Shown: piece after piece, positions 1 through 64,000 of the stretch | Position numbering within the stretch: the first letter of the stretch is position 1 | Layout: each line of letters begins with the position of its first letter | IMG/VR virus record: IMGVR_UViG_3300032007_001727 | Reading direction: 5' to 3' (one strand) | Length of the DNA stretch: 64,000 nt | Source: a virus | Taxonomy: Duplodnaviria; Caudoviricetes | Position numbers and translations under genes: made by a program | Notes under the pieces: model-generated | Told to the model about the DNA's origin: nothing | Seen by the model: the letters and a program-made list of their open reading frames with translations, nothing else | The model's database searches: none

Positions 1-2
1 GC

Positions 3-167
3 AAGATTGCAACTTGGACGTTCAAGTTCAAGAACTGCAAGTATAACGGTGAGGTTGTAGATGCAGTCAACTACGGTCAGCACAACCAAGTGTTATATGG
101 CTATAACATCAACAAGAGTGGTGTTGTTAGTGATATTTCCGGTACCGTTAACGTTGTTTTTGAATAA
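3..167 (+). CDS. 3' end of a gene truncated by the window edge (hypothetical)
   Basis: Open frame KIATWTFKFKNCKYNGEVV...VNVVFE ending TAA at 165-167, followed by a terminator hairpin. Confidence 0.7.
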   Translation, partial: KIATWTFKFKNCKYNGEVVDAVNYGQHNQVLYGYNINKSGVVSDISGTVNVVFE

Positions 168-191
168 GTTATGTAAAAAAATACCATTTTT

Positions 192-226
192 AAGGCTTGC
201 AAACTCATACTTGCAAGCCTTTTTTT
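192..226 (+). terminator. Rho-independent terminator
   Basis: AAGGCTTGCAA/TTGCAAGCCTT inverted repeat followed by a T run. Confidence 0.8.
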
Positions 227-264
227 AAAAGAAAAAAAATAATCTAAAAAAAAGAAAAAAAACT

Positions 265-900
265 ATGATTATATTAATTGATAACGGTCACGGGTCAAAT
301 ACGGAGAAGAACGGCAAGTTCTCCCCAAAATTGGATTCAACCGTACAAGTGGACGGAAAGTTTACAAACAACGGTAGGTTCAGAGAGTGGAAATATAACC
401 GTGTAATAGCAAAGAAGGTGGTGCAAGAACTTAAGTCAAGCGGATATGACGCACGATTGGTTGTACCGGAGGACACGGACATATCTCTGTCTGAAAGAAT
501 TAGGAGAATCAATACCATCTGCAATAAAAACGGTGCAAAGAACGTAATACTTGTCTCAATACACTCGAATGCTTGCGGAAACGGCTCATCTTGGATGCAA
601 GCGAACGGATGGGAAGCCTATACCACTAAGGGTAAGACGAAGTCCGATGCATTGGCAGAATGTATCTATAACGAGGCTGAGAAGGAATTCAAGAACCGTA
701 AAATAAGAAAGGACATGAGTGACGGTGACAAGGACAAGGAGAGTGATTTCTATATTATAAAGAAATCATATTGCCCTAGTGTATTGACTGAGAATTTTTT
801 CTATGACAATAAGGATGACTTGAAGTATCTCACGTCTGATGAAGGCGTTGAATCCGTCGTTAGGGTACACGTAAATGGTATAAAGAAGGCGATTAAGTAA
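265..900 (+). CDS. N-acetylmuramoyl-L-alanine amidase (Amidase_3), probable endolysin
   Basis: Zn-amidase motifs ILIDNGHG, FRE, VSIHSNA, PSVLTENFF. Confidence 0.92.
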   Translation: MIILIDNGHGSNTEKNGKFSPKLDSTVQVDGKFTNNGRFREWKYNRVIAKKVVQELKSSGYDARLVVPEDTDISLSERIRRINTICNKNGAKNVILVSIHSNACGNGSSWMQANGWEAYTTKGKTKSDALAECIYNEAEKEFKNRKIRKDMSDGDKDKESDFYIIKKSYCPSVLTENFFYDNKDDLKYLTSDEGVESVVRVHVNGIKKAIK

Positions 901-977
901 AAAAAAAAATCGTGACGATTTGAATTTTAATCATTTTCACGATATTTATTATTAAATATTTTGAAAGAAGAATTAAG

Positions 978-1850
978 ATGAGTAAGAACATAGAGCACAT
1001 ACAGCATGTAAAGAGTGCAACTGTAGAGAACGGGAATCCGAAGTTACCTTCCGCTAGTCAGTTATTGGAAGGTGAGTTAGGCGTTAACTATGCAAACGGG
1101 TACGAGGTAATCGCACTTAAGAATTCCGACAATAAAGTGGTTAAGTTTTCTTCTGATGACTATTATTCCAAACAGAAACTTGGCAGTGGCTTTACGGGTG
1201 AGAACAGTGCGGTTACAGTAACCGACGTTATTGCCGAAAATGAAGAGATAACGTCAGCGGCACTTAATGACTTAAACGATGCAATAACCGAGCACACGGA
1301 AGATACCGGTGTGCACGTCACTCAGTCTGAAAAGTCAACTTGGAACAACAAGGCTGACGTGAACCACGGACATGTATCGAATGCCGTAAGTGCCATGACC
1401 GGCTACATAGTCGGTACTTCGAGTGGCAGCATTGTCACAAGTGATACACTCAACGTTGCAATCGGAAAGTTGGAGAAGCGGGCAAATGACGTTTCAACGA
1501 CGATTGGCAGCGGATTCACCAATGAAAGTATCACAAAAGTTACTGAGGACAACGAATACGCGATTGCGTCTTCGATTAATGACTTGAATACCGCCATTTC
1601 AACCCATTCGGTAAATGCAACGGCACACGTTTCAGCGACTGACCGTACAAATTGGAACGGAAAGGCAAGCGCAACACACGGTCATTCGTCAAACTCAATA
1701 AGCGCAATGACAAACTATTCCGTTGCCCAAACTAGTGCATATATTAATATTTCAGACACACTTAATGTTGCGATTGGAAAATTGGAGAAGAGAATCAACG
1801 ATTTGACTGCACAATTAGCAGACTTGGAACAAAGAGTGAATAACATGTAA
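978..1850 (+). CDS. Tail fibre/virion appendage protein with an internal duplication
   Basis: N-terminal LLEGELGVNY motif typical of fibre attachment domains; two copies of a ~98-aa unit (ALNDLN...WN.KA...HGH...DTLNVAIGKLEKR). Confidence 0.6.
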   Translation: MSKNIEHIQHVKSATVENGNPKLPSASQLLEGELGVNYANGYEVIALKNSDNKVVKFSSDDYYSKQKLGSGFTGENSAVTVTDVIAENEEITSAALNDLNDAITEHTEDTGVHVTQSEKSTWNNKADVNHGHVSNAVSAMTGYIVGTSSGSIVTSDTLNVAIGKLEKRANDVSTTIGSGFTNESITKVTEDNEYAIASSINDLNTAISTHSVNATAHVSATDRTNWNGKASATHGHSSNSISAMTNYSVAQTSAYINISDTLNVAIGKLEKRINDLTAQLADLEQRVNNM

Positions 1851-1869
1851 ATGAAATAAAAAAAAAACT

Positions 1870-2115
1870 ATGAACAAAATCTTTAAATGGTTGGGTGACT
1901 CCAACAGATGGAAGCATCTTGTGGGCGGAATTCTAATCGGAATGGGTTCAAATAGCCTTTATTGCGCGGCATATGCCGGAATAGGTGTCGCTTCAGCACT
2001 CGAACTTAAGGATAAGTTATGGGGCGGCAAGATTGATGTTATAGATTGGGCAATGACAGTTATAGGCGTTGCACTTGGCTATACCTCAAGAGTCGAATTA
2101 TTGCTTTTGCTTTAA
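1870..2115 (+). CDS. Small membrane protein
   Basis: 81 aa with hydrophobic Gly/Ala segments; KH...ELKD...D motif. Confidence 0.6.
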   Translation: MNKIFKWLGDSNRWKHLVGGILIGMGSNSLYCAAYAGIGVASALELKDKLWGGKIDVIDWAMTVIGVALGYTSRVELLLLL

Positions 2116-2225
2116 TTCAAAAAAATATTTATCATCATAAAGTTGTTTTTGACACTTTGCTGATATTTATTTTTAAAGTAATCAAATAAAAAACTAATAA
2201 TTAAAAATAAAATATTTTATAAATT

Positions 2226-3713
2226 ATGGCAAGAAATTTATATTCATTGCAACTTTTGCGTAATACTAACATTTACGCAGACAAGGCAACCGCCATTGCG
2301 GCTCTTAGTGGCGTTAGCACACAAGACGGTGTAATCGTATTGGCGCGTTACTATGGTGATACGGCACATACCCAAGTTAAGACCATGTTCGGTGTTAACT
2401 ATGTAGCCGGTGCTACTACCACCGGTGATACCGGTCACAGTTATACCTTCTATGATGCTGATTCCGAGGAAATCAAGCGCTTGAAGGTTGCTTCAGATGA
2501 CCAAACTTTGGATGTCGTTTATGCCGAGAGTGGCACGAACCTTTCTGTCAACATTGATGAATCGACAATCGTTAAGGATGCTAACGACGGCACGTTGAAG
2601 GCTGACTTGGAAGTGGTAAAACTTACGGCCACAGAGGTTGCTGCTTTAAGCGATACCAACGTTAAGGATGCCTATAAGATGATTGCTCACACCGATACCG
2701 CTAGAACTGCAATCGGTGAAGTTATCAAGATTTATAAGGACAGCGCCCTTCAAGATGTTTATCTTGGTCACGTGGATGATACGATTAATGCAACAACCGG
2801 TGAAATCACTTCGGGTACCGGTGACACGGCTCTATGTTTCGTCTATCTGTTGGCTGACGGCACCTATGATTTAACTGCGGTTAATGTTGAGGAGTTCCTT
2901 GAGGAGTCTGAGTTCAAGGATGGTTTACAAGTTGTTAACCATGAGGTATCTGTCAAGAAGGATGCTACGTCCGGAAAGGTTAAGACCGGTGACACGGCAT
3001 CTGATGAGGTTGACGTATTAACCGTTTCAAGCGGTGGTGTCAAGGTTGCCAATATCCAAGAGGCCATTGACTATGCCCTCACAAAGGCCGTAGGTGAGAT
3101 TACCTCTTCCAACGCTAGCATTAGCGCAACTACTGCTGCAACGGCTGATGGTACCATCCAATATGACCTTGTTACCGATGCCAACAAGATTAAGATGAGC
3201 GGCTTTACCGCCGACACAACCGGTCTGACCGCCATCACTGAGGCTAGCACCGTAACCGAGGCTGTTAAGGCTATCGAGACCGCAATGATTTCCAACGAGT
3301 TGGTAGTTAGTGCTGCCCTCAATGACCTCGACACGACCAAGATTGACGTAATCGAGGTTAACCACGTTGCAAGCAAGACAAGTGCTGCAACAGATGTTGT
3401 TGCTTCCGTTGAAATCGGTGGTTCTGACATTAAGTTAAGTGGCTATACCGTGCCTGCTTCACCTTCGGCAGTTACTTCTGCGGATACCGTTAACGAAGCA
3501 ATTGGTAAGTTGGAGGCACAGATTGCAGTGGCAGGTCTTGAGCAAGTAGAATCCGGTAACGGTATCAGCGTTAGTACTGTTGTGAATAGAAGGCAGACCA
3601 TCAGTGCTGTTGCTACTCCGGATGCTTCTACAGTAAGTGGTGTTGCAAATCCAATCAGCGTTACCACCAATGGTATTGAATTTGCCGGTGTTCTTGACTG
3701 CGGCACATATTAA
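2226..3713 (+). CDS. Tail fibre/structural protein
   Basis: Thr/Ala/Asp/Val-rich; shares SAALNDL and DTVNEAIGKLE motifs with 978..1850; C-terminal LDCGTY. Confidence 0.6.
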   Translation: MARNLYSLQLLRNTNIYADKATAIAALSGVSTQDGVIVLARYYGDTAHTQVKTMFGVNYVAGATTTGDTGHSYTFYDADSEEIKRLKVASDDQTLDVVYAESGTNLSVNIDESTIVKDANDGTLKADLEVVKLTATEVAALSDTNVKDAYKMIAHTDTARTAIGEVIKIYKDSALQDVYLGHVDDTINATTGEITSGTGDTALCFVYLLADGTYDLTAVNVEEFLEESEFKDGLQVVNHEVSVKKDATSGKVKTGDTASDEVDVLTVSSGGVKVANIQEAIDYALTKAVGEITSSNASISATTAATADGTIQYDLVTDANKIKMSGFTADTTGLTAITEASTVTEAVKAIETAMISNELVVSAALNDLDTTKIDVIEVNHVASKTSAATDVVASVEIGGSDIKLSGYTVPASPSAVTSADTVNEAIGKLEAQIAVAGLEQVESGNGISVSTVVNRRQTISAVATPDASTVSGVANPISVTTNGIEFAGVLDCGTY

Positions 3714-3743
3714 TTTGATGTTAGTTAATATGTAATCCATGAT

Positions 3744-3776
3744 AAAGGGGTGTCTAACAGTTAAACACCCCTTTTT
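3744..3776 (+). terminator. Rho-independent terminator
   Basis: AAAGGGGTGT...ACACCCCTTTTT hairpin just after the stop codon. Confidence 0.8.
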
Positions 3777-3877
3777 ATTGGCAATAACATAGGAGTGGCC
3801 ATTTTGCTTATGCTAATATTTATATTAGAAAAATACGCAAATGATATGAATAAGAAACTCAATTGTAGTAACTGCAA

Positions 3878-4081
3878 ATGGAAGATAATAGCAACATTAA
3901 CTATGAACAAGTTAGAATTGACGCAGCCATTAACGTCATGAATGCCATTCTGAGCAGTTCCATAATGGTCTTCTTCTTTGAGTTTATCTTTAAGAAGCAG
4001 ATTTCCGATATTGCGGTAAATTATGCCGACAAATTGGTTGAGGAGTTAAAAAATAAGAAAACTAATAAAATAAAAAATTGA
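3878..4081 (+). CDS. Hypothetical protein
   Basis: 67-aa ORF in gene order with its neighbours. Confidence 0.6.
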   Translation: MEDNSNINYEQVRIDAAINVMNAILSSSIMVFFFEFIFKKQISDIAVNYADKLVEELKNKKTNKIKN

Positions 4082-4090
4082 AAAAATATT

Positions 4091-4675
4091 ATGGTTAATT
4101 TAAGCACAAATCCTATGAATAGGTACTATTTTGTTAAAGATAAGGTTATCTTCAAAATAGACAGCACAAACCAAGACGGTGACATATGTGGCAGTAAACA
4201 TACTGAAGAACTCCCAAAGTTGGGGTTGAAGAAGCAAGACACATCTAGTGAAACCGATACACCAACATATTATTTGGACCAATTGATACAATGTGGTGAC
4301 CTTTTTGAAGAGGGTGCCTTTAAGCATGTTAATCACGGTGATGATTCGGAAGAGGAAATATTGTTTGACGCATACTTCAAGAATGTATGTGAGGATGAGA
4401 TTAAGATGAACGCGGTTAAGAAGAACCTCACTTTTACCGATGTCAAGAAGAATCCAAGCAAACTTGGTGTTCCCCTTTGGATGTTAACGGTAGACAGTGA
4501 ACAAGTTGACCCCAAATATAAGGTTGATGATATACAAATTAACATCACTCAAGATTCATTTGATACATATAAAAGAGAAGGTTTGGTTGAGATTGCAACG
4601 GAACAAGCCAACAATTTCTTGAAGCAATACGGTTACAAGGTAAAGACCTTGGAGATTGAAGGGCTTGGTGAATAA
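4091..4675 (+). CDS. Hypothetical protein
   Basis: 194-aa ORF with phage-like codon usage. Confidence 0.75.
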   Translation: MVNLSTNPMNRYYFVKDKVIFKIDSTNQDGDICGSKHTEELPKLGLKKQDTSSETDTPTYYLDQLIQCGDLFEEGAFKHVNHGDDSEEEILFDAYFKNVCEDEIKMNAVKKNLTFTDVKKNPSKLGVPLWMLTVDSEQVDPKYKVDDIQINITQDSFDTYKREGLVEIATEQANNFLKQYGYKVKTLEIEGLGE

Positions 4676-4762
4676 AACAAATAATAAAGGTGACAAATAA
4701 AAATTTTGCCACCTTTTTTGTTTATTTTTTTAAAAAACATTTTATTTTTTATAAAAAATAAT

Positions 4763-5092
4763 ATGACAATAGAGAAACTTATACATATTGAAAGGGCATT
4801 ATTGGAGATTGAATCAAGATACAAGTTTGTCCTACCGTTTAACGATGTCATAAGGCTCAAAACATTGTTGGATGAAATAGATGTCATCACAGACACTTTC
4901 ATTTCCTTACAAGACGAATATGCGTTGAAATACGATGACGTTGACAAACTTAGGGAATACCATGATAGACTTATCAATGAGAACATTGACTATGATAGGT
5001 TCAACGCGGTATTGTTTATATCAAACGTCTATGCCACGATTGCGGATGATGATTTCAAGCAACTTGTAGATGAACTTGGCATATTGAAGTAA
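4763..5092 (+). CDS. Hypothetical protein
   Basis: ATG at 4763 after an AT-rich leader preferred over the TTG start at 4706. Confidence 0.7.
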   Translation: MTIEKLIHIERALLEIESRYKFVLPFNDVIRLKTLLDEIDVITDTFISLQDEYALKYDDVDKLREYHDRLINENIDYDRFNAVLFISNVYATIADDDFKQLVDELGILK

Positions 5093-5104
5093 AATTTTGA
5101 ATTT

Positions 5105-6079
5105 ATGGCTGAAAAGAAAACATTGGAACACTTTTTAAATGAAATGAAGGAAATTCATAATGAATTGGATTTCAGTTTGGTGACGGAGTATGTAAGTAAT
5201 AATACAAAAGTAAAGGCAATATGCCATTGTAAGGATTATTTAGGTAGAGAGCACGGGGAATTTGAAATAACCCCGGCAAACCTAATAATGGGTAAGGGAT
5301 GCCCAAAATGCAAAGGCAAGGGGTTTACATCCGAAGATAGGAAAATGTTCTGTGAGAAGAAATATAATGGATTATATGATTACTCAAAGGCTGATTTCTC
5401 GACGGTTAAGAGGAAAACTACCGTAATCTGTAAGGAACACGGAGAATTTGAGATTAATTATGACCATCATTTCAATAACGGTGTCAAATGCCCATATTGT
5501 TCCTATCCTTCTAGGGATACGGAATCATTTAAGTTGGAAGCAATTAAGAAACATAATAATTTCTACAGTTATGACAAGGTAGATTATAAAGCATCCCTTA
5601 AAAAAGTGATTATAACGTGTCCGATTCATGGTGATTTTGAACAAACTCCAAATGCACACCTTAATGGTCAAGGCTGTCCCAAATGTGCTACTAGTACACT
5701 GATATTGGAGGAGACAATCAAAAGAGGTCTAGAAAGTGAAAGTATTAATTTTACACAAAACTTTAAACCATTGTGGCTGAAAAGAAAGGCTAGAGGCAAT
5801 TTGTCCTTGGATTTCTACATAGAAGACTTAAAACTTGCAATTGAGTGTCAAGGCAAGCAACATTTTGGTCTAGGCGGTTGGTCTGAGCACTTCAATTTTG
5901 ATGAACAGTTTGAGCGAGATAGGTGGAAAATGGAGCAATGTGGGGCAAATGGCATTGAGTTGGTCTATTTTGCAAGGCAAAAAGAGGCCCCGTCAGAATA
6001 TTTTGGTAAAATTTTTACTGATTTTTGTGAATTAATGGAACATATCAGATATTTATATAATAAAAAGGCATCAGCCTAA
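5105..6079 (+). CDS. Putative homing endonuclease: 3 Zn-ribbon repeats plus Vsr/PD-(D/E)XK-like nuclease domain
   Basis: Repeats of YDYS...C..HG.F...H..G.GCP.C; C-terminal LDFY...IECQGKQHF. Confidence 0.8.
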   Translation: MAEKKTLEHFLNEMKEIHNELDFSLVTEYVSNNTKVKAICHCKDYLGREHGEFEITPANLIMGKGCPKCKGKGFTSEDRKMFCEKKYNGLYDYSKADFSTVKRKTTVICKEHGEFEINYDHHFNNGVKCPYCSYPSRDTESFKLEAIKKHNNFYSYDKVDYKASLKKVIITCPIHGDFEQTPNAHLNGQGCPKCATSTLILEETIKRGLESESINFTQNFKPLWLKRKARGNLSLDFYIEDLKLAIECQGKQHFGLGGWSEHFNFDEQFERDRWKMEQCGANGIELVYFARQKEAPSEYFGKIFTDFCELMEHIRYLYNKKASA

Positions 6080-6124
6080 ATATTTAATGAATTAAAAAAT
6101 AATTATAATAAAAAAGAGAAAATT

Positions 6125-9100
6125 ATGGCAGATAATGCAAGAGGAATACACGTGAGTCCAGGTATATATACACGTGAAATTGATATGACATATGCTGTTC
6201 GTAGTTTAGGTATCACTACTCTTGGTGCAGTAGGTGAAACGCAGAAAGGACCGGCATTTCAGCCTATGGATATCTCAAATTGGCGTGAATTCCAAGAGAC
6301 TTTCGGCGGTACTAGCACTGAAAAATTCAAGGGTAGCCAATATCCAAAATACGAATTGCCTTACATTGCTAAGTCATATCTCACAGAATCCGAACAACTC
6401 AAGGTTGTCCGTGTGCTTGGCTTGAGCGGCTATAACGCAGGACCCGCATGGCTTGTTACCGCTTCATTGAACGGAGAAAACAAGAGGGCGGTTGCAGTTA
6501 TCCGTTCTAGAGGTACCTATCACCCTTATAATGCAAATTCGAGCGGCGATACCGCTTGTACTTGTGAACCTACGAAGTACGACACCTTAAAGTACGACGT
6601 AGGTGAGGTTTCGGGTCAGATGGTATCCGGCAAGTGTCAGAAGTTGGGTTATAACATGAGTGCTTTGGACATAGAGGAGTACATTCCACTCAATAGCGAC
6701 GGCAACGAGTGCGAAGGGTACGGTATGTCCGGTGGCAATGGCAGTTGGGAAATCTCACAGACCAACAGAGGAAGATTCAAGATTGTCGGTATCACCGGCG
6801 AACACGCAAATCCGACATCGCCAACTAAGGATTCTTCGGATTATTTCGAATATCCGGTTTCATTGAACCCATACGACAAGGAATATATCTTGAACGTGTT
6901 GGGCACGAAGGCTTATGACGGTGACGCACCGGTATTTGTTGAGTCATTGTATGACGTTGCGCTTGAGCAAGCCATTGCAAACGGTGACGTTGACCGCATT
7001 GACAGTGGCTTGACACCATTCAACGCTTATTTTACGGCAGACTTCTGCCACCATGAGCCAATCTACGGCATTGTAGAGAAGCCTCAGAGTTCACTTAACA
7101 GAAAGTATGTAGGAAGAAGGTATCTTGCCTCAAAGACGGCAACCGCTGACGGCATAACTTGTGTGGCCTATGACTATTCAAGCAACACTCCGGAGACATA
7201 CTATACACTTTGGAAGTCTCAAGATGAAGAAAGGAAATCAAAGGCTGTCAACCCACCAAGCCTAATGGCAGTTCAAACCGCAGAGTTTCAAAAGATTAAC
7301 AGTGAGTCTGCCGTTGTGGACACGGTCAAGACAACCGCTGAAACCACTTGGAACGACTTGGGTGTTAAGGACGCACCAAATCCATCGGCAGAAACGGGCT
7401 ATCACTTTAAACTCGTTGGCCGTTCAACCAAGTTTGTCGACGCAGCATTCAATGCCGTGCAAGAAAGCATGCTCGTTGGACAAATCTATACCGTAAGACA
7501 ATATACCACACAAGACGGAAAGAGACACTACTACTATACTTATTACAGCAAGAAGAGTGTTGACGAGGCATTTCCTAGTAGTGCACAGACCAACGTGGAG
7601 ACGGTGAACTACTACGGAAACTTGCTTAACGGCGGTGACAAGGGCAACACAGATGCCGGTTCGACGCTTGTCCTCAACAACGCAGACGGCTTGTATTACA
7701 GAATGAATTCCGCAAAGAATGACGTTACTTACGTAGAACTCGACATGAACGACTACAAGTCGGCATACCGCTACGCTTCAACTCCTTGGATTGTCTCCAA
7801 CTTGAAGGGTGACTTCAATCACATTGAAATGACGAAGTTGTTCCGTTTCCACACCATTTCCGACGGTGATAACGCAAACAGCGAGGTTAAGGTTTCAATT
7901 GAGAACATCAGACCGGACGAGGGTGTCTTCGACGTTGTTGTAAGAAAGATTGATGACGTTGACGAATCGATTGTTCCACTTGAGAAGTTCGGAAGATGTA
8001 ACATGATTCCGGGTGACTCAAACTACATTGCCTTCAAGATTGGCTCCTTCGACGGTGTTTATGAGAGCAAGTCCAAGTTCATTACCGTTGAGGTAAATGA
8101 GACAACTGCCGCTAGAACTTCAGTTCCTGCCGGTTTCTTGGGCTATCCTATTCCTTTGTACAGCGGTACGCCAATCAGCGGTGACCCACAGACCGGTGTC
8201 ACATTCCCGACCATCATGTACAACAGATTCTTCGATGAGGACATTAAGAACCGTAAGCAGTACTTCGGACTCTCGTCTTGGGTAGGTGTTGACATTGACA
8301 ACTTTATGTTCAAGGGCACAAAGGCTTACATCAACAATCCTCATTTCTTGAGCCACGGCTTCCACCTTGACTCTAGGCTTGACGAGTCCGCAAGGGCAGT
8401 TGACAGCAACGAGTTGACCGTAACGGTTGACGGTGAGAGTGGCTACACGTTCGACTCAGTTTCAACGAACGCAAGGACGCAAGTGCTCGACCAACCACCA
8501 ATCATAGGCAAGGAGACCGAAATGTACGGTTCAATCTACGAGTACGTCAACCTTAGAAAGTTCACCGTGTTCTTCTATGGCGGCTTTGACGGTTGGGACG
8601 TATATAGGGACCAAAGAACCAATACCGACGAGTTTAAGATGTCTCAATACAGAGGCTTCATCAACCAAGGCAGCGGTGAGGGTTATTCCTTCAACAAGAT
8701 AATGGACCCGGAGGCTTTGGCATTGAACCAAAACGGTATTACCTCCGACTGGTATGCTTATCTCAGCGGCATCAGACAATTTGCAAATCCGGAAGCAACC
8801 GACATTAACGTATTCTGTACCCCGGGTATCGACTACGTAAATCAGAAGTTGCTCGTCGAGGAGGCAATTGAAATGATTGAAGAGGAGAGAGCAGACAGTA
8901 TCTACGTCATAACCACTCCGGACAAGCCAAGCGGTGCGGGTGACTACGTTGACGAAATGTACACCCCCGATGACGCAGTCTATAACTTGGAAGACACTGA
9001 GATTGACTCCAACTATTCTTGCACCTATTATCCTTGGGTCAAGTATTTCGACGTTGAGAACAATCAGTACATCTTCCTTCCTCCTACAAAGGATGCCGTA

Positions 9101-9628
9101 AGGAATTTCGCTCAGACGGACAACCAAGCATATCCTTGGTTCGCTCCGGCCGGTGTTGAACGCGGACAAGTTGATTGTGTTAGGGCAAAGTTCATCACAA
9201 AGTTGGCTGACGAGGATGTCCTCTATGACGGAAGAATCAACCCAATCAAGACCTTCGCACAAGACGGTCCCCGCATTTGGGGTCAGAAGAACCTCCAAAT
9301 CAACGAGTCGCAACTCAACCGTATCGCAGTACGTAGGCTGTTGCTCAGAATGAGAAAATTAATTGCAATCGCTTGCATTGGTCTCATCTTCGAGCCAAAC
9401 GACGCAACCGCAAGACAGTCCTTTATCTCGGCAGTTTCCCCAATATTGGAGAACATTAGAAGCAACCGTGGTATCTCCGACTATAGAATTGAGGTGAACG
9501 ACACCGTTGAGTCAAGGGAGAGAAGAGAACTTCCGGCAAAGATATACTTCAAACCATATAATGCACTTGAATATATCAGCATTGATTTTATTTTGACTCC
9601 GGAAGGGATATCATTTGATGATATTTAA
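6125..9628 (+). CDS. Contractile tail sheath protein
   Basis: N-terminal VSPGIYTREID, GET.KGPAF.P; C-terminal PWFAPAG..RG, RINPI, WGQKNLQ, LNRIAVRRLL, FEPND. Confidence 0.95.
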   Translation: MADNARGIHVSPGIYTREIDMTYAVRSLGITTLGAVGETQKGPAFQPMDISNWREFQETFGGTSTEKFKGSQYPKYELPYIAKSYLTESEQLKVVRVLGLSGYNAGPAWLVTASLNGENKRAVAVIRSRGTYHPYNANSSGDTACTCEPTKYDTLKYDVGEVSGQMVSGKCQKLGYNMSALDIEEYIPLNSDGNECEGYGMSGGNGSWEISQTNRGRFKIVGITGEHANPTSPTKDSSDYFEYPVSLNPYDKEYILNVLGTKAYDGDAPVFVESLYDVALEQAIANGDVDRIDSGLTPFNAYFTADFCHHEPIYGIVEKPQSSLNRKYVGRRYLASKTATADGITCVAYDYSSNTPETYYTLWKSQDEERKSKAVNPPSLMAVQTAEFQKINSESAVVDTVKTTAETTWNDLGVKDAPNPSAETGYHFKLVGRSTKFVDAAFNAVQESMLVGQIYTVRQYTTQDGKRHYYYTYYSKKSVDEAFPSSAQTNVETVNYYGNLLNGGDKGNTDAGSTLVLNNADGLYYRMNSAKNDVTYVELDMNDYKSAYRYASTPWIVSNLKGDFNHIEMTKLFRFHTISDGDNANSEVKVSIENIRPDEGVFDVVVRKIDDVDESIVPLEKFGRCNMIPGDSNYIAFKIGSFDGVYESKSKFITVEVNETTAARTSVPAGFLGYPIPLYSGTPISGDPQTGVTFPTIMYNRFFDEDIKNRKQYFGLSSWVGVDIDNFMFKGTKAYINNPHFLSHGFHLDSRLDESARAVDSNELTVTVDGESGYTFDSVSTNARTQVLDQPPIIGKETEMYGSIYEYVNLRKFTVFFYGGFDGWDVYRDQRTNTDEFKMSQYRGFINQGSGEGYSFNKIMDPEALALNQNGITSDWYAYLSGIRQFANPEATDINVFCTPGIDYVNQKLLVEEAIEMIEEERADSIYVITTPDKPSGAGDYVDEMYTPDDAVYNLEDTEIDSNYSCTYYPWVKYFDVENNQYIFLPPTKDAVRNFAQTDNQAYPWFAPAGVERGQVDCVRAKFITKLADEDVLYDGRINPIKTFAQDGPRIWGQKNLQINESQLNRIAVRRLLLRMRKLIAIACIGLIFEPNDATARQSFISAVSPILENIRSNRGISDYRIEVNDTVESRERRELPAKIYFKPYNALEYISIDFILTPEGISFDDI

Positions 9629-9656
9629 AAAAAAAAAACTAAAATCTAATATTTAA

Positions 9657-9688
9657 AATTCCCAAGATTTTTCTTGGGAATTTTTTTG
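9657..9688 (+). terminator. Rho-independent terminator
   Basis: AATTCCCAAGA/TCTTGGGAATT hairpin plus T run after the sheath gene. Confidence 0.75.
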
Positions 9689-9762
9689 GGAACAATATAG
9701 CAGTTGACTCTAAATATCAATAGTGTATAATTATACAAAAATGAGCAGCCAATTACGGTTGC

Positions 9763-10641
9763 TCATTTTGTGTTTGGTAGAATCTTTATTTTTCCCATGC
9801 ATTTCATAAGGCTTGAGAACCATTGCGGTATTTGTATTCCGTAGTCATTCTTTATCTTCGCCTTGTCCAACACTGAATATCTAGGTCTTACGGCCTTTGT
9901 CTTGAATTCTTCGCTGTGAATCGGTATAATCTTGCACGTTGAGCCGGAAATGAACCTTATTGCACTCGCAAAGTCATACCAAGAGCAAACACCCTCGTTT
10001 GAATAGTGGTATATTCCACCATGTACACCCCTAGAGATAACGGTACAAATCGTAAACGCCAAGTCATTTGCCCACGTTGGACTCCCCACTTGGTCAAACA
10101 CCACTGAAATCTCATCCTTTTCATTGAAGAGTCTTAACATGGTCTTCATAAAGTTCTTTCCGTACTTTGAATACAGCCACGAGGTTCTTATAATCATCAC
10201 CTTTCCGTATGACTCCATCATTTTCTCCTCAACACACTCCTTTGACCTTCCGTATTCGGATAACGGCCTTGTCTCGTCAGTTTCCTTGTACGGTGTGTTT
10301 GACATTCCGTCGAACACGTAGTCCGAAGATATGTGAACAAGCCACGTGTCATTCTCCTTGCAAGCCTCAAGCAAGTTAAGGGCACCCTCAACGTTTACCT
10401 TGTGGCACATTTCAATTCCATCATCCTCACAAGCGTCAACGTTTGTGTACGCGGCACAGTTGACAACGCAGTGAAAATTACCGGATGAAACGTATTCGTA
10501 AACATCTTCAAGAGAAGTTATGTCAAGTTCCTCCCTAGAGGTGAACACAAACTCAAGATTCGTGAATTTATTGGAAACGTCCCTCATTTCCATGCCAAGT
10601 TGCCCGTTTGCACCGCAAACCAAAATTCTTTTTTTATCCAT
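9763..10641 (-). CDS. rmlD: dTDP-4-dehydrorhamnose reductase
   Basis: GANGQLG Rossmann motif, NCAAYTNVD, HISSDYVFDG, catalytic YGRSK, RTSWLYS, DQVGSPT, RPRYSVL. Confidence 0.93.
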   Translation of the reverse strand: MDKKRILVCGANGQLGMEMRDVSNKFTNLEFVFTSREELDITSLEDVYEYVSSGNFHCVVNCAAYTNVDACEDDGIEMCHKVNVEGALNLLEACKENDTWLVHISSDYVFDGMSNTPYKETDETRPLSEYGRSKECVEEKMMESYGKVMIIRTSWLYSKYGKNFMKTMLRLFNEKDEISVVFDQVGSPTWANDLAFTICTVISRGVHGGIYHYSNEGVCSWYDFASAIRFISGSTCKIIPIHSEEFKTKAVRPRYSVLDKAKIKNDYGIQIPQWFSSLMKCMGKIKILPNTK

Positions 10642-10644
10642 TGT

Positions 10645-11826
10645 TCAAATATTTTTTAAAAATTGAGTTAAATCTTCAAGATTGAAAAACATATTATTGT
10701 CATTATAAAGGCTTGATTCCAATGCATATTTCTTGAATTCAGCCGGAATATAGTAGATTAGTTGAATTGAGTTCTCCATACTGAGCCTATTCTTAACTGT
10801 GTCTCTGTGGATGGTTGAAGATACCATCTGTTCATCATAAATTCCACCGCTGAAGAAGTGTTGCTGACCTTGACATTCAATTGCAAGACTTAAACTTGGA
10901 ATGAATACGTCATATTTCATCTTATAGTTTGTCAAATCATTCTTAAGCCAATCAAAACTGACTTGTCTATCAAATGAAATGTTCTTTTCTTTCAGAAATA
11001 AACATAATTTTTCCTCCAATTTGCTAGTTGAACATCTTGGGCATCCGCTTTTATTATATAAATGATTAAACGGCTTCACTTTAAAGTCACCGTGAATGGG
11101 ACAAGTGATAATAACGTCGGTTTTATTGTTAATGTAATCTACTTTTGAATAATCGTACTTGTTTCCGTGTATTTTTTTAGCCTTTTCAATGAAAGTGTCT
11201 GAGTCGAGGGATAAAGTCTTGGCAACCTTGTTAAGGCCGCAAAGCGGACATCCGTTACCACTTAGATGATAACTAGCCTTTTGTTTGAACTCTCCGTGTT
11301 GCGGGCATATAATAACAAGAGGTTCGAACGGCGATTTATATTCACTCCTTGAATAGTCATACTTGTTCCCATGAACCGTTTTGGCCTTCTTGATGAAGTC
11401 ATCAGTGGTCATTACAGTGTGTGTTTTTTCAATTCCACACCTAGGGCATCCCTTACCTTGCAAGTGTACGTTAGGTTTTTGTTCAAATTCCCCGTGCTTG
11501 GGACAAATTATCTTGACCAAAGTATTAGTGTTAACATATTCAACCATTGAATAGTCATATTTGTCCCCATGTACACCATTAGCCTTCTTGATGAACGTTT
11601 CAGTTGTATCGGAACAAAGCCTTTTACCCGCTTCCGTCTTGCATTTTGGACAACCTTGTCCGCGAAGGTGGGCATTTGGTCTTTGTTTGAACTCTCCGTG
11701 TTCCGGACATATAATATCTACAAGCGTTTGACTATTCACATATTCAACCTTGGAGTAGTCATACTTGTTTTTATGTTTTTCACTTGCTTTTGCGATAAAT
11801 TCTTCTTTTGTCATCTTTTTTCCCAT
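10645..11826 (-). CDS. Putative homing endonuclease: 4 Zn-ribbon repeats plus nuclease domain
   Basis: HGDKYDYS..EY...ICP.HGEF.Q.P..HL.G.GCP.C x4; YDVFIP...IECQGQQHF; start MGKK at 11826 preferred. Confidence 0.8.
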   Translation of the reverse strand: MGKKMTKEEFIAKASEKHKNKYDYSKVEYVNSQTLVDIICPEHGEFKQRPNAHLRGQGCPKCKTEAGKRLCSDTTETFIKKANGVHGDKYDYSMVEYVNTNTLVKIICPKHGEFEQKPNVHLQGKGCPRCGIEKTHTVMTTDDFIKKAKTVHGNKYDYSRSEYKSPFEPLVIICPQHGEFKQKASYHLSGNGCPLCGLNKVAKTLSLDSDTFIEKAKKIHGNKYDYSKVDYINNKTDVIITCPIHGDFKVKPFNHLYNKSGCPRCSTSKLEEKLCLFLKEKNISFDRQVSFDWLKNDLTNYKMKYDVFIPSLSLAIECQGQQHFFSGGIYDEQMVSSTIHRDTVKNRLSMENSIQLIYYIPAEFKKYALESSLYNDNNMFFNLEDLTQFLKNI

Positions 11827-11918
11827 AAAAAAATGTTTATCTGCATAAAATATACAGATAAACATTTAAAAATGCAAGAAAAACTAAACAAATTTTGTAA
11901 AAAACAGACAAAAAAAGT

Positions 11919-12407
11919 TTAATAGCACAATATTGCATAGTCAAATCTGAGTGTGATTTGTATGGTGCTTAGGTCATCTTGGGAGTAATCTAAATCCCCA
12001 AAGTCCGCAGCGGTAACCATTGTATTCTTCAACACCCACTTGCTGACAACTACACCGGTTGGGTCAAGCATTTCGAGTTCAACGTCTCGCTTGTAACCGG
12101 CTGCATAACCTTGTCGGCCACTTACCGACTCAGAGTGAAGACGAACCCACTCCATGACGGCTTGTGAAGCGGAAGGACCGATGGGGTCTCTAAGCGTCAC
12201 TTGTATCTCATCCCAAGTATAACGGCCAACAACGTAAGTTTCAGTATTTAAGAACTGTATTGGCTTTGCATCTTGCTTAATAGTTGGACGGTGAGCACCT
12301 TGGCACCACCATTCTTGAATTCCTAAATCAGCAGGAAATCTTAAAAGCCATCTATTCTTTCTCAACGGCTCATAATTGAGCGGCATTTTCAATAGTAAGT
12401 CTGACAT
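11919..12407 (-). CDS. Tail tube protein (T4 gp19-like)
   Basis: YEPLRKNRW, GRYTWDEIQVTLRDPIGPSASQAVMEW, MLDPTGVVV, FGDLDY; 162 aa. Confidence 0.88.
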   Translation of the reverse strand: MSDLLLKMPLNYEPLRKNRWLLRFPADLGIQEWWCQGAHRPTIKQDAKPIQFLNTETYVVGRYTWDEIQVTLRDPIGPSASQAVMEWVRLHSESVSGRQGYAAGYKRDVELEMLDPTGVVVSKWVLKNTMVTAADFGDLDYSQDDLSTIQITLRFDYAILCY

Positions 12408-12480
12408 AGTAATTTTATTTTTTTAATCTAGATTATTATTTTAAAATAAATATACAATATCACATTTTTTTAAAAAAATA

Positions 12481-12512
12481 TTTGTTTTTTAAAAAAATTT
12501 TATATATATTTG
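12481..12512 (+). promoter_or_regulatory. Bacteroidota primary-sigma promoter (-33 TTTG / -7 TAnnTTTG)
   Basis: TTTG at 12481, TATATTTG at 12505, 20-nt spacing. Confidence 0.7.
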
Positions 12513-12557
12513 TGTTAAGATGAAAATAAAATTACTATGTGAAAATGCCGTGATACT

Positions 12558-13469
12558 ATGAGCCGTGAAGAAATACTTAAAAGAGTCAAAACTAATGGTC
12601 AAGATAAATATGACTTATCTTTTATTGAAGATTCTAATGTAAATGAGAAAATTAAAGTTATATGTCGGGTTCACGGTGAATTTTATCCTAGATTGGACCA
12701 CTTCTTGAATGGTAGCGGATGTCCTTATTGTAGCGGAAAAATCCGTGGAACATTTGAAAAGTTTAAAGAAAGGGCCATGTTGCTTCATAATGGTAAATAT
12801 GAATATTTGGACACTAACTATATCAACGCACATACTAAAATAAGGATAAAGTGCCCCATTCATGGTGAATTTTGGCAAACCCCAACAAATCATTTGAATG
12901 GAAATGGGTGTCCAAAATGTAAGGCAGAGGAAATATCAAAGAAATTATCATCATCTTTGGATACTTTTATAAATAAGGCGAAATTAGTACATGGGGATAA
13001 GTATGATTACTCAAAAGTGGAGTATGTGAATAACCATACAAAAGTTTGCATAGTATGCCCTATTCATGGTGAATTTTGGCAAACCCCAATGTGTCATTTA
13101 AGTGGTAAGGGTTGTAAGTTTTGTAATGAGAGCCATTTGGAAAAGGAAATTCGGAACCTACTTTCTGAAAACAATATTTGCTATGAATATCAATGGCATT
13201 TACCTTGGTCAAAATATTATAGTTTGGATTTTTATCTTCCAAAATACAACGTAGGAATCGAATGTCAAGGCGGTCAACATTTTGAACCGGTTGAACATTT
13301 TGGCGGTGAAAGGGAGTTTGAAATTGTAAAGGAGAGGGATGAAAGGAAAAGGGTTCTTTGTTCTGAAAACGGCGTGAGGTTGCTGTATTATTCAAACATT
13401 GAGGGCAAAGGTTGTATAACCGACAAGTCCGTACTTATGGAAAACATTAAAAAAGGAGAACCGCGTTAA
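12558..13469 (+). CDS. Putative homing endonuclease: 3 Zn-ribbon repeats plus nuclease domain
   Basis: CPIHGEFWQTP..HL.G.GC repeats; LDFYLPKYNVGIECQGGQHF. Confidence 0.8.
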   Translation: MSREEILKRVKTNGQDKYDLSFIEDSNVNEKIKVICRVHGEFYPRLDHFLNGSGCPYCSGKIRGTFEKFKERAMLLHNGKYEYLDTNYINAHTKIRIKCPIHGEFWQTPTNHLNGNGCPKCKAEEISKKLSSSLDTFINKAKLVHGDKYDYSKVEYVNNHTKVCIVCPIHGEFWQTPMCHLSGKGCKFCNESHLEKEIRNLLSENNICYEYQWHLPWSKYYSLDFYLPKYNVGIECQGGQHFEPVEHFGGEREFEIVKERDERKRVLCSENGVRLLYYSNIEGKGCITDKSVLMENIKKGEPR

Positions 13470-13509
13470 ACACGGTTCCCCCTTTCAACTAAAATTAACT
13501 AAAAACAAC

Positions 13510-14640
13510 TTAAATGTTTCTCTTCTTGTTTCGTTCTATGCTTTCACCATAAGGGTAACGCATGGCATGATATCGCGCAAGGTTTCCTGCCGCCTTTTCC
13601 CTAGGTGTGTAAACAGCCTTGTCCCTTGTGTCTCTGAAATTCTTGTAGAATTCTCTTTTTCTCTCTTGGTTTGCCAAGTGTGGGATGAATTTTGCCGTTC
13701 CTTTGGTGTATTCCGGTTCTTCATAATCATCCTCATCTTCATAGTCATCATCCTCATCATCTTCTTCATAATCGTCATCCTCATCATCATCTTCGCCGTA
13801 GTTTCCGTCTATATAGTCACTGACGGTACAAGCGGTGACCACGTTATAGTCTTGCGGTGACCTAAATATTATGGTATAACCATATAATTCATCAACCGTT
13901 GCAACATTTGCATTCTCCAAGTCATTTAAAATATCTTCAAATTCTTCCGGTGACGGCTGTTGGTTTTCATAGAAACCAATCATTTCTAGGTGCGGCCAAA
14001 CACGTCCCATGAAACGACCTTCCGCAAAAAACGAATCAAAATTAGTGCCTACATCCCCAAGGGCGTAATTTATACTTTCTTTGGTATCAAAATCCGTATC
14101 TTCAATGGTTGTTTGAAGACAACGGTCAGTTAATGTCTGATTATCAATTAAACCATTCCCGTCCAAGGCATTTTCAACAACTTCTCGTGCAATATTTCTT
14201 GGTATGGAGTTACAATTATCATCAACCCACTCATCTATGTCAATGGAATCTGTGCCGTCCTCTGAAACATATAAACCTTGGTCCTCGTCGTAAGTATGAC
14301 CATACGTCTTGAAGTCTTCTAGCAAGTTTTCCACCTCTTCAATGAAATAGTACGAATTTTCTTTGTAAATATCATAGAGGCAACTTTCGACATATTCTTT
14401 TACACATTGTCCAAAAGGACTTAAATGAGTAGAGTATGCTTCTCCTATTGAAAATACCGGAGAACCGTTATACTCTATTGGCCAATACCCAAACGGGTAT
14501 CCGAAATCACAATCCCAAACTGCCTCGTATTCCTCTCCGGTTTTTTCGTTGCGGTAGTACGGATGGTCCGTTCCGGCTTGGTATTCATTATTACCTTCCA
14601 ACAGTATTTTCTGAGATTCAAGCAAGTGTATTTTTTTCAT
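13510..14640 (-). CDS. Acidic hypothetical protein, possible head-internal protein
   Basis: Start MKKIHLLESQKILLE at 14640; D/E/Y low-complexity tract. Confidence 0.65.
   Translation of the reverse strand: MKKIHLLESQKILLEGNNEYQAGTDHPYYRNEKTGEEYEAVWDCDFGYPFGYWPIEYNGSPVFSIGEAYSTHLSPFGQCVKEYVESCLYDIYKENSYYFIEEVENLLEDFKTYGHTYDEDQGLYVSEDGTDSIDIDEWVDDNCNSIPRNIAREVVENALDGNGLIDNQTLTDRCLQTTIEDTDFDTKESINYALGDVGTNFDSFFAEGRFMGRVWPHLEMIGFYENQQPSPEEFEDILNDLENANVATVDELYGYTIIFRSPQDYNVVTACTVSDYIDGNYGEDDDEDDDYEEDDEDDDYEDEDDYEEPEYTKGTAKFIPHLANQERKREFYKNFRDTRDKAVYTPREKAAGNLARYHAMRYPYGESIERNKKRNI
13720..13800 (-). repeat. Coding low-complexity repeat (EDDDEDDDYE units)
   Basis: Tandem TCATCC/TCATCA arrays on the plus strand. 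Confidence 0.7.
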
Positions 14641-14724
14641 AATAACTTCCTTTTTCTTAATAAATAGACATTTGTGTTTAATTTTGAAAAATAAAAGGTA
14701 TTTTTTATAAAACATGAAATAAGT

Positions 14725-15864
14725 ATGTCATACGGTAGGGAACAAGTGATTGAAATGTGCAGACAAGTACATGGAAATAAGTACGACTATTCAATAACAA
14801 ACGATTGCAGAAATAAATTGGACAAAATTAAGTATGTTTGTCCGATTCACGGTGTTGTCGAACAAATTTTCAATAATCACTTGCAAGGTAAAGGATGTCC
14901 AAAGTGTGCAACTGAAAGCATGAGAGAGAAAAAGACACCAACAAAAGAAGAATTTCTAAGTAAGGCTGAAAAGGTTCATAATTTAAGTGAATATGATTGG
15001 AGTGAATTTAATCTGCTAAATAGGGACAGTAAGGGAAGAGTTCAATTTTGTTGTAGAAAACATGGAAAATATTTTGATTGGCCTTCAAATTTCTTAAAAG
15101 GTCACGGTTGCCACATTTGTTACGGAAAACGAAAGAATGATGAAGAAGTCAAGGAAGAATTGCTGAGATTACATCCTAAATTGGATTTTTCAGAGGCAAA
15201 TTACTCCGAGAAGGATTCTCTAGGCAGATTGAAGGTTTTGTGCCCAAAACACGGGGAACAAAAGATAACATATTGGAACCTAAGAAACGGGCAAGGATGT
15301 TATTGGTGCGGCAGGGAGGCAACTGCCATTAAAAACACAATGACAAATGAAGAATTTATCAATAAGGCAACCAAGATATTTGGTGAGGATTATACTTATG
15401 AACGTCTTGATATGTTTAATAGGGATGAAAATGGTAAGGTTACAATAACTTGTCCCATTCATGGCGATTTTAAGGTTCTCCCGGGTAATTTTTTGAACGG
15501 TGTCGGTTGCCCCGTGTGTTCTGAAAGTAGTCTTGAAGGTGAAATTAGAAGATTTTTGAAAGAAAATGCTGTTATTTTTGAAAGACAGAAGAGATTTGAT
15601 TGGTTGGGAAGGCAAAGTTTGGATTTTTATTTGCCGGAATATAACGTAGCAATTGAGTGTCAAGGTGGGCAGCATTTCAAGTCGGTCGGAAAGTTTGGTG
15701 GCGATAAAACTTTTAAGAGAGTTGTTGAACTAGACGAGAGGAAAAGGGTTCTTTGCGGGGAAAACGGCGTTAGGTTGCTGTATTATTCAAACGAGGCAAT
15801 GGATTTTCCGTATGAGGTGTGTACGGACAAGGAAGAATTGCTGAAAGAAATAAGGGGAGAATAA
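14725..15864 (+). CDS. Putative homing endonuclease: 4 Zn-ribbon repeats plus nuclease domain
   Basis: C..HG...G.GC..C repeats; LDFYLPEYNVAIECQGGQHF; C-terminus nearly identical to that of 12558..13469 (ERKRVLC.ENGVRLLYYSN). Confidence 0.8.
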   Translation: MSYGREQVIEMCRQVHGNKYDYSITNDCRNKLDKIKYVCPIHGVVEQIFNNHLQGKGCPKCATESMREKKTPTKEEFLSKAEKVHNLSEYDWSEFNLLNRDSKGRVQFCCRKHGKYFDWPSNFLKGHGCHICYGKRKNDEEVKEELLRLHPKLDFSEANYSEKDSLGRLKVLCPKHGEQKITYWNLRNGQGCYWCGREATAIKNTMTNEEFINKATKIFGEDYTYERLDMFNRDENGKVTITCPIHGDFKVLPGNFLNGVGCPVCSESSLEGEIRRFLKENAVIFERQKRFDWLGRQSLDFYLPEYNVAIECQGGQHFKSVGKFGGDKTFKRVVELDERKRVLCGENGVRLLYYSNEAMDFPYEVCTDKEELLKEIRGE

Positions 15865-15880
15865 ATTCTCCCCGTACTTT

Positions 15881-16225
15881 TTACTTGCTACCGGTGTTGG
15901 TTAATAACTTATCACTGTCCAAGAAGACATTCTTGAAATACTTGTAAATTTCAGATGTTGGATGGTTTGCGTATTTTCTTAAGCCCTCAATGGCAGTTTC
16001 TCGTATCTTGCCAACTATTGGTTCGTGTTTGATTATTTCTTGCGCGTGTGCGGCAACTTCTGCATCAGAATCATCATGTTCCATTGAATCTTGATGATGC
16101 ATTTCCATGCCCATTTCATCCTCTATGGGCCTATCTTCATCCCCGAAGATATAATCCTCGCTGAGTTGACCCTTAATGGTCTTCAACTCTTCTAGCATGT
16201 TCTTAAAATTCTTAACTTTCTTCAT
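15881..16225 (-). CDS. Hypothetical protein
   Basis: 114-aa ORF with an upstream ATATTTATA motif. Confidence 0.65.
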   Translation of the reverse strand: MKKVKNFKNMLEELKTIKGQLSEDYIFGDEDRPIEDEMGMEMHHQDSMEHDDSDAEVAAHAQEIIKHEPIVGKIRETAIEGLRKYANHPTSEIYKYFKNVFLDSDKLLTNTGSK

Positions 16226-16387
16226 ATAATAAAACGTTTTACTATGTATAAATATTATTGATTTTCTTTTTGTTTCTCAAAATATGCGCTAACCAATTTT
16301 TTCTATAAATATCTTTGAATTTTGGTTTGGCCAATGATATTTATAAAGAAAATAACTTAATTAAAATCTTTAAAAAACAAATAATTT

Positions 16388-17001
16388 ATGAAGTACGTTA
16401 AAGAATTTGCAACTGCTGCCGATTATACAGCATATGTTGCCACAGACTACCCAAAGCCAAACGTAAGTTACGTCGTGGCCGATGGTGCTATGCACTACAA
16501 TTCAATTTTACCCCCCCCCCATTCTTCTGTAAACTAACACTTGAGAATGGTTCCGTTGTCGAAATTGAAGGCAGTGGGGAACTTACAAGAGCAATGATAA
16601 GCGGTTACAGTGCAACTTGTGTCAGTGCTGAAATCGGTGAACTTTGCACAAGTATTGGTCAAAGTGCTTTTATGGATTGTTTTGCTATGACAACTTGTAC
16701 CATTGGCAGTGGTGTTACAAGCATTGGTAATTCGGCTTTCGCCGGTTGTTCTAGTTTATCAAGCATAACAATACCAAATGGTGTTACAAGCATTGGTGCT
16801 AGTGCTTTCAATAGTTGCACTAGTTTAACAGCAATAACCTCGCTTGCCACAACAGCACCAACAATAACTAATTCTACTTTCAGAAATGTTAAGAGAGAAG
16901 GTACTCTCTATGTTCCAACTAGTAGTAGCGGCTATGATGTTTGGATGGGAAGTCGTGATTATTACTTAGGTAAGTATAATTGGACAAAGGTCGAACAATA
17001 A
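16388..17001 (+). pseudogene. BspA/LRR_5 leucine-rich-repeat protein, frameshifted at a C10 tract
   Basis: ATG at 16388 (MKYVKEFATAADY...) stops at 16537; the frame after C10 (16511-16520) continues PFFCKLTLENG... into TIGSGVTSIGNSAFAGCSSLSSITIPNGVTSIG repeats; C11 or C8 restores one ORF. Confidence 0.8.
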
Positions 17002-17010
17002 CAATAATAA

Positions 17011-17046
17011 AAAAGGTGACTCAAATGAGTCACCTTTCTTCTTTTT
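17011..17046. terminator. Bidirectional terminator
   Basis: AAAGGTGACTCA/TGAGTCACCTTT between convergent genes. Confidence 0.75.
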
Positions 17047-17121
17047 TACTGTACTTACCAATACTACCACTACGTGAAACTGCATGAATAGGAATGGACA
17101 ACCATAAAGTATGTAATTGCC

Positions 17122-18261
17122 CTAAAATCCTATTTTTCCTTTCTTTGTTTCGGCACCGTTGTCTTCGACATTATAAATGTCTGCCAATGACATTGGTTCT
17201 GTTGCGCTAGGAAGGAGTGCCTTTGTCTTTTCCAATGACAGTTTCTTAAACTCATATATCATAGATAATCTTCCCTTTCTGAGGACTGCGCTGTCAATTT
17301 TGTTCTTTGGACAGTTAAATGTGCAAATGAACTTGATTCCGAATGTTTCTCCTATCATTCCGTCCGTTAGGTTCAACATGGAGTTTAGGAAGCGGTTACC
17401 TTCGTTTCTGTCCGTGAAGAGTTTTTCACAATCTTCCATGATAAACACTGCATGCTTGTTCTCTGACAAGAATTCAAATACCTTTGAATCGCTGAATGTT
17501 GAGAGTATGTTGAAATCGAAATAGATAAACTCAACATCCGGCACGTCATGGATTATTTTCTTGATAATGGATGTTTTTCCGGTGCCGGGTTCACCGTGGA
17601 GCAAGATAAGTTCCTCCGTATTTGATTTTACCAATGAAACCAACTTGTCATAGTTCAAGTCATCGTTATAGTTTGACTTGATGTCGCAGTCAAATTCCTT
17701 TATATCGAGTCTTGTGGTTCTTAGGCCGTAACTTGAGTTTGTGCAGACTGATAGGTTGTTCTGTCTTCGACTGCCGTTCGGAGTCTCAACCAAGTTGGAT
17801 ATGATGAATTTCTCTATTTCCCCTATGTTGGACGGGTCATCCACGTAAACGCTGATTCCTATAATCTTTCGTATTGCCACACCTTCGTAGTGGGCAGTTC
17901 TGAATGCTATTAGCCCGTAGTCCGTGAACACGAACCCCGATTTATTGAAGACAATGAAATGCCCCATTGACTTTAGGGTGTCTAGGAATGAGTACTCTAT
18001 TGTGATATTGGACAGACCGTCCAAGTTCATGTTATTGTATTTTTCATTATATTCTATCAGATGACCCATGAAGACCACACTTTTAAGTGTCTTTGAATAT
18101 TTTGCGTAAAATTCAAACGGTAATGTCTTGTTGTACACATTCACGACCATTGAGTCGTTTGTCGTGAATCCGTCCTCCATTTCACTTGTGTTTGCACCTC
18201 CCTTGAACGATTTCACGTATTCAATGAAATTGTTGTAATATTGATTGTAGTTTTTAAACAT
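17122..18261 (-). CDS. AAA-family ATPase
   Basis: Walker A LLHGEPGTGKT, Walker B FIMEDCE, second region of homology DSAVLRKGRL, C-terminal KIGF. Confidence 0.88.
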   Translation of the reverse strand: MFKNYNQYYNNFIEYVKSFKGGANTSEMEDGFTTNDSMVVNVYNKTLPFEFYAKYSKTLKSVVFMGHLIEYNEKYNNMNLDGLSNITIEYSFLDTLKSMGHFIVFNKSGFVFTDYGLIAFRTAHYEGVAIRKIIGISVYVDDPSNIGEIEKFIISNLVETPNGSRRQNNLSVCTNSSYGLRTTRLDIKEFDCDIKSNYNDDLNYDKLVSLVKSNTEELILLHGEPGTGKTSIIKKIIHDVPDVEFIYFDFNILSTFSDSKVFEFLSENKHAVFIMEDCEKLFTDRNEGNRFLNSMLNLTDGMIGETFGIKFICTFNCPKNKIDSAVLRKGRLSMIYEFKKLSLEKTKALLPSATEPMSLADIYNVEDNGAETKKGKIGF

Positions 18262-18296
18262 ATGTTTTGGATGTGTAAAATTGATTAATATTGGTG

Positions 18297-18328
18297 CAAA
18301 GATATATATTTTTTTTCAAAAAAACAAG
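18297..18328 (-). promoter_or_regulatory. Bacteroidota-type promoter for the AAA ATPase gene
   Basis: Minus strand reads CTTG...TATCTTTGCA. Confidence 0.6.
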
Positions 18329-18382
18329 AAAATCTATTTCATTTTTTCCTAAATGTCTTATTTTTTATAAAAAGGATAAACT

Positions 18383-19336
18383 ATGGATACAAAGAATTTG
18401 GACATTTTCATATGTACACATAAGGACTTTAAATGTCCGGTAACGAATGATGTCTATAAGGTGCTAGACATGAGAAATATTGATGCTAGCATGATGCATG
18501 AGGGCATTAAGAACAGCAGTTTCTATTCTGAGATTATAGGAATGATGTATGTCAGAAAGAATCTTGAACTTAAGAAGTATGTCGGGTTCTGTCAATATAG
18601 AAGGTATTTTTCATTTATGGATGAGATTCCGGACATGGATGAGATATGCAAGGAATATGACTGCGTCATCGCAAAGCCGATAAAGTTCAATGGATGTGTA
18701 AGAGAGCAATATGCAATATATCACAATGAAAAGGACTTGGATATTGTGGATGACATTATAAGGGAGAAGTTTAAAGACTATTATAAGGCATGGTTTCTGT
18801 ATCTTAACGGCAGTATATTCATCCCGTATAACATGTTCATTATGAAGAAAGAGGACTTTATCGACTATATCGACTTTATCGAGGGTGTGTTGAATGAATA
18901 TATCGATAGGGTAGGAAGCGATATCGAGAAGAGGATAGAGGACAATAAGGAAGACTATATCAAAGATTTCCCGCCGTCAAATTCAGCGGAATTCCAATAT
19001 AGGGTCGGCGGATATTTGGCTGAGAGGCTTACCCCGGTGTTTATGATTAACAGATTTAAGTCAATGAAGCCATACATGGTAAAAATAACACAAAAGAAAA
19101 ATGAGACTATTAGCAATGGAGAGGAAAATGAACCTAAATCAAGAGACAATTCAGAGCAGCAGCAAGAGCAGCCTAAAACAAGAAAAAGAAGCAGAAGTAA
19201 GAGTAAAGGTGAGTCAGTACAAGATGTTGAGCAACACACTGTGCGAACTGATGACGAAAAGAAAGCCACAAAACGTGGTAGGAAACCCAAGAGTGATGGA
19301 AAAACTAAGAGCGGAACTAGAGGAGACGGTGAATGA
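18383..19336 (+). CDS. DUF4422-like (glycosyltransferase-associated) protein with a basic disordered tail
   Basis: IFICTHK, YVGFCQYRRYF, YNMFIMKK, RVGGYLAERL motifs. Confidence 0.78.
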   Translation: MDTKNLDIFICTHKDFKCPVTNDVYKVLDMRNIDASMMHEGIKNSSFYSEIIGMMYVRKNLELKKYVGFCQYRRYFSFMDEIPDMDEICKEYDCVIAKPIKFNGCVREQYAIYHNEKDLDIVDDIIREKFKDYYKAWFLYLNGSIFIPYNMFIMKKEDFIDYIDFIEGVLNEYIDRVGSDIEKRIEDNKEDYIKDFPPSNSAEFQYRVGGYLAERLTPVFMINRFKSMKPYMVKITQKKNETISNGEENEPKSRDNSEQQQEQPKTRKRSRSKSKGESVQDVEQHTVRTDDEKKATKRGRKPKSDGKTKSGTRGDGE

Positions 19337-19808
19337 GATAGAGGCGTTGAACAAGGAAATTGATGCACTTGAGATTACCAATGACTCCAAAGAGCCAAAT
19401 GAAGACACTTCTTGGAGAATTATCCATAAGTTGCTCGGTGATTCCGTGTCAATTGAATTCTCTGACTTGATTCCAAGTGAAATGATTAACTGCTTGAGTA
19501 GGCAATGTGGACCAAATGGGTTATATATGTCAATCACGGATTTTGTATGTGAGTACGGACTAACCGAGAATGAAAGCGTCAGATATTCACTCATTGAAGT
19601 CCTAAATGACATCAAGACAAATTCCGGTAAGTTTGATATAACAGTAAAAAGACTTACAACTGACGGAAAGGTTCTATGCTATACTATTTTCAAAGATTGT
19701 GAGATTACTTCAATACGTATGTCTGACATAGGTCACTCAATAGACGGATTTTCAAAAGTTGCTGTCTATGTTTCTTATGGTGATGAGGTAAATGGAACAG
19801 TTAACTAA
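19296..19808 (+). CDS. Divergent tail-tube-like protein
   Basis: C-terminal half aligns by eye with the tube protein at 11919 (DITVKRLTTDG..TIFKDC..SDIGHS vs DVELEMLDPTG..WVLKNT..GDLDYS); start at 19296 preferred. Confidence 0.5.
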   Translation: MEKLRAELEETVNEIEALNKEIDALEITNDSKEPNEDTSWRIIHKLLGDSVSIEFSDLIPSEMINCLSRQCGPNGLYMSITDFVCEYGLTENESVRYSLIEVLNDIKTNSGKFDITVKRLTTDGKVLCYTIFKDCEITSIRMSDIGHSIDGFSKVAVYVSYGDEVNGTVN

Positions 19809-20283
19809 GAGAAACACGCAAGCAAGTGGAAAGAAGAAGAAAAAGACCCTGAGGCCCAAAAGAAAACACAAGCAATTATATGGAACGTCAAAGTTGGAAG
19901 AGGATTTTGCAAGTGACTTCTTGGATAAATTGGGTGTCGAGTATGAATATCAGTATGAGGCCAAGGATATTGGGCGGTTCTACGACTTCAAGGTGAAGGA
20001 CGGCCCAATAATAGAAATACAAGGCTCGTATTGGCACGGTGACGCTAGGATATATGAGGAGAAGGACTTGAATCAGATTCAGAGAAAGAACATGCGTATC
20101 GATGAGTATAAGCAGAAATGGGCACTAATGCACGGCATTCCAATATATTATATATGGGAGAAGGATATCAGAGAGAATCCTAAAATGGTAATGGATGAAC
20201 TGAAGAGAATATTATATATTGAGGATAAGAAGAAAGAAACGGCCACGAATAAAAGAAAAAGACACGTTAACAAGATTAAGTAA
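19792..20283 (+). CDS. Vsr/DUF559-like endonuclease
   Basis: SKLE, YDF, IEIQGSYWHG, D..K...A..HG..IYYIWE. Confidence 0.75.
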   Translation: MEQLTKRNTQASGKKKKKTLRPKRKHKQLYGTSKLEEDFASDFLDKLGVEYEYQYEAKDIGRFYDFKVKDGPIIEIQGSYWHGDARIYEEKDLNQIQRKNMRIDEYKQKWALMHGIPIYYIWEKDIRENPKMVMDELKRILYIEDKKKETATNKRKRHVNKIK

Positions 20284-20290
20284 GAAAAAA

Positions 20291-20914
20291 ATGGAAGCAA
20301 AACTATTTATACAATATTATACTTATGACGATGATGATAAATTCGATGCTAGCAGCGACTATTACAAGGATGGTGAATATGCCAAACTGATGAATAGCGA
20401 ATATGAGAAGAGCAAAGATGTAGTCTTTGAATCAATGTCAAGCGGCGGAAAGGTGAGCAAACCTTCGGCGGGGTCATATTGGGAACAGTATGGAATATCT
20501 GCACCAAGCCAAAATGATGATAAAAATATACGCTATTCTAGTACGAACTGCATTCTCTATAATGAAAACGGCGAGGAAGAGAGTGTTGACGGCATCATAG
20601 ACCATTATGTTGACCAAAAACCGTTTATCGAAATGGTTGAAATCGATTGTGACAGCAGTGAGGATGAATTCATATCTGAATTTTCAATGTGGCTGAAAGA
20701 ACATAAGAAAATATCGGAATTCATGGAGAAAAACCGTGTGGGTGACGATGTTGTTTGGAAATATGAGCCTAAGCGTGACTTGAAACTTAGTTTCATCAAC
20801 AAGGCAAATGAAGAGGTATATGCTGCCCTAAGTGATTGCAGGGTTATGGATATTATTGACGATAAGACACTTATTGTTTTTATTGGCAAACTAACGTTAG
20901 TGGATAAAATATAA
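20291..20914 (+). CDS. Hypothetical protein
   Basis: ATG at 20291 just after the upstream stop codon. Confidence 0.7.
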   Translation: MEAKLFIQYYTYDDDDKFDASSDYYKDGEYAKLMNSEYEKSKDVVFESMSSGGKVSKPSAGSYWEQYGISAPSQNDDKNIRYSSTNCILYNENGEEESVDGIIDHYVDQKPFIEMVEIDCDSSEDEFISEFSMWLKEHKKISEFMEKNRVGDDVVWKYEPKRDLKLSFINKANEEVYAALSDCRVMDIIDDKTLIVFIGKLTLVDKI

Positions 20915-20922
20915 AAATTTTT

Positions 20923-22209
20923 ATGGCAAAGAAAGTATTGACAGAAGAGCAAGAGAATGAGATAAAGATGCTCTTGGAAAATAACAAGATGTTGGAAAAG
21001 ACAAAAAAAGAGGCAGAAGAAAGGGGGAATACAAAGTCTGTGAAGCAGATAGAGAGGGCGCAGCAAGAGGTAATCGAGCACATAAACAGTATAGACCCTA
21101 TGGCATTGACATCCGCCTCAAATAAAAAGAACAATGTGCAGCAAAACTTGTTCAATGACTCCGATATGTCTATTTTCGATATTCTTGAAGAGAATAATAA
21201 AGTAAGGAATGAAGAAGCAGTAAAGGTTGACGAAGTAAAGGCTGAGGAGGATTTGATTGAGGAGATAACGCCGAGTGAGACAACAATTTCAACCGATTCG
21301 ACGTTTAATAATGTTGAACAGACGCTTCAGTATGACGTAATTCAGTTGCCTAGCAACGGACAATGCTATAAAAGTAAGGTTGATAGGGTTCCGGTCGCAT
21401 ATCTGACGGCATATGACGAAAATATTATTACGTCCCCCAATCTGTACAAGGACGGACTTGTAATCGATTATTTGCTGAAGAATAAGGTTGTTAACAGTCA
21501 GATTAAGGTAGATGACTTGGTCAGCGGCGATGCCGACGCGATTATTCTCTTCTTGAGGGCGACGAGTTATGGCCCGGAATTCCCGATTGTCGTTAATGAC
21601 CCCGATACCGGTGAGCAGATTGAGACCACGGTTGACTTGTCAACGCTTAAGCCAAGGGACTTTAAGTTGGTTGGTGATGAAAACGGGCATTTTGAGTATG
21701 TCACTCCGATTAAGAAGGATGTGATTAAGTTCAGATACCTCACTAGAAAACAAGAGAGGCAACTTAAGAAGGTGACGGAACTTGAGGGGTGCGGAACAAA
21801 GGCCATGATGCTTCAGAATGAGATTGAGACCATTAGGGCCGCAATGATGAACGACAAATACATTTCAGAGAATGACAAGAAGACATTGAGGGCTGCTATG
21901 GCGGCAATGTCCAAGTGGTCCACAAAACTAAAAGAGGTGAATAATTCTGAGTTTATCAAGGTAATGACCAATAACATGCAACTTCAAATTGTTGCCGTTA
22001 ACGGCAATTACGACAGAGAATTTATTAGGAGGTACATTAACCAAATGCCCGCAAGGGATTCGTTGATGCTGAGAAAATATATAAACGATAACAGACCCGG
22101 AATTAATTTTGACATTAAGGTTGAAAGGCCGGAGAGTCTTGGAGGTGGCTCCTTCGAAACCTTTCTTAACTGGGACGATTCTGTTTTCCTTAATATCGCC
22201 GACGTATGA
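20923..22209 (+). CDS. Baseplate hub assembly / tail assembly chaperone (T4 gp26-like domain)
   Basis: LPSNGQCY, YLTAYDENIITSPNL, LVSGDADAIILFLRATSYG, MPARDSLMLRKYI..N.PG; located upstream of the tape measure gene. Confidence 0.75.
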   Translation: MAKKVLTEEQENEIKMLLENNKMLEKTKKEAEERGNTKSVKQIERAQQEVIEHINSIDPMALTSASNKKNNVQQNLFNDSDMSIFDILEENNKVRNEEAVKVDEVKAEEDLIEEITPSETTISTDSTFNNVEQTLQYDVIQLPSNGQCYKSKVDRVPVAYLTAYDENIITSPNLYKDGLVIDYLLKNKVVNSQIKVDDLVSGDADAIILFLRATSYGPEFPIVVNDPDTGEQIETTVDLSTLKPRDFKLVGDENGHFEYVTPIKKDVIKFRYLTRKQERQLKKVTELEGCGTKAMMLQNEIETIRAAMMNDKYISENDKKTLRAAMAAMSKWSTKLKEVNNSEFIKVMTNNMQLQIVAVNGNYDREFIRRYINQMPARDSLMLRKYINDNRPGINFDIKVERPESLGGGSFETFLNWDDSVFLNIADV

Positions 22210-22423
22210 GAAATACCTTAAGGATGAGTTGTTCGCATGCAATCAATTTTTAAAGATACCATTCGATGTTTTGGACAAAATGCCGATAATGGACCGGAAA
22301 TACTACATCAATAAGTATATTGAGTACATGGAACAGAAAAATTCGGCAATGGAAGGCAGCGGGACCAAGACTTCAACTGATGACATAACTTCATTTACGG
22401 ACATGAGCCAAGGTTTGGCCTAA
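22181..22423 (+). CDS. Probable frameshift-extension ORF of the tail chaperone
   Basis: Lies in the +1 frame overlapping the 22209 stop; no good start before YEKYLKDELF...MPIMDRKYYI. Confidence 0.55.
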   Translation: MFSLISPTYEKYLKDELFACNQFLKIPFDVLDKMPIMDRKYYINKYIEYMEQKNSAMEGSGTKTSTDDITSFTDMSQGLA

Positions 22424-22480
22424 ATTCTTTAAATATTTCATAGTTTCGATGGTGATAGATTAATTATCTGTCACCATTTT

Positions 22481-23047
22481 CTATGGGTTAGCGTTTGCCA
22501 TACTATTGTATGTTTGCCTTAGGCTGTCTAGAGTTTGGAACACCGGCCTAATGGTATTGTTGGTTATTCCGTCAATATTATACTTTCTGTTCTTTGAGTT
22601 GTATTCCCTTTCCCATGTTTGAAGCCTTTTCATACATTCCGATAGTTTTATGGACTGTATTGTGTTTGGGTCATATTTTGGCTTGAATTTGGTGCCGCTA
22701 TTGCCGCCTAACTGCCTTTGTGTCCACCTATAACCACTTCTAACATCATTGGCAAAATTTCCACCCATTGCGGATGGTATTTCCAAACCAAAGTCACGTA
22801 GGCTTATCTCATTTATATTGTTTGCCTTGACACATCTGTTAATGGCGTGGATGGTTTGTGCAACAAATATGTTGAACTCATTGAAAAACTTGTTTAAATA
22901 CTTATCCAATTTCGTGGGGTCAATTGAGGTATTCATTCTATTTATCAATGTATTCAAGTTCACACCAAATTGTTCTAGAGAACTAATGTTCTCATCCAAT
23001 ATCATCATTTTATGTATTTCTTCTCTTAATATTTCTCTGATTGTCAT
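22481..23047 (-). CDS. Hypothetical protein, possible head-internal protein
   Basis: MTIREILREEIHKMMILDE leader; upstream GATATTTATA motif. Confidence 0.65.
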   Translation of the reverse strand: MTIREILREEIHKMMILDENISSLEQFGVNLNTLINRMNTSIDPTKLDKYLNKFFNEFNIFVAQTIHAINRCVKANNINEISLRDFGLEIPSAMGGNFANDVRSGYRWTQRQLGGNSGTKFKPKYDPNTIQSIKLSECMKRLQTWEREYNSKNRKYNIDGITNNTIRPVFQTLDSLRQTYNSMANANP

Positions 23048-23156
23048 TTTAAAAACGTATTTTCTCTATAAATATCACCTCCAATAAAAATGAGCAACCA
23101 AAAATTGATTGCTCATTTCATTTGAGGGTGTTGAGCGTTCATAGTTATTTTTGTAC

Positions 23157-24496
23157 GAGGAAACCCACCAATCTTCAGTTGGTGGGAGGAATCGCACATT
23201 TTTATACCTTTTTTTTCTTATTATTAGTAATTTTTTAACTTTTGATACTATTTATATATATAAATACCTTCACTAAGGGAAACTATGGTAATAAAGACCT
23301 ACAACATAAGGATTAATGGTGAACAAGGGTTCACGGCGTTTTGGCTCACGCTTCTGCGTGAGACAAGGGACGCATATAACCTCTGTTCCGACACCATCAT
23401 CACCGAAAAGGTGAAAATAGGTCTGACAGCCATTCACAACGCTTGTTATGACAAACTGAGAAGCAGTTTCCCTTCGCTCCCTTCACAAGCCATCATACGA
23501 GTGCAGAAAGAAGTGTTGCAAGCGTTTAAGTCAAAAAAGACAAACAAGCACAAAGGCTCTGCGCCGCACAAAACTTCACTGTCTCTCACTCTCGACAAGA
23601 GGCTTTACTCGAATTTCACCGCTGAAGGTATATCACTTACAAGCGGAAAGTCAAACTGCCGTGAACGGTTCACGTTCAAACCGTACCAAAAAATCGCAGA
23701 AATGTTTGCAACGTCAGTTGCAAAAGACCCGACGATTTTCTACAAGGACGAGTCCTTGTGGCTCTCCATACCGTTCGAGGTACAAGGGATAATGGTTCAG
23801 AATGACCGCTCCATAGGTGTAGACCTCGGCATGAAGAGGTTCTTCGTTACCTCTGAAGGCAAGTACTTCCAAGACAAGGAGTACCTTATGCAAAGGAGGA
23901 AACTGCGTTACCTCAAGAGGTGCTTGCAGAGCAAGAACACCAAGGGCGCAAAGTCCCACCTAAGTCGGATTTCGAGAAAGGAGCACAACATTTCAAAGAA
24001 CGAGTGTTACAAGGCGGTCAACGCCTTGTTGCAGTCCACGGACTGCGGTTACATCGTTATGGAAGACCTATCCAAGATAAAGGTTAAGACCTCCAAGAGC
24101 AAGGACGGTTTCAAGCGCAAGAGGCACAACAATGCATTATCGCAAGTACCGTTCTATACATTCAAGTACATACTGACATACAAGGCAACGCTTGCAGGCA
24201 AGCAAGTGGTATCAGTTTCTCCGGTCAACACAAGTCAGAATGACTGCCGCAGTGGTAGCAAGAACGGCACCCGCAAGGGGTGCAGATATTACACCAACGA
24301 TGGCTTTGTCTTCGACGCTGACTGGAATGCGTCAGTTAACATTGCACTTCGTGCAGAACACCCAACCTCGACACCTCTTCCGATTGACGGAAGACTTGTT
24401 GCCTTGGTTGGCAGGGCACCGTCAACTGCCCAAACGCTCAAAACACGCTAAAGGTTTTCTGCAAGCCCACGAATCTTTAGTTCGTGGGTAGTTGAC
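23157..24496 (+). mobile_element. Non-autonomous IS200/IS605 (IS1341-like) element carrying tnpB only
   Basis: Matching subterminal hairpins CCCACCAA-TCTTCAG-TTGGTGGG (23164-23186) and CCCACGAA-TCTTTAG-TTCGTGGG (24466-24488); right end GTAGTTGAC; left boundary approximate. Confidence 0.85.
23285..24451 (+). CDS. tnpB: TnpB RNA-guided nuclease
   Basis: RuvC-I IGVDLG, RuvC-II IVMEDL, RuvC-III DADWNASVNI; degenerate Zn finger. Confidence 0.9.
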   Translation: MVIKTYNIRINGEQGFTAFWLTLLRETRDAYNLCSDTIITEKVKIGLTAIHNACYDKLRSSFPSLPSQAIIRVQKEVLQAFKSKKTNKHKGSAPHKTSLSLTLDKRLYSNFTAEGISLTSGKSNCRERFTFKPYQKIAEMFATSVAKDPTIFYKDESLWLSIPFEVQGIMVQNDRSIGVDLGMKRFFVTSEGKYFQDKEYLMQRRKLRYLKRCLQSKNTKGAKSHLSRISRKEHNISKNECYKAVNALLQSTDCGYIVMEDLSKIKVKTSKSKDGFKRKRHNNALSQVPFYTFKYILTYKATLAGKQVVSVSPVNTSQNDCRSGSKNGTRKGCRYYTNDGFVFDADWNASVNIALRAEHPTSTPLPIDGRLVALVGRAPSTAQTLKTR

Positions 24497-24500
24497 CAAA

Positions 24501-24653
24501 CTAGTGCGAACATCTTCCGATTAAGTAAAGCGTTCCCAATATTAATACAATTCCGACTATAGACCCGACTACTCTCCAAAACAGCATGTCTAAAAATTCA
24601 CCGATGGAATTAAATTCCCAAATTATTCCACCCCATTCTTTGTAAAACTTCAT
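24501..24653 (-). CDS. 50-aa membrane protein (not in the ORF track)
   Basis: MKFYKEWGGIIWEFNSIGEFLDMLFWRVVGSIVGIVLILGTLYLIGRCSH*; good TTTG...TACTTTTG promoter upstream on the minus strand (~24680-24711). Confidence 0.6.
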   Translation of the reverse strand: MKFYKEWGGIIWEFNSIGEFLDMLFWRVVGSIVGIVLILGTLYLIGRCSH

Positions 24654-24785
24654 ATTATTATATTTTTAATATTTTTTTGCAAAAGTACCATAAATTCATT
24701 AAATGGGCAAATTTTTTGAGTTAAATATTGTTAAACGCTTTTAAAACCAAAATTTTGATATTTATATAGGAAAATTGGTTTATAT

Positions 24786-27785
24786 ATGTGGGCATTTTTA
24801 AAAAGTATAATAAGTTTGGTTGGTGGTCTCGGTAATGGGGTGCTTCAGACGGCCTTATCCATTATGAAGGAAGGGTCGCGTGCTGCTGTACAGTTCCACG
24901 AAGAAGCCATTTCATTCAGTAGAGATTTGGGTCTTGGACTCAGACAGTCTAATGCGTATACCAAGGCATTGACTGAAGATACCGCCAAGTTAGCAAGGAC
25001 ATATGGTGTTACCGCTAATGCAATTAAGGAGGTTCAGAGGAACATTGCTGATGCCACCGGTAAGCAAATCCTATTGAACACTGCACAGAGGGAACAGTTA
25101 GTCCAAGCCAATAAACTTGTTGGTGCACAGACGGCTGTTAGGTTCGAGGAAACCATGATGAATGGTTTCGGTGCACAGATAAATACTGTTTATGGTGCCA
25201 TCGCAAAGGCATATGGTACTGCGGCAAAGAGTGGTTTGGCGGCGCAGAAATTCAGTCAGAAAATAGCCGACAACCTTTCAATGGCCAACAGACTTAATTT
25301 CAGAAACGGAATTGACGGTCTTATTAGGATGACCGCAATGTCTGAGAAATTGGGTATGAATCTGCAATCTGTCGAGACTGTTGCAAACAATTTTATGGAT
25401 TTGAGCAGTGCCATAGAAAAATCAGCAAATTTGCAGATGCTTGGTGGAACCATAGGTGTATCATTCGCCAATCCGTTGGAGGCAGCATACGAGTCGTGGT
25501 ATGACCCGGAAGCGTTGGCAAGAAGACAAGAGAATGCCTTGAGGGGCATGGCAACGTTTGATGAAGCAAAGGGTATGGCCGTGATGGGTGGCATGAACCA
25601 AAATATCCTCAAGGAATATGCCAATGCGTTGGGACTCAATGCTGAAGAGGTTATCGGAAATGCCAAGAAGATGGCTGAAGTATCATACAAGGAGAATAGG
25701 TTTGCATCAGATTTAAACTATTATTCCGGCGGTAATGAAATGAAGCGCAACCTCATATTGAACCAATCTCAAATTGGTATTAACCGTATGGGGCAGCGTG
25801 AGTTGCAAATCAACGGAAAGGGTTTGGGTGAGATAAGTGAAAAGGAATGGAGGGACATTTTCGAGTTGTCCGGAAAAGATGATACCGAACTCTTGAGAGA
25901 CCAAGCGCAGCAACTTAGGAGCATAAACGAAAGTATTAGCGGTGGTCTGACAACGACAATCGCTAGTTTTGCCAAAGGTCTTCAGTTTGATAAGAATGCC
26001 GGAGACATCATTAAAAACATAGACCGGTTAAGTGATACGACGAAAGATGTTGCTGAGAACTTGGGCATTGCCGTTGGCGACTTACTTAACAGATTCTTTG
26101 CTACCATTGAATCACATAAGGGGATTTTCATTGAAATTAAAAATGGCATAATAGCGTTGTCCAAGGCGACAACCAAAATTGGTGATGCCATTGATGAGGT
26201 AAAAAAGAATTCAGCGGCAATATTGGCAATATTAGCCTTATTTAAGTTTAGGCGTTCCATATTTGGCGGTGGCGGTGCAAGTGGTGGTAGCGCAGGAGCA
26301 GCCGGAGCAGGAGCCGCAGGAGCAGGAGCAGCCGGGGCAGGAGCAGCCGGTGCTGCCGCAGGAGCAGGAGCAAATGCTGTAAATGGTAATCGTACACCGG
26401 GACGGTGGGAGTTAACAGTAGGTCCAAATAAAGGTAAATATACTAAGACTGTCAACGGAGAATGGTTAGACAGTGGTGGCAATGTAGTAACAGACCCGAA
26501 AACACTAAACCAACTAGAAAATCAAACTAGAGCAATTAAGGCCGGTTCGGTTAAAAAAGGTGGTACAGGTGCTGCCGGGAGCACAACCGGAAGTACCGCA
26601 GCAAATACCGTCGCAAAACCATCAGTTCTAAAAAATAGTCTTAAGACCGGTGCAAAAGTTGGTGCTAAAGCGGGTGCCGTTGCTGCTGTCATAGAGACCG
26701 GATTTGCCGGATATGAGACTTGGGCCAATAATAAGGAATATAAGGATAAAAAAGAAAAGATACTCAATGATAAGGAGTTGACCCTAAATGAGAAGGCACA
26801 AAAATTATCTGAAGAGAAACTAGAAAAGCAAAAGGGTAACAGAGGCGCTTGGGGTAATGCTGCCGGTGCTACTGCCGGTGTCACTATAGGTACTGCTGTG
26901 GCAGCGGGTATTGCGGGTGCTATAAAGGGTGCTACAGCCGGTGCTACTGCCGGTTCAGTCGTACCCGGTGCCGGTAATGTTGCCGGTGGTATTGTCGGTG
27001 CTATAGGTGGGCTTGTGGTAGGTTCACTAGGGGCATGGCTCTTAGGTAATGCCGGTCGTAGTATAGGTGAGAGTATGGCAAGTGAAAATAGTGCCAAAGT
27101 CTCACAAGATGAAGTCAAGAGAATGATTGAGGAGAACAATAGGAAGCAGTTGCAGTCGGCGGAACCACATGCACACAGTGGTATTGTCGGCGGAACTTCT
27201 TATTCCGGAGACAAAGTCCTAACTAGACTAAACAGCAGGGAATTGACTTTGAGTATGGATGACCAAGTATCACTTTTCAATTTCATTAAGAATCTTCCTA
27301 CTTTGTTGAGGAAAGTGGGTGCCGGTGATAACGTTACATACTATAATGCCTATGATTCTAGCAATAGGTCATTCCATAATATACAGAGCACAAAATATCT
27401 CACGGACAGAATATTGTCAACAATGTATAATAGTCCGTCGAATGTGATTGCGTCTGCATTGGAACCAAAAAACATAATTCCGACACCGTTTGGCGGTAAT
27501 AGTTTCAGACCAATACCAAATGGAAGTACCGTAGAAAGATACAACGAGGTCAAGGAAGTGTCTGTAAAGGACATTAATCTGAACGTCAACGGTACGATTA
27601 GGCTAGATTCCGGTATCATGTCCAAGAGCATAAACATTAACGAATTATTAAGTGATACATCATTTATGTCATCTTTGAAGGAGATTATTAAGAATTCAAT
27701 AAACAATGATATGAACGGCGGAAGGTTCATGAATGATAATGCAACATTAAGAGGTGGCTTGACTACCGCGACTTATTGGGGTTAA
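24786..27785 (+). CDS. Tape measure protein
   Basis: 999 aa, helical Ala/Gly-rich with hydrophobic Gly-zipper segments; lies between the chaperone and baseplate genes. Confidence 0.8.
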   Translation: MWAFLKSIISLVGGLGNGVLQTALSIMKEGSRAAVQFHEEAISFSRDLGLGLRQSNAYTKALTEDTAKLARTYGVTANAIKEVQRNIADATGKQILLNTAQREQLVQANKLVGAQTAVRFEETMMNGFGAQINTVYGAIAKAYGTAAKSGLAAQKFSQKIADNLSMANRLNFRNGIDGLIRMTAMSEKLGMNLQSVETVANNFMDLSSAIEKSANLQMLGGTIGVSFANPLEAAYESWYDPEALARRQENALRGMATFDEAKGMAVMGGMNQNILKEYANALGLNAEEVIGNAKKMAEVSYKENRFASDLNYYSGGNEMKRNLILNQSQIGINRMGQRELQINGKGLGEISEKEWRDIFELSGKDDTELLRDQAQQLRSINESISGGLTTTIASFAKGLQFDKNAGDIIKNIDRLSDTTKDVAENLGIAVGDLLNRFFATIESHKGIFIEIKNGIIALSKATTKIGDAIDEVKKNSAAILAILALFKFRRSIFGGGGASGGSAGAAGAGAAGAGAAGAGAAGAAAGAGANAVNGNRTPGRWELTVGPNKGKYTKTVNGEWLDSGGNVVTDPKTLNQLENQTRAIKAGSVKKGGTGAAGSTTGSTAANTVAKPSVLKNSLKTGAKVGAKAGAVAAVIETGFAGYETWANNKEYKDKKEKILNDKELTLNEKAQKLSEEKLEKQKGNRGAWGNAAGATAGVTIGTAVAAGIAGAIKGATAGATAGSVVPGAGNVAGGIVGAIGGLVVGSLGAWLLGNAGRSIGESMASENSAKVSQDEVKRMIEENNRKQLQSAEPHAHSGIVGGTSYSGDKVLTRLNSRELTLSMDDQVSLFNFIKNLPTLLRKVGAGDNVTYYNAYDSSNRSFHNIQSTKYLTDRILSTMYNSPSNVIASALEPKNIIPTPFGGNSFRPIPNGSTVERYNEVKEVSVKDINLNVNGTIRLDSGIMSKSININELLSDTSFMSSLKEIIKNSINNDMNGGRFMNDNATLRGGLTTATYWG
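26290..26376 (+). repeat. Coding tandem repeat (GAAGA)n
   Basis: GCAGGAGCAGCCGG-type 15-nt units. Confidence 0.75.
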
Positions 27786-27803
27786 ATAGAAAGAAGTTAA
27801 CAT

Positions 27804-30800
27804 ATGGCAAGTTTTATAAAAGAACTCGGTTCGACATTAAGGCAAAAGACGTTTGATACCCTATTAAATAGGGACTTTATAAGCAGAAGTATAGGGATGA
27901 ACAGTTCCTATGAAGTCATTATGCTTATTGTTCAAGCATTGGGGCATGAACCGGTCAGTCTTTTGGGCAAGGATTTCCTTTATATATATGACCACGTCAG
28001 AAGGAACCACAACATTGGGACGAATTCAATAAATAATGAATATAACTGCCCAAGATTCACATTTTATAAGGAAAGACCTTCCATTAGATTTGCGGATGTA
28101 TATAATGACCCGCTTAACCTCTTGGACAAGTGGATGCCGGATATTATCATAAATGATACAAGTGGTAAGAATGAACTGATATCATATGCTGAATCAGACG
28201 ATGATTTAGTAAATAACAGAGAGGTTAGGAAAGCGGGTAATGATATTGATACCGGTAATCCGGGTACAAGTTATGGTGCTGTTTCTAGTTTTGAGTATAA
28301 AATTGACAATTCTTGTGATTTACTTAAAAAAACTAATGATAACTTTAGGAATGGTAAATATAGAACCTTGATTGCAAGGTTCCATACAAATTCGCAAGAC
28401 AGTAAGGAATATTCCGAAACGCAGAGTGCAATATCAAAATATGGTATGTCACACGGAAGAAACTTATTAAAGGGTAGTACTGATTATAAATTCGGTTATG
28501 ATAATCCGTATTGCCGTGTTTGGACTTATTTTCACCAATACAACCAAATGGGAAGAGCAATCAGACCATTTGATGATGACAATGAAACCGGAAAATACGG
28601 ATATAAGGGGATTGCTAGTTTTCGTGCCGAAAAAGATGAAAAGTTCAATAACGGCCAAGAAGGATTGGGTGAGTATGGTGTCTTAAATTATCGTAGTGGA
28701 TTGGTGAATATTGCCCCAAGCAATGAAGACAAGGTTGACATTAAAAAATGTATGTTTTCCATTGAAAACCTTGCTTGGAGGAATAAGAGCACGGCATTTG
28801 ACACATATGACGAAAACGGGCTTTCAAAAGAGCAGAAGGGTCCGTTTGGCGGAAGAATTATGTGGTTTCCGCCTTATGATTTGTCCTTTAGCGAAGACGT
28901 TAGAGTTAATTGGAATTCAAATCAATTCATAGGAAGAGGTGAGAAAATATACACATATACTGACACGGAGAGGAGCGGAAACTTGTCTTTCACCATGCTG
29001 ATAGACCATCCTTCAATGATAGACTATTGGGAAAAGAGGGACAGCGGTGCAAATGATAAAAAGTCAAGCGGCACTGATGAATTCGTAATTGACCGTGACG
29101 AAGACCAATTGTTACGGTTCTTTGCCGGATGTGATGTCCTTAACGTTAAGCCACAGAGATACAGTAACCCAAAACAAGTCGTGGTTAAAAAAGAAACCGA
29201 CGTTGCAACAAATAGTACTGTCGATGAAGGGGATAATGGTGGAAAGAAAACTATTCAGTGTGTTCTCTATTATCCAAATAACTACAGTGGTATTGACGAT
29301 GTAATTAACGGCCCAGTGGACCCAATACTCTATCTTATGAACGGTGTCGGTGCACAGAAATATATTGACGTAAGTGATGAAGATAAAATACATAAGGAAA
29401 TTGATATTGAGACCACCATTAAGGCGAGACCAACAGTAAACGGCAATTCTTGTGGCGGTTATGAGGTCATGGAAAGTGAGAGCAGCGGAATTTCAATTGT
29501 TAATGCTGTTTTGGAGAAGAATTACGAAGTATTTCAATCTACATATGCCGTTAAAACCGGTAAAACTGACTTGTGCGGCCACTATTTAACATCATCAAAT
29601 GGTGCTAGTGCGGTTGAAGTTAGTTATGGCAATGATAGTTATATATTGGCAAAACAATTATATAGGAATAAAGAAGGATATGCCATTTTTAGGGACGGGA
29701 CTCATCAGATAATACCGACTTCAAAAAGTGATTTGACAAAATACTACTATAATAATTGGTATTATCGCGTAGATAAGGAATATGAAAAACAAGTATTGAC
29801 CCATGATGATAGTTATTTGGATGTAAACAGTAAAGGGTTAAATAGTAAACATGGTTATAAAAAATTAATAAATGATGCTGAAACCGCGAAGGCGTTTGGA
29901 TTTGATAAAGATACAACAACACTGATTAGTTTCGTTGACTTGTTTATAGCATTAGGGGACGAAACAGCAAAAAACTTATTAGGTGATTATTCCGAACCTA
30001 GCAATGTTGACCGAGTAAAAGCAATAATGGGTGTGGGCAGTTCATCAAAATATAAGATAACATCTATTAATTTTGAAGGTCATGCGTCATTACAAGGCTA
30101 TAATAAGACTACCGGGGAGGAAATCTATAATGAGAAATTGGCTGAAAATAGGGCAGAAACCTTAAAAAGGTGGTTAAAGACACATTTTAAGAATGATGCC
30201 GTCATAAATGGTACAGTCAAATCAAAGAAACAAGAATCAAATGGTCAAAACCATATTAATATTGGCGGAAACAGTGAATTAAGTACCAAACTATGGAGAA
30301 GTGCCTCCGTCATAATTGAATATGAAGAGATTGGTATTTCGGATGCATCTGTAATGAAGGATTCTACTGATGATTCTTATTCGATAAGCATACCAAACAA
30401 GGAGTCTAGTCCACAAGAAAGTATTGTGATGATACAAGATAACGGTTCTAACGGTGGAATACCAAACAGAACCCTAAACACCATCATCAATACAACACAG
30501 TCAGACGATAATACAATGAATGCGGAAGAGACTGACACAGAACCAATTGTAAAGAGATATGACAACGAGGGTGAATTCTTTAAGAAGTTAAGCAAGAATG
30601 ATGCATTCTTGCATCACTTAATAAAGGATAAGATTAAATATTTCGACCCGGCATTTCACTCAATATCTCCGGAAGGGTTCGGGGCTAGGCTGACATTCTT
30701 GCACCAATGTACTAGACAAGGCCCGACAGTTGGTAACTCAGACCAAGGTTCATTGACTGCGTACAACCTTTCGTTCGGAAGACCGCCGATATGTGTGCTC

Positions 30801-31118
30801 AGAATCGGTGATTTTTACTACACGAAAATTGTGATAAATCACATATCGTTACAGTATGACAGTACACAATGGGACTTGAATCCGGAAGGTATTGGCGTTA
30901 TGCCAATGTTTGCAAAAGTAACAATATCCTTCCAATTCTTGGGCGGAAGTGACTTGGCAGGACCGATATCTAGGTTGCAGAATGCAGTATCGTTCAACTA
31001 TTATGCCAATACTAGTGTATATGATAATAGGGCTGAGTTGGTAAATTATACCAATGATGGAAGCGGAAAAGAAACTAACTTTAGACCATTCGTCTATCCG
31101 AATATAAACCAAAAATAA
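27804..31118 (+). CDS. Baseplate protein with an OmpA-like peptidoglycan-binding domain
   Basis: RIMWFPPYDL.FSE, FIGRGEKIYTY; OmpA-like FEGHAS...YNEKLAENRA...WRSASV; FGRPPICVLRIGDFY. Confidence 0.7.
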   Translation: MASFIKELGSTLRQKTFDTLLNRDFISRSIGMNSSYEVIMLIVQALGHEPVSLLGKDFLYIYDHVRRNHNIGTNSINNEYNCPRFTFYKERPSIRFADVYNDPLNLLDKWMPDIIINDTSGKNELISYAESDDDLVNNREVRKAGNDIDTGNPGTSYGAVSSFEYKIDNSCDLLKKTNDNFRNGKYRTLIARFHTNSQDSKEYSETQSAISKYGMSHGRNLLKGSTDYKFGYDNPYCRVWTYFHQYNQMGRAIRPFDDDNETGKYGYKGIASFRAEKDEKFNNGQEGLGEYGVLNYRSGLVNIAPSNEDKVDIKKCMFSIENLAWRNKSTAFDTYDENGLSKEQKGPFGGRIMWFPPYDLSFSEDVRVNWNSNQFIGRGEKIYTYTDTERSGNLSFTMLIDHPSMIDYWEKRDSGANDKKSSGTDEFVIDRDEDQLLRFFAGCDVLNVKPQRYSNPKQVVVKKETDVATNSTVDEGDNGGKKTIQCVLYYPNNYSGIDDVINGPVDPILYLMNGVGAQKYIDVSDEDKIHKEIDIETTIKARPTVNGNSCGGYEVMESESSGISIVNAVLEKNYEVFQSTYAVKTGKTDLCGHYLTSSNGASAVEVSYGNDSYILAKQLYRNKEGYAIFRDGTHQIIPTSKSDLTKYYYNNWYYRVDKEYEKQVLTHDDSYLDVNSKGLNSKHGYKKLINDAETAKAFGFDKDTTTLISFVDLFIALGDETAKNLLGDYSEPSNVDRVKAIMGVGSSSKYKITSINFEGHASLQGYNKTTGEEIYNEKLAENRAETLKRWLKTHFKNDAVINGTVKSKKQESNGQNHINIGGNSELSTKLWRSASVIIEYEEIGISDASVMKDSTDDSYSISIPNKESSPQESIVMIQDNGSNGGIPNRTLNTIINTTQSDDNTMNAEETDTEPIVKRYDNEGEFFKKLSKNDAFLHHLIKDKIKYFDPAFHSISPEGFGARLTFLHQCTRQGPTVGNSDQGSLTAYNLSFGRPPICVLRIGDFYYTKIVINHISLQYDSTQWDLNPEGIGVMPMFAKVTISFQFLGGSDLAGPISRLQNAVSFNYYANTSVYDNRAELVNYTNDGSGKETNFRPFVYPNINQK

Positions 31119-31119
31119 C

Positions 31120-31443
31120 ATGACATCATATAACAGATACAAATCTTTCATAACGAACGGCACCTTTAAAAAAGTGCCGTTCATAGAGGTTCCGGCCCAT
31201 AACACTGACATATACGTAAACTATGAAGTCGGAAGGACTAGATTGGACTTGTTATCATATCAGTATTATGGGAACCCGAATTACGGGTGGCTGATATTAC
31301 AAGCAAACCCTAGTGTCGGTTCTTTAGAGTTCAGAATACCGAACAACACTAGACTAAGAATACCATACCCATTGGAGAATTCAATTCAAGGTTACGAGGC
31401 TAATATTAAGAGATATAATAACTTATATGGTTTAAATGATTAA
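31120..31443 (+). CDS. LysM/gp53-like baseplate wedge protein
   Basis: RLDLLSYQYYGNPNYGWLILQANP...LRIPYPL. Confidence 0.8.
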   Translation: MTSYNRYKSFITNGTFKKVPFIEVPAHNTDIYVNYEVGRTRLDLLSYQYYGNPNYGWLILQANPSVGSLEFRIPNNTRLRIPYPLENSIQGYEANIKRYNNLYGLND

Positions 31444-31448
31444 AAAAT

Positions 31449-34400
31449 ATGCCAAATCCACATGCAAGTGTAAACTACGTTGAACCAAATTTGACCCCGT
31501 TTAATTCAATGTCCGGAGATATGAAGTATGACAGAATTCCGGACTTGGAGGACTATTCGATATATTTGAATATAGGGGTAGAAGTTTGTAGTAGGAAAAA
31601 CATATCAAACGACAATAAAATCACCAAGGAGGTCATCATTATGGAGTATCGCGCTTCAAAGAATGATGACAAGGGTGTTGTTAACTTTATGGGCGGTACT
31701 AGGATGGAAACCCAAGATAAAGACAGCAATGGTGTCAATTATTTGACATCAAACTATGCTGATATGTATGTCGATGACTTGATAGACTATGGCACAACTG
31801 AAATGATTGGTATCAAGAGCCTAGATATAGAATACAAGAAGGCTTGTGTGCCCATAATCAATATAAAATTTACCGATGTAAGGGGGCTTTCACTGTTTCA
31901 GCCCACTGAATTGAATAGAAGCAATTCATATTTTGGTATTGGTGGGTTAAGTTCGGACAACATTGCACAGTCATTTTTCCAATGTTTCTTCATGGTACCT
32001 CCACCAAGATTTACAATGACCATTAAGGGGTTTTACGGTAAACCGGTCACATATGAGGTCTTATGTGACAAATTTGAGACTAGTTTTAATTCTGAAACCG
32101 GTGATTTTGACGTTGACACTAGGTTTATAGGGTACACGTATTCGTTTATGACCGATATTGTAATAGATGCATTATTGGCCGCTCCTTATTCTGACTATGG
32201 CGGCAGGGATGAGTCGGATACATACAACAACTATTGGCAGCAACAAATTGAATCCGGCCGTTTTACAATACCAAACAAGGAAAAGACCAAAATGGACAAT
32301 ATGCCGACACTTCTTGAAATATATAACACTGTCAAAAGCATTATGTCCACAAAGAGCGGTGTTACAAACGCCATAGATGACGAAGAGTTGAACCACAAGA
32401 ATGAAATATCAAAACTAGCATTAATAAAGGAATCATTTGATGAATGGTATGAAACTCTTTATAACGAGTGTGTAAATAAATTCGGAAAGGAATATTGTTA
32501 TCTGTTCAAGAGTACCGGCTATTATTACAGATTACTCATTTTAACCACCAACAACACAGATTCTAGTGCAAATACACTGTCAAGCGTGTATGATACATTT
32601 AGTGATAAGTTCAAGAGTCTCAATCAAGACTTGAATACAACCATAAGTGAATTTAACACGTCAAAGGACAAGTTCATGACTCTCAGTGGTGTATCCTCTG
32701 ATTTTTCAGCATACAAGATTTTTTCATTATTCAATGCAATAACACTTATGTATGACGGAACACTGAAATTTAATGGTTTTAGTTCAACGTGTAATTTACC
32801 TAGGGAGGAAGTGTATGCAAAACTGAATAGTGAAAATAAGAATTTATTTGAGTTGATATACAATGACGGAACTAACCAATATCTGAATTGTTATGTTGTC
32901 AATGTCGACTATAGTATGATAGTGAATAGGATAAATTCATTACAGTTGGATGCAAACAAGAGTTCAGAGGAAAAGGAAATGGAGCGTAAAAGGAAAGCCA
33001 TTAACGAGGAAATGTTCAAACGTCTTAATTGGTATCCTTCCGTATCTAATTTCAGCAAAATAATGATTGCGCACTTGGAAACCTTTATGAAGCAACTATA
33101 TGATTGTGTGAACAAGTGTGGTGACAGAAGGGCAAGTCAGTTGGGTGTGGATGCCAATGGCAACCTAGACATGAAAAGTATCGACAAAGACCCTCAGATA
33201 CCTCCATTCCCTAGGGTTTATAAGAGTAAGATGGGTGATGACCGTTTGGTCACAAATGAAGATATTTGGGTTGGAGAATTCACGGACGGAATCGGTTTTG
33301 AGGAGGTTAATTTCATTAACGGCTTGTTAAATGGTGCTTCAAAGGTCAACAATGAGTATAAATCTAGCGCACAGCAATATGGTGAGGCGAGCAGAGAATT
33401 ACGCGGGTCATATAACGGAGAGACATTTATGACACATCCGTTGTCATCTTTTGACCTATACACAAATAAACCGGTATATGACTTTGCCGGTGACATATCA
33501 GATGGTGTTCCAAACGGTTATGTATTGGCCGGAAAGATTGCCATCAGAATGTTTAATATCCTAGCCGTGAACTATTTCAAGAAGGAGTTGGGTGATTTGT
33601 TTGACAATAATATCGGTAGGATTGGTGCAATTGAGGCGGATAATTTCTTCGATACGACTAGGATTACCAATAAAAAATTAATGGAAATGATTTCTAACCA
33701 CACTTTCAATTCAGCGAGTGTGATAGACATTATAACCAATAAGAGTAGTGACCATCCTTGGGGCAACGAACCATTGTTCAAACCGGGGGATGACTTGGTT
33801 TTCAACCGTTATTATGTTGATAAGTTGAAGGAAAAGTTTTATATTTTCCCAATACAAGATATTTCATTTGAAAAACTTGATGAGACGCTTAAAATGGTGA
33901 GCCAAGAAGGAAAACTGACCAATTCTAACGGAAGTATATCATTAACTAAGATTCCTTCAAACATAGTGGATAAATATGTCAATGAAGATGACTCATTCGG
34001 ATATGGTTCTACCTTGATACTTGATAACCGGTCGATAATAGAGGACAAGATTAATTCGGCGAACACATACCCTAGCGATAATTATTATCAAATCTATTCA
34101 GCCATACAATCCGCAACATCCTATGATGAGCAGTTTGCCATGACTTTCATACATACGAACAATGAAGATGGAAAGGCATCATCCGTTACAACCAAGATAC
34201 CGACAGATGGCATTAGAAGTATGCGGCCGATTACAGAAAGTGATGACGTTGCCAAGGTGAAGGTCATTAACAATAAGGGTGAGGAGGATATAATCGACTT
34301 AATTAATACTACGTCATATAACTTCTCTAGTTTGACAATAACTGAAATCTTCGGTATTCATAAAAATTCCTTTAACTTGGACAAGAGCAACAGTTTCTAT

Positions 34401-37400
34401 TCTTGTGCCCTTAAAAAATTTAGGGAGGGGAAATGTATGCTATATCTTGGCCTTGGTGTCGGTGGGTACAAGTTTGAGGCTGAAGTGATGTTGTTGGCTG
34501 AGGCATTAATATGTATTGAATTGAACAATTCGGCAATTGTGGATTATTTGCGTAACCCGCACACCGTCACATATGTCCCTAGAATAGTCGCATTGCAGAT
34601 TGGTGCGTTGATATTCGTCACCGGCGGAATTCATGGTCCGACGAATAAATCTCGCGTATTAAATACTCAAGTTGGCTTGTGGAATTATGCCAAGTCGCTT
34701 AGTAAGATGGCAAAACACCAATATGAAAAATATTTCATAGATTGGATTACTGCACATAAAGCATATACTAAGGAAATATTCGATGAGAGCAATTATCTCA
34801 AAACGGATGATAATTCATCTAGAATGATTCTCAACCAAAACAAGCCATTCGTAAAAGAATTTACGAACGAACTGCTTCATGTGGTATGCATCGTCCGTCT
34901 TTCTCAGATGTACGATAACACCAATGACAATTACAGATTAAGCATAGGTAATGTGAGGTCTTATTTAGACGGGTTCTTGGAACGATTGGCAGAATTGTAT
35001 AATTCATATACGAACAACAATAACAGCGCAGAGAATTCAATCATAAAGACCTCGAAGGAACCGTCCATAGTAAATGTGGAAATGAAAAAGGAACTCTACA
35101 GATACATTAAGCAAATCTATGATAAATGGGTACCGATGTCATCCTTTGATGATTGGACCATAGAGTCATTCTTTAACACTAGCAGTGGCGAAACTGAGGG
35201 TCATAAGTTCTATTTCATAGACTCGTACTATAATGATATAGGGCATAAGTTATTGATAAATCCTCTTGTAATATCTGAAAAAATCGGAATATTACTATCA
35301 ACTCCGGATATTAATTCAATGATGCTAGGATTTATGGCTGATATGTTTTCGGCAAACAAGGCAATGTTCTTGACCATACAGAATTTCTTTGACTTAAAAC
35401 AACCTGGTTCAATGGATGAAATGTTTAAGCCGATACCATATGTTGACTTGTCAATGAATAAGGTCAATAGGTATCCTAGTTTTGTCGTGGTTTATCCGTA
35501 TCAGCCTTCAAAAAACTTGGATGTAACAAACGGTGAATATAAGAATGACGGCTTCATGCTCAATGATGAGAATGAGACACCGATTGCAATTAGGACAAAG
35601 TTAAACAACGAAGACGGACACTACAGAATACCGGCATTCGGTGTGGCTTACGGTAAGCAGTATCAGAGTTATTTCAAGAGGGTAAACGTGAATATGCAGA
35701 GTCCAATAGCAACGGAACAAGCGATAAGGATGAAGCATTCCATAATTCTTGGTCATGCGACAGCGGGAAAAATGGGCATAAAATCCCAAGACATGTATGA
35801 CATATATGCTTCTAACTCATACACTTGTACAGTTGAAATGATGGGTTGTGCATGGGTTCAGCCATTGATGTATTTTGTGTTATTGAACGTACCAATGTTT
35901 AGGGGTTCATATTTGGTCTTGAGTGTAAAACATTCGATGAGACCGGGTGATATGACAACAACCTTCACCGGATGCAGGATGTCAAACGTATCAAACACGT
36001 TGGTAAGTGAAATATTCACGGATGACATGATTGATTCAGCAGACATACAATACTATGAAAGTGAGAAAAAAGAAGAATTGGCGGCAAAGGTTGATAATGA
36101 CTGCCCGTATAAGGTGTATAATTTAAAGGACACGGCAAAGAAGATGACTGAAGCGGAACTCAAAAAGGGTGTTGAATTAATGGGAAAATTAAGTGAAGAC
36201 TTTCCCCCAATCGCCGCTGCCGGTATTGTCGGAAATATGTTCCAAGAGTCTAGATTTAACTATAAAGCATGTAACAAAGACAATAATGGTTATTTTGTCG
36301 GTGGCTTATTCCAATGGAATGATAAATATTGTAATCTAACAAGAATGTGTGATGGTGATTCTAATAACTATGGACAACCCGGTGGTACAAGGAAATTCAA
36401 AACATTAGATGAAGTACGTAATGAATTAAATTCAACAACACAAAGCGAGGATTATCAAATAGATTTCATGAAGAAAACGTTAAAACCATCTGCTCGTGAG
36501 GCATTAAGCGTGTCTACTAGTCCGTCTGATTCGGCTAAAAAGTTTAATGATGCATATGAAATTGGCTCAAGTGAGAATAATAGGATGAATTACGCCGAAC
36601 AAGTGTATGCCTTCTATCAGTCACAGTCTTCTGACAAAGTTGTTGATTCTTCGTTTGATAATACAAAGGAAAAACTCCTATACAACAGATTCTTTGAAGT
36701 TGTAAATAAGTCTGCAAAGGAAACACCTTCCATTGGTTTGGAACTTGTAAGCGGAATAACAGACAACAATTACTTGGAAATAAAGCAAGCAAACGGTAGG
36801 TGTGACAAAATGTGTAATGTTTTGGATTTAATTCTAAACAGTGAATACTACAATTATGTCAAAGAATTGAAATCCGTTTATTCTAACGGAGGCTTAAATG
36901 TTGATTCTTCACCCACGGCTATATATTGTTTATTATCCAATACGGTTGAACCAAACAATAAATCCGTGGTTGTTGAGGTAAATACGGAAAAACAAGTTAG
37001 GGAAATCCCAACCGGTGACGGAAGTTCAAATTCATTATTGCTGAAGTCTTTGGCAAAGAGGAGGAAGAAACTAAATAATGACAAATACTTTAAATCAGAA
37101 GTAAAACAAATAAAAGATATTAGCGCTTTGGATAAATATATGTGTAATGATTGTGCTTCTCAGACGAGAAATGATGGTTGGACCGGTTCATTGAAGGGTT
37201 ATAACGGTAATGTTAAAAAGGGTTCAGACCTTTATATCATACTTGATGTTGAGCATGATGGGCTTGCATTAGATTATTTGAATTCCGATAAACTTAAAAA
37301 TAATTACAAACTTTTGAGAGAAAGTGTAAGTGGGTCGGCTGCGTATCGTGGGTGCTGTACTTCCGGTCCAAGCACATGGTATGGTCGGGTCAAAAGATTC

Positions 37401-37793
37401 CAAGGAAAAGGTAAAAGTCTTCTTTGGTGGAATAATAAAGACGTAACTGATAGTGACCATAATACAACCGGCAAGAATTTCAAAGACAGAGGTTTTATTT
37501 TAGTTTGGCATGGAGGATTAAAGGACGCTGAAAAATTATCAAATAGTTTGTTCTGTCCGGGTGACATTGCCACATTCCATGTGTATAACGGAAAGAAATC
37601 TACATCACATGGTGTTATGTGGACCGGTAAAGATTGGCGTAGCGATTGTATACAAAACTCTTTATCGTGTTATAAAACAAACGGCAAGGATAGAGACGGC
37701 AAATATTCGGTATGTATATGGAGACACGAAGGTTTAATCCGTGAAGGTCTTGATGTTGACAATGTTGATGATTTACTTAAAGAAGTCTCTTAA
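31449..37793 (+). CDS. Large baseplate hub / tail-associated lysin (phage-tail lysozyme plus C-terminal Cys-His amidase-like domain)
   Basis: Hub-like YTCTVEMMGCAWVQPLMYF.L.NVPMF.GSY; AAAGIVGNMFQES...GLFQW...FNDAYE...NRMNYA; C-terminal GCC...PGDIA...HGVMWTGKDWRSD. Confidence 0.75.
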   Translation: MPNPHASVNYVEPNLTPFNSMSGDMKYDRIPDLEDYSIYLNIGVEVCSRKNISNDNKITKEVIIMEYRASKNDDKGVVNFMGGTRMETQDKDSNGVNYLTSNYADMYVDDLIDYGTTEMIGIKSLDIEYKKACVPIINIKFTDVRGLSLFQPTELNRSNSYFGIGGLSSDNIAQSFFQCFFMVPPPRFTMTIKGFYGKPVTYEVLCDKFETSFNSETGDFDVDTRFIGYTYSFMTDIVIDALLAAPYSDYGGRDESDTYNNYWQQQIESGRFTIPNKEKTKMDNMPTLLEIYNTVKSIMSTKSGVTNAIDDEELNHKNEISKLALIKESFDEWYETLYNECVNKFGKEYCYLFKSTGYYYRLLILTTNNTDSSANTLSSVYDTFSDKFKSLNQDLNTTISEFNTSKDKFMTLSGVSSDFSAYKIFSLFNAITLMYDGTLKFNGFSSTCNLPREEVYAKLNSENKNLFELIYNDGTNQYLNCYVVNVDYSMIVNRINSLQLDANKSSEEKEMERKRKAINEEMFKRLNWYPSVSNFSKIMIAHLETFMKQLYDCVNKCGDRRASQLGVDANGNLDMKSIDKDPQIPPFPRVYKSKMGDDRLVTNEDIWVGEFTDGIGFEEVNFINGLLNGASKVNNEYKSSAQQYGEASRELRGSYNGETFMTHPLSSFDLYTNKPVYDFAGDISDGVPNGYVLAGKIAIRMFNILAVNYFKKELGDLFDNNIGRIGAIEADNFFDTTRITNKKLMEMISNHTFNSASVIDIITNKSSDHPWGNEPLFKPGDDLVFNRYYVDKLKEKFYIFPIQDISFEKLDETLKMVSQEGKLTNSNGSISLTKIPSNIVDKYVNEDDSFGYGSTLILDNRSIIEDKINSANTYPSDNYYQIYSAIQSATSYDEQFAMTFIHTNNEDGKASSVTTKIPTDGIRSMRPITESDDVAKVKVINNKGEEDIIDLINTTSYNFSSLTITEIFGIHKNSFNLDKSNSFYSCALKKFREGKCMLYLGLGVGGYKFEAEVMLLAEALICIELNNSAIVDYLRNPHTVTYVPRIVALQIGALIFVTGGIHGPTNKSRVLNTQVGLWNYAKSLSKMAKHQYEKYFIDWITAHKAYTKEIFDESNYLKTDDNSSRMILNQNKPFVKEFTNELLHVVCIVRLSQMYDNTNDNYRLSIGNVRSYLDGFLERLAELYNSYTNNNNSAENSIIKTSKEPSIVNVEMKKELYRYIKQIYDKWVPMSSFDDWTIESFFNTSSGETEGHKFYFIDSYYNDIGHKLLINPLVISEKIGILLSTPDINSMMLGFMADMFSANKAMFLTIQNFFDLKQPGSMDEMFKPIPYVDLSMNKVNRYPSFVVVYPYQPSKNLDVTNGEYKNDGFMLNDENETPIAIRTKLNNEDGHYRIPAFGVAYGKQYQSYFKRVNVNMQSPIATEQAIRMKHSIILGHATAGKMGIKSQDMYDIYASNSYTCTVEMMGCAWVQPLMYFVLLNVPMFRGSYLVLSVKHSMRPGDMTTTFTGCRMSNVSNTLVSEIFTDDMIDSADIQYYESEKKEELAAKVDNDCPYKVYNLKDTAKKMTEAELKKGVELMGKLSEDFPPIAAAGIVGNMFQESRFNYKACNKDNNGYFVGGLFQWNDKYCNLTRMCDGDSNNYGQPGGTRKFKTLDEVRNELNSTTQSEDYQIDFMKKTLKPSAREALSVSTSPSDSAKKFNDAYEIGSSENNRMNYAEQVYAFYQSQSSDKVVDSSFDNTKEKLLYNRFFEVVNKSAKETPSIGLELVSGITDNNYLEIKQANGRCDKMCNVLDLILNSEYYNYVKELKSVYSNGGLNVDSSPTAIYCLLSNTVEPNNKSVVVEVNTEKQVREIPTGDGSSNSLLLKSLAKRRKKLNNDKYFKSEVKQIKDISALDKYMCNDCASQTRNDGWTGSLKGYNGNVKKGSDLYIILDVEHDGLALDYLNSDKLKNNYKLLRESVSGSAAYRGCCTSGPSTWYGRVKRFQGKGKSLLWWNNKDVTDSDHNTTGKNFKDRGFILVWHGGLKDAEKLSNSLFCPGDIATFHVYNGKKSTSHGVMWTGKDWRSDCIQNSLSCYKTNGKDRDGKYSVCIWRHEGLIREGLDVDNVDDLLKEVS

Positions 37794-37797
37794 TAAT

Positions 37798-37828
37798 TTT
37801 GTTTTTTAGCATTTTTTATATATTTTTG
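37798..37828 (+). promoter_or_regulatory. Bacteroidota-type promoter
   Basis: TTTG at 37798, TATTTTTG at 37821. Confidence 0.6.
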
Positions 37829-37843
37829 CATAAAATGTGAAAA

Positions 37844-38434
37844 ATGATGAAAATATTAGGCTATATTGTTTCCGAAAAAAAGATAAAAGGATTGGATTTT
37901 TGTGTTAAACAAGTTGATAATATCGGGCTTGCAGACAGAAGCAAGCCCGTATTAATCGTTGGTTGGGACAAGGCAAAGGAACAAGGGGACTATACCAACA
38001 TTTTAAATAAAAAATTAGGTGATAACTTGTTTTGGACTTTCGGAAAAACAGAAAGTCGCTCAGACTTTGAACTCGATTTGTCTAATTTTTATAATTATAT
38101 ATATAATAATATAATAAATAATATTAAGTATATTAATATTAATATTTTTAAGATAAAATATAATAAAATAAAAAAAATATTATATTATATATTATATTCT
38201 AAAGAAGATAAGACTATTTATATTAATAATGGGATGTTATATATACCATTTAAGGGCGATATTATAGGTGTTTCGTTGAGAATTATGGAATACTGTGGGA
38301 TGAAAGAAGAAAAAATACTTAAGAAATTAACTTCAAATCCACATAATAAAATTTGTGACAACACAAGCAAGTCCATCCTTAAACTTTCAAATCGCCTAGG
38401 AAATAATAAGTACGTTATACCGTACTTAGTATGA
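37844..38434 (+). CDS. Hypothetical protein
   Basis: 196-aa ORF with a very AT-rich N/I/Y/K middle section. Confidence 0.7.
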   Translation: MMKILGYIVSEKKIKGLDFCVKQVDNIGLADRSKPVLIVGWDKAKEQGDYTNILNKKLGDNLFWTFGKTESRSDFELDLSNFYNYIYNNIINNIKYININIFKIKYNKIKKILYYILYSKEDKTIYINNGMLYIPFKGDIIGVSLRIMEYCGMKEEKILKKLTSNPHNKICDNTSKSILKLSNRLGNNKYVIPYLV

Positions 38435-38449
38435 ATAAAATTTGAAAAA

Positions 38450-38857
38450 ATGACACTAAAAGGTAATATAATAGGAATTTTTATTAAGAAAAATAGAATA
38501 CTTTCATTTTTAGAAACCCTAAAACACAAATATGGTGTCGGATACGATAAAATTTTTGTACATGAAATAGACACCAATAAATACGAATACCTTGTGACCT
38601 TCAAGGTCTTTGACAAGGAAAAATTCATTAAAGAGATACCCGGATGTTCCGTGATGCACGTCAAAAACAAGTGCTTTTTCTCAATAAACGCATTAAATAA
38701 ACTCATTGAAACGGAAAAGGATAACTCAAACCAACCTAATAATGAATATGTTATCGATTGGGATAATTTAAAAAATAAGTTAATTATAACTTCAAATAAT
38801 GAATTATCAATTTCTAATTTGACCAAAATAGACGATTTTTGTTATTTTTTCAAGTAA
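38450..38857 (+). CDS. Hypothetical phage protein
   Basis: 135 aa, FSINALNKLI...IDW motif. Confidence 0.7.
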   Translation: MTLKGNIIGIFIKKNRILSFLETLKHKYGVGYDKIFVHEIDTNKYEYLVTFKVFDKEKFIKEIPGCSVMHVKNKCFFSINALNKLIETEKDNSNQPNNEYVIDWDNLKNKLIITSNNELSISNLTKIDDFCYFFK

Positions 38858-38923
38858 AATAGTTCAATAATTCTTAAAATTTATAGATAATATACTATTT
38901 ATAGGAGAAAAAATCTTTATATA

Positions 38924-39184
38924 ATGGGAAAATTCATACTTAAGCATATTGATAACAGAAAACCGCAAGTAACTAGGACTGAAAGTGCTAGCGATTCAAA
39001 TAATAAAATTAATGAAGTTGTTATGACTACAAGTGAAAAAATAGCAATTGCCCAAGAGGTACTTAACGGGCAACCCCAAGCACACAGTGTAAAGAAAGTG
39101 AAAAAGGACAGGGGTCTTATAGAGAGAACGGAGAGTTCAAAGATTGTTCTTACAGAAGATAATAAGGAATTATTGAACGATTAG
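38924..39184 (+). CDS. Hypothetical protein
   Basis: 86 aa with an upstream CTATTTATA motif. Confidence 0.7.
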   Translation: MGKFILKHIDNRKPQVTRTESASDSNNKINEVVMTTSEKIAIAQEVLNGQPQAHSVKKVKKDRGLIERTESSKIVLTEDNKELLND

Positions 39185-39191
39185 TATAGAT

Positions 39192-40040
39192 ATGGCAACC
39201 AACGTAAAATATCTTAAAGAGAATAACTTATATGATGCGCACAAGCATTTCATGGAATTGAGTGAAGCATATCAATATTTTCCGGAAGACTTGGAAGAGG
39301 CTGATGACGATATGAACCAAAATCCAATGGATAACCAAGACCCAAACGGAATGGGTGGTGACATGGGTATGCCCCAAGACCAAAACGGAATGGGCGGACC
39401 ACAAGACCCTAATGGCATGGGCGGCGATACGGGTATGCCACAAGACCAAAACGGTATGGGTGGTGACATGGGTATGCCCCAAGATGACCCAAACGGTATG
39501 GGCGATGATATGGGTATGTCTCAACAAGGCGGTCTTGACACCCCTCCAATGGGTGAGATTGAAGACGATGTCCAAAAGGAGGATGAACCTAGTGACACTA
39601 TCGACATAGATGACCTTACCAAGGCGCAAGAAAAGTTGAATGTCAAACAGAACCACGTAGGAAGGGATTTGGTAAAGGTTGACAATAAGATAGAGAAACT
39701 TATTGACACTCTTACCACGTTGCTGCATAAGGTTGATGACAATAACACTGAGATTGAAGCACTCAAGGCCGAGTTCGAGAAGAGAAACCCGACACAGACG
39801 GAGAAGTTGAATCTCCGTTCATTGGATTCTTACCCATTCAGCGTCAAGCCAACGGATTATTGGTCCAAGAAGGCACTTGAGGGTGGTTATGAGGTCTATG
39901 CCGATAATGATGAGCCGACAACGAAGGAATATGTCATCACCAACAATGACGTTGATAATCCTTCGGATGACATAGCAAATACCTTTTTCAACATTGATGA
40001 CGATGATATTCAGACATTATCAAAAATTTTCAACATATGA
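39192..40040 (+). CDS. Acidic coiled-coil protein with Met/Gly repeats (possible prohead/scaffold-associated)
   Basis: NGMGGDMGMPQD repeats, coiled coil, EKLNLRSLDSYPF motif. Confidence 0.65.
   Translation: MATNVKYLKENNLYDAHKHFMELSEAYQYFPEDLEEADDDMNQNPMDNQDPNGMGGDMGMPQDQNGMGGPQDPNGMGGDTGMPQDQNGMGGDMGMPQDDPNGMGDDMGMSQQGGLDTPPMGEIEDDVQKEDEPSDTIDIDDLTKAQEKLNVKQNHVGRDLVKVDNKIEKLIDTLTTLLHKVDDNNTEIEALKAEFEKRNPTQTEKLNLRSLDSYPFSVKPTDYWSKKALEGGYEVYADNDEPTTKEYVITNNDVDNPSDDIANTFFNIDDDDIQTLSKIFNI
39336..39520 (+). repeat. Coding tandem repeat QD(P/Q)NGMGG(DMGMP)
   Basis: Five imperfect copies of CAAGACCAAAACGG.ATGGG.GG. Confidence 0.75.
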
Positions 40041-40411
40041 GGAAAGTAATACTTAGAGAGGAATCATATAATCATTTGATTAACGAAATAACTTATGGAA
40101 TGGTTGATAGGGCTTATGAAAGGTCTTATCAACTGTTCGATGACTTGTCCACTAGGTTTGACGAGTTCTATTCATCATTGAACGAGGCGTTATACAATTC
40201 AGAAGACGGTAATCCGTATTTAAGTCAAATCAAGGAACTTGCAGACAATATCCGTGATATCCTTATTAAAAAGGATTCACAGCGTGACAAGTTCAACAGA
40301 GAGGCATCAAAGGTCGATTTCCGTAAATTCAACAGAAGCGAGGAATCCAATGAGAATGACATGGATGACTTGGACTTGACTTATTTGCAGAACAAATATC
40401 CAAAGCATTAA
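40037..40411 (+). CDS. Hypothetical protein, possible head-internal protein
   Basis: MRKVILREESYNHLINE leader; ATGA overlap with the upstream gene. Confidence 0.7.
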   Translation: MRKVILREESYNHLINEITYGMVDRAYERSYQLFDDLSTRFDEFYSSLNEALYNSEDGNPYLSQIKELADNIRDILIKKDSQRDKFNREASKVDFRKFNRSEESNENDMDDLDLTYLQNKYPKH

Positions 40412-40454
40412 CTCAAAAAATTTGAGTTAATGTAAGGATTTTTTTACAATTTTT

Positions 40455-40486
40455 TTTGTTTTTTTAACATTTTTTATATATATTTG
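40455..40486 (+). promoter_or_regulatory. Bacteroidota-type promoter
   Basis: TTTG at 40455, TATATTTG at 40479. Confidence 0.7.
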
Positions 40487-40553
40487 CACAAAGATAACTT
40501 AAGTACGTTTTGACGTACATTTAAAATAATTTTATAATAATTTAATTTTTTTT

Positions 40554-41585
40554 ATGGATGAAAAGAAATTTGTCATTAACATTGACTATGACGCTGTGAA
40601 GGAACAGTACGAAGAAGAACAAAGACTTTATTCCCCCAAAAAGACAACAACCTTCGACGAGAAGAATTATCTCCAAGCGAGACTTAATCCCGGAGAGAAC
40701 CAAAAATCACTTACCATAAGACTTTTGCCCTTTTCAACGAACGGGGGCGACGTATTCCAAAAAGTGTACGCCCATACCTATAAGGTCAACAAAGAGGTTG
40801 CCCCTAGCGGCTGGAAGACATTTATATGTCCGAACCACAACACCAAGGACGGGGAATCGTTCAATGTTGAGGGATGCCCGTTCTGTGAGACGGCTGCAAA
40901 GGCCAAGGAGTTGAAGAATGCCGCATTGGATGAGGCAACAAAGAAGAAATACGGTGAGGTTGAGTTTATGAGCCGTGTCAAGACAATGTGGATTGTAAGA
41001 TGCATCGACAGAGACCACGAGGAAGACGGTGTAAAGTTTTGGCTCTTCAACTCCTCAAAGAAAAAGGACGGTGTTTGGGACCAAATCAACAACTTGGCCA
41101 AGATTCGTTCGGCTGCGGCTGAACGCAAGGGCAATAAGTATAATATCTTTGATGTGAATAACGGTCTAGACTTGATTGTCACCCTTACTAGGGATGAAAA
41201 CAACAAGACAAGGATTCAAGTTGTTGATGACGGAACGCCGTCACCATTGTCAGATGACGTTGATTTGGGAAACTCTTGGCTTATGGACGAGAAGAAGTGG
41301 TACGAGGTATATACGGTCAAGCCATACAACTACATGTCCATAATCGTAAGCAACGGTGTCCCGGTGTATAACAAGGAACTTGGAAAGTATGTGGACAAGT
41401 ATGCCAACAATGAGGCACGGCCGCAGAGTGAGGACTTGACAAGCGCAGAGGACGGCGACGAGCCGATTGACTTCTCGAAGATAGTATCTTCCGGAGACAT
41501 TATCACAGACACTACGGAAAGTGCAACGGTTCAGAGTGAAGCACCAGTTTCCGGAAATAATGATGATGAAGACTTGCCGTTTTAA
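40554..41585 (+). CDS. Single-stranded DNA-binding protein (T4 gp32-like)
   Basis: TIRLLP, H...CP...CPFC Zn ligands, GVKFW, FDVNNGLDLIV, acidic C-terminus DDEDLPF. Confidence 0.85.
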   Translation: MDEKKFVINIDYDAVKEQYEEEQRLYSPKKTTTFDEKNYLQARLNPGENQKSLTIRLLPFSTNGGDVFQKVYAHTYKVNKEVAPSGWKTFICPNHNTKDGESFNVEGCPFCETAAKAKELKNAALDEATKKKYGEVEFMSRVKTMWIVRCIDRDHEEDGVKFWLFNSSKKKDGVWDQINNLAKIRSAAAERKGNKYNIFDVNNGLDLIVTLTRDENNKTRIQVVDDGTPSPLSDDVDLGNSWLMDEKKWYEVYTVKPYNYMSIIVSNGVPVYNKELGKYVDKYANNEARPQSEDLTSAEDGDEPIDFSKIVSSGDIITDTTESATVQSEAPVSGNNDDEDLPF

Positions 41586-41590
41586 TTACC

Positions 41591-42259
41591 ATGACACCGG
41601 TTCTTAAGTTTTATTTCGGTCCAATGTCTTCATCGAAGACACTGCGTCTCTTGGCCCTAGCACACGATTTCGAGGAAAAGGGGATACCCATCTTGGTACT
41701 TAAGCCGTCCGTTGACAACAGAGACGGCTACGGCGTGATTAAGTCTAGGGCCGGACTTAGCAGGGATTGTTTGATGGTGGATGAGTCCGTGAACATCTTT
41801 AATATGGTTGAGGATTTATACAGAAGAAGCCTACGTGGTGAAACCATTACTAGTGAGGGGCAGACCACACAATCTCTGAAATATGTGTTCATTGACGAGT
41901 GTCAGTTCTTGACGGAAAAACAAGTGGATGAATTGTCCGACGTTGTTGATTTTTTAGACATTAATGTCTTATGCTTCGGACTGAGGACTGATTTTCAAAG
42001 CAAGTTGTTCCCGGCATCAAAGAGACTCTTCGAGTTGGCTGACGAGATAGAGGAAATCAAGTCCGTATGTGACTGTTGGTATCGCAATAATGTCATTAAC
42101 GCAAGGTTGGACTCTAACGGTAGGATTGTCACGGACGGAGAGCAAGTCTTGGTCGGAGGTGATGACAAGTACACACCCATGTGCAGGAAATGTTGGAAAA
42201 ACATCATCAGAAGGAAAAGAATGAATGATAAACTGCGCACGGCAGTTGTACATACGTAA
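41591..42259 (+). CDS. tdk: Thymidine kinase
   Basis: FYFGPMSSSKT, LKPSVDNR, FIDECQFL, FGLRTDF, Zn-lasso C.C...CRKC. Confidence 0.92.
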   Translation: MTPVLKFYFGPMSSSKTLRLLALAHDFEEKGIPILVLKPSVDNRDGYGVIKSRAGLSRDCLMVDESVNIFNMVEDLYRRSLRGETITSEGQTTQSLKYVFIDECQFLTEKQVDELSDVVDFLDINVLCFGLRTDFQSKLFPASKRLFELADEIEEIKSVCDCWYRNNVINARLDSNGRIVTDGEQVLVGGDDKYTPMCRKCWKNIIRRKRMNDKLRTAVVHT

Positions 42260-42329
42260 TATTTTAGGACGAGCAGTCGTTCATCAAAAAACAAAATTTG
42301 AAGAATAATTTAAGAAAAATTTATCTGTT

Positions 42330-43517
42330 ATGAAACAACCCATTAAAAAGAAGGAATTTCAGAAGCCTAGCATTGCTAGCATAAAGGAGAAACTGAATTT
42401 AACAATTAAGTCAAGCGATGACTTGGTAATGTCTTCAGCAGACAAACCAATGGACTTCATACCACTACCACAAGCGTTTGCAGATGCCGTTAAGTTACCC
42501 GGCATCCCAAAAGGCTACTTAACCATCGTAACTGGGTGGTCAAACACCGGAAAATCCACAATAAAGAACTGTTTAATAGCATCTTGCATAAATAATGGGA
42601 TACTTCCGGTTATATATGAGACAGAGAATAACTTCGATTTTAACTATGCCATTGACTGTGGTGTTAAGGCAACCCCGGTGTATGGTGACATTGAAGTAGA
42701 AAATGTTGACACCGAGACCGGTGAGATTTATGTTGAGACAAGAAAGGAGATTATTGACTACGAGGGTGACTTCCTATACTACGACAGCAAGAAGTTGGCT
42801 AGGAATTTCGGACACATAGACCATTCGACCGGAAAAGAGGTAAAGACGCGCAGAAAGACGGCAGTGTTGGAGGATATTGCTTATTCAATGAACACAATTC
42901 TCGACATGCAAGAGAATGGAGACATTAGACAGCCAATATGTTTTATATGGGACTCCATAGGTTCCATCGGCTCCTATAAATCTTATACAAGCAAGACCGG
43001 AAACAATATGTTTGATGCCGGTGCCATAGCACAAGCATTTAACAGCATAATCAATGACCGCATCCCATCCTCAAAGAAAATCAGTGAGCCGTACACAAAC
43101 ACGTTTTTCTGTGTGAATAAGATATGGAATGACTCCATGAATTCAATGGGCGGGGTTCCATCCATAGAACTAAAAGGTGGAAAGACTATGTTCTATGGTG
43201 CTAGGCTTATCATTCATTTGGGTGGAATCGGAAAGGCTGCAACTAGGAAACTTGAGGCAACCGCAAAGGGCCAGAAGTATGAGTACGGAATCATAACAAA
43301 GATTAGGGTCACCAAGAATCAATTACCAACCCCTTATAACATCACGTATGAAGGTGAAATGGCTTGTGTACATAACGGTCTATGCTGCGTAGGTGACCTA
43401 GACGCTTATAAAAAGACGTATATGAAGACCTTCCTAAAGAAACTAGAGGAAGACCTAAATGGTGATACCGTAGGTGAGGATGACGTTAAATTTGCCGAGG
43501 AGGACACTAATGACTAA
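42330..43517 (+). CDS. RecA/UvsX-like recombinase
   Basis: GIPKG, Walker A GWSNTGKST, YETE, Walker B FIWDSIG, KGGKTMFY, VTKN. Confidence 0.85.
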   Translation: MKQPIKKKEFQKPSIASIKEKLNLTIKSSDDLVMSSADKPMDFIPLPQAFADAVKLPGIPKGYLTIVTGWSNTGKSTIKNCLIASCINNGILPVIYETENNFDFNYAIDCGVKATPVYGDIEVENVDTETGEIYVETRKEIIDYEGDFLYYDSKKLARNFGHIDHSTGKEVKTRRKTAVLEDIAYSMNTILDMQENGDIRQPICFIWDSIGSIGSYKSYTSKTGNNMFDAGAIAQAFNSIINDRIPSSKKISEPYTNTFFCVNKIWNDSMNSMGGVPSIELKGGKTMFYGARLIIHLGGIGKAATRKLEATAKGQKYEYGIITKIRVTKNQLPTPYNITYEGEMACVHNGLCCVGDLDAYKKTYMKTFLKKLEEDLNGDTVGEDDVKFAEEDTND

Positions 43518-44494
43518 TGGGAAAAAAGATTGATACTCAAGAATTTATAAGAAGGTCTAGGCTTGTACACGGTGACAAGTATGACTATTCAAAGACAAAC
43601 TATGTTAGGGCAAAGGATAAAGTATGTATAATTTGCCCTAAACATGGTGAGTTTTGGCAATTTCCATTTAATCACTTCTATAATGGTGGCGGATGTAAGA
43701 AATGCGCGATGGAAGCACTGACCTCAAATAAGCCGAAGACACTTGAACAATTCATATCCGATGCAAGGAACGTACACGGCGACAAGTATGACTATTCAAA
43801 GGTCGAATACAAGGACTCAAAGACAAAGGTATGTATTATCTGTCCAAAACACGGTGAATTTTGGCAAACACCGGATGCCCACATAAATTTTAAATGCGGT
43901 TGTCAGAAATGCAAGAGTGAAAAAATAAAGGCGATTAAAAACAAAGGAATCAAAAAGTTCATCGAGGATGCTAGGGCCGTACATGGTGACAAGTATGACT
44001 ATTCAAAGGTTGAATATATCAATACCCATGAAAAGGTTTGCATAATATGTCCTACACACGGTGAGTTTTGGCAAGAGGCGAAACTTCATATCAATGGTTG
44101 CGGTTGTCCTAGTTGCGTAAACAGTATGTTGGAGAATTCGGTTGAAACGGCATTAAGGGAAAATAACATTCAATTTGAATTGAGGAAATATCACCCTTGG
44201 CTTTTAAACGAGAATACGAATTATCACTTGACACTTGATTTCTTCCTTCCAACACTGAATACCGCCATTGAATGCCAAGGAGAACAGCATTTTGTGCCGA
44301 TTGACTATTTCGGAGGACAAGAATCGTTCGAAAACACCGTGAAACGAGACAAGTTGAAAAAGAAACTATGCGATGAGAACGGAATATCACTATTATATTA
44401 TATGGATGAGAAATTCAATGAGTATATGAATGACGGTGACATATATTTCAACTCAATTGACGCTTTAATAAACTATCTGAAATCAAAGATGTGA
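43517..44494 (+). CDS. Putative homing endonuclease: 3 Zn-ribbon repeats plus nuclease domain
   Basis: VHGDKYDYSK..Y...KVCIICP.HGEFWQ x3; LDFFLP...IECQGEQHF. Confidence 0.8.
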   Translation: MGKKIDTQEFIRRSRLVHGDKYDYSKTNYVRAKDKVCIICPKHGEFWQFPFNHFYNGGGCKKCAMEALTSNKPKTLEQFISDARNVHGDKYDYSKVEYKDSKTKVCIICPKHGEFWQTPDAHINFKCGCQKCKSEKIKAIKNKGIKKFIEDARAVHGDKYDYSKVEYINTHEKVCIICPTHGEFWQEAKLHINGCGCPSCVNSMLENSVETALRENNIQFELRKYHPWLLNENTNYHLTLDFFLPTLNTAIECQGEQHFVPIDYFGGQESFENTVKRDKLKKKLCDENGISLLYYMDEKFNEYMNDGDIYFNSIDALINYLKSKM

Positions 44495-44497
44495 TGT

Positions 44498-44731
44498 ATG
44501 GCAAACAAGATTAATTATTATTGGGCATGTGAGTTCGTCGACAAGGACGGAAATTCACAGTGGAGGCTGATTGCCGCAACAACGCCGCTTGGTGCCAAGA
44601 GAAGAGCGTTTGAGATTGGTTTCAACCGTAACTTGACACCAAAATATGAAACGATAAGAGTGGCAACTAGCAAGGAAATTTCTGATTTGAAGAAGAAAAT
44701 AAAGGAAAAGGTAAAAAAGCGCGACATTTGA
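44498..44731 (+). CDS. Hypothetical protein
   Basis: 77-aa ORF followed by the hairpin AAAAAAGCGC...GCGCTTTTTT. Confidence 0.65.
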   Translation: MANKINYYWACEFVDKDGNSQWRLIAATTPLGAKRRAFEIGFNRNLTPKYETIRVATSKEISDLKKKIKEKVKKRDI

Positions 44732-44741
44732 TTGCGCTTTT

Positions 44742-44773
44742 TTTGTTTTTTTAACATTTTTTATATATATTTG
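44742..44773 (+). promoter_or_regulatory. Bacteroidota-type promoter
   Basis: TTTG at 44742, TATATTTG at 44766. Confidence 0.7.
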
Positions 44774-44799
44774 CAAAAAATTAATTAAAACATTAGGTT

Positions 44800-45249
44800 A
44801 TGGAAGTTACATGTAAGTTTTTTAAAGTTAAATCATTCGGTGATGATACGTTCTTTGTGGATTCCGTTATTCCGTCAATTGACTTGGCTATCCGAGAACT
44901 TGAGGGAATCTTGGCCAAGGAGTTATATTGTTCGCATTTTGATGAGGACGGGGTGGAGATTGAGGAGCCTGACATTAACTATGAGAATGTGTTTTGTGAG
45001 GCTTTTGACTTGGCGTTTGGTGGGAACAATATCATAACGCCTAGCATACCAAAGATGATATTGAACGGAATAGTCAATGATGACATAAAAGAATATGAAT
45101 TAATCGACATAACGGATGAAATCGTTAAAAAGTTTTTCGAAAAGGTGAACATTAAGGAGATTGAGGAATTTATATTGACACATGATGAAGATGAAATTGC
45201 TGAAAGATATAGTGCCGATAAGCGACATATTGAACAGTTTTGGTGGTGA
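44800..45249 (+). CDS. Hypothetical acidic protein
   Basis: 149-aa ORF directly after a promoter. Confidence 0.7.
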   Translation: MEVTCKFFKVKSFGDDTFFVDSVIPSIDLAIRELEGILAKELYCSHFDEDGVEIEEPDINYENVFCEAFDLAFGGNNIITPSIPKMILNGIVNDDIKEYELIDITDEIVKKFFEKVNIKEIEEFILTHDEDEIAERYSADKRHIEQFWW

Positions 45250-45296
45250 TTTATGATAGGTTAATAATGTTTCAAAACGTTAAAATATTGATTTGA

Positions 45297-46007
45297 ATGA
45301 GCAAGATTGTACTTGAATCGAAGGTGGACGCGGATGATTATTGCGAGTACCTTTTTAATAATTATGACATTACACTTAAGGATAAGACTAGGACTGAGGT
45401 TCCGCTGCCGTCCAAAGAGGACATTGATGAAATGAACTCGAGCCATTGGAACATAATGCTCATATGTGGGAACAGCGGGAGCGGGAAGTCAACGATATTG
45501 AAGGAGGCGTTCGGCGGCGTGAAGCCGATTGAGTATGACGAGAGCAAGGCAGTAATAAGCCAATTTTCCGGGTTTACCGTGGATGAGACTTGTGACTTGT
45601 TGTTCAGTGTTGGATTGGCTTCCGTACCGGCATGGCTGAGAAAACCGCACGAACTATCAAACGGTGAAAAGGCTAGATTGGATTTATGCAAGGCCATTTA
45701 TGATGCCAAGGGGCGTGAATTGGTTGTCATTGATGAGTTTACCTCCGTCGTAAACCGTTCTTGTGCAAAGTCAATGAGTTTCGCCTTGCAGAGATACGCA
45801 AGGCAGAAGGACCTCAAATTTGTTATTGCGTCATGTCATTTCGACATTATCCCGTGGTTGCAGCCGGACTATGTCTTCAACTTGAACCATGTTGATGGGA
45901 ACGGTGACGTTGAGTTGGAAAAAATGGTCTACAGTGACGATGACGAGTATGTTACGGGTCAAAGTGTGTTGGATGAGCAAATATTAACTAAAGCAATGGA
46001 AATTTAA
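45297..46007 (+). CDS. ABC-type ATPase without membrane domain
   Basis: GNSGSGKST, signature LSNGE, Walker B VIDEFTS, H-loop ASCH. Confidence 0.85.
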   Translation: MSKIVLESKVDADDYCEYLFNNYDITLKDKTRTEVPLPSKEDIDEMNSSHWNIMLICGNSGSGKSTILKEAFGGVKPIEYDESKAVISQFSGFTVDETCDLLFSVGLASVPAWLRKPHELSNGEKARLDLCKAIYDAKGRELVVIDEFTSVVNRSCAKSMSFALQRYARQKDLKFVIASCHFDIIPWLQPDYVFNLNHVDGNGDVELEKMVYSDDDEYVTGQSVLDEQILTKAMEI

Positions 46008-46009
46008 CC

Positions 46010-46171
46010 ATGAAAATGAATATTAACGAGGCGGTCAAGTTGCTTGACGGTCATAATAAATGGAGAAGAGGGGCCGATATTCCGATGGTTGACGCGAAAA
46101 AACTAGGAGAGGCCATAGACATTATTGTTGATTTTTTTAGAAACGAGGAAAATGGCAAACAAGATAATTGA
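46010..46171 (+). CDS. 53-aa hypothetical protein (not in the ORF track)
   Basis: MKMNINEAVKLLDGHNKWRRGADIPMVDAKKLGEAIDIIVDFFRNEENGKQDN* fills the gap between genes. Confidence 0.6.
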   Translation: MKMNINEAVKLLDGHNKWRRGADIPMVDAKKLGEAIDIIVDFFRNEENGKQDN

Positions 46172-46649
46172 AGAATATAAGAGAAAGAAGGAAAAGGAAT
46201 TGAAGGAGCATCCGGAAAGGTTTAAGCCACAATGGCCATATGAGTTATTCGGTGTTGAGTGCGGTGAGGGATGGAAACATCTGTATGAACCGATTACGGA
46301 GTACATTGAGAACTATAATAAGACACACGAGGATGAGCCGATTGAAATCCATCAGATTAAGGAGAAATTCGGTGGTTTAAGGTATTATACCAATTTCTAC
46401 ACCGAAGAATTGAGAAAAATGATTGATAAGGCGGAGGAGGAATCTTTCAAGACTTGTGAAGTGTGTGGAAAACACATTGACAAGCCAATCATTGAGAACC
46501 GTTGGGTCTATGCTGAATGCAATGAGTGTCACAATGAACGATTGGAAAGACGAAAAAAAGCCTTTGAAGAATTTAAGAGGAAGGTTGAGGAACATAAAAA
46601 TGAAGAAAGTGTACATAAGTCACAAGAAGGGGGAACGACCGGAGATTAA
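46152..46649 (+). CDS. Phage hypothetical protein with a CxxC Zn motif
   Basis: ECGEGW, QIKEKFGGLRYY, S..TCEVCG...C..C. Confidence 0.75.
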   Translation: MANKIIEEYKRKKEKELKEHPERFKPQWPYELFGVECGEGWKHLYEPITEYIENYNKTHEDEPIEIHQIKEKFGGLRYYTNFYTEELRKMIDKAEEESFKTCEVCGKHIDKPIIENRWVYAECNECHNERLERRKKAFEEFKRKVEEHKNEESVHKSQEGGTTGD

Positions 46650-47178
46650 ACTTACCGTCAAGCGCGTTGAGTCAAGCGCGTGGTCAATTTTCAGTTCTCA
46701 TCACTATTTGAGCACAAAAATAAATAAGTCTTGCAAGTGTCTTTTGTTTGAATGGGAGGGCGTTCCGGTGGCATTTGCTGCAATACTTAACACACCTAGA
46801 AAAGGGGTACCATATGGATGTTCGTTATCAAGGCTCGTTGTGCTTCCGGACTTTCAAGGTTTGGGATTGAGCACACGCATATTTAATTTCTGCGGCGGAA
46901 TCGTCAAGTCACTTAGCGATGAGGAACGTGACTACAGAATGTACATTAAGGTCGGATATAAGAAATTCGGGGAAGCGTTGGATAGAAACCCCAACGTGAG
47001 GTCTACCCAATTTGATGGTAAGGGTAGGAGGAGGCAAGATTTTGACACGAATAAATATGCTAACCGCATGGAGAGGGTTTCCTATTGTAAGGAATATATC
47101 GGGGAGAGTATAAGCGGCTATGAGGATTTGCTTAAACCAATTAAGGAATTAAGAGAATATAAAAAAATAAGTTTATGA
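46600..47178 (+). CDS. GNAT-family acetyltransferase
   Basis: W.IF..HHYL, SRLVVLPDFQGLGL acetyl-CoA motif; ATG at 46600 preferred. Confidence 0.8.
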   Translation: MKKVYISHKKGERPEIKLTVKRVESSAWSIFSSHHYLSTKINKSCKCLLFEWEGVPVAFAAILNTPRKGVPYGCSLSRLVVLPDFQGLGLSTRIFNFCGGIVKSLSDEERDYRMYIKVGYKKFGEALDRNPNVRSTQFDGKGRRRQDFDTNKYANRMERVSYCKEYIGESISGYEDLLKPIKELREYKKISL

Positions 47179-48314
47179 AGCAAGTGACAAGACAAAGACA
47201 GAAGGATGATACTAAGTTTTCCTTGGTGGTAGACGGCAATAATCTTCTAAAGATTTCTCTTGTTAACGATACAATGAACAGCAAGGGAGAGGAATATGGT
47301 GCGGTTATTTCGTTTCTGAGAATGTTGGGCAATGTCCTAAAGAAGAAGGATTTTGACTATTGCGTTGTCGCATGGGACGGTGAAGGCTCCGGTGTCTTGC
47401 GTTGGCAGATTTATGAGGACTATAAGGCAAACAGAGGCAAGAAATATTGGGAGTATGACCCGAACCTAAGCGAATATTCTGAAAGATTAGTCAAGTATCA
47501 GCAAGCACTGATGAAATATTCAAAATTAAAGAAAGGTGTCGAGGATGAGGATATTTCCTTTGAGAGACAAAGAGCCATCATAAGGTCCATATTGGAGGAA
47601 CTGTGCATAAGACAGTACGTATTTGACAAAGTCGAGGGTGATGATATAATCGCGTATTATGTTAAGCATAAGAAGGAGAATGAGAAAGTTGTCATAATGT
47701 CATCGGACAAGGACTTGACACAGTTGATATCGGATTCCGTAATCATATATAACCCTAGGATAAGGGATTTCATCACAAAGGACAATTCGGTGGAAAGGAT
47801 TGGCATAACCCATCAGAACGTTGTGCTTGAGAAGATTCTTTGCGGTGATTCTTCAGATAATATAAAGGGCGTAAAGGGATTGGGTGAAGCAACCCTTATT
47901 AAACTCTTTCCTTTTATAAAGGATGAAAAAACCGATTTAAAGGCCATATTGGAGCGTTCAAGGTCTTTGTTGGAGGAGAGGGCACAGAACAAGAAAAAGC
48001 CCCTCAAAGCGCTTGAAAACATAGTTAACGGGGTCACTGACGGGTGCCAAGGTGAGAAACTGTATGAGATTAATAAGAAGATAATAGATTTGTCTGAGCC
48101 GTTATTGACAAAAGATGCCGAAGAATCCCTCAAGAACGAATTATATGGCATTATGGACACCTCAGACCGTACAATAAAGAATGTGTATTCAATCATAAGG
48201 GATAACGATATGTCCGAATTGTTTGACGAAAGCAAATTCAGTGAAATATTTTCATCTTATGAGAGGATAAGGATGATGGAGGAGAGAAGGTTTAAAGAAT
48301 ATTCTAAAAAATAA
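47175..48314 (+). CDS. 5'-3' exonuclease / T4 RNase H-like flap endonuclease
   Basis: VVDGNN, YKANR, EGDDIIA, SSDKDLTQL, GDSSDNIKGVKGLGE helix-hairpin-helix. Confidence 0.9.
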   Translation: MKQVTRQRQKDDTKFSLVVDGNNLLKISLVNDTMNSKGEEYGAVISFLRMLGNVLKKKDFDYCVVAWDGEGSGVLRWQIYEDYKANRGKKYWEYDPNLSEYSERLVKYQQALMKYSKLKKGVEDEDISFERQRAIIRSILEELCIRQYVFDKVEGDDIIAYYVKHKKENEKVVIMSSDKDLTQLISDSVIIYNPRIRDFITKDNSVERIGITHQNVVLEKILCGDSSDNIKGVKGLGEATLIKLFPFIKDEKTDLKAILERSRSLLEERAQNKKKPLKALENIVNGVTDGCQGEKLYEINKKIIDLSEPLLTKDAEESLKNELYGIMDTSDRTIKNVYSIIRDNDMSELFDESKFSEIFSSYERIRMMEERRFKEYSKK

Positions 48315-48325
48315 TTTACAATTCC

Positions 48326-48357
48326 CTTGTATTTTAACATTTTTTTATATATATTTG
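48326..48357 (+). promoter_or_regulatory. Bacteroidota-type promoter
   Basis: CTTG...TATATTTG at 48350. Confidence 0.6.
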
Positions 48358-48411
48358 CATTAGTTTAACGATTTTTAACTATTTTATGTTTAACTTTTAA
48401 CAAAAATTAAT

Positions 48412-49218
48412 ATGGAAAACAAAGAAAAGGATTACAAAGAAGAGAGGTTTGAGTTTACCATTTATGTAAACGATAACATCATTTGTAAGAGGAACTTTAG
48501 GATTTACAACTACATTGAGAACAGTATGCAGTCCATAGAGTTCAAGGACAAGGTTGATGAGATTGTACGGATGATTGACAATGACTTGAAATCCAAGAGC
48601 CGTGTATACACTTGGTTCTACTACAATCCGGATGACTTGATTGAGGGTGATGAGTTCGATTCACCATTGATAGACCCTTGGGTTTGCACGTTTAAGATTG
48701 TTATCTCAGATAACAAGAATGACGTTATTACGAAAATTTGGGACGGATACGCCTACCCAAAGGCTGTGCGTGACAAAGTTGATTTAAGTAATAAGAACGT
48801 TAAGGTGATGAGTGACGGGCAGTTATACGTATATGACAAGGATAGTTTCTTCAAGGCAAATGAGGGTAGGCTTTCTTTTGAGCACGAACTCCTAAAGGCC
48901 ATGATTATGGACAAACAAGATGTTTTATTACAAATCACCAAGAAGATTTGCGAGGCTTGTTCACCTTCAAAGGATGAAATCAAGGAAGTGAACCAAAGGG
49001 GTCATTTCGATACAAGGGACAATACAAAATACTTGGTAATGAAATACACTTTGGTGGATGAATATGGAAATGACGAGGTAACCAAGAAGGCTACCGGGGA
49101 AAAGTTAAAGCCAAAGAGGTATGCTTATAGTTTGCAGTTGGCAAATAAGAAATTAGAGAAGGATTGGGAGAAATATACACAGAAGAAGACTGCGAAATAT
49201 TTGAAGGAATGGTTTTAG
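48412..49218 (+). CDS. Hypothetical protein
   Basis: 268-aa ORF upstream of the helicase. Confidence 0.75.
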   Translation: MENKEKDYKEERFEFTIYVNDNIICKRNFRIYNYIENSMQSIEFKDKVDEIVRMIDNDLKSKSRVYTWFYYNPDDLIEGDEFDSPLIDPWVCTFKIVISDNKNDVITKIWDGYAYPKAVRDKVDLSNKNVKVMSDGQLYVYDKDSFFKANEGRLSFEHELLKAMIMDKQDVLLQITKKICEACSPSKDEIKEVNQRGHFDTRDNTKYLVMKYTLVDEYGNDEVTKKATGEKLKPKRYAYSLQLANKKLEKDWEKYTQKKTAKYLKEWF

Positions 49219-49241
49219 GTTTAATTTTTTAAAAGTGTGTT

Positions 49242-50645
49242 ATGACTCAGAAAAGAAATGACTTAGGTTATCTTGGTGAAGAATTCCAATACCGCTTGAC
49301 ACACGAGTTCATGGAAAACCACACTTTTTTCGAAGACCTAAACTGTATCGTTGACCAAAATATGTTCACTGACCCCAACCTTAAGGTCTTTATCGGTGTT
49401 ATGAAGAATTATTACAACACAAACGGTGTTGTGCCTTCATATGAAATGATGGACGTTGAGTTGAGGAACACGTCACATTCTGAAAAGGAATTGGAAACCT
49501 TTGTCGCCGTATTGGAAAAGGTACGCAATACCAAGGAGGACGGGTCAGAGAGGATAATGGAGTTGGCCGAGAAGTTCTTCAGACAGCAGAATATCGTCAA
49601 GACCGCTAACGAAATACTTAAAGTGGCTAGCAACGGTGACATCAATGAATACGAGAAATGTGTCAACTTGTTGAATGATGCCATGACGAAGGGCGTTCAC
49701 AATGATTTCGGTGAATGCGTATTTGACCACATAGATGAGGTGTTGTCGGATGATTACCGTGAGCCTATTCCAACCGGAATTGATAAAATAGACGAGACAC
49801 TAGAAGGTGGGTTGGCAAAGGGTGAATTGGGTGTGATTATAGCACCTAGCGGCATCGGAAAGTCATCATTGACCACTGCAATGGCATCACATGCAGCCTT
49901 AAGCGGCAAGAAGGTGTTGCAGATAATCTTTGAGGACCGAATAAAGCAGATTCAGAGGAAGCACATCGGAAGACTTGCGAATATCGAGGCAAAGGACTTA
50001 TCAAAGAAGGAGAATATCGATAAAGTTAGGGAAGTCATTGCCAAATACGAGGCAGACGGAAAACTTCAGAATAACCTTAGGATTGTCAAGTTCCCTAGCG
50101 GAGAGAAGACCGCAAGACAGATAAAGTCCTTCATACAAAAACTCTCAAATAGCGGATTTAAGCCGGATTTGGTCATAATAGACTATTTCGAGTGTCTTGC
50201 ACATGAGCCGGACAAGGATTCGTCGAATGAATTTGAGAAAGAGGGAAAGACAATGAGGTTCTTTGAGGCAATGGTCGGTGAATTGAACATCGCGCTGTGG
50301 ATTCCTTCACAAGGAACGAAGGACTCGATAAACCTAGAGTTGATTACGATGGATAAGATTGGCGGTTCGGTCAAGAAGGCTCAGATTGCACATATAATAT
50401 TGTCAATTGCTAGGACTGTGGAGGATATTTCAAACAACAAGGCAACGATTGCAATACTTAAGAACCGTGCCGGTGCTAGCGGAAAGATATTCAACAATGT
50501 AGGCTTTAACAACGGAACATGCCGCATTACAACCGACAATGTTGACGAATCTGACAGTTTATTTGAACTTCAAAAGAAAAAAGAGGACAATAGGGCACTA
50601 GTTGCTGCTGAAATTTTTAAGAGCACTCGTGAAGGAAAAAAATAA
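49242..50645 (+). CDS. dnaB: Replicative DNA helicase (DnaB/gp41-like)
   Basis: IPTGI..IDE.LEGGL.KGELG, Walker A APSGIGKS, IIDY, SQ, KNR.G. Confidence 0.92.
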   Translation: MTQKRNDLGYLGEEFQYRLTHEFMENHTFFEDLNCIVDQNMFTDPNLKVFIGVMKNYYNTNGVVPSYEMMDVELRNTSHSEKELETFVAVLEKVRNTKEDGSERIMELAEKFFRQQNIVKTANEILKVASNGDINEYEKCVNLLNDAMTKGVHNDFGECVFDHIDEVLSDDYREPIPTGIDKIDETLEGGLAKGELGVIIAPSGIGKSSLTTAMASHAALSGKKVLQIIFEDRIKQIQRKHIGRLANIEAKDLSKKENIDKVREVIAKYEADGKLQNNLRIVKFPSGEKTARQIKSFIQKLSNSGFKPDLVIIDYFECLAHEPDKDSSNEFEKEGKTMRFFEAMVGELNIALWIPSQGTKDSINLELITMDKIGGSVKKAQIAHIILSIARTVEDISNNKATIAILKNRAGASGKIFNNVGFNNGTCRITTDNVDESDSLFELQKKKEDNRALVAAEIFKSTREGKK

Positions 50646-50668
50646 AAAAAAAATTATGTTTGTACTCA

Positions 50669-50710
50669 TTGGGCTATCAGTGGGTTTTCGACCGATAGCC
50701 CCAATTTTTT
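50669..50710 (+). terminator. Rho-independent terminator
   Basis: TTGGGCTATC...GATAGCCCCAA hairpin plus T run. Confidence 0.7.
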
Positions 50711-50831
50711 GAATTTTTTATGTTGAATTTTATATGATTTGGTTATATTTATTTTTGACATCAGATGTAAAAGAAAATAAAAAAATGGTTAACCGAATCA
50801 ATAAAAAAATTAATTTACAACACTATTTGTT

Positions 50832-53039
50832 ATGGCAAAAATCAATGATGATTTACTGAAATATTTTGATGGCGATGAAATGGCATCAAATGTTTGGCTG
50901 AATAAATATGCAATGAGGGATGAAAACGGTGAATTAATAGAATCGACCCCGGATGACATGCATAGAAGAATGGCAAAGTACTTTGCCGATGTTGAGGAAA
51001 AGTATGAGTTTAACGAAGAGGAAAACGTTAAACTGAAATTGAGTGAATATGGCTACAACAGAGGCAAACTTACCGAAGAAAAAATCTATTCTCTTTTCAA
51101 GGACTTTAAATATATTGTTCCGGGCGGTTCTGTCATGTGTGGTTTAGGCTCACCGCTAGCAATTAGCCTCTCTAATTGCTGGGTAATTGATGGTCCAGGT
51201 GACAGTATAGATGACATCTTTAGGGTTTGCAATGAACAGTCTCAGTTGTTTAAGAGAAGAGGTGGAAACGGGTTCGATATATCGAAGTTGAGACCAAAGG
51301 GTGCGAAGGTAAGCAATTCTGCAAAATATTCCACCGGTGCCGTATCCTTCATGGACTTGTTCAGCAACGTGACAAATACCATCGCCCAAAGCGGAAGAAG
51401 GGGTGCCCTTATGCTTTCAATGCACGTGGAACATCCGGATGCGGAGGAGTTTATTGAGAAGAAGCAAGACCTTTCAAAGGTTACCGGTGCAAATATCTCG
51501 TTGCAGATAGGTGATGACTTTATGAATGCCGTGGAGAATGATGAGGACTTTATTCAGAGGTGGCCAATCACTTGTGAGGTCAACGTTGACCCTAGTTGGG
51601 AATATGACACCTTGTACGAGTCCAAGGATTCGAACGGTAAGACTTGCTATTTCAAGAAGGTAAAGGCGAAGAGGTTGTGGGATAAATTAATCCATTGTGC
51701 TTGGAATACGGCCGAACCCGGCATCATCTTCAAGACAAACCACTATGAATATTCACCGGACGGTGTGTATGATGAATTCCGTGGCAGTTCCACGAATCCG
51801 TGTGGAGAGATTTTTATGCATGAGGATTCTTGCAGACTCATCCACGTAAACCTTTCTTCTTTTATTGATGACGAGTATTCTGAGAATGCAAAGGTGAACG
51901 ACGAGAAGTTGTATGAAGTGTTCTATGAGGCCACTAGGTTAGGTGATGATTTGGTTGATTTGGAAAGGGATGCCATTACAAAGATTCTCAATAAGATTGA
52001 AAAAGACGGTGACAAGAATAATAATGAATATAAACTGTATAGCCGCTTACTTAAGAATACATTAGCCGGAAGAAGGTGCGGCGTTGGATTCTTCGGATTG
52101 GCTGACGCTGTCGCAAAATTGGGCTTTAAGTTTGATTCTGATGAGAGCCTTAAGGCAATTAACCATATGATGAGGATTATGTTCGTTGCAGAAATTGACT
52201 CAGAGATTGACATGTCAATCACAAGGGGTAGTTTCCCGAACTATAATCCGGAATTGGAGAAGGCCGGAAACAGATGGTATAACCACTTGAAGGATGATTT
52301 CAAGCACTTATACGACAGAATGATGAAATATGGCAGGAGAAACGTATCATTCAGTACGGCAGCACCTACCGGTTCTGTTGCGATGCTTGCACACTGCTCT
52401 AGCGGTATAGAACCCATATTTATGCCATTCTACACAAGGAGGGTTAAATGCACGACACCAAACGACAAGGTTGACTTTGTTGACAAGGACGGTGAGAAGT
52501 TCACGGAATATATTACGGTACACCATCCTTTGGAAGAGTGGGCAAAGAACACATTGAACGTCGATACAAGCGAATTGAAGGTAAAGGATTGGCAAGACAT
52601 ATATGAGAAGTCACCTTGGTATAAGTCAACCGCAAACGATATCGATTGGGTAAAACGTGTTAAAATCCAAGCAATATGCCAGTGCTATGTGACACATAGC
52701 ATTTCTAGTTGCGTTGTTAAAGATACATTCATTGAACTTGAAAATGGCGGCTACGCATATATTGATGAGTTATGTGACTTTTCAGCCATAAACGAAGGGG
52801 AATTTAAGGATAACACATCGTTTGAAACATTGGTTAAGACTTGTGACGGAACTAATAATAGGATTAAGTCATTCTACAATAACGGAGTAAAAGATGTGTT
52901 TGAGTTAAAACTTACGAATGGGTTATCAGTCGAGACCACGTCAAATGAACGTTTCATGGTCTATAACGATGAAAAATCAGAATTTGATTGGAAATATCTT
53001 TATGATATTAAAGAGGGTGACATAATAAAAATTCAATAA
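50832..53039 (+). CDS. nrdJ: Class II (B12-dependent) ribonucleotide reductase, N-terminal part fused to a split N-intein
   Basis: LSNCWV, RRGG.G.D.S.LRP, RRGALM, TNPCGE, APTGS..M...SSGIEP; extein ends HSISS, then intein Cys1 at 52710. Confidence 0.92.
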   Translation: MAKINDDLLKYFDGDEMASNVWLNKYAMRDENGELIESTPDDMHRRMAKYFADVEEKYEFNEEENVKLKLSEYGYNRGKLTEEKIYSLFKDFKYIVPGGSVMCGLGSPLAISLSNCWVIDGPGDSIDDIFRVCNEQSQLFKRRGGNGFDISKLRPKGAKVSNSAKYSTGAVSFMDLFSNVTNTIAQSGRRGALMLSMHVEHPDAEEFIEKKQDLSKVTGANISLQIGDDFMNAVENDEDFIQRWPITCEVNVDPSWEYDTLYESKDSNGKTCYFKKVKAKRLWDKLIHCAWNTAEPGIIFKTNHYEYSPDGVYDEFRGSSTNPCGEIFMHEDSCRLIHVNLSSFIDDEYSENAKVNDEKLYEVFYEATRLGDDLVDLERDAITKILNKIEKDGDKNNNEYKLYSRLLKNTLAGRRCGVGFFGLADAVAKLGFKFDSDESLKAINHMMRIMFVAEIDSEIDMSITRGSFPNYNPELEKAGNRWYNHLKDDFKHLYDRMMKYGRRNVSFSTAAPTGSVAMLAHCSSGIEPIFMPFYTRRVKCTTPNDKVDFVDKDGEKFTEYITVHHPLEEWAKNTLNVDTSELKVKDWQDIYEKSPWYKSTANDIDWVKRVKIQAICQCYVTHSISSCVVKDTFIELENGGYAYIDELCDFSAINEGEFKDNTSFETLVKTCDGTNNRIKSFYNNGVKDVFELKLTNGLSVETTSNERFMVYNDEKSEFDWKYLYDIKEGDIIKIQ
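52710..53039 (+). other. Split intein N-fragment (109 aa)
   Basis: Block A CVVKDTFI, NGVKDVFELKLTNG, block B TTSNERF, end DIKEGDII then stop. Confidence 0.85.
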
Positions 53040-53112
53040 TTCTTTAAAAAAATTTATCTCATTGTATATTTATATATATAAATAATTTTAATAAATATGC
53101 AATGAGATAAAT

Positions 53113-54339
53113 ATGAATGAAAGTCAGAAAAAGAGGATACAAAAACTAATAGAAATGGGTTTGTATCATGAGCCAAAAATAATAAAGGGCGTATGTAAAT
53201 TATGTGGAAAGGAATATGAATATGACGAGAACAATAAAGTAGTTAGACAATACTTTACTAACGGCTTTTGTTGCAATAAATGTTATCAAGATTCCGGTTT
53301 AAAGTTAATTAATAAAATTAAAACGACACTGACGAATGCAAATATGCCGTTTAATGATGAAAACATCTTAGAAGTTTTTTCAGAGTATCAATCAAATAGA
53401 ACTAAAAAGTGTGCTGACACTTGGAGGAAGACAATGGTTGAGAAATATGGAACAGACTATGCCACCAAGAGAGGAAAAATGGGATGGGATGGCCACAAGA
53501 AGAAATTTTTAATTGAAAACAACATAATTTCAGAAGATGATTTTTCAAAATTAAGTGAGGAGGAAATTGATGACTTATTTATTAGTAACTTCAACAAAAT
53601 AACCAAACATGGTGAACACGTTGTTAATGGTAGAAAAAGTAAATACGGAGAAGATTACAAGAAATCATTCCAAGATGCACTAGTAAAAAGCGTAACCAAC
53701 CTAATGGAGAAGAAATACGGGAAAGAATATTTAGATGGACTATCTGATTCTGAATACCAAGAGGTTTACAATGAATGTTCAACTGAAATAAATTCGAAGA
53801 AGGTTGTAAAGGATAGAATTGAATGGAAGAAGAGTACATTGTTGAACCACGGCTTCGATAAAGATTCATTGGACAAATGCAGTTCAGATGAAATTGAAAA
53901 GTTCTATTCAGAATATTTGTCAAAGAGAAAGACAAAACTTGTTTGTTCCGAAAAGAATGGGTATAAACATTCTGAAAAGGGTTGGTACAATTTTGATAAG
54001 TGGGATAAGTTTTTCTACCGTAGTAGTTGGGAAAAGCGATTATGTGAAGAATTGGACGCTAATTGTGATTTAATTGAAAATGTCATGGTTCCGGAACCAA
54101 TCTATTATAAGTTAAATGGTGTTACACATGCCTATTTTTGTGACTTTGAAATTTTATTTAAAAATGGTTTCAGACTATTCATAGAAGTCAAACCGGAAGG
54201 AAAATTAAAAGAATTAGTAAATGAGTGTAAAATAAATGCGGCAAAGGAAAAATGGGGTGACTCATTTATTGTTGCAACTGAGCATGAAATTTTTTCAAGT
54301 GATTTAAAAAATTTATTAATGAAATATGGAAAAGATTAA
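53113..54339 (+). CDS. Free-standing putative homing endonuclease (TnsA-like PD-(D/E)XK domain) between the nrdJ halves
   Basis: N-terminal CKLCG..FCCNKC Zn finger, repeated EKYG motifs, C-terminal YRSSWE...EP..Y....H.Y..DF...IEVKP. Confidence 0.75.
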   Translation: MNESQKKRIQKLIEMGLYHEPKIIKGVCKLCGKEYEYDENNKVVRQYFTNGFCCNKCYQDSGLKLINKIKTTLTNANMPFNDENILEVFSEYQSNRTKKCADTWRKTMVEKYGTDYATKRGKMGWDGHKKKFLIENNIISEDDFSKLSEEEIDDLFISNFNKITKHGEHVVNGRKSKYGEDYKKSFQDALVKSVTNLMEKKYGKEYLDGLSDSEYQEVYNECSTEINSKKVVKDRIEWKKSTLLNHGFDKDSLDKCSSDEIEKFYSEYLSKRKTKLVCSEKNGYKHSEKGWYNFDKWDKFFYRSSWEKRLCEELDANCDLIENVMVPEPIYYKLNGVTHAYFCDFEILFKNGFRLFIEVKPEGKLKELVNECKINAAKEKWGDSFIVATEHEIFSSDLKNLLMKYGKD

Positions 54340-55348
54340 AGAAATTGAGTCTATTTGTCTAAGTGATGAAAGAATACCGTTTGAATTTAGAAAAAATGGT
54401 GACTCTGTGAAAGATTTTCTTGAAACCATTAAGAACAATGGTTTTGTTGTGACGAACAAGGATGTTAAAAGACTCATGAAAATGTATGACACAAAAAACG
54501 AAACATTTTCAATTGTTGAAAACATTTCTTATGTTGGGGTGAAGGAAACCGTTGATTTGGAGGTTGAAAATACTCATAGTTATGTAGCAAATGGAATAGT
54601 TGCCCATAATACAATAAATCTTCCGAACGACGTGAAAGAAAGCGAGGTGGCGGAAATATATAGGGAATCTTGGAAACAAGGACTTAAGGGTATTACCGTA
54701 TATAGGGATGGATGCAGAAGCGGTGTCTTTGTATCAGTTGACAAGAAGGACACACCGAAGAAGGACTTGAACCTTGAACTCATCGAGAGCGGTACCGCAA
54801 AGAGGAGGCCAAAGACATTGGAGGCCAAGATTATACGCTTCAGCAACAAGGGTGAAAAATGGGTAGGCATAATAGGAATGCTAGACGGAAAACCGTATGA
54901 ACTCTTCACCGGAATGCTTGATAAACTGAATATCCCGAATTGGGTTGACAACGGTTCCATCATCAAGAACTATGATGAGATTGAGACTGACGGTGAAGTG
55001 AAGAAGAAATCACGATACGATTTCTGCTATAATGACAAGGACGGGTATAAGGTATGTATCGAAGGTATATCTAGGATATTTAACCCCGAGTTTTGGAATT
55101 ACGGCAAACTAATCAGCGGCTTGTTAAGGCATAATATGCCCATACCTTATATAATAAAGGTGATTTCAACCCTTAAGTTGGATGATTCCTCCATAAACAC
55201 TTGGAAGAACGGTGTTGTTAGGGTTCTCAGAAAGTTTGAAGACTCTGCTGAATTGGAGGGTGAAAAATGCCCGGAATGTGGTGGAAGGCTAGTTAGGGAC
55301 GGCGGATGCATTCACTGCGTTGACTGCGGATACAGTAAGTGTTTATAA
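54326..55348 (+). CDS. nrdJ: Split C-intein fused to the NrdJ C-terminal part
   Basis: Blocks F/G TVDLEVENTHSYVANGIVAHN ending at 54610, then TINLP...LKGITVYRDGCR, RPKTL, C-terminal Zn ribbon CPECG...C..CGYSKC. Confidence 0.9.
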   Translation: MEKIKEIESICLSDERIPFEFRKNGDSVKDFLETIKNNGFVVTNKDVKRLMKMYDTKNETFSIVENISYVGVKETVDLEVENTHSYVANGIVAHNTINLPNDVKESEVAEIYRESWKQGLKGITVYRDGCRSGVFVSVDKKDTPKKDLNLELIESGTAKRRPKTLEAKIIRFSNKGEKWVGIIGMLDGKPYELFTGMLDKLNIPNWVDNGSIIKNYDEIETDGEVKKKSRYDFCYNDKDGYKVCIEGISRIFNPEFWNYGKLISGLLRHNMPIPYIIKVISTLKLDDSSINTWKNGVVRVLRKFEDSAELEGEKCPECGGRLVRDGGCIHCVDCGYSKCL

Positions 55349-55361
55349 AAACTGATTTCTC

Positions 55362-56306
55362 ATGTTAATGGATATTATTTTGAATAAACCGTCAGTTAAC
55401 ATCAACTTGGATTCTGACGGTTTATTTTCCTACCTATTTTTGAAATTGGCTTCATATAAGGGTCATATAAGCGGGTACAGCAACAGCAACGACCTAATCT
55501 TAAGTGAATACCCAATTGATGATTTATGGAGTGATTTCTATGTTGACTTGTTCACGCCGAAGCCGAATGCCACAACAATTGACCAACATGTCATATCTAA
55601 CTCAAACGGTATTTCCTTTCCGGAGACAAAAATAAATCCTCATATATTGATTGAGAACCATATTGCAAATAACCCCAAAAGTTATTGCGGCAAGTTCCCG
55701 TTTTCAACATCAATATTCATGTTGGGTCTCTGTGAAAGGGAAGGAAAGATTTCAGACGATGTCGGTCTTTTTGAAAACATTGACTATAAGAATAATTTTT
55801 TTGGTGGCTATGGTATTACATTGGCAGATTTGCTGCTACGTGCCGACGGATGCCTCCTAAACCGTTGCCAATATGAAAGGAATGTCTCATATTGGAAAGA
55901 CAAGATGATTGAGTTCTCCAACGGCGGTATTAATACCGAAAGGGTATTGGAATACTTGGTAAGGATGCCGAGGGAAGAGGCACAAGTAAAACACGGTATT
56001 ATAAGCAACGGTTACTTTAACTATGGGCTTTCAAAGGACGGCGGCTATAACGGACGCATTGACTTGGAAGAAAATCTTAGGCTGATAGTGAATTTGTTTA
56101 GGTCGATTTCAAAATACTTGAACGTTCTAGTAAAGGAATGCGAGACTACATTATATAAATATATAGGGGTGGTTCGTGATGCAAAATCAGACTTGACGGA
56201 AGATTTGTCATCGTTTGACACATATGCCTTCACTAGGAATAATCAGATAAAATATACAACAGACTTTAAATGTTGTGATAAAATAACTTTTAAAAATTTT
56301 AATTAA
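55362..56306 (+). CDS. Possible DHH-like phosphoesterase
   Basis: NLDSDG, YVDL, IDQH, INPH occur in DHH motif order. Confidence 0.45.
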   Translation: MLMDIILNKPSVNINLDSDGLFSYLFLKLASYKGHISGYSNSNDLILSEYPIDDLWSDFYVDLFTPKPNATTIDQHVISNSNGISFPETKINPHILIENHIANNPKSYCGKFPFSTSIFMLGLCEREGKISDDVGLFENIDYKNNFFGGYGITLADLLLRADGCLLNRCQYERNVSYWKDKMIEFSNGGINTERVLEYLVRMPREEAQVKHGIISNGYFNYGLSKDGGYNGRIDLEENLRLIVNLFRSISKYLNVLVKECETTLYKYIGVVRDAKSDLTEDLSSFDTYAFTRNNQIKYTTDFKCCDKITFKNFN

Positions 56307-56307
56307 T

Positions 56308-56676
56308 ATGTCCGTACAGTATTTTTTGGACAAGCCAATTGTAATTGGCGACTTGAAAAAAGTTGGTTTGGTGGTTGAGGACCACAGAAAAAATATGAAA
56401 CATCATCCGTTCACCGTCTCAAACGGTCAAGATACGGTGGCAATAAGTTCAATTGATGAAAATGGTGAAGGCAATGACGATGAACTCACAATAAAAGAGT
56501 TTGAGGGAAGATTCTCACACGGCGGAGCAAGCGTTATGCTTGAAATATGCGATAAACTTGATTGCAAGTTCATTACAGATGAGGATATTGATGAGTTGTT
56601 TTACACTGATGGTGATACCATTACGAAGGAAATGTACGATGATAGAACTGAGCGGTTCAGAGAATATCTCAAATGA
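56308..56676 (+). CDS. Hypothetical protein
   Basis: 122-aa ORF closing the operon. Confidence 0.7.
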   Translation: MSVQYFLDKPIVIGDLKKVGLVVEDHRKNMKHHPFTVSNGQDTVAISSIDENGEGNDDELTIKEFEGRFSHGGASVMLEICDKLDCKFITDEDIDELFYTDGDTITKEMYDDRTERFREYLK

Positions 56677-56684
56677 GGTCTATT

Positions 56685-56717
56685 GGAGTTGACAATTGTC
56701 AACTCCTTTTTTTTTTT
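56685..56717 (+). terminator. Rho-independent terminator
   Basis: GGAGTTGACA/TGTCAACTCC plus T11; insulates the CRISPR locus from the upstream operon. Confidence 0.85.
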
Positions 56718-56737
56718 GCAAAATAATTGTGATAATA

Positions 56738-56769
56738 TTTGTTTTTTTCAAATTTTTTATATATCTTTG
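56738..56769 (+). promoter_or_regulatory. Bacteroidota-type promoter driving the RNA-array-effector unit
   Basis: TTTG at 56738, TATCTTTG at 56762, 20-nt spacing. Confidence 0.75.
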
Positions 56770-56770
56770 C

Positions 56771-56954
56771 ACCGTTAGTATTAAAACACTAGCCTACCCA
56801 CAGTGTAAGTGGGGACGTTAAGTCCGCGTACTAGGCTGTTGAGGAGTGCTTTAGTGAAAGTATCTTTCTCACGTCTAGGTTTAAACGGAAAGAAAATGTG
56901 CAAGCAGGACTTGCGCAACCATTATTAAAATTTAGTGGAAACATTTGATACAAC
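56771..56954 (+). ncRNA. Putative structured scaffold RNA (tracr/omegaRNA-like)
   Basis: Non-coding and GC-richer than other intergenic regions; stems AGCCTA/TAGGCT, CCCAC/GTGGG, GGAC/GTCC, GTGCTTT/AAAGTAT, GTGCAAG/CTTGCGC, CCATTA/TAGTGG; ends in repeat-like TACAAC. Confidence 0.55.
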
Positions 56955-56985
56955 TTATTGATTGTCATTCAATTACGTGTGGTGT

Positions 56986-57454
56986 GGTGTTAATTCCACT
57001 TATCTTAAGGTGGGTTACAACTACATCCCAATACTTTACTACGTGAACTTGGTGTTAATTCCACTGATTGTAAAGTGGATTACAACCTTAGAGAGGAATA
57101 ATAAAAATCCAAAGAAGGTGTTAATTCCACTGATTGTAAGGTGGATTACAACCAACTCCCAAAGAAAATACACAAAAAGTTTGGTCTTAATACCACTTAT
57201 TTTAAGGTGGATTACAACACATGAATTAAGTTCATAGATGGTGTTAATTCCACTCATCTTAAAGTGGATTACAACAATCTAAATGAATATCAACACCCGT
57301 GAAAATGGTGTTAATTCCACTGATTTTAAGGTGGATTACAACCTACCTATCACTCAGAATCAAGTGTTAATTCCACTGATTGTAAGGTGGATTACAACTG
57401 TCATTGGGAATTGCCGGTGTTAATTTCACTTATCTTAAAGTGGATTAATACAAC
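56986..57454 (+). CRISPR. CRISPR array: 8 repeats (consensus GGTGTTAATTCCACTGATTGTAAGGTGGATTACAAC, 36 nt) and 7 spacers
   Basis: Repeats start at 56986, 57051, 57117, 57183, 57240, 57307, 57363, 57416 (last one degenerate, 39 nt); unique spacers of 29, 30, 30, 21, 31, 20, 17 nt. Confidence 0.92.
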
Positions 57455-57490
57455 AATGTATTTGAGTTACAACAAATTAGATTGTCAAAT

Positions 57491-58993
57491 ATGACAAAAG
57501 AAAAAATCTTACGTGGTATTAAATACCGCTTTTTTCCAACGGAAAAACAAAAAACATACATTAACGCTATGTTTGGTGCAAAACGTTTTTTTTATAATAA
57601 AACGTTAGAAACCTATTTGTCCCTTGAAAAAGAGAACCGTGAAATAAAAGAGTATAATAGCACCCATGAGGATAAGAAGGAACCAATTGCGTATTCTTTG
57701 TTATTAAACAACGGAAAACCAAACCCAAACTATAGCAAAAACTCTCTAATACAAAGGGGATTTGATGGCTTTTATGGTGAAGTAAAAGATTATTCTTGGC
57801 TAAAGAATTATTCATCTACCATATATCAAAATGAGATTGCTAATTTGGGTAATTCTTGGAAGACTTTCTTTAAGTCCCTAAAGACGAAAAATAAAGTAGG
57901 AAAGCCTAAAATGAAAAGAAGGAATTCGGTTAATTCCATAACCTTGCAGAACACATCTTCCTTGAAGGACGGTAAGAATATTATGGATTGGAAGAATAGC
58001 CGAATAAAAACCCCGGGTTTTAATAAATTGGGTTGGTGCAAATGTGAATTGCACAGAAGATTCAAAGGCATGGTCAAGGAGACAACAATATCTAAGGATA
58101 TTGATGGTTCATACTATATTTCCCTAATAGTTGAGAGTGAAGGCTCATACCCACAGCCTAGCGGTGAAGTCACAAAGGAAAATACTATAGGTATTGATTT
58201 TGGCCTAAAGACACTTGCTACCATTTCCAATGCAAACGATGATAGCAATAACTATGAAAAGATTGTTCCATCATATTTTGCAAAGGTATGTGATTTGGAG
58301 AAAAAAATCAATAGGCTCAAGGCAAAGAGAACTCTATGTCAAGCAACACTGACAAGGGAGGGGTGTGAATCCAAGGTCTTAACCATAAAGCAGATGGATA
58401 AGGCTAGAACCAACAATAAAAGGGCTTTCAGTGGATACCATATCACCTATTCAAAAGGTTATGAGGAATATACCAAGAGGATAAACAAACTTACGGTCAG
58501 AATCAATAACATTAAGAAAAACTACACTGGTGAGGAGGCAAGTTCGATTGTAAATCGTGATTGTGCCAATGCAATCTGCGTTGAAACCCTTGATATAAGG
58601 GGCATGTCCATAAGAAATAAGACAAGGGAGGCCGAAGGCAAGAAGATTCCAAATAAAGTCAAAAGGAGAAGGAAAATGGCCCATAAATTAGGACAATTGG
58701 CCATCGGTAGTATAATCTCTCAAATAGAATATGACTCCATAAAGGCAGGAAAACACTTTATAAAGGCCCCGGCAAACTATGCTTCCACAAAGATTTGCAA
58801 TTGCTGTGGTCATAAACTTGAAGACATTGGACTAGATGTTCGGAAATGGGTTTGTCCGGTTTGTGGACAAGAGCATGACCGTGATGTAAATGCCGCAAAA
58901 AATTTGGCAAAGTATGCCTATGCCTTAAAGAATGACATCGATTTGAAGGATATTTACCACAAAGTTGAGGCTGAGGTAATGGCTGAACGATAA
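57491..58993 (+). CDS. CRISPR-associated TnpB-like RuvC nuclease (candidate miniature type V effector, 500 aa)
   Basis: N-terminal TnpB HTH GIKYRFFPTEKQK...FGAKRFFYN; RuvC-I IGIDFG, RuvC-II ICVETL, Zn finger CNCCG..CPVCG, RuvC-III HDRDVNAAKNL; starts 36 nt after the array. Confidence 0.85.
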   Translation: MTKEKILRGIKYRFFPTEKQKTYINAMFGAKRFFYNKTLETYLSLEKENREIKEYNSTHEDKKEPIAYSLLLNNGKPNPNYSKNSLIQRGFDGFYGEVKDYSWLKNYSSTIYQNEIANLGNSWKTFFKSLKTKNKVGKPKMKRRNSVNSITLQNTSSLKDGKNIMDWKNSRIKTPGFNKLGWCKCELHRRFKGMVKETTISKDIDGSYYISLIVESEGSYPQPSGEVTKENTIGIDFGLKTLATISNANDDSNNYEKIVPSYFAKVCDLEKKINRLKAKRTLCQATLTREGCESKVLTIKQMDKARTNNKRAFSGYHITYSKGYEEYTKRINKLTVRINNIKKNYTGEEASSIVNRDCANAICVETLDIRGMSIRNKTREAEGKKIPNKVKRRRKMAHKLGQLAIGSIISQIEYDSIKAGKHFIKAPANYASTKICNCCGHKLEDIGLDVRKWVCPVCGQEHDRDVNAAKNLAKYAYALKNDIDLKDIYHKVEAEVMAER

Positions 58994-59008
58994 GGATAAT
59001 ATGAAAAA

Positions 59009-59036
59009 AAGAGCAACCATAACTGATTGCTCTTAT
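59009..59036. terminator. Bidirectional terminator
   Basis: AAGAGCAACCA...TGATTGCTCTT between convergent genes. Confidence 0.7.
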
Positions 59037-59049
59037 ATTTTAAATTTTT

Positions 59050-59640
59050 TTAATAATTATGGTTATTATAACCACCATAAAATCTTGGCTGTTCACCAAA
59101 CACAAACTGAACATCCCTTGTTGTGATACGCCCACTCCGTATTAACAAATCAACATCCCTTTCAGTGATGTCATATGGCTCTTTCCCCCCTTTTATCATT
59201 TTCGCCCATTTATCAAGTTTTTCTTCCCTTGACGAACCACTACGACGTGGTTCTTCCTTATATTGATTTTCAAATTCAAAATCAAGACATTTCTCTCTGT
59301 TTGCAGACCTAACTTGCTTAATTGAGTATTCAAGTTGTTCCGGCTCTACTCCGCAAATTCTTCTAACCTTATGTGGGCTACCAAAATCAATATCCGGTGC
59401 AACGTTTACTACCCATTTATCCGAATTGGCAATCTTACCATACCATTTATTTGCCCTAGGATTATATGCGTATTTTAAGGCTAATCGACGATTATAAAAA
59501 TATATATAATCTCCGGATACCATCGCAAACCACCTCTCACTAGAGTCGATATATCCATTTTCCTCTTTTAATAACTTTTTTACAGATTCTTTTACGATTC
59601 TGTGAAGGTCTGACTCTGTCAATCTAATTTTTCTTTTCAT
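59050..59640 (-). CDS. Hypothetical protein with an IRLTESDLHRIVKESV leader (possible head-internal protein)
   Basis: N-terminal LxE-rich leader; upstream GATATTTAT motif. Confidence 0.7.
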   Translation of the reverse strand: MKRKIRLTESDLHRIVKESVKKLLKEENGYIDSSERWFAMVSGDYIYFYNRRLALKYAYNPRANKWYGKIANSDKWVVNVAPDIDFGSPHKVRRICGVEPEQLEYSIKQVRSANREKCLDFEFENQYKEEPRRSGSSREEKLDKWAKMIKGGKEPYDITERDVDLLIRSGRITTRDVQFVFGEQPRFYGGYNNHNY

Positions 59641-59782
59641 ATTGTTTTATATGTATTTGTTGCCTTATTTTCTAATAAATATCAGCATATACAAAAAATG
59701 TTGTTGCCAAATTTTTTCCAAAATCATCATTTTAATACTATTTATAATAATAAAATGATTATTTGTTAGAAGAACTTAAAAT

Positions 59783-60937
59783 ATGGTAATAACTCAAGAA
59801 ATGAAGGACTTGTTCCAACTGACTAGACACATGTTAGGGGCACCAATCAGAACCGTTCAGTTGGAAGACGAACAACTCTGCGACTTATTAAATGTTGCTG
59901 TTGGTGACTATTCGGAAAAGGTTCAGAATTGGGTTCTTGAAACACAGTGGCTAAATTTACAGAACAGACACATGTTTCAGTTTCAGAACGCAAGTGAACT
60001 AGCCTACGCCATGACGGTTCGTACAATGGATTGGTCACGCGACTACTCTTATTGGTATAGCCGTGAGGTTGGACTTCAGCAACGTGGAAACTATGAACTG
60101 AAAAAAGACTTTTTTAGAATTGAGAAAGGTAAGCAAGTATATGTTATTCCTGCCGGTAGGGAGATAAATAAGGTCATGTACATTACACCGTCAACAACCA
60201 AGGCTGCGCTTTACGGTAATCTTGGAACACTAGATACCGGAATCGGAGGCGGATTCGGACAACTTGGAAACTTGGGATACATGGGAGGATTGACCGGATT
60301 CTACGTCGGAAACGTATATGACACGGCCCTCATGGCCGCTGACCTTAAATACAAGAATTCAATGCTTAGGGGTGATTTGGCCTACAAGGTAACTGCCGGT
60401 CCGAACGGTACACACCTTGTACACCTTATGTCGGTACCGGGTTCACCAAACATGGTAGGAGGCGTTGCTGCCGATGATACTTGGGGTTGGAGAAAATACC
60501 ACAATTGCATATGTTGGTATACCTATTATGACGTTTCAAACGGTACGAGCGATGACGTTACACAGTGCATGTTGGAAAACAAGGATGACATTGTCATCAC
60601 CCCGGACCAAGTACCGCTTGACAAGATGAGGTATGAACTTATGAACAACCCAACACAACAGATAATAAGAAGACTCTTGGTTGCTGAAGCAAAGATTCTG
60701 TTGGGTATTATCCGTGGTACATACAGCGGAGAAGTGAAGATACCGGAGGCCGATATGAAAATGGACTACTCCATTTTTCTTGAGCAAGGCAAGAGTGAAA
60801 AAGAGACAACATTGAATGATTTGAAGGAAAGGCTAGAGAGGATGTTGCCGTGGAATCTAATGAAGAATCAAGCGGACTTAAACGACCAACTGATAAACGT
60901 CTTAAAGAAAAAGCCGTTGGGGCTTTACGTTCGATAA
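59783..60937 (+). CDS. Neck/head-tail adaptor protein (T4 gp13-like)
   Basis: LGAPIRTVQLEDEQL; LVAEAK.LLG.IRG.YSG...IP; C-terminal PLGLYV. Confidence 0.78.
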   Translation: MVITQEMKDLFQLTRHMLGAPIRTVQLEDEQLCDLLNVAVGDYSEKVQNWVLETQWLNLQNRHMFQFQNASELAYAMTVRTMDWSRDYSYWYSREVGLQQRGNYELKKDFFRIEKGKQVYVIPAGREINKVMYITPSTTKAALYGNLGTLDTGIGGGFGQLGNLGYMGGLTGFYVGNVYDTALMAADLKYKNSMLRGDLAYKVTAGPNGTHLVHLMSVPGSPNMVGGVAADDTWGWRKYHNCICWYTYYDVSNGTSDDVTQCMLENKDDIVITPDQVPLDKMRYELMNNPTQQIIRRLLVAEAKILLGIIRGTYSGEVKIPEADMKMDYSIFLEQGKSEKETTLNDLKERLERMLPWNLMKNQADLNDQLINVLKKKPLGLYVR

Positions 60938-60958
60938 ACAAAAAAATTCGGAGATTCC

Positions 60959-60990
60959 TTTGGTTTTTCCGAATTTTTTTTATATATTTG
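60959..60990 (+). promoter_or_regulatory. Bacteroidota-type promoter overlapping a terminator hairpin
   Basis: TTTG at 60959, TATATTTG at 60983. Confidence 0.6.
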
Positions 60991-61460
60991 CATTATGACG
61001 AGGGAAGAATTCATAAAGAAAGCCCAAGAGGCTCACGGTGATAAATACGATTATTCGAAAATTCCAAGCGAACTGAAGGCAAGCGACAACGTTGTGATTG
61101 TTTGCCCCATTCATGGTGAATTCACACAGAATGCTAGGACACATTACAGAGGTCACGGTTGTCCAAACTGTAAGGCGGAAAAGACAAGACAATTCTTGAC
61201 ATTGACAACTGAGACCTTTCTGAAGAAGTATCATGATAAATTCGGTGATGAGTATGATACTTCATTGGTTGATTACAAAGATTTTGAGACAAAGGTTAAA
61301 ATGATTTGTCCAATTCATGGCGTATGGGATTAACATCTGCTGAATGAAAAATATTCATTTATATCAAAAAATATTCAAAAATAAGTAAACTTTTTAAAAT
61401 TACGTGATATTTATATATGAATATTAAGATAAATAATAAAAGAATAAGTGAACTTATTTT

Positions 61461-61772
61461 ATGGATAAATTGTTATCACTGAAAGAAACAGAGAAATTGC
61501 TAAATGTAAGTAAATCCACATTACAACGATGGGATAATAGTGGGAAACTTAAAGCAATCAGAACAGAAGGTGGACATAGACGTTATAAGCAATCTGATAT
61601 AGATGAAATATTAAAAAACATAGACGGTGTTACATACGGTAATTTATATGAACATCTTTGTTCAGCGCAATATATAGCCGATGGTTTACATGATGATGAT
61701 GCTGATGCAATACTCGAAATACGAGAAAGAATAGGGCAAAAACTACTAAATCAATATAATAAAATGAGATAA
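61461..61772 (+). CDS. MerR-type HTH protein (IS607 TnpA DNA-binding domain without the serine recombinase domain)
   Basis: LLNVSKSTLQRWDNSGKLKAIRTEGGHRRY; no YARVS catalytic motif. Confidence 0.8.
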   Translation: MDKLLSLKETEKLLNVSKSTLQRWDNSGKLKAIRTEGGHRRYKQSDIDEILKNIDGVTYGNLYEHLCSAQYIADGLHDDDADAILEIRERIGQKLLNQYNKMR

Positions 61773-61787
61773 AAATCAAATTGAATA

Positions 61788-63428
61788 ATGCTTATTCAGA
61801 GTAAGTACACAAAGATATTCCATTCAAAGGACTTAACTCGTCAGAAATATGATGAGTTATATGACTTTGCTGTGCTTATTCGAAACCATAAAAACACAGT
61901 ATCACAATACGTCAACGACAATCTCTTACATTTCTTGGAATACAATAAATTTCAATTCCTTAAGGAAATGAGAGAACGTTTCAAGAATGTAATACCAAGT
62001 TCATTTGATGCACAACTCTATACACAAGTATTCACTTGCTATCAGAATAAATTTGATGGAATACAACGCAAACTGATATTTGAAGTAAAAACATTTAAAG
62101 GGTTTGAGTTCTACAAGCGTGATACAAAGAAGAATAAGAAAGGTGACTTAAAGAAAGTAATAGCCGAAAAGAAACAAACACCATTATCTAACTGCCTCAC
62201 TTATCTTGCAAGATACGGAAATGAAAACACAATAGACTATATAAGTAGTAATATAGATGTTTGTGATGAGAAGAAACGTGAGTTCTATAACAACATATTA
62301 AGATGCTGTAATAAATTCGGATTTGAACGGTTGTATCGATTAGCATTGAACAAAAGACAACGTGTTGTTAAGCATTATTCTGAATATCCTATTGAATTCA
62401 AGTCATTAACGTTCAATGGTAGGTGTAGGAAGAAAAGGATAATTGACTACAACAGAAAGTTTGACTCTGTTATCAATTCATTCATAAGCCTTAGTGGTAT
62501 TGGACGTAAATCATTTGATATACCGATTACATTCAACAAAGGTTGGCACGGAAATATGAAGGATTACAGAAAGAAGAATCCCGATTACGAATATACAATC
62601 ACTTTCAATGAGAAAGAACATCAAGTAAACATCCATTTATGCAAGGATGGAGAAAGGTATATTCCCCAAGCCAATGGCAATACAATAGGTATTGATGTCA
62701 ATTGCAAGCATAACTTATTCAGCCTATCAAATGAAGCAACTTACGATTATGATAGAAAACTCGTCAATGATTTCTGTAAATTATCACTTGAAATTGACAA
62801 ACTTAAAGAAAATGATAAAGAATACAAGGTCGGTAAGCGTAAACAGCAGAAACTTGATACTCTCAAATCCAAGATGATTAAGTCTGAGCAGCAACTTATT
62901 GCTGATATGTGCAAGACGTTACAATCGCAAGGTGTTGGGCATATTGTGATGGAAGACCTTGATAATGGTTTCGGTAAGTGCTATGTTAAAGACAAGGATA
63001 ATGAGGATATTAATTACAACAGAAAGGTTAAGTTTCTTGGCTTGAGTAGTCTTAAACAAGAAGTTGAGCATATTGCAAGAAAATATGATATTGCGGTTTC
63101 AACTGTTCAAGCAAGTTATACATCGAAGATGTGTCCTATGTGTGGATGTATTGAGGATGAGAACAGACCAAACCAAGAGACTTTTGAGTGTATTAAATGT
63201 GGACATAAAGATAATGCAGACTTTAATGCTGCAAAGAACATAAGGAACAGAGTGCTCGTAACCGTGTTACAAGATTTGCTCTTAAAACAAAAGGATAATG
63301 GTGCTTTTGAGCCTAAGAAACTTAAACGTGAGAAGGTAAAGGAGGTATTGTTATCGTTTCGAAGAAGCCTACAAAATGTAGGAAGTGAATGTACAGAAAG
63401 TAGTGTGACTACTTTTGACTATGTTTAA
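61788..63428 (+). CDS. tnpB: TnpB RNA-guided nuclease (IS607-associated, 546 aa)
   Basis: IGIDVN, IVMEDL, YTSKMCPMCG...FECIKCG, NADFNAAKNI. Confidence 0.9.
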   Translation: MLIQSKYTKIFHSKDLTRQKYDELYDFAVLIRNHKNTVSQYVNDNLLHFLEYNKFQFLKEMRERFKNVIPSSFDAQLYTQVFTCYQNKFDGIQRKLIFEVKTFKGFEFYKRDTKKNKKGDLKKVIAEKKQTPLSNCLTYLARYGNENTIDYISSNIDVCDEKKREFYNNILRCCNKFGFERLYRLALNKRQRVVKHYSEYPIEFKSLTFNGRCRKKRIIDYNRKFDSVINSFISLSGIGRKSFDIPITFNKGWHGNMKDYRKKNPDYEYTITFNEKEHQVNIHLCKDGERYIPQANGNTIGIDVNCKHNLFSLSNEATYDYDRKLVNDFCKLSLEIDKLKENDKEYKVGKRKQQKLDTLKSKMIKSEQQLIADMCKTLQSQGVGHIVMEDLDNGFGKCYVKDKDNEDINYNRKVKFLGLSSLKQEVEHIARKYDIAVSTVQASYTSKMCPMCGCIEDENRPNQETFECIKCGHKDNADFNAAKNIRNRVLVTVLQDLLLKQKDNGAFEPKKLKREKVKEVLLSFRRSLQNVGSECTESSVTTFDYV

Positions 63429-64000
63429 TTCTTCGGAAATGACACCGCATGATTTGATGCGTGGAAAGGGGTGCCCGGTTTGCGGCACGGAACAAGGACA
63501 CTTATCAAAGCGTCTTGAACGTGATGAGGTATTGAAGCGGGCGGAAGAGTTGCATGGTGGAAAATATCTCTATGATAGGTTTGTTTATACTAGAATGTGT
63601 GACAAGGGTATAATCACTTGTCCAATTCATGGTGATTTTAAACAGACCATGAGAAAGCATCTATCCGGTAGTGGATGCCCAAAATGCGGCTATGAAAGGA
63701 ATGCAGACACCTTCAGAATACCGATAGATAAAGTCATTGAGAAATGCGAGAAGGTTCACAATGGCAAATATCAATATTTAAAGGATTTTGACTATTTCAA
63801 TAATAAGACTCGTTTGCATATAGTTTGCCCAATTCATGGTGAGTTTTGGCAAGAGGCAATTGCTCACTTTCATGGTCAAGGATGCCCGGAGTGTGGTAGG
63901 GAAGAAGCAGCCCGTAAGTTACGAAAAGATAAAGAGCACATGATAAAAAGGGCAAGAATTGTGCACGGGGACAAATATTCGTATGATAATTTTGAGTATG

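Follow-up and report, generated by a model that had tools for sequence, protein, structure and literature searches.

A predicted TranC / type V-U RNA-guided nuclease unit, with scaffold RNA and CRISPR-type array, on a large rumen phage

Positions 56685–59034 (+ strand) of the window, i.e. the whole 64,000-nt stretch analysed here (IMG/VR record IMGVR_UViG_3300032007_001727), very probably form, as judged from sequence, a self-contained TranC / type V-U system, free of adaptation genes in the annotated flanks, with which a large cattle-rumen phage of Bacteroidota would target DNA by RNA guidance. Terminator, promoter, structured RNA, array, nuclease ORF and a further terminator follow one another in that order. 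All of these parts had been listed, at or near the same coordinates, in a first-pass annotation made from the letters alone, and its reading of the locus as a phage-borne miniature CRISPR-type unit on a TnpB-family nuclease is supported by the parts found and by the arrays beside relatives. The structured RNA is present as described, but its length is nearer 210 nt than the ~185 nt originally given. The features of the unit are:

56685–56716, + strand: intrinsic terminator of the preceding gene, upstream insulator (nine-pair hairpin, 56685–56706, then T10)
56738–56769, + strand: promoter, presumably Bacteroidota-type, TTTG-N20-TATCTTTG (pattern scan; same motif at relatives' loci)
56775–56985, + strand: predicted scaffold RNA, tracrRNA-like and omegaRNA-derived, 5′ end approximate (folding against shuffles, homology, compensatory pairs)
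56918–56952, + strand: candidate anti-repeat within the scaffold (duplex energy with repeat nt 1–29)
56986–57454, + strand: CRISPR-type array in which seven spacers separate eight repeats (consensus GGTGTTAATTCCACTGATTGTAAGGTGGATTACAAC) (repeat count against chance, hairpin fold)
57491–58993, + strand: predicted TnpB-family RNA-guided nuclease, 500 aa (NCBIfam, Pfam, invariant residues, AF2 model)
59009–59034, no single strand: terminator hairpin, probably bidirectional (eleven-pair hairpin, T runs on both sides)

The nuclease is nearest to TnpB by both sequence and fold, rather than to the Cas12 profiles tested or to LaTranC. Its ORF starts at ATG 57491 (500 aa) or, alternatively, at TTG 57482 (503 aa), and ends at 58993. 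The NCBIfam guided_TnpB model gives 199 bits (cut-off 100), and Pfam identifies HTH_OrfB_IS605, OrfB_IS605 and Cas12f1-like_TNB domains (PF12323 and PF07282 exceed their own cut-offs; PF01385 is below its cut-off). PADLOC profiles for Cas12u4 (135 bits) and Cas12f (124 bits) both score under this generic TnpB value. No NCBIfam Cas12 model came near its cut-off (c2c8, 74 bits vs 350), while the NCBIfam Cas12f models did not match the window protein and gave 34–41 bits, vs a cut-off of 450, with its relatives. In a PDB sequence search ISDra2 TnpB scored about 100 bits and LaTranC 44 bits; the structures closest to an AF2 model (pLDDT 81) are TnpB (8h1j, 8iaz and 8exa), with Foldseek TMt values of 0.76–0.82 vs about 0.6 for Cas12f and about 0.5 for LaTranC, and all ESM Atlas neighbours are TnpB clusters. 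Of the named Cas12 subtypes covered by NCBIfam and PADLOC profiles or by the PDB, the protein thus lies inside none, a placement that the first-pass annotation had named as refuting its reading.

D236, E365 and D465 (RuvC triad) and C436, C439, C455 and C458 (zinc finger) are invariant in an alignment of 12 family members and, with the Pfam HTH match, all three motifs previously picked out from the letters (RuvC acidic residues, zinc finger, N-terminal HTH) are present. Both insertions claimed at that stage are also seen in alignment to ISDra2-type TnpB, where residues 50–98 of the query lie opposite 19 residues and 278–386 opposite 55, corresponding to about 30 and about 54 additional residues. 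Identity to any TnpB outside the protein's own small clade is at most about 28%, so that the initial description ‘barely diverged TnpB’ fits the architecture but, with this identity and two insertions, not the sequence.

Nine copies of the TTTG-N20-TATCTTTG motif were found in the window by pattern scan (1.7 expected), and those at 12481, 37798, 40455, 44742 and 60959 have an extended phage promoter consensus in common with the 56738–56769 promoter. We take the motif to be of Bacteroidota type from the consensus of Bacteroides promoters. At the loci of relatives (L numbers; proteins have P numbers) it is found before the scaffold at L001 and L009 but before the gene at L013; L094 has the TATCTTTG box. 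The hairpin at the other end of the unit begins 15 nt past the nuclease stop codon, leaving no space for a downstream omegaRNA, as had been pointed out; it was scored on the minus strand and is therefore probably bidirectional.

The scaffold (MFE −56 kcal/mol; z = −2.5 vs shuffles) has homologues in the RNA that precedes the L001 and L009 arrays and in the RNA that immediately follows the nuclease stop codon at L094, L002, L013 and L011. A CCTACC hairpin (from 56793) is conserved, with compensatory changes in three of its five pairs across seven loci. The candidate anti-repeat, whose site corresponds to those matched at L001, L094 and L011, pairs with nt 1–29 of its own repeat at −20.6 kcal/mol vs −13.4 kcal/mol or weaker for the repeats of five other loci. 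Anti-repeat matches at single loci are only modestly above shuffles; across loci, repeats and anti-repeats co-vary and the cognate repeat is the best scaffold partner in five of six. Rfam contains no family matching the scaffold or repeats, nor any CRISPR-DR family that does, and neither has a second copy within the window. The stretch from the scaffold end (GAWACAAC) to the first repeat could hold a built-in ‘guide 0’, a speculative element with no match anywhere.

Repeats in the window array are 36 nt each, apart from the last (39 nt, with a 3-nt insertion), and are separated by spacers of 29, 30, 30, 21, 31, 20 and 17 nt. The 3′ half of the repeat occurs eight times in the array and is effectively absent from the rest of the window (0.76 matches expected by chance); folding of the repeat gives a hairpin (−8.7 kcal/mol). 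Repeat sequences differ between loci. Each spacer is unique, and neither the window nor the relatives' loci contain another copy of it. Searching the whole array against GenBank phages returned chance matches only (e.g. phiX174), the exact cores of six spacers had zero matches in IMG/VR, and nothing convincing was obtained with all family spacers against the window plus 253 fetched loci. One L094 spacer that matches a Selenomonas ruminantium surface-protein gene at 24/28 positions was judged to be chance or uninformative.

About 13 related proteins (33–58% identity) were identified among 15 billion, all on phage-like contigs and most with ruminant dataset labels (contigs came from, among others, the STEW19 and XIEF21 datasets, SRR303289xx and JAEEGL01); IMG/VR contains no relatives, and 185,579 species genomes contain none above about 30% identity. 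The first-pass annotation had proposed examining whether homologues keep the array: all nine proteins with readable flanks do, and no close homologue without one was seen among them. Array-bearing relatives are P0008 (L001), P0005 (L003–L008), P0006 (L009), P0007 (L010), P0010 (L002), P0122 (L013), the L094 protein and P0123 (L011 and L012). Two partial sequences were also recovered: P0011 corresponds to the central 145 residues of a family member, within a protein also bearing an integrase domain (1150 bp contig), and P0121 to the C-terminal 182 residues, 97% identical (729 bp contig); neither contig was informative about the surroundings of the gene.

In the tree the family forms a single clade (SH-aLRT 99), divided into two subclades that correspond to two layouts of the locus. 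In the deeper branch the order is gene, scaffold, array, with the scaffold starting directly past the stop codon, at the position of a TnpB omegaRNA; in the window's branch it is scaffold, array, gene. L002 and L013 were considered as ‘omegaRNA-only’ loci without an array, but the ten-repeat array downstream of the gene in L094 shows that their contigs merely stop inside the first repeat, and after this reassessment a three-stage evolutionary series was dropped, just two layouts being left. Relative to a gp13-like gene, the locus is upstream in the window and L001 and directly downstream in L094, L002 and L013; in L011 it comes two genes past a terminase-like gene. The gp13-like gene is 81–82% identical between the window, L001 and L094, vs only 50% and about 41% for the nucleases, a pattern of a fast-evolving accessory module. 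The two orders are found on opposite sides of this structural gene, the product of which is still that similar between the phages.

By comparison with TnpB, Cas12f and TranC, the parts suggest how the unit would work. A single phage-type promoter probably drives scaffold, array and nuclease mRNA as one precursor, which would be cut into repeat-spacer units. The scaffold would be the former body of a TnpB omegaRNA, in which the anti-repeat at 56918–56952 pairs with each 36-nt repeat, such that scaffold and repeat may rebuild the omegaRNA fold in two pieces, as the covariation suggests. The nuclease would bind this scaffold/crRNA dual RNA and cleave DNA complementary to the 17–31-nt spacer beside a short 5′ motif. 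By analogy with the phage-encoded Cas12r (see below), it would probably act against co-infecting phages or other mobile elements. The targets proposed in the first-pass annotation (competing phages, mobile elements or host genes) are candidates only, no protospacer having been found in GenBank phages, IMG/VR or the fetched loci. The lineage appears to have a single origin from an IS200/IS605-type TnpB, with the deeper branch retaining the ancestral order of gene, scaffold and array, and the window's branch presumably derived with a scaffold-array block between promoter and gene.

It is unlikely, in our judgement, that the array is instead a static or decaying relic, either a set of fixed inherited guides or disused, with the nuclease using a built-in guide or having another role, e.g. 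regulation of phage or host genes. Some erosion is evident in the window, where repeats 1, 4 and 8 are degenerate, the last with its 3-nt insertion, and three spacers are short (21, 20 and 17 nt), and this copy may consequently be less active than, for example, that of L009. In L094, too, repeats are degenerate and one spacer is 21 nt long. The same array recurs unchanged in different samples (L003–L008, six runs; L011 = L012), and neither adaptation genes (annotated flanks) nor protospacers (GenBank phages, IMG/VR and fetched loci) were found. However, the ORF is intact with all catalytic and zinc residues conserved, L009 has six identical repeats plus a seventh with two changes, and guides of 16–20 nt suffice for TnpB-type enzymes. 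Spacer sets are also entirely different between related phages with 81–82% identity in the gp13-like gene, indicating that arrays turn over.

A selfish mobile TnpB element, with guides serving homing or retention of a cassette moving between phage sites and not the phage, seems improbable. The position of the locus does vary, both around the gp13-like gene and in L011, and in L010, alone among the loci, the nuclease is closely followed by a fragment of a Y1 transposase (TnpA). The phage also carries two other TnpB-like genes in the window, as initially noted; they lie at 23285–24451 and 61788–63428, and each is only distantly related to the array-linked nuclease. The window copy, however, has no adjoining tnpA or recognisable IS200/IS605 end (Pfam finds no Y1_Tnp domain in ORFs neighbouring the nuclease), in agreement with the first description of the locus as free of orfA and transposon ends. 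A terminator occupies the place of the right end and omegaRNA, multi-spacer arrays are not characteristic of IS elements, and neither repeat nor scaffold recurs in the window. More improbable still, to a degree that we regard as very small, is that the array acts as an RNA decoy (RNA anti-CRISPR), mimicking host CRISPR repeats such as those of type VI-B and soaking up host Cas protein, with the nuclease incidental. The 36-nt repeats, the spacers of mostly about 30 nt and the GTTG...ACAAC termini in some relatives (L003) are compatible with this, as Bacteroidota type VI-B repeats are, we assume, 36-nt GTTG...CAAC sequences resembling those of the array; a literature search for such a Cas13b repeat yielded no sequence for comparison. 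Repeats that co-vary with an anti-repeat in the adjoining scaffold, an array beside the nuclease in every locus of both layouts and the lack of any CRISPR-DR family hit in Rfam all argue against a decoy.

An RNA-guided DNA-targeting unit is thus the preferred reading. Whether it also represents a case in which a CRISPR effector evolved from TnpB independently and within phages only, outside the described TranC and Cas12 clades and caught in both ancestral and rearranged orders, is a separate proposal that we make tentatively, judging it possible but somewhat short of probable. If true, these phages would provide a natural close series for testing the passage from transposon guide RNA to tracrRNA plus array, and also a way to test spacer gain without Cas1-Cas2. 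Both gene orders in closely related phages, together with a homologous helper RNA, make the ‘omegaRNA split’ model testable with natural variants, and the nuclease, having only 500 residues and a scaffold and repeat that are defined, is a candidate for compact genome editing. More broadly, the unit suggests that giant rumen phages wield RNA-guided nucleases in conflicts with targets not yet sampled.

Among known systems, the TnpBs of IS200/IS605 elements (ISDra2, 8h1j/8exa; ISFba1, 8iaz) are the best sequence and fold match to the nuclease and have the same domain order (HTH, WED/REC, RuvC, zinc-finger TNB) and D-E-D triad, and the deeper-branch scaffold begins right past the stop codon, as does an IS200/IS605 omegaRNA. 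The unit differs in the absence of tnpA and transposon ends, in having a guide array instead of a single guide, in the two insertions of the protein and in the location of the RNA, upstream of the gene in the window. Cas12f and the effectors of types V-F and V-U4 are likewise miniature and TnpB-derived, and theirs are tracrRNA-dependent, but Cas12f profiles score the nuclease below generic TnpB and its fold is less similar (TMt about 0.6 vs about 0.8 for TnpB). Cas12f is further characterised by expanded REC/WED domains and use as a homodimer, and Cas12f loci usually carry cas1, cas2 and cas4. Here, as first noted for all three, none is present in the annotated flanks within the 366-kb genome; Pfam detected no cas1 or cas2 in the window (ten neighbouring ORFs plus ten other large ORFs), and the flanking genes annotated at L001, L002 and L011 likewise include no cas genes.

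The closest functional counterparts are the transposon-CRISPR intermediates, TranC, for which the step from omegaRNA to tracrRNA plus array has been described (Jin et al., Cell 2025, doi 10.1016/j.cell.2025.09.004; as reported in PMC13565253, PMC13639567 and bioRxiv 10.64898/2026.03.27.714800). According to these citing papers TranC comprise >20 clades, some phage-borne, e.g. CauTranC9 (Jin et al. 2025, via PMC13565253 and bioRxiv 10.64898/2026.03.27.714800), have short arrays of 3–20 repeats of 32–38 nt (via all three) and, in clade 3, differ from ISDra2 TnpB chiefly in having a longer stretch between RuvC motifs. As reported for TranC, the unit has a TnpB-sized, TnpB-like effector, a short array and no adaptation genes in the annotated flanks; its predicted scaffold and array-borne crRNAs would correspond to the functionally split omegaRNA of that class, and the window protein has an enlarged segment between RuvC motifs as described for clade 3. 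Its effector is nearer to TnpB than to Cas12 subtypes and lies beside a CRISPR array, the combination by which TranC are recognised. This predicted TranC-like working, in a class already described, leads us to place the unit as an addition to that kind, and on these accounts of TranC the ‘possibly undescribed transition’ of the first-pass annotation should be read with caution. What is added, as far as those accounts go, is a very rare lineage of a newly defined class (first described in 2025). LaTranC (PDB 9jfo/9jfq), the only solved TranC, is less similar to the nuclease than ISDra2 TnpB is (44 vs about 100 bits), other TranC clades being compared by description; the 185,579 species genomes, with no relative above about 30% identity, therefore encode no TranC that is a near relation of the nuclease. 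The occurrence of the same parts in two orders (gene-scaffold-array and scaffold-array-gene) was not found in the TranC literature as represented by these sources.

Cas12r-CRISPR of Thermus Lalka phages is, as reported (Trofimova et al., bioRxiv 10.64898/2026.04.20.719267), a phage-expressed type V system whose spacers target other mobile elements. It belongs to another host and lineage, and its function was shown experimentally, whereas the window unit is known from sequence, the likeness being one of description; as a phage-encoded type V system, it offers a functional precedent for the role proposed here.

The CRISPR unit lies on the plus strand of the window and is delimited by terminators on both sides:

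56685–56706 (+), hairpin followed by T10; strong terminator of the preceding gene
56738–56769 (+), promoter of the form TTTG-N20-TATCTTTG
Between promoter and array (+), structured RNA (scaffold) of ~210 nt; MFE -56 kcal/mol, z = -2.5
56986–57454 (+), array of eight 36-nt hairpin repeats with seven unique spacers
57491–58993 (+), nuclease ORF of 500 aa (503 aa from a TTG at 57482)
59009–59034, downstream terminator hairpin, beginning 15 nt past the stop codon

The array repeat and the scaffold each occur in a single place within the window, and no second array was found across it. The spacers measure 29, 30, 30, 21, 31, 20 and 17 nt. Erosion of this array (degenerate repeats, short spacers) means that the window copy may be less active than that of L009, a contig locus carrying a relative. 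A pattern scan of the window found nine sites of the TTTG-N20-TATCTTTG motif (1.7 expected), and the promoter at 56738–56769 is presumably of Bacteroidota type, in line with the consensus of Bacteroides promoters. Near-identical promoter-like sequences, TTTG(T/G)TTTTT...TTTTTTATATAT(A/C/T)TTTG, are found at six plus-strand positions (12481, 37798, 40455, 44742, 56738 and 60959); as five further sites thus have the same extended sequence as 56738, they suggest a common phage promoter class that a sigma factor of Bacteroidota type would recognise.

Among 5.8 billion clusters, word-indexed searching identified nine more family proteins (486–514 aa, 41–58% identity), below which matches fell sharply to ordinary ~390-aa TnpBs (~27% identity). 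When 1.84 billion representatives were searched exhaustively with HMMER, the sole additions were relatives P0122 (42%) and P0123 (34%) and one fragment, and an extra member, L094, was found among metagenome contigs. Only generic TnpBs were identified in GenBank phages and IMG/VR (identity to the nuclease ≤~28%) and in 185,579 species genomes (~30% at most). The family is tiny, and the record names STEW19 and XIEF21 point to the ruminant gut. In a quick maximum-likelihood tree of 13 family rows and 70 of the nearest TnpBs, the family is recovered as a single clade (SH-aLRT 99) split into two subclades, with no resolved sister group among those TnpBs. Two further proteins, which could be disrupted copies or artefacts of chimeric assembly, carry parts of family nucleases: P0011 (1150-bp contig) joins the central 145 residues of one (70% identity) to a phage-integrase domain in one protein, and in P0121 (L254, 729-bp contig) an unrelated zinc-finger-like N-terminus precedes 182 C-terminal residues with 97% identity to the window nuclease.

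Whether homologs keep the array had been marked for checking in the first-pass annotation, and a 36-nt-repeat array with ~30-nt spacers is indeed present beside every relative with readable flanks:

L001, 5 repeats
L009, 7 repeats, six identical
L003–L008 and L010, contig begins within the array
L094, 10 repeats
L011 and L012, at least 5 repeats each
L002 and L013, contig stops within the first repeat

L002 and L013 were considered as array-less omegaRNA forms, a reading ruled out by L094 and by the contig ends. Repeat sequence varies from locus to locus with retention of the hairpin, and spacer sets are wholly different. In L010, a family nuclease with an upstream array is followed ~170 nt later by 66 aa of a Y1 (IS200/IS605 TnpA) transposase (1819–2019). 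This fragment may be left over from a transposon ancestor, or may have been inserted independently.

Two layouts were identified. Loci of the window's subclade are arranged as promoter, scaffold, array, gene; those of the subclade with P0123, P0122, P0010 and L094 are arranged as promoter, gene, scaffold (directly after the stop codon), array. The scaffold of the latter thus occupies the omegaRNA position of TnpB, with an array replacing the single guide. Scaffolds of the two layouts are homologous, having in common a CCTACC hairpin in which three of five pairs show compensatory changes (seven loci), an A-rich stretch followed by a hairpin of variable sequence, and an ACC-anti-repeat segment; most end in GAWACAAC, resembling the 3′ end of the repeat. 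For the scaffold 3′ module, its own repeat is the best pairing partner in five of six loci, and the window scaffold–repeat duplex (-20.6 kcal/mol) compares with -13.4 kcal/mol or weaker for foreign repeats. Anti-repeat matches taken locus by locus are only modestly above shuffles; the case for the predicted scaffold–repeat pairing is built on consistent position and co-variation across loci.

Pfam matches in the nuclease are HTH_OrfB_IS605, OrfB_IS605 and the Cas12f1-like TNB zinc finger. The generic NCBIfam guided_TnpB model scores 199 bits (cut-off 100), while all NCBIfam Cas12 models fall far under their own cut-offs and the top PADLOC profiles (Cas12u4, 135 bits; Cas12f, 124 bits) score below guided_TnpB. 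ISDra2-type TnpB was the best match in PDB sequence searches (~100 bits), against 44 bits for LaTranC, the solved TranC (transposon-CRISPR intermediate), and ESM Atlas neighbours are TnpB clusters without exception. An AlphaFold model built from the family alignment (pLDDT 81) lies nearest TnpB structures 8h1j, 8iaz and 8exa (TMt 0.76–0.82), with ~0.6 for Cas12f and ~0.5 for LaTranC. D236, E365, D465 and four zinc-finger cysteines are invariant across the family. The insertions proposed at first pass, after the HTH and between RuvC-I and II, are both seen against ISDra2-type TnpB (residues 50–98 against 19 there, and 278–386 against 55).

The unit adjoins a 384-aa gene whose L001 homologue has a precomputed Pfam match to T4 gp13; Pfam gave no match to the window copy at E 0.01 or better. 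This gp13-like gene is 81–82% identical among the window, L001 and L094, and the nucleases of L001 and L094 are 50% and ~41% identical to that of the window. In the window and L001 the unit is upstream of this gene, and in L094, L002 and L013 immediately downstream; its behaviour is thus that of a rapidly evolving accessory module occupying a variable position in phages whose backbone is otherwise conserved. Among the annotated neighbours of the unit in the window, L001, L002 and L011, no cas1, cas2 or cas4 was found.

Other elements were noted in the window. Downstream of the unit by 2.8 kb, a larger TnpB/Cas12-like ORF (61788–63428, +; 546 aa) carries a Cas12f1-like TNB domain, with 79 bits to guided_TnpB (under cut-off) and a weak Cas12f2 match; its relationship to the 500-aa nuclease is distant (28% identity across 74 aa), and no array or repeat was found beside it. 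A third TnpB-family ORF (23285–24451, +; 388 aa; guided_TnpB 125 bits) is essentially unrelated in sequence to the CRISPR-linked nuclease. An intein interrupts the ribonucleotide reductase large subunit (50832–55348, +), with Intein_splicing halves at the end of ORF 50832–53039 and the start of ORF 54326–55348; the 408-aa ORF separating these two encodes a TnsA-like endonuclease domain. DUF723/zinc-ribbon ORFs, likely homing-endonuclease-like genes, are scattered at 10645–11865 (-), 14725–15864 (+) and 60995–61333 (+), and another (L001, 7632–8588) lies between CRISPR unit and gp13-like gene.

No spacer targets were found in GenBank phages, IMG/VR (six exact cores) or any of the loci gathered for comparison, so any part in conflicts among mobile elements is proposed by analogy with other phage-encoded CRISPR systems, e.g. 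Cas12r of Thermus phages. The sole spacer match above background, of L094 6163–6193 to a Selenomonas ruminantium HD4 gene for a large surface protein (L192, 1119–1146; 24/28), is probably due to chance. The mechanism proposed for the unit would follow from its anatomy and the established behaviour of TnpB, Cas12f and TranC.

TranC, as outlined by Jin et al. (Cell 2025, doi 10.1016/j.cell.2025.09.004), is defined by splitting of the TnpB omegaRNA into a tracrRNA and an array-borne crRNA. A 2026 preprint (bioRxiv 10.64898/2026.03.27.714800) describes more than 20 TranC clades, one of them phage-borne, and for one clade a protein set apart from ISDra2 TnpB chiefly by enlargement of a segment within RuvC. 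With an effector closer to TnpB than to established Cas12 subtypes and encoded beside an array, as in TranC, the window locus would work like a TranC. The class itself is already known; the window locus is notable for its rarity, its restriction to phage and the two permuted layouts.

What the first reader, a model, noticed from the sequence alone, without database searches (positions are those of the whole stretch)
56771..56985. Structured leader RNA ending in a repeat-like ACAAC plus a spacer-sized 31 nt: a natural single-guide?
Seen: nested stems CCGTT(56772)/AACGG(56884), AGCCTA(56791)/TAGGCT(56832), CCCAC/GTGGG, GGAC/GTCC, GTGCTTT/AAAGTAT, GTGCAAG/CTTGCGC. These are followed by CCATTA...TAGTGG...TACAAC (ends 56954), which mimics the repeat hairpin and 3' end. 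Exactly 31 nt then precede repeat 1. TAGTGGAAACA could also pair with the 5' arm of the repeat. Normal CRISPR leaders are AT-rich and unstructured. Inference: an omegaRNA-like scaffold relocated upstream of the gene, acting as a fused scaffold+guide and/or as a tracrRNA for the array - an intermediate between omegaRNA and crRNA:tracrRNA.
Basis: partly seen in the sequence, partly recalled or inferred. Interest (0 to 1): 0.85.

Follow-up and report, generated by a model that had tools for sequence, protein, structure and literature searches.

The report
Phage TnpB-CRISPR tracrRNA derived from omegaRNA
The structured "leader" is a conserved guide-RNA scaffold, descended from a transposon omegaRNA, that ends in an anti-repeat and most likely serves as the tracrRNA for a miniature CRISPR array and a TnpB-like nuclease in a large phage; this is a natural transposon-to-CRISPR intermediate of a kind described recently.

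Summary
Window 56771-56944 is a conserved, covariation-supported RNA with helices P1 to P6. It sits behind a Bacteroidetes-type promoter and is followed, with no terminator, by eight repeats and a 500-aa TnpB-like nuclease with an intact RuvC triad.

A covariance model finds the same scaffold in nine related phage or metagenome loci. It also finds it, at lower score, at the canonical omegaRNA position on the 3' end of ordinary tnpB genes. In one protein subclade the scaffold lies downstream of the gene, as an omegaRNA does. In the window's subclade it lies upstream.

Two contacts with the repeat are supported:
- **Anti-repeat.** 56918-56952 (P6 plus 14 nt) pairs with nt 1-29 of this locus's own repeat at -20.6 kcal/mol, against -7.6 to -12.7 for foreign repeats. 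The family-wide permutation test gives 0 of 20000.
- **Pseudoknot.** The P2 loop UGUAA pairs with UUACA at -7..-3 of the repeat. The canonical omegaRNA has GAGC:GCUC at -6..-3.

So the "repeat-like hairpin plus ACAAC" is an anti-repeat. The 31 nt is a junction or loop that shares AATTACGT with relative L003; it is probably not a guide.

This is a TranC / type V-U-like system: a new member of a known kind. The scan's own notes had already flagged this stretch.

The parts
56685..56716 (+). Intrinsic terminator of the upstream gene; it insulates the unit
   Evidence: 9-bp stem followed by a T run
56738..56769 (+). Bacteroidetes-type promoter: TTTG (56738-41), 20 nt, then TATCTTTG (56762-69)
   Evidence: The same TATCTTTG box stands just before the scaffold in L001, L003 and L166. 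In the downstream-type loci L002, L083, L170 and L171 it stands just before the effector ATG. Reading the motif as a promoter rests on outside knowledge of Bacteroides promoters.
56771..56944 (+). Conserved scaffold RNA, helices P1 to P6. P1 56774-79/56788-93. P2 56797-801/56809-13. P3 56831-36/56873-78. P4 56841-52/56857-70. P5 56897-904/56910-17. P6 56919-24/56933-38.
   Evidence: Covariance-model hit of 48 bits (E 5e-9) with a model built from other loci only, and 110 bits with model R2. Covariation.
56802..56808 (+). P2 loop AGUGUAA; UGUAA is the proposed 5' strand of a pseudoknot with the repeat's 3' end
   Evidence: Pairs with UUACA at -7..-3 of the repeat. Compensatory variants occur in L003 (UGUAG:CUACA), L002 (UGUG:CACA) and the canonical omegaRNA L424 (GAGC:GCUC).
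56918..56952 (+). Anti-repeat: P6 plus the next 14 nt, including most of the 'repeat-like' TACAAC
   Evidence: RNAduplex gives -20.6 kcal/mol with repeat nt 1-29, against -7.6 to -12.7 with the repeats of seven other loci. Family-wide permutation test: 0 of 20000. Antisense local alignment p = 0.088 here and 0.002-0.012 in five relatives.
56955..56985 (+). 31-nt junction between the anti-repeat and repeat 1; proposed connecting loop, not a spacer
   Evidence: AATTACGT (56971-78) is shared with L003 at the same offset from repeat 1. An RUUAY motif lies about 15 nt before repeat 1 in all loci. No target found.
56986..57454 (+). CRISPR-like array of 8 repeats (36 nt; the last is 39 nt and degenerate). 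Spacers are 29, 30, 30, 21, 31, 20 and 17 nt.
   Evidence: Repeats start at 56986, 57051, 57117, 57183, 57240, 57307, 57363 and 57416.
57491..58993 (+). 500-aa TnpB-like RNA-guided nuclease (P0001 plus the initiator Met)
   Evidence: NCBIfam guided_TnpB 1e-58. The family profile matches ISDra2 TnpB at 1e-46, Cas12n 9j09 at 1e-37 and LaTranC at 7e-30. D235, E364 and D464 are invariant across the family.
59009..59034 (-). Terminator-like hairpin at the end of the unit, called on the minus strand

Best explanation
The element is the tracrRNA-like scaffold of a phage-borne CRISPR system built on a TnpB (TranC / type V-U-like).

One transcript probably starts at about 56773-56777. It would run through the scaffold (P1-P5), an anti-repeat (56918-52), a 31-nt junction, eight repeat-spacer units and the nuclease mRNA.

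The scaffold descends from a TnpB omegaRNA. Each repeat supplies what a stand-alone omegaRNA carries at its 3' end. Repeat nt 1-29 pair with the anti-repeat, which corresponds to omegaRNA stem 4 or the Cas12f repeat:anti-repeat duplex. UUACA at -7..-3 pairs with the P2 loop to close the pseudoknot next to the guide. The spacer is the guide for the RuvC nuclease.

Shown here: conservation, covariation, homology to omegaRNA, co-evolution of anti-repeat and repeat, and an intact catalytic triad.

Inferred: transcription, processing, RNP assembly, DNA cleavage, and whether the first unit also folds in cis with the 31 nt as its loop.
For: - **Scaffold conservation.** A model built only from L001 and L166 finds window 56771-56944 (48 bits, E 5e-9), L003, L083 and L167. 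Model R2 adds L170, L168/L169 and the new locus L292.
- **Covariation.** 94% of cells are paired and 30 of 33 pairs change on both sides. Slid controls give 28-43%.
- **Homology to omegaRNA.** Over (180 loci, nearly all ordinary tnpB), every hit of model R2 at E <= 0.1 lies on the 3' end of a tnpB gene on its own strand: L424/L437, L442 and L090, besides L373, which is the array-bearing locus L292 again. L424 and L442 diverge exactly after ..UCAC, which marks the scaffold/guide boundary.
- **Pseudoknot.** Loop GAGC pairs with GCUC at -6..-3 in the omegaRNA, and UGUA(R) pairs with (Y)UACA in the repeats. This is the geometry published for ISDra2 (PMC10097598).
- **Anti-repeat.** Own-repeat duplexes average -20.2 kcal/mol against -13.1 for cross pairs, and 0 of 20000 permutations do as well. 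The window ranks its own repeat first. Antisense similarity is significant in five relatives.
- **Operon logic.** The promoter box sits before the scaffold or before the gene according to layout. No terminator lies inside the unit.
- **Effector.** TnpB-like along its whole length with an intact D-E-D triad.
- **Clade structure.** The family is one clade (SH-aLRT 99) with layout-specific subclades.
Against:
- Taken alone, the window's anti-repeat is weak by sequence identity (p = 0.088). It was missed when only the last 50 nt were tested.
- The window's array is irregular, with spacers of 17-31 nt and variant repeats, so the locus could be decaying.
- The covariation counts were made on model-fitted alignments of only nine sequences.
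- P6 is conserved as a hairpin, yet the anti-repeat model requires it to open in the window.
- No spacer target was found.
Confidence: 0.8

Rival explanations
1. The scaffold is a complete cis omegaRNA. P6 plus UACA-AC (56949-54) closes the pseudoknot within the same molecule, and the next 31 nt (56955-85) act as a hard-wired 'guide 0'. This would operate alone or alongside the tracrRNA role.
For: - P6 resembles the last hairpin of the canonical omegaRNA in L424, which is followed directly by the pseudoknot strand, AC and the guide.
- TACA[AG]C after P6 arises in only 1.1% of shuffles.
- 36 + 31 nt equals one array period.
- From my own recollection of Jin et al. 2025, which I could not read here, TranC effectors can use both reRNA and CRISPR RNA.
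Against: - 10 nt separate P6 from UACA, against 1-2 nt in the repeats and in L424.
- L001, L166 and L003 have no UACA after P6.
- The TACAAC is explained by complementarity to the repeat's 5' end GGUGUU.
- Part of the 31 nt is conserved with L003, which is unlike a spacer.
- No target was found in the window or in IMG/VR.
Confidence: 0.12
2. A decaying or inert relic. The RNA is a fossil omegaRNA left beside a degenerating array and no longer works with the nuclease.
For: Spacers are irregular (17-31 nt), repeats vary, and the last repeat is degenerate. The window's anti-repeat carries wobbles and bulges.
Against: - Helices keep pairing through compensatory change across proteins only 33-58% identical.
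- The nuclease ORF and its catalytic residues are intact.
- The promoter box and the terminators are conserved.
- The window's anti-repeat still prefers its own repeat by 8 kcal/mol or more.
- Relatives with regular arrays also hold occasional short spacers.
Confidence: 0.06
3. An unrelated cis-regulatory leader, such as a riboswitch or attenuator, that controls the downstream operon.
For: The position is a 5' leader. A terminator-like hairpin lies at 57513-29, early in the coding region.
Against: No Rfam family matches. In the sister subclade the same RNA lies downstream of the gene, and in canonical tnpB loci it overlaps the 3' end of the gene. Neither fits a 5' regulator.
Confidence: 0.02

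Closest known systems
TranC (transposon-CRISPR intermediate) systems; Jin et al., Cell 2025, cited in PMC13565253, PMC13639567 and bioRxiv 10.64898/2026.03.27.714800
   Same: A TnpB-like nuclease with a CRISPR array and no adaptation genes. The ancestral reRNA/omegaRNA is divided into a tracrRNA-like scaffold and a crRNA.
   Different: The protein is nearer to ISDra2 TnpB (1e-46) than to LaTranC (7e-30). Which TranC clade it belongs to, if any, could not be checked. In the window the order is scaffold, array, gene on one presumed transcript. The hosts are large phage contigs.
ISDra2 TnpB with its omegaRNA (OMEGA system; PDB 8h1j/8bf8; PMC10097598)
   Same: Similarity along the whole protein. 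The multi-stem scaffold has a pseudoknot formed by nucleotides -6..-3 next to the guide. A stem directly precedes that strand.
   Different: No TnpA or transposon ends were seen. The guide-proximal module is repeated as an array. The scaffold is not on the 3' end of the gene in the window. The protein has about 90 extra residues in three insertions.
Cas12f (type V-F) tracrRNA:crRNA
   Same: The repeat pairs with the tracrRNA in two places: a repeat:anti-repeat stem and a pseudoknot beside the guide (as summarised in PMC10097598). The repeat ends in ..CAAC.
   Different: The effector is only distantly related (E 1e-8 to 1e-11). Whether it acts as a dimer is unknown here.
CauTranC9 and TranC clades 3, 11 and 20 (bioRxiv 10.64898/2026.03.27.714800)
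   Same: Compact CRISPR-associated TnpB-like nucleases, one of them from a Caudoviricetes genome. Repeats are 32-38 bp, arrays are short and no cas accessory genes are present.
   Different: That study found a consistent tracrRNA in only two clades.
Type V-U* candidate groups (Altae-Tran et al. 2023, PMC10691335)
   Same: Independent associations of TnpB with CRISPR arrays, without Cas1 or Cas2.
   Different: That survey found arrays almost always downstream of the gene. The window's subclade has the array upstream.

Membership tests
TranC / TnpB-derived type V CRISPR system | TnpB/Cas12-family effector with an intact RuvC D-E-D triad | tested here: met
   guided_TnpB 1e-58. D235, E364 and D464 are invariant in 15 family members. 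ISDra2 TnpB matches at 1e-46.
TranC / TnpB-derived type V CRISPR system | A CRISPR array is associated with the effector across relatives | tested here: met
   Arrays of 4-10 repeats stand next to the gene in the window, L001, L002, L003, L083, L163, L166, L168, L172 and L292.
TranC / TnpB-derived type V CRISPR system | Scaffold RNA derived from the transposon reRNA/omegaRNA | tested here: met
   The scaffold model hits the 3' ends of canonical tnpB genes (L424/L437 35 bits, L442, L090). The pseudoknot geometry is shared.
TranC / TnpB-derived type V CRISPR system | tracrRNA anti-repeat complementary to the repeat | tested here: met
   Own-versus-cross duplex energies: permutation 0 of 20000. 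The window gives -20.6 kcal/mol and ranks its own repeat first. The identity-based test on the window alone gives p = 0.088.
TranC / TnpB-derived type V CRISPR system | Effector nested among TnpBs in a phylogeny | tested here: inconclusive
   The family is one clade (SH-aLRT 99) inside an unresolved TnpB backbone. This is a quick tree only; the careful search did not finish.
TranC / TnpB-derived type V CRISPR system | RNA-guided DNA cleavage with crRNA:tracrRNA (and with reRNA) | not testable with these tools
   Needs biochemistry or an interference assay.
IS200/IS605 OMEGA element (mobile TnpB with omegaRNA) | omegaRNA overlaps the 3' end of tnpB, with a single guide at the transposon right end | tested here: not met
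   In the window the scaffold lies 547 nt upstream of the ATG, with an array in between.
IS200/IS605 OMEGA element (mobile TnpB with omegaRNA) | TnpA, transposon ends, or several copies | tested here: not met
   The window holds one scaffold copy. No Y1 transposase lies beside the unit; only L172 keeps a Y1_Tnp fragment. The neighbourhood (nrd genes, gp13-like gene) recurs in L001, L163 and L167. The whole genome is not held.
Any Rfam family | Match at the gathering score | tested here: not met
   Best hits in 56000-59500 score 14-22 bits against thresholds of 45-75 bits.

The most novel reading that the evidence does not exclude
The leader is a bifunctional natural single-guide in which the omegaRNA has not yet split at the first unit. 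In cis, scaffold, anti-repeat, 31-nt loop and repeat 1 would fold into a complete omegaRNA-like guide that uses spacer 1, or possibly the 31 nt as a fixed guide 0. After processing, the same scaffold would act in trans as tracrRNA for repeats 2-8. The whole RNA module moved from the 3' to the 5' side of the gene once, within a lineage of large Bacteroidota-type phages.
Probability: 0.3. Interest if true: 0.7.

Novelty: new member of a known kind. Interest (0 to 1): 0.55.

Why it matters
This locus supplies sequence-level links that are usually lost in the change from omegaRNA to tracrRNA:crRNA:
- The same covariance model detects the CRISPR-associated scaffold and canonical omegaRNAs.
- The pseudoknot strand can be followed from the omegaRNA 3' end into the CRISPR repeat.
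- Two sister subclades show the RNA module on either side of the gene.

The nuclease is compact (500 aa). The proposed guide architecture (scaffold, anti-repeat, pseudoknot) makes single-guide design and compensatory-mutation tests straightforward.

It also adds a phage-borne case. That bears on whether phages were vehicles for the domestication of TnpB. The general concept is already published as TranC, so the value lies in a well-resolved example, not in a new principle.

Tried and rejected
- **Rfam.** Nothing near threshold.
- **GenBank phages.** No DNA match. Proteins reach at most 27.5% identity.
- **Single-protein locus search in IMG/VR.** No relatives.
- **GTDB genome contigs.** Only ordinary TnpBs with best-segment identity of 21-33%.
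- **Loose DNA motif scan.** Among the 80 listed loci, only L292 gave a significant covariance-model hit.
- **MAFFT plus RNAalifold.** Helices were misaligned and gave weak consensus structures. I replaced this with a hand-structured model and iterated.
- **Anti-repeat test on the last 50 nt of the tail.** Negative for the window and L166. It excluded P6.
- **Whole-scaffold RNAduplex.** Too permissive to be informative.
- **Sense 'degenerate repeat 0' reading.** Only 13 of 36 identities by hand count. Sense local alignment was mostly not significant.
- **Spacer and 31-nt target searches.** No exact 24-mers in IMG/VR. Within the window the only result was a 13-nt seed match of spacer 2.
- **Array turnover.** L168 and L169, and likewise L163, L164 and L165, carry identical spacers.
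- **Whole genome.** Not held.
- **Literature.** The Jin et al. paper and the bioRxiv supplements are not held.
- **Missing DNA.** No sequence could be fetched for the closest relative P0003 or for P0005.
- **Phylogeny.** The careful tree search did not finish, so I used the quick tree.

Full report
**What is there**

Window 56685-59034 is an insulated unit. In order it holds:
- a terminator (56685-716);
- a Bacteroidetes-type promoter, TTTG then 20 nt then TATCTTTG (56738-69);
- about 214 nt of non-coding sequence (56772-56985);
- eight 36-nt repeats with spacers of 29, 30, 30, 21, 31, 20 and 17 nt (56986-57454);
- a 500-aa ORF (57491-58993);
- a terminator-like hairpin.

No terminator separates the RNA region, the array and the gene.

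The ORF is a TnpB-type RNA-guided nuclease. NCBIfam guided_TnpB scores 1e-58, with Pfam HTH_OrfB_IS605 and the Cas12f1-like TNB domain. A profile of the family matches ISDra2 TnpB along its length at 1e-46, Cas12n 9j09 at 1e-37, LaTranC at 7e-30 and Cas12f at 1e-8 to 1e-11. Three family-specific insertions add about 90 residues. The RuvC residues D235, E364 and D464 are invariant.

The surroundings are phage-like: exonuclease, DnaB-like helicase, an intein-bearing ribonucleotide reductase and a head-tail adaptor. The contig is a 107-kb metagenome record.

**Relatives**

Only about 15 protein clusters (33-58% identity) form this family among 5.8 billion clusters; the next hits are ordinary TnpBs. 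None is in GenBank phages or in GTDB genomes. DNA was obtained for L001 (422-kb contig), L002, L003, L083, L163-L172 and later L292 (220-kb contig). All that extend far enough carry arrays.

Two layouts exist:
- **Upstream type:** scaffold, array, gene. Seen in the window, L001, L003 and L166. L163 and L172 also have the array upstream.
- **Downstream type:** gene, scaffold, array. Seen in L002, L083, L168/L169 and L292. L167 and L170 fit it too, but those contigs end in repeat 1.

A quick ML tree puts the family in one clade (SH-aLRT 99) with two subclades that match the two layouts (96 and 100). L292 falls outside on a long branch.

The TATCTTTG box stands before the scaffold in the upstream type and just before the ATG in the downstream type; L168 has it before its downstream scaffold. 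The unit therefore looks like a permuted operon. The downstream layout mimics the usual TnpB-omegaRNA arrangement.

**The RNA is conserved and structured**

MAFFT already showed shared blocks, but it misplaced helices. I gave the L001/L166 alignment a hand-drawn structure and built model R1. Although the window was not in it, R1 found window 56771-56944 (48 bits, E 5e-9). It also found L003, L167, L083 and L170.

Model R2, built from six sequences, then found L170 (46 bits), L168/L169 (30 bits) and L292 (50 bits), none of which were in the model.

On the nine-sequence alignment, 94% of cells are paired and 30 of 33 pairs show changes on both sides. Sliding the partners gives 28-43% paired. The caveat is that this alignment was fitted to the model.

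- CCCAC/GTGGG, GTGCTTT/AAAGTAT, GTGCAAG/CTTGCGC and CCATTA/TAGTGG are P2, P4b, P5 and P6.
- CCGTT/AACGG and AGCCTA/TAGGCT fail in relatives.
- P1 and P3 are the conserved alternatives.

**It descends from an omegaRNA**

R2 was run over 180 further loci, nearly all of them ordinary tnpB genes. At E <= 0.1 its only hits lie on the tnpB strand at the 3' end of the gene: L424/L437 (35 bits, E 2e-6), L442 (20.7 bits) and L090 (19.6 bits). The remaining hit, L373, is the array-bearing locus L292 again.

L424 and L442 are two copies of one element. They diverge immediately after ..GGTAG(C/T)TCAC, which marks the scaffold/guide boundary.

In these omegaRNAs the P2 loop is GGAGC and positions -6..-3 are GCUC or GUUC. 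In the CRISPR family the P2 loop is UGUA(G/A) and the repeats end (Y)UACA-RC. In detail:
- window: UGUAA with UUACA;
- L003: UGUAG with CUACA;
- L002: UGUG with CACA.

This is the position of the ISDra2 pseudoknot, where -5..-3 pair with -105..-103 (PMC10097598). The repeat's 3' end therefore plays the part of the omegaRNA's 3' end, and its partner lies in the scaffold.

**The 'repeat-like' end is an anti-repeat**

I took the region after P5 in each locus.
- Local alignment to the reverse complement of that locus's repeat is significant in L001 (0.004), L003 (<0.002), L083 (0.012), L168 (0.006) and L292 (0.004). It is weaker in L002 (0.07), the window (0.088) and L166 (0.17).
- Sense similarity is mostly not significant.
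- By pairing energy, each region prefers its own repeat: mean -20.2 against -13.1 kcal/mol, and 0 of 20000 permutations do as well.
- In the window, 56918-56952 pairs with repeat nt 1-29 at -20.6 kcal/mol, against -7.6 to -12.7 for the other seven repeats.

The repeat is a hairpin whose ends, GGUGU and ACAAC, are partly complementary. Its antisense copy is therefore also a hairpin ending in something like ..UACA.

**The 31 nt**

This segment aligns with the conserved tail of relatives. It shares AATTACGT with L003 at the same distance from repeat 1, although the repeats and spacers of the two loci differ. Every locus has RUUAY about 15 nt before repeat 1.

In the downstream type the last nucleotides of the tail abut repeat 1 and pair with its start. 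They are predicted to form a cis hairpin.

The 31 nt has no match in the window or in IMG/VR. I read it as a junction or connecting loop.

A cis 'guide 0' is not excluded. TACA[AG]C arises in only 1.1% of shuffles, and P6 resembles the terminal hairpin of L424. However, L001, L166 and L003 lack the strand, and in the window a 10-nt gap follows P6.

**Mechanism**

The following is inferred. The nuclease binds the scaffold. A repeat-spacer unit docks through the anti-repeat duplex and the pseudoknot, reproducing the guide, pseudoknot and stem core of an omegaRNA. The spacer then directs RuvC cleavage. The first unit may assemble in cis. Processing enzymes, the flanking motif and the targets are unknown.

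**Comparison with known systems and novelty**

This matches what is described as TranC: TnpB-like effectors whose reRNA is split into tracrRNA and crRNA (Jin et al. 2025, as cited). It also matches the V-U* groups. I could not read Jin et al. or obtain the published sequences, so clade assignment is open.

The array-upstream layout is unusual according to PMC10691335. I rate the element a new member of a known kind.

The scan's own notes had already flagged this stretch and the whole unit.

Noticed in passing
window 61788-63428 (and 60995-61333, 63415-64000): A second TnpB-like ORF of 546 aa, with the Cas12f1-like TNB domain and PHROG 'transposase' hits. The flanking ORFs share repeated motifs. 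Earlier scan notes read this as an IS607-type element inserted in a homing-endonuclease gene. The scaffold model does not hit here.
   Followed up: partly
window 50832-55348: The ribonucleotide reductase is split. The first ORF ends in an intein N-part, a 408-aa TnsA-like nuclease ORF follows, and the next ORF starts with an intein C-part plus the RNR C-terminus.
   Followed up: no
window 57087-57116 vs 40052: Spacer 2 matches the phage's own DNA for its first 13 nt and for 18 of 30 overall. A 5'-anchored match of this length occurs in about 0.5% of shuffled spacers, and eight spacers were tested.
   Followed up: partly
window 57513-57529: A terminator-like hairpin plus T run lies 22 nt inside the nuclease coding region, over the conserved GIKYRFFPT motif. 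It could be chance or an attenuator that ends pre-crRNA transcripts.
   Followed up: no
window 57465-57474: GAGTTACAAC, a remnant of a repeat 3' end, lies after repeat 8 and 16 nt before the nuclease ATG.
   Followed up: no
L172 1819-2019: A 66-aa fragment of a Y1 transposase (PF01797) lies just downstream of a family member whose array is upstream. It may be a relic of the IS200/IS605 ancestor.
   Followed up: no
L168 about 5050-5250: tRNA-like sequences, read on the opposite strand, follow directly after the array. They were not run through ARAGORN.
   Followed up: no
L003, L083, L166 arrays: Otherwise regular arrays in relatives also hold single short spacers (repeat spacing 55-57 instead of 65-66 nt). 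Short guides therefore seem tolerated across the family.
   Followed up: no

Follow-up and report, generated by a model that had tools for sequence, protein, structure and literature searches.

We consider it probable that the repeats in this 64,000-nucleotide stretch of phage DNA (hereafter, the window) serve as guide array to a type V-like CRISPR system that derives from TnpB, is carried by the phage, and has no adaptation genes, and that they came to resemble type VI-B repeats through a shared reliance on host Cas1–Cas2. In the proposed mechanism, a standard phage promoter gives rise to one transcript that combines a scaffold RNA of ~160 nt with the array, as seen at the level of RNA contigs. 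The tail of the scaffold, being complementary to the repeats, would join each repeat–spacer unit to a 500-aa RuvC nuclease, and this nuclease would cut DNA that matches the spacer and adjoins a short motif, the likeliest targets being rival phages or other mobile DNA. A comparison of strains suggests that spacers enter at the scaffold-proximal end. Host Cas1–Cas2 probably inserts them in trans, since neither cas1 nor cas2 was found in the 64-kb window, which covers only part of a larger phage genome. Dependence on host Cas1–Cas2 would explain why repeat length (36 nt), repeat ends (of GTTGT...ACAAC type), and spacer length (30 nt) are like those of host Cas13b arrays. Cas13b arrays likewise rely on foreign Cas1–Cas2, with Cas1–Cas2 setting repeat length, repeat ends, and spacer length, and this shared dependence is the most economical reason for the VI-B likeness.

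Phage context and features of the locus

The remainder of the window is phage DNA, encoding a tail sheath, a baseplate hub, a UvsX-like recombinase, a DnaB-type helicase, and a ribonucleotide reductase. The public runs that contain the stretch are bovine gut metagenomes, and the source is a cattle-rumen jumbo phage. The features of the locus are collected in Table 1. Four copies of the repeat consensus occur in the window at no more than three mismatches, compared with none in 100 shuffles of the window.

Table 1 Features of the array locus in the window
Feature	Position	Strand	Description
Promoter-like element with TATCTTTG	56752–56771	+	20-mer recurring in the window
Copies of the 20-mer	24662, 37811, 40469, 44756, 48340, 56752, 60973	+	
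Structured non-coding RNA, tracrRNA-/omegaRNA-like scaffold	56787–56948	+	Homology, covariation, RNA contigs
Scaffold tail: anti-repeat and degenerate repeat copy ("repeat 0")	56918–56952	+	
Spacer-sized stretch	56955–56985	+	31 nt, between scaffold tail and repeat 1
CRISPR array	56986–57454	+	8 direct repeats and 7 spacers
Starts of R1 to R7	56986, 57051, 57117, 57183, 57240, 57307, 57363	+	36 nt each
R8	57416–57454	+	39 nt, degenerate, 3-nt insertion
Effector gene (P0001)	57491–58993	+	500-aa TnpB-family RNA-guided nuclease; Pfam, NCBIfam, fold

A TnpB-like effector beside the array

The effector gene begins 36 nt downstream of the array. Its product matches the Pfam models HTH_OrfB_IS605 and Cas12f1-like_TNB and scores 199 bits against the NCBIfam guided_TnpB model NF040570, for which the cut-off is 100; it reaches 181 bits against the IS200_TnpB "exception" model, under the cut-off of 425. 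The RuvC residues D236, E365, and D465 and the zinc-finger residues C436, C439, C455, and C458 do not vary among 11 relatives. When the predicted effector model (mean pLDDT 78.6) was compared with solved structures, ISDra2 and ISFba1 TnpB appeared as the best fold matches, followed by Cas12f, Fanzor2, LaTranC, and Cas12p. A PDB profile search returned the same order, with 1e-41 for ISDra2 TnpB and 1e-27 for LaTranC. The locus shows the traits by which type V-like and TranC systems are recognized, namely an intact D-E-D triad and zinc finger beside an array, a clade-wide association with arrays, and a scaffold complementary to the repeats. The effector is predicted to carry out RNA-guided, PAM-dependent DNA cleavage.

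Among 1.84 billion cluster representatives, three to four score above 280 bits to the effector and the next one lies at 207 bits, pointing to a tiny separate clade. The relatives are 45 to 58% identical and come from metagenome assemblies, one of them on a 423-kb contig with phage genes. IMG/VR scans for the effector and for the repeat gave no relatives, and no match was found among INPHARED phages at E 1e-5. Two IMG/VR matches to a scaffold motif both lay inside coding sequence and were set aside as chance, as were the INPHARED matches at E up to 10, which spanned repeat plus spacer. Profile scans of metagenome and genome contigs yielded ordinary TnpBs of at most 29% identity among the matches listed and say little on where the effector clade occurs.

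No TnpA was found among the neighboring window ORFs scanned with Pfam. In a related locus, L011, a 66-aa ORF at 1819–2019 matches a Y1 transposase (PF01797) directly downstream of the effector homologue P0008, possibly a remnant from an IS200/IS605 ancestry of the clade. A 346-aa protein (P0013) encoded on a 1.1-kb contig shares 70% identity with the effector over 29% of the effector's length and also has a phage-integrase domain (PF00589), which may reflect either a gene fusion or an error in gene calling. The window itself holds a second TnpB-like ORF at 61788–63428 (546 aa), with a Cas12f1-like TNB domain. Its identity to the array effector is 28%, in the C-terminal 74 residues only, and no copy of the array repeat lies nearby.

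A scaffold RNA and its pairing with the repeats

The promoter-like 20-mer, which ends in TATATCTTTGCA, has seven copies in the window, all on the + strand and with at most three mismatches. Its TATCTTTG fits TAnnTTTG, which we take to be the Bacteroidota −7 motif. The element also precedes the homologous RNA in the related loci L001, L002, and L010, and in L175 it stands before the effector gene. In the bovine metagenome runs, the promoter-like stretch has very high summed depth and many loose ends, indicating a repeated element.

The scaffold RNA that follows has homologues in L001, L010, L002, L176, and L175. In two helices, 8 of 11 predicted pairs carry compensatory changes. In the sister strain X3, the conserved part of the scaffold ends at 56948; beyond this point, 20 other letters replace 37 nt, so that the stretch before repeat 1 is variable. 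The scaffold tail pairs with repeat positions 1 to 29 (−20.6 kcal/mol). The cognate repeat was the best pairing partner of the tail in five of five loci, and of 120 permutations the true assignment alone gave the lowest energy. The duplex energy compared with shuffled repeats was not significant, a null result that counts against reading the repeats as a guide array. Complementarity of the tail by itself does not prove tracrRNA action, the tail being a degenerate copy of the repeat. Judged from sequence, the scaffold RNA would act in trans as a tracrRNA.

The same parts recur together in other loci. Promoter, ~200 nt of non-coding RNA with the scaffold, array of 36-nt repeats, and a TnpB-like gene of ~500 aa follow one another in the window, L001, L002/L003, L004–L009, and L010, and L011 has an array and then the gene on a contig that begins inside the array. 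In the more distant lineages L176/L177 and L175, the gene comes first, then the scaffold RNA and the array. Arrays are present in every locus with readable flanks (the window, L001, L002/L003, L004–L009, L010, L011, L175, and L176/L177), and the module is carried by at least seven independent related loci, made up of those with effectors 45 to 58% identical plus the two more distant lineages. Because the array is tied to the RNA and the effector across these loci, with cognate pairing, it is part of an RNA-and-effector module. Right after the array of L176 (5040–5160), the sequence resembles tRNA genes on the opposite strand, with GGATTCGAACC motifs.

Resemblance to type VI-B repeats

Smargon et al. 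(bioRxiv 10.1101/092577) define type VI-B repeats by a length of 36 nt, ends that are complementary (GUUG and CAAC), and an open loop of poly-U. In their account, Cas1 and Cas2 are missing from VI-B loci, and spacers of 30 nt are retained in the mature crRNAs. A comparison set was obtained by a pattern search of 401 genomes from the family of a Prevotella MAG. The arrays found there have a periodicity of 65 to 66 nt, and the two that were checked both adjoin Cas13b (NF038190), one of them also Csx28. Between seven repeats of the phage family and seven of the VI-B pattern, a mean of 19.1 of 36 positions (53%) is shared, compared with 20.1 of 36 within the phage family and 24.8 of 36 within the VI-B set. 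Over the inner 26 nt, identity between the two groups is 40% versus 28% after shuffling, and the predicted fold plan is the same. The closest pair sampled across the groups agrees at no more than 25 of 36 positions.

The ends and loops of the repeats were compared as well. The window repeat has GGUG...CAAC ends with a G-A mismatch at positions 2 and 35, L002 and L004 have GUUG...CAAC, and the GCUG...CAGC ends of L001 and L010 have co-varied as a pair. The window loops are U/A-rich (e.g., GAUUGUAA and UAUUUUAA); UUUU occurs in R4 and R6 only and is present in the relatives L001, L002, and L010. Scans with Pfam and NCBIfam found no Cas13b, Csx27, or Csx28 in the ORFs neighboring the window array; the same NCBIfam scan did pick up Cas13b next to each of the two control host arrays, and Csx28 next to one of them. 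The first-pass annotation had likened the repeats to those of VI-B arrays and proposed a check against host Prevotella arrays. The likeness holds, as the repeats share their 36-nt length, fold plan, and 53% of positions with Cas13b-linked arrays of that family. It is the likeness of a common repeat class (the Bacteroidota GTTGT...ACAAC class of 36 nt), not membership of a VI-B system.

One of these host genomes, G249, also has an array linked to Cas1–Cas2 (L198, 8153–10526). Its repeats are 47 nt long, begin and end with the same GTTGT...ACAAC, and are separated by spacers of 30 nt; in the 8 kb upstream of it no large + strand ORF such as Cas9 was found. Hoikkala et al. (2021, PMC8092290) showed that in Flavobacterium columnare II-C Cas1 brings about adaptation of a VI-B array in trans, and they found that the GTTGT motif is common to the II-C and VI-B repeats of different species.

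Could the resemblance instead be one of descent? If a TnpB-lineage ancestor had captured a host array of VI-B or related Bacteroidota type, with the scaffold adapting afterward, homology rather than convergence would link the two groups of repeats. This seems unlikely to us, while several of the above values do fit it: the repeats are nearly as close to VI-B repeats as to one another within the phage family, and the inner 26 nt exceed shuffled identity. In addition, the array lies upstream of the gene in most loci, whereas conserved Cas12 arrays are nearly always downstream (Altae-Tran et al. 2023, PMC10691335). Repeat likeness is also independent of effector phylogeny, which counts against the guide-array reading as well; a Mantel test of effector against repeat identity showed no correlation (r = −0.16), and the window repeat is closest to that of L176, whose effector is the most distant. 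However, in the deepest lineages, L176 and L175, the array lies downstream as is usual, together with homologous scaffold and repeats, and the scaffold tail copies the 3' two-thirds of the repeat, as expected if the array arose from a duplicated guide-RNA end. Moreover, such a capture would have to predate a clade with effectors only 35% identical, and the exact window repeat is absent from the genomes of 185,579 species. The last result also leaves the earlier suggestion of capture from a host system, taken as a recent event, unsupported, as does the fact that throughout the clade, in two gene orders, the array goes with an RNA that co-varies and an effector of TnpB type.

Repeat fold and variation

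Seven of the eight repeats share a fold with a terminal stem (pairs 3–5/32–34), a 6-bp inner stem (10–15/24–29), internal loops between them, and an A/U-rich hairpin loop of 8 nt. The fold is modestly stable (−8 to −9 kcal/mol, z −1.5 to −2.6), and G2 and A35 of the window repeat do not match, which leaves the end-to-end stem imperfect. No two of the eight repeats are identical, R3 and R7 differing at base 1 only. The description of bulged-hairpin repeats of 36 nt, all different, was thus borne out. Spacers measure 29, 30, 30, 21, 31, 20, and 17 nt in array order, which agrees with the ~30 nt given by the first-pass annotation for four of seven (29 to 31 nt, the three proximal ones among them) but not for three distal ones shortened to 17 to 21 nt.

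The repeats vary in the loop at columns 16, 19, and 20, in the stem with pairing kept through G-U at columns 11, 24, and 29, and in the stem with pairing broken at columns 4 and 10, both in R4; column 1 varies too. Counted as minimal events, 4 of 10 changes in the window array fall in the loop, which makes up 22% of positions (one-sided binomial p = 0.16). When seven homologous arrays were pooled, 10 of 30 events fell in loops, making up 19% of positions (p = 0.046). Stem changes in the pooled arrays kept the pair in eight cases and broke it in six, approximately what transitions alone would give. The variable sites had been described correctly, but the concentration of change in the loop is weak; calling the divergence loop-restricted was an overstatement, and the case it makes for selection on RNA structure is weak. 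Stronger evidence for structure comes from between loci, where all seven family repeats follow one fold plan with different stem sequences and the terminal pair 2–35 switches between C-G and U-A. RNAalifold gave no consensus structure on the ungapped repeat alignment because the inner stems are in different registers.

Variation of this kind raises the question of whether the array is a decaying relic that guides nothing, its repeat differences being neutral drift. The array looks worn, with eight repeats that all differ, three shortened distal spacers, and an insertion in the last repeat. These signs also count against the guide-array reading, and the 8 of 14 stem changes that keep pairing and the weak loop enrichment would fit drift. 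Decay nevertheless seems very unlikely. The effector is intact, catalytic residues included, none of the three proximal spacers is shortened, and spacers have changed recently among sister strains; in addition, the scaffold and array are abundant enough to assemble from RNA libraries from which the neighboring genes do not.

Expression and spacer turnover

Metatranscriptome contigs from two runs of one bovine sample match the window with 100% identity at 56787–57342, 56787–57172, and 57207–57357. The first two begin just after the promoter-like 20-mer and extend from 56787 into the array, so scaffold and array lie on one RNA. No RNA contigs on neighboring genes were found in the two runs, which was not counted as silence of those genes. 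The contig from run X11 ends in Illumina adapter right after the last base of repeat 6 (57342). This end, at the border of repeat 6 and spacer 6, may be a natural RNA end, as judged from a single contig, but cutting of a type V guide would be expected elsewhere, which is a further point against the guide-array reading. The other contig ends, 57172, 57207, and 57357, lie off the repeat–spacer borders.

A cut at 57342 is what Cas13b-type processing would leave, and the first-pass annotation had raised the idea that the array may also load or decoy host Cas13b, the transcript being processed and loaded as spacer–repeat units, so that the enzyme is either armed with phage guides or soaked up. We regard such dual use as highly improbable. 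The repeat class and the transcribed orientation (G-N-TGT...ACAAC) do match VI-B repeats read in the cas13b direction, and the adapter end adds a single weak hint. However, the remaining contig ends are not at borders, no repeat comes closer than 25 of 36 positions to any sampled VI-B repeat, and the window repeat has a G-A mismatch in its terminal stem and lacks a poly-U run. It is just as doubtful that two machines read the array, a TnpB-type nuclease taking repeat–spacer units and host Cas13b, met with repeats that mimic those of its own VI-B class, taking spacer–repeat units, with host Cas1–Cas2 refilling it; if this were true, the phage would redirect or saturate host RNA-targeting immunity.

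Spacer turnover could be followed in the sister strains X3 and X4, which come from DNA runs of other cattle studies (the effector-gene contig of X3 is ~3% different). Both share the nuclease-side units R4-S4-R5 and R6-R8 with the window, and on the scaffold side they have five other spacers of 27 to 30 nt. In L010, L002, and L176, the proximal repeats are identical, the distal ones are degenerate, and the spacers are 29 to 31 nt long. The comparison of strains, read from assembled contigs rather than raw reads as was expression, shows an array that appears to turn over with polarity, new spacers being placed at the scaffold-proximal (leader) end. The earlier suggestion that spacers are gained through host Cas1–Cas2 in trans is thereby supported in part. 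Gain by an array without its own adaptation genes is indicated indirectly, by the proximal spacer differences between strains and by the absence of cas1 and cas2 from the window, and the step in trans would be supplied by the host.

The spacers of all family members were compared with the window and all loci by blastn-short, which returned chance-level pieces only. Exact IMG/VR scans with three window spacers found nothing or, in one case, a single 20-nt match (L174), which was rejected as chance because the contig is GC-rich and its flanks do not match. No protospacers from which a PAM could be derived were found in the searches of the window, the family loci, IMG/VR, and INPHARED, which also counts against the guide-array reading.

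Relationship to known systems

The phage locus shares with VI-B arrays of Prevotella and other Bacteroidota the 36-nt repeats, ~30-nt spacers, ends of the GTTG(T)/(A)CAAC type, a hairpin at the center of the repeat whose arms are C-rich and G-rich and whose loop is rich in U and A, and the absence of cas1 and cas2 from the locus. It differs from them in lacking Cas13b, Csx27, and Csx28, in having a TnpB-type RuvC nuclease as the neighbor, and in the scaffold RNA that precedes the array. The window repeat further departs from VI-B repeats in starting with GGTG (hence the G-A mismatch) and in having no poly-U run, and the expected guide is a repeat followed by a spacer. As in the VI-B system of F. 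columnare (Hoikkala et al. 2021), the array has no Cas1–Cas2 of its own in the window, appears to gain 30-nt spacers at one end, and has the GTTGT-type end motif in common with a Cas1-linked array; unlike that system, it is phage-borne, and by analogy the donor machinery would be that of the host.

TnpB-like effectors of 400 to 600 aa with short arrays, 32- to 38-nt repeats, a transposon-RNA-derived tracrRNA, and no adaptation genes have been described as TranC (transposon–CRISPR intermediates), some members of which are found in phages, e.g., CauTranC9 from a Caudoviricetes genome (bioRxiv 10.64898/2026.03.27.714800). The window system is like TranC and type V-U in effector size, possession of an array, repeat length, lack of adaptation genes, phage home, and its matches to PDB 9jfo/9jfq, a likeness drawn from published descriptions at the level of the class rather than of a numbered group. 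Unlike LaTranC, the window effector is far nearer to ISDra2 TnpB (1e-41 versus 1e-27), and array and scaffold are upstream of the gene in most loci. Cas12p, the "Cas12 hacker," is likewise a phage-encoded miniature of type V, with 500 to 700 aa, a tracrRNA of ~185 nt, a 37-nt repeat, and a TnpB-guide-like scaffold (bioRxiv 10.1101/2025.01.20.633832). Phage origin, miniature effector, long scaffold RNA, and similar repeat length are common to both, whereas the structural match of the predicted model appears remote (9jfs, TM 0.5, 13% identity) and the Cas12p repeat ends in AAAC rather than ACAAC.

ISDra2 and ISFba1 TnpB, which act with an omegaRNA (reRNA), provide the closest solved fold and sequence family, with the same HTH, RuvC, and zinc-finger domains, and in L176 and L175 the guide RNA gene is downstream of the nuclease gene as it is in those elements. 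In contrast to them, the effector is ~90 to 100 residues longer and no TnpA or transposon ends were seen. A multi-spacer array takes the place of the single guide of IS200/IS605 TnpB, and in the window the RNA and the array lie upstream of the gene.

Miniature TnpB-like CRISPR systems are already on record from phages (Cas12p and TranC clades). What is new is the combination of VI-B-class repeats, spacer turnover without visible adaptation genes, and both gene orders in a small clade. If host Cas1–Cas2 fills the array, the phage would keep an adaptive, programmable weapon by parasitizing host immunity, and the adaptation machinery, not the effector, would shape the ends and length of the repeats. 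Being compact (500 aa and an RNA of ~160 nt), very near TnpB, and present in both gene orders, the clade would be a useful intermediate between single guide RNAs and arrays.

Elsewhere in the window, the large subunit of the ribonucleotide reductase (50832–55348) appears to be split by an intein. The ORF at 50832–53039 ends in the N-part of the intein, and the ORF at 54326–55348 consists of the C-part followed by the end of the reductase barrel. Between the two halves lies an ORF with a TnsA-like endonuclease domain (53113–54339).
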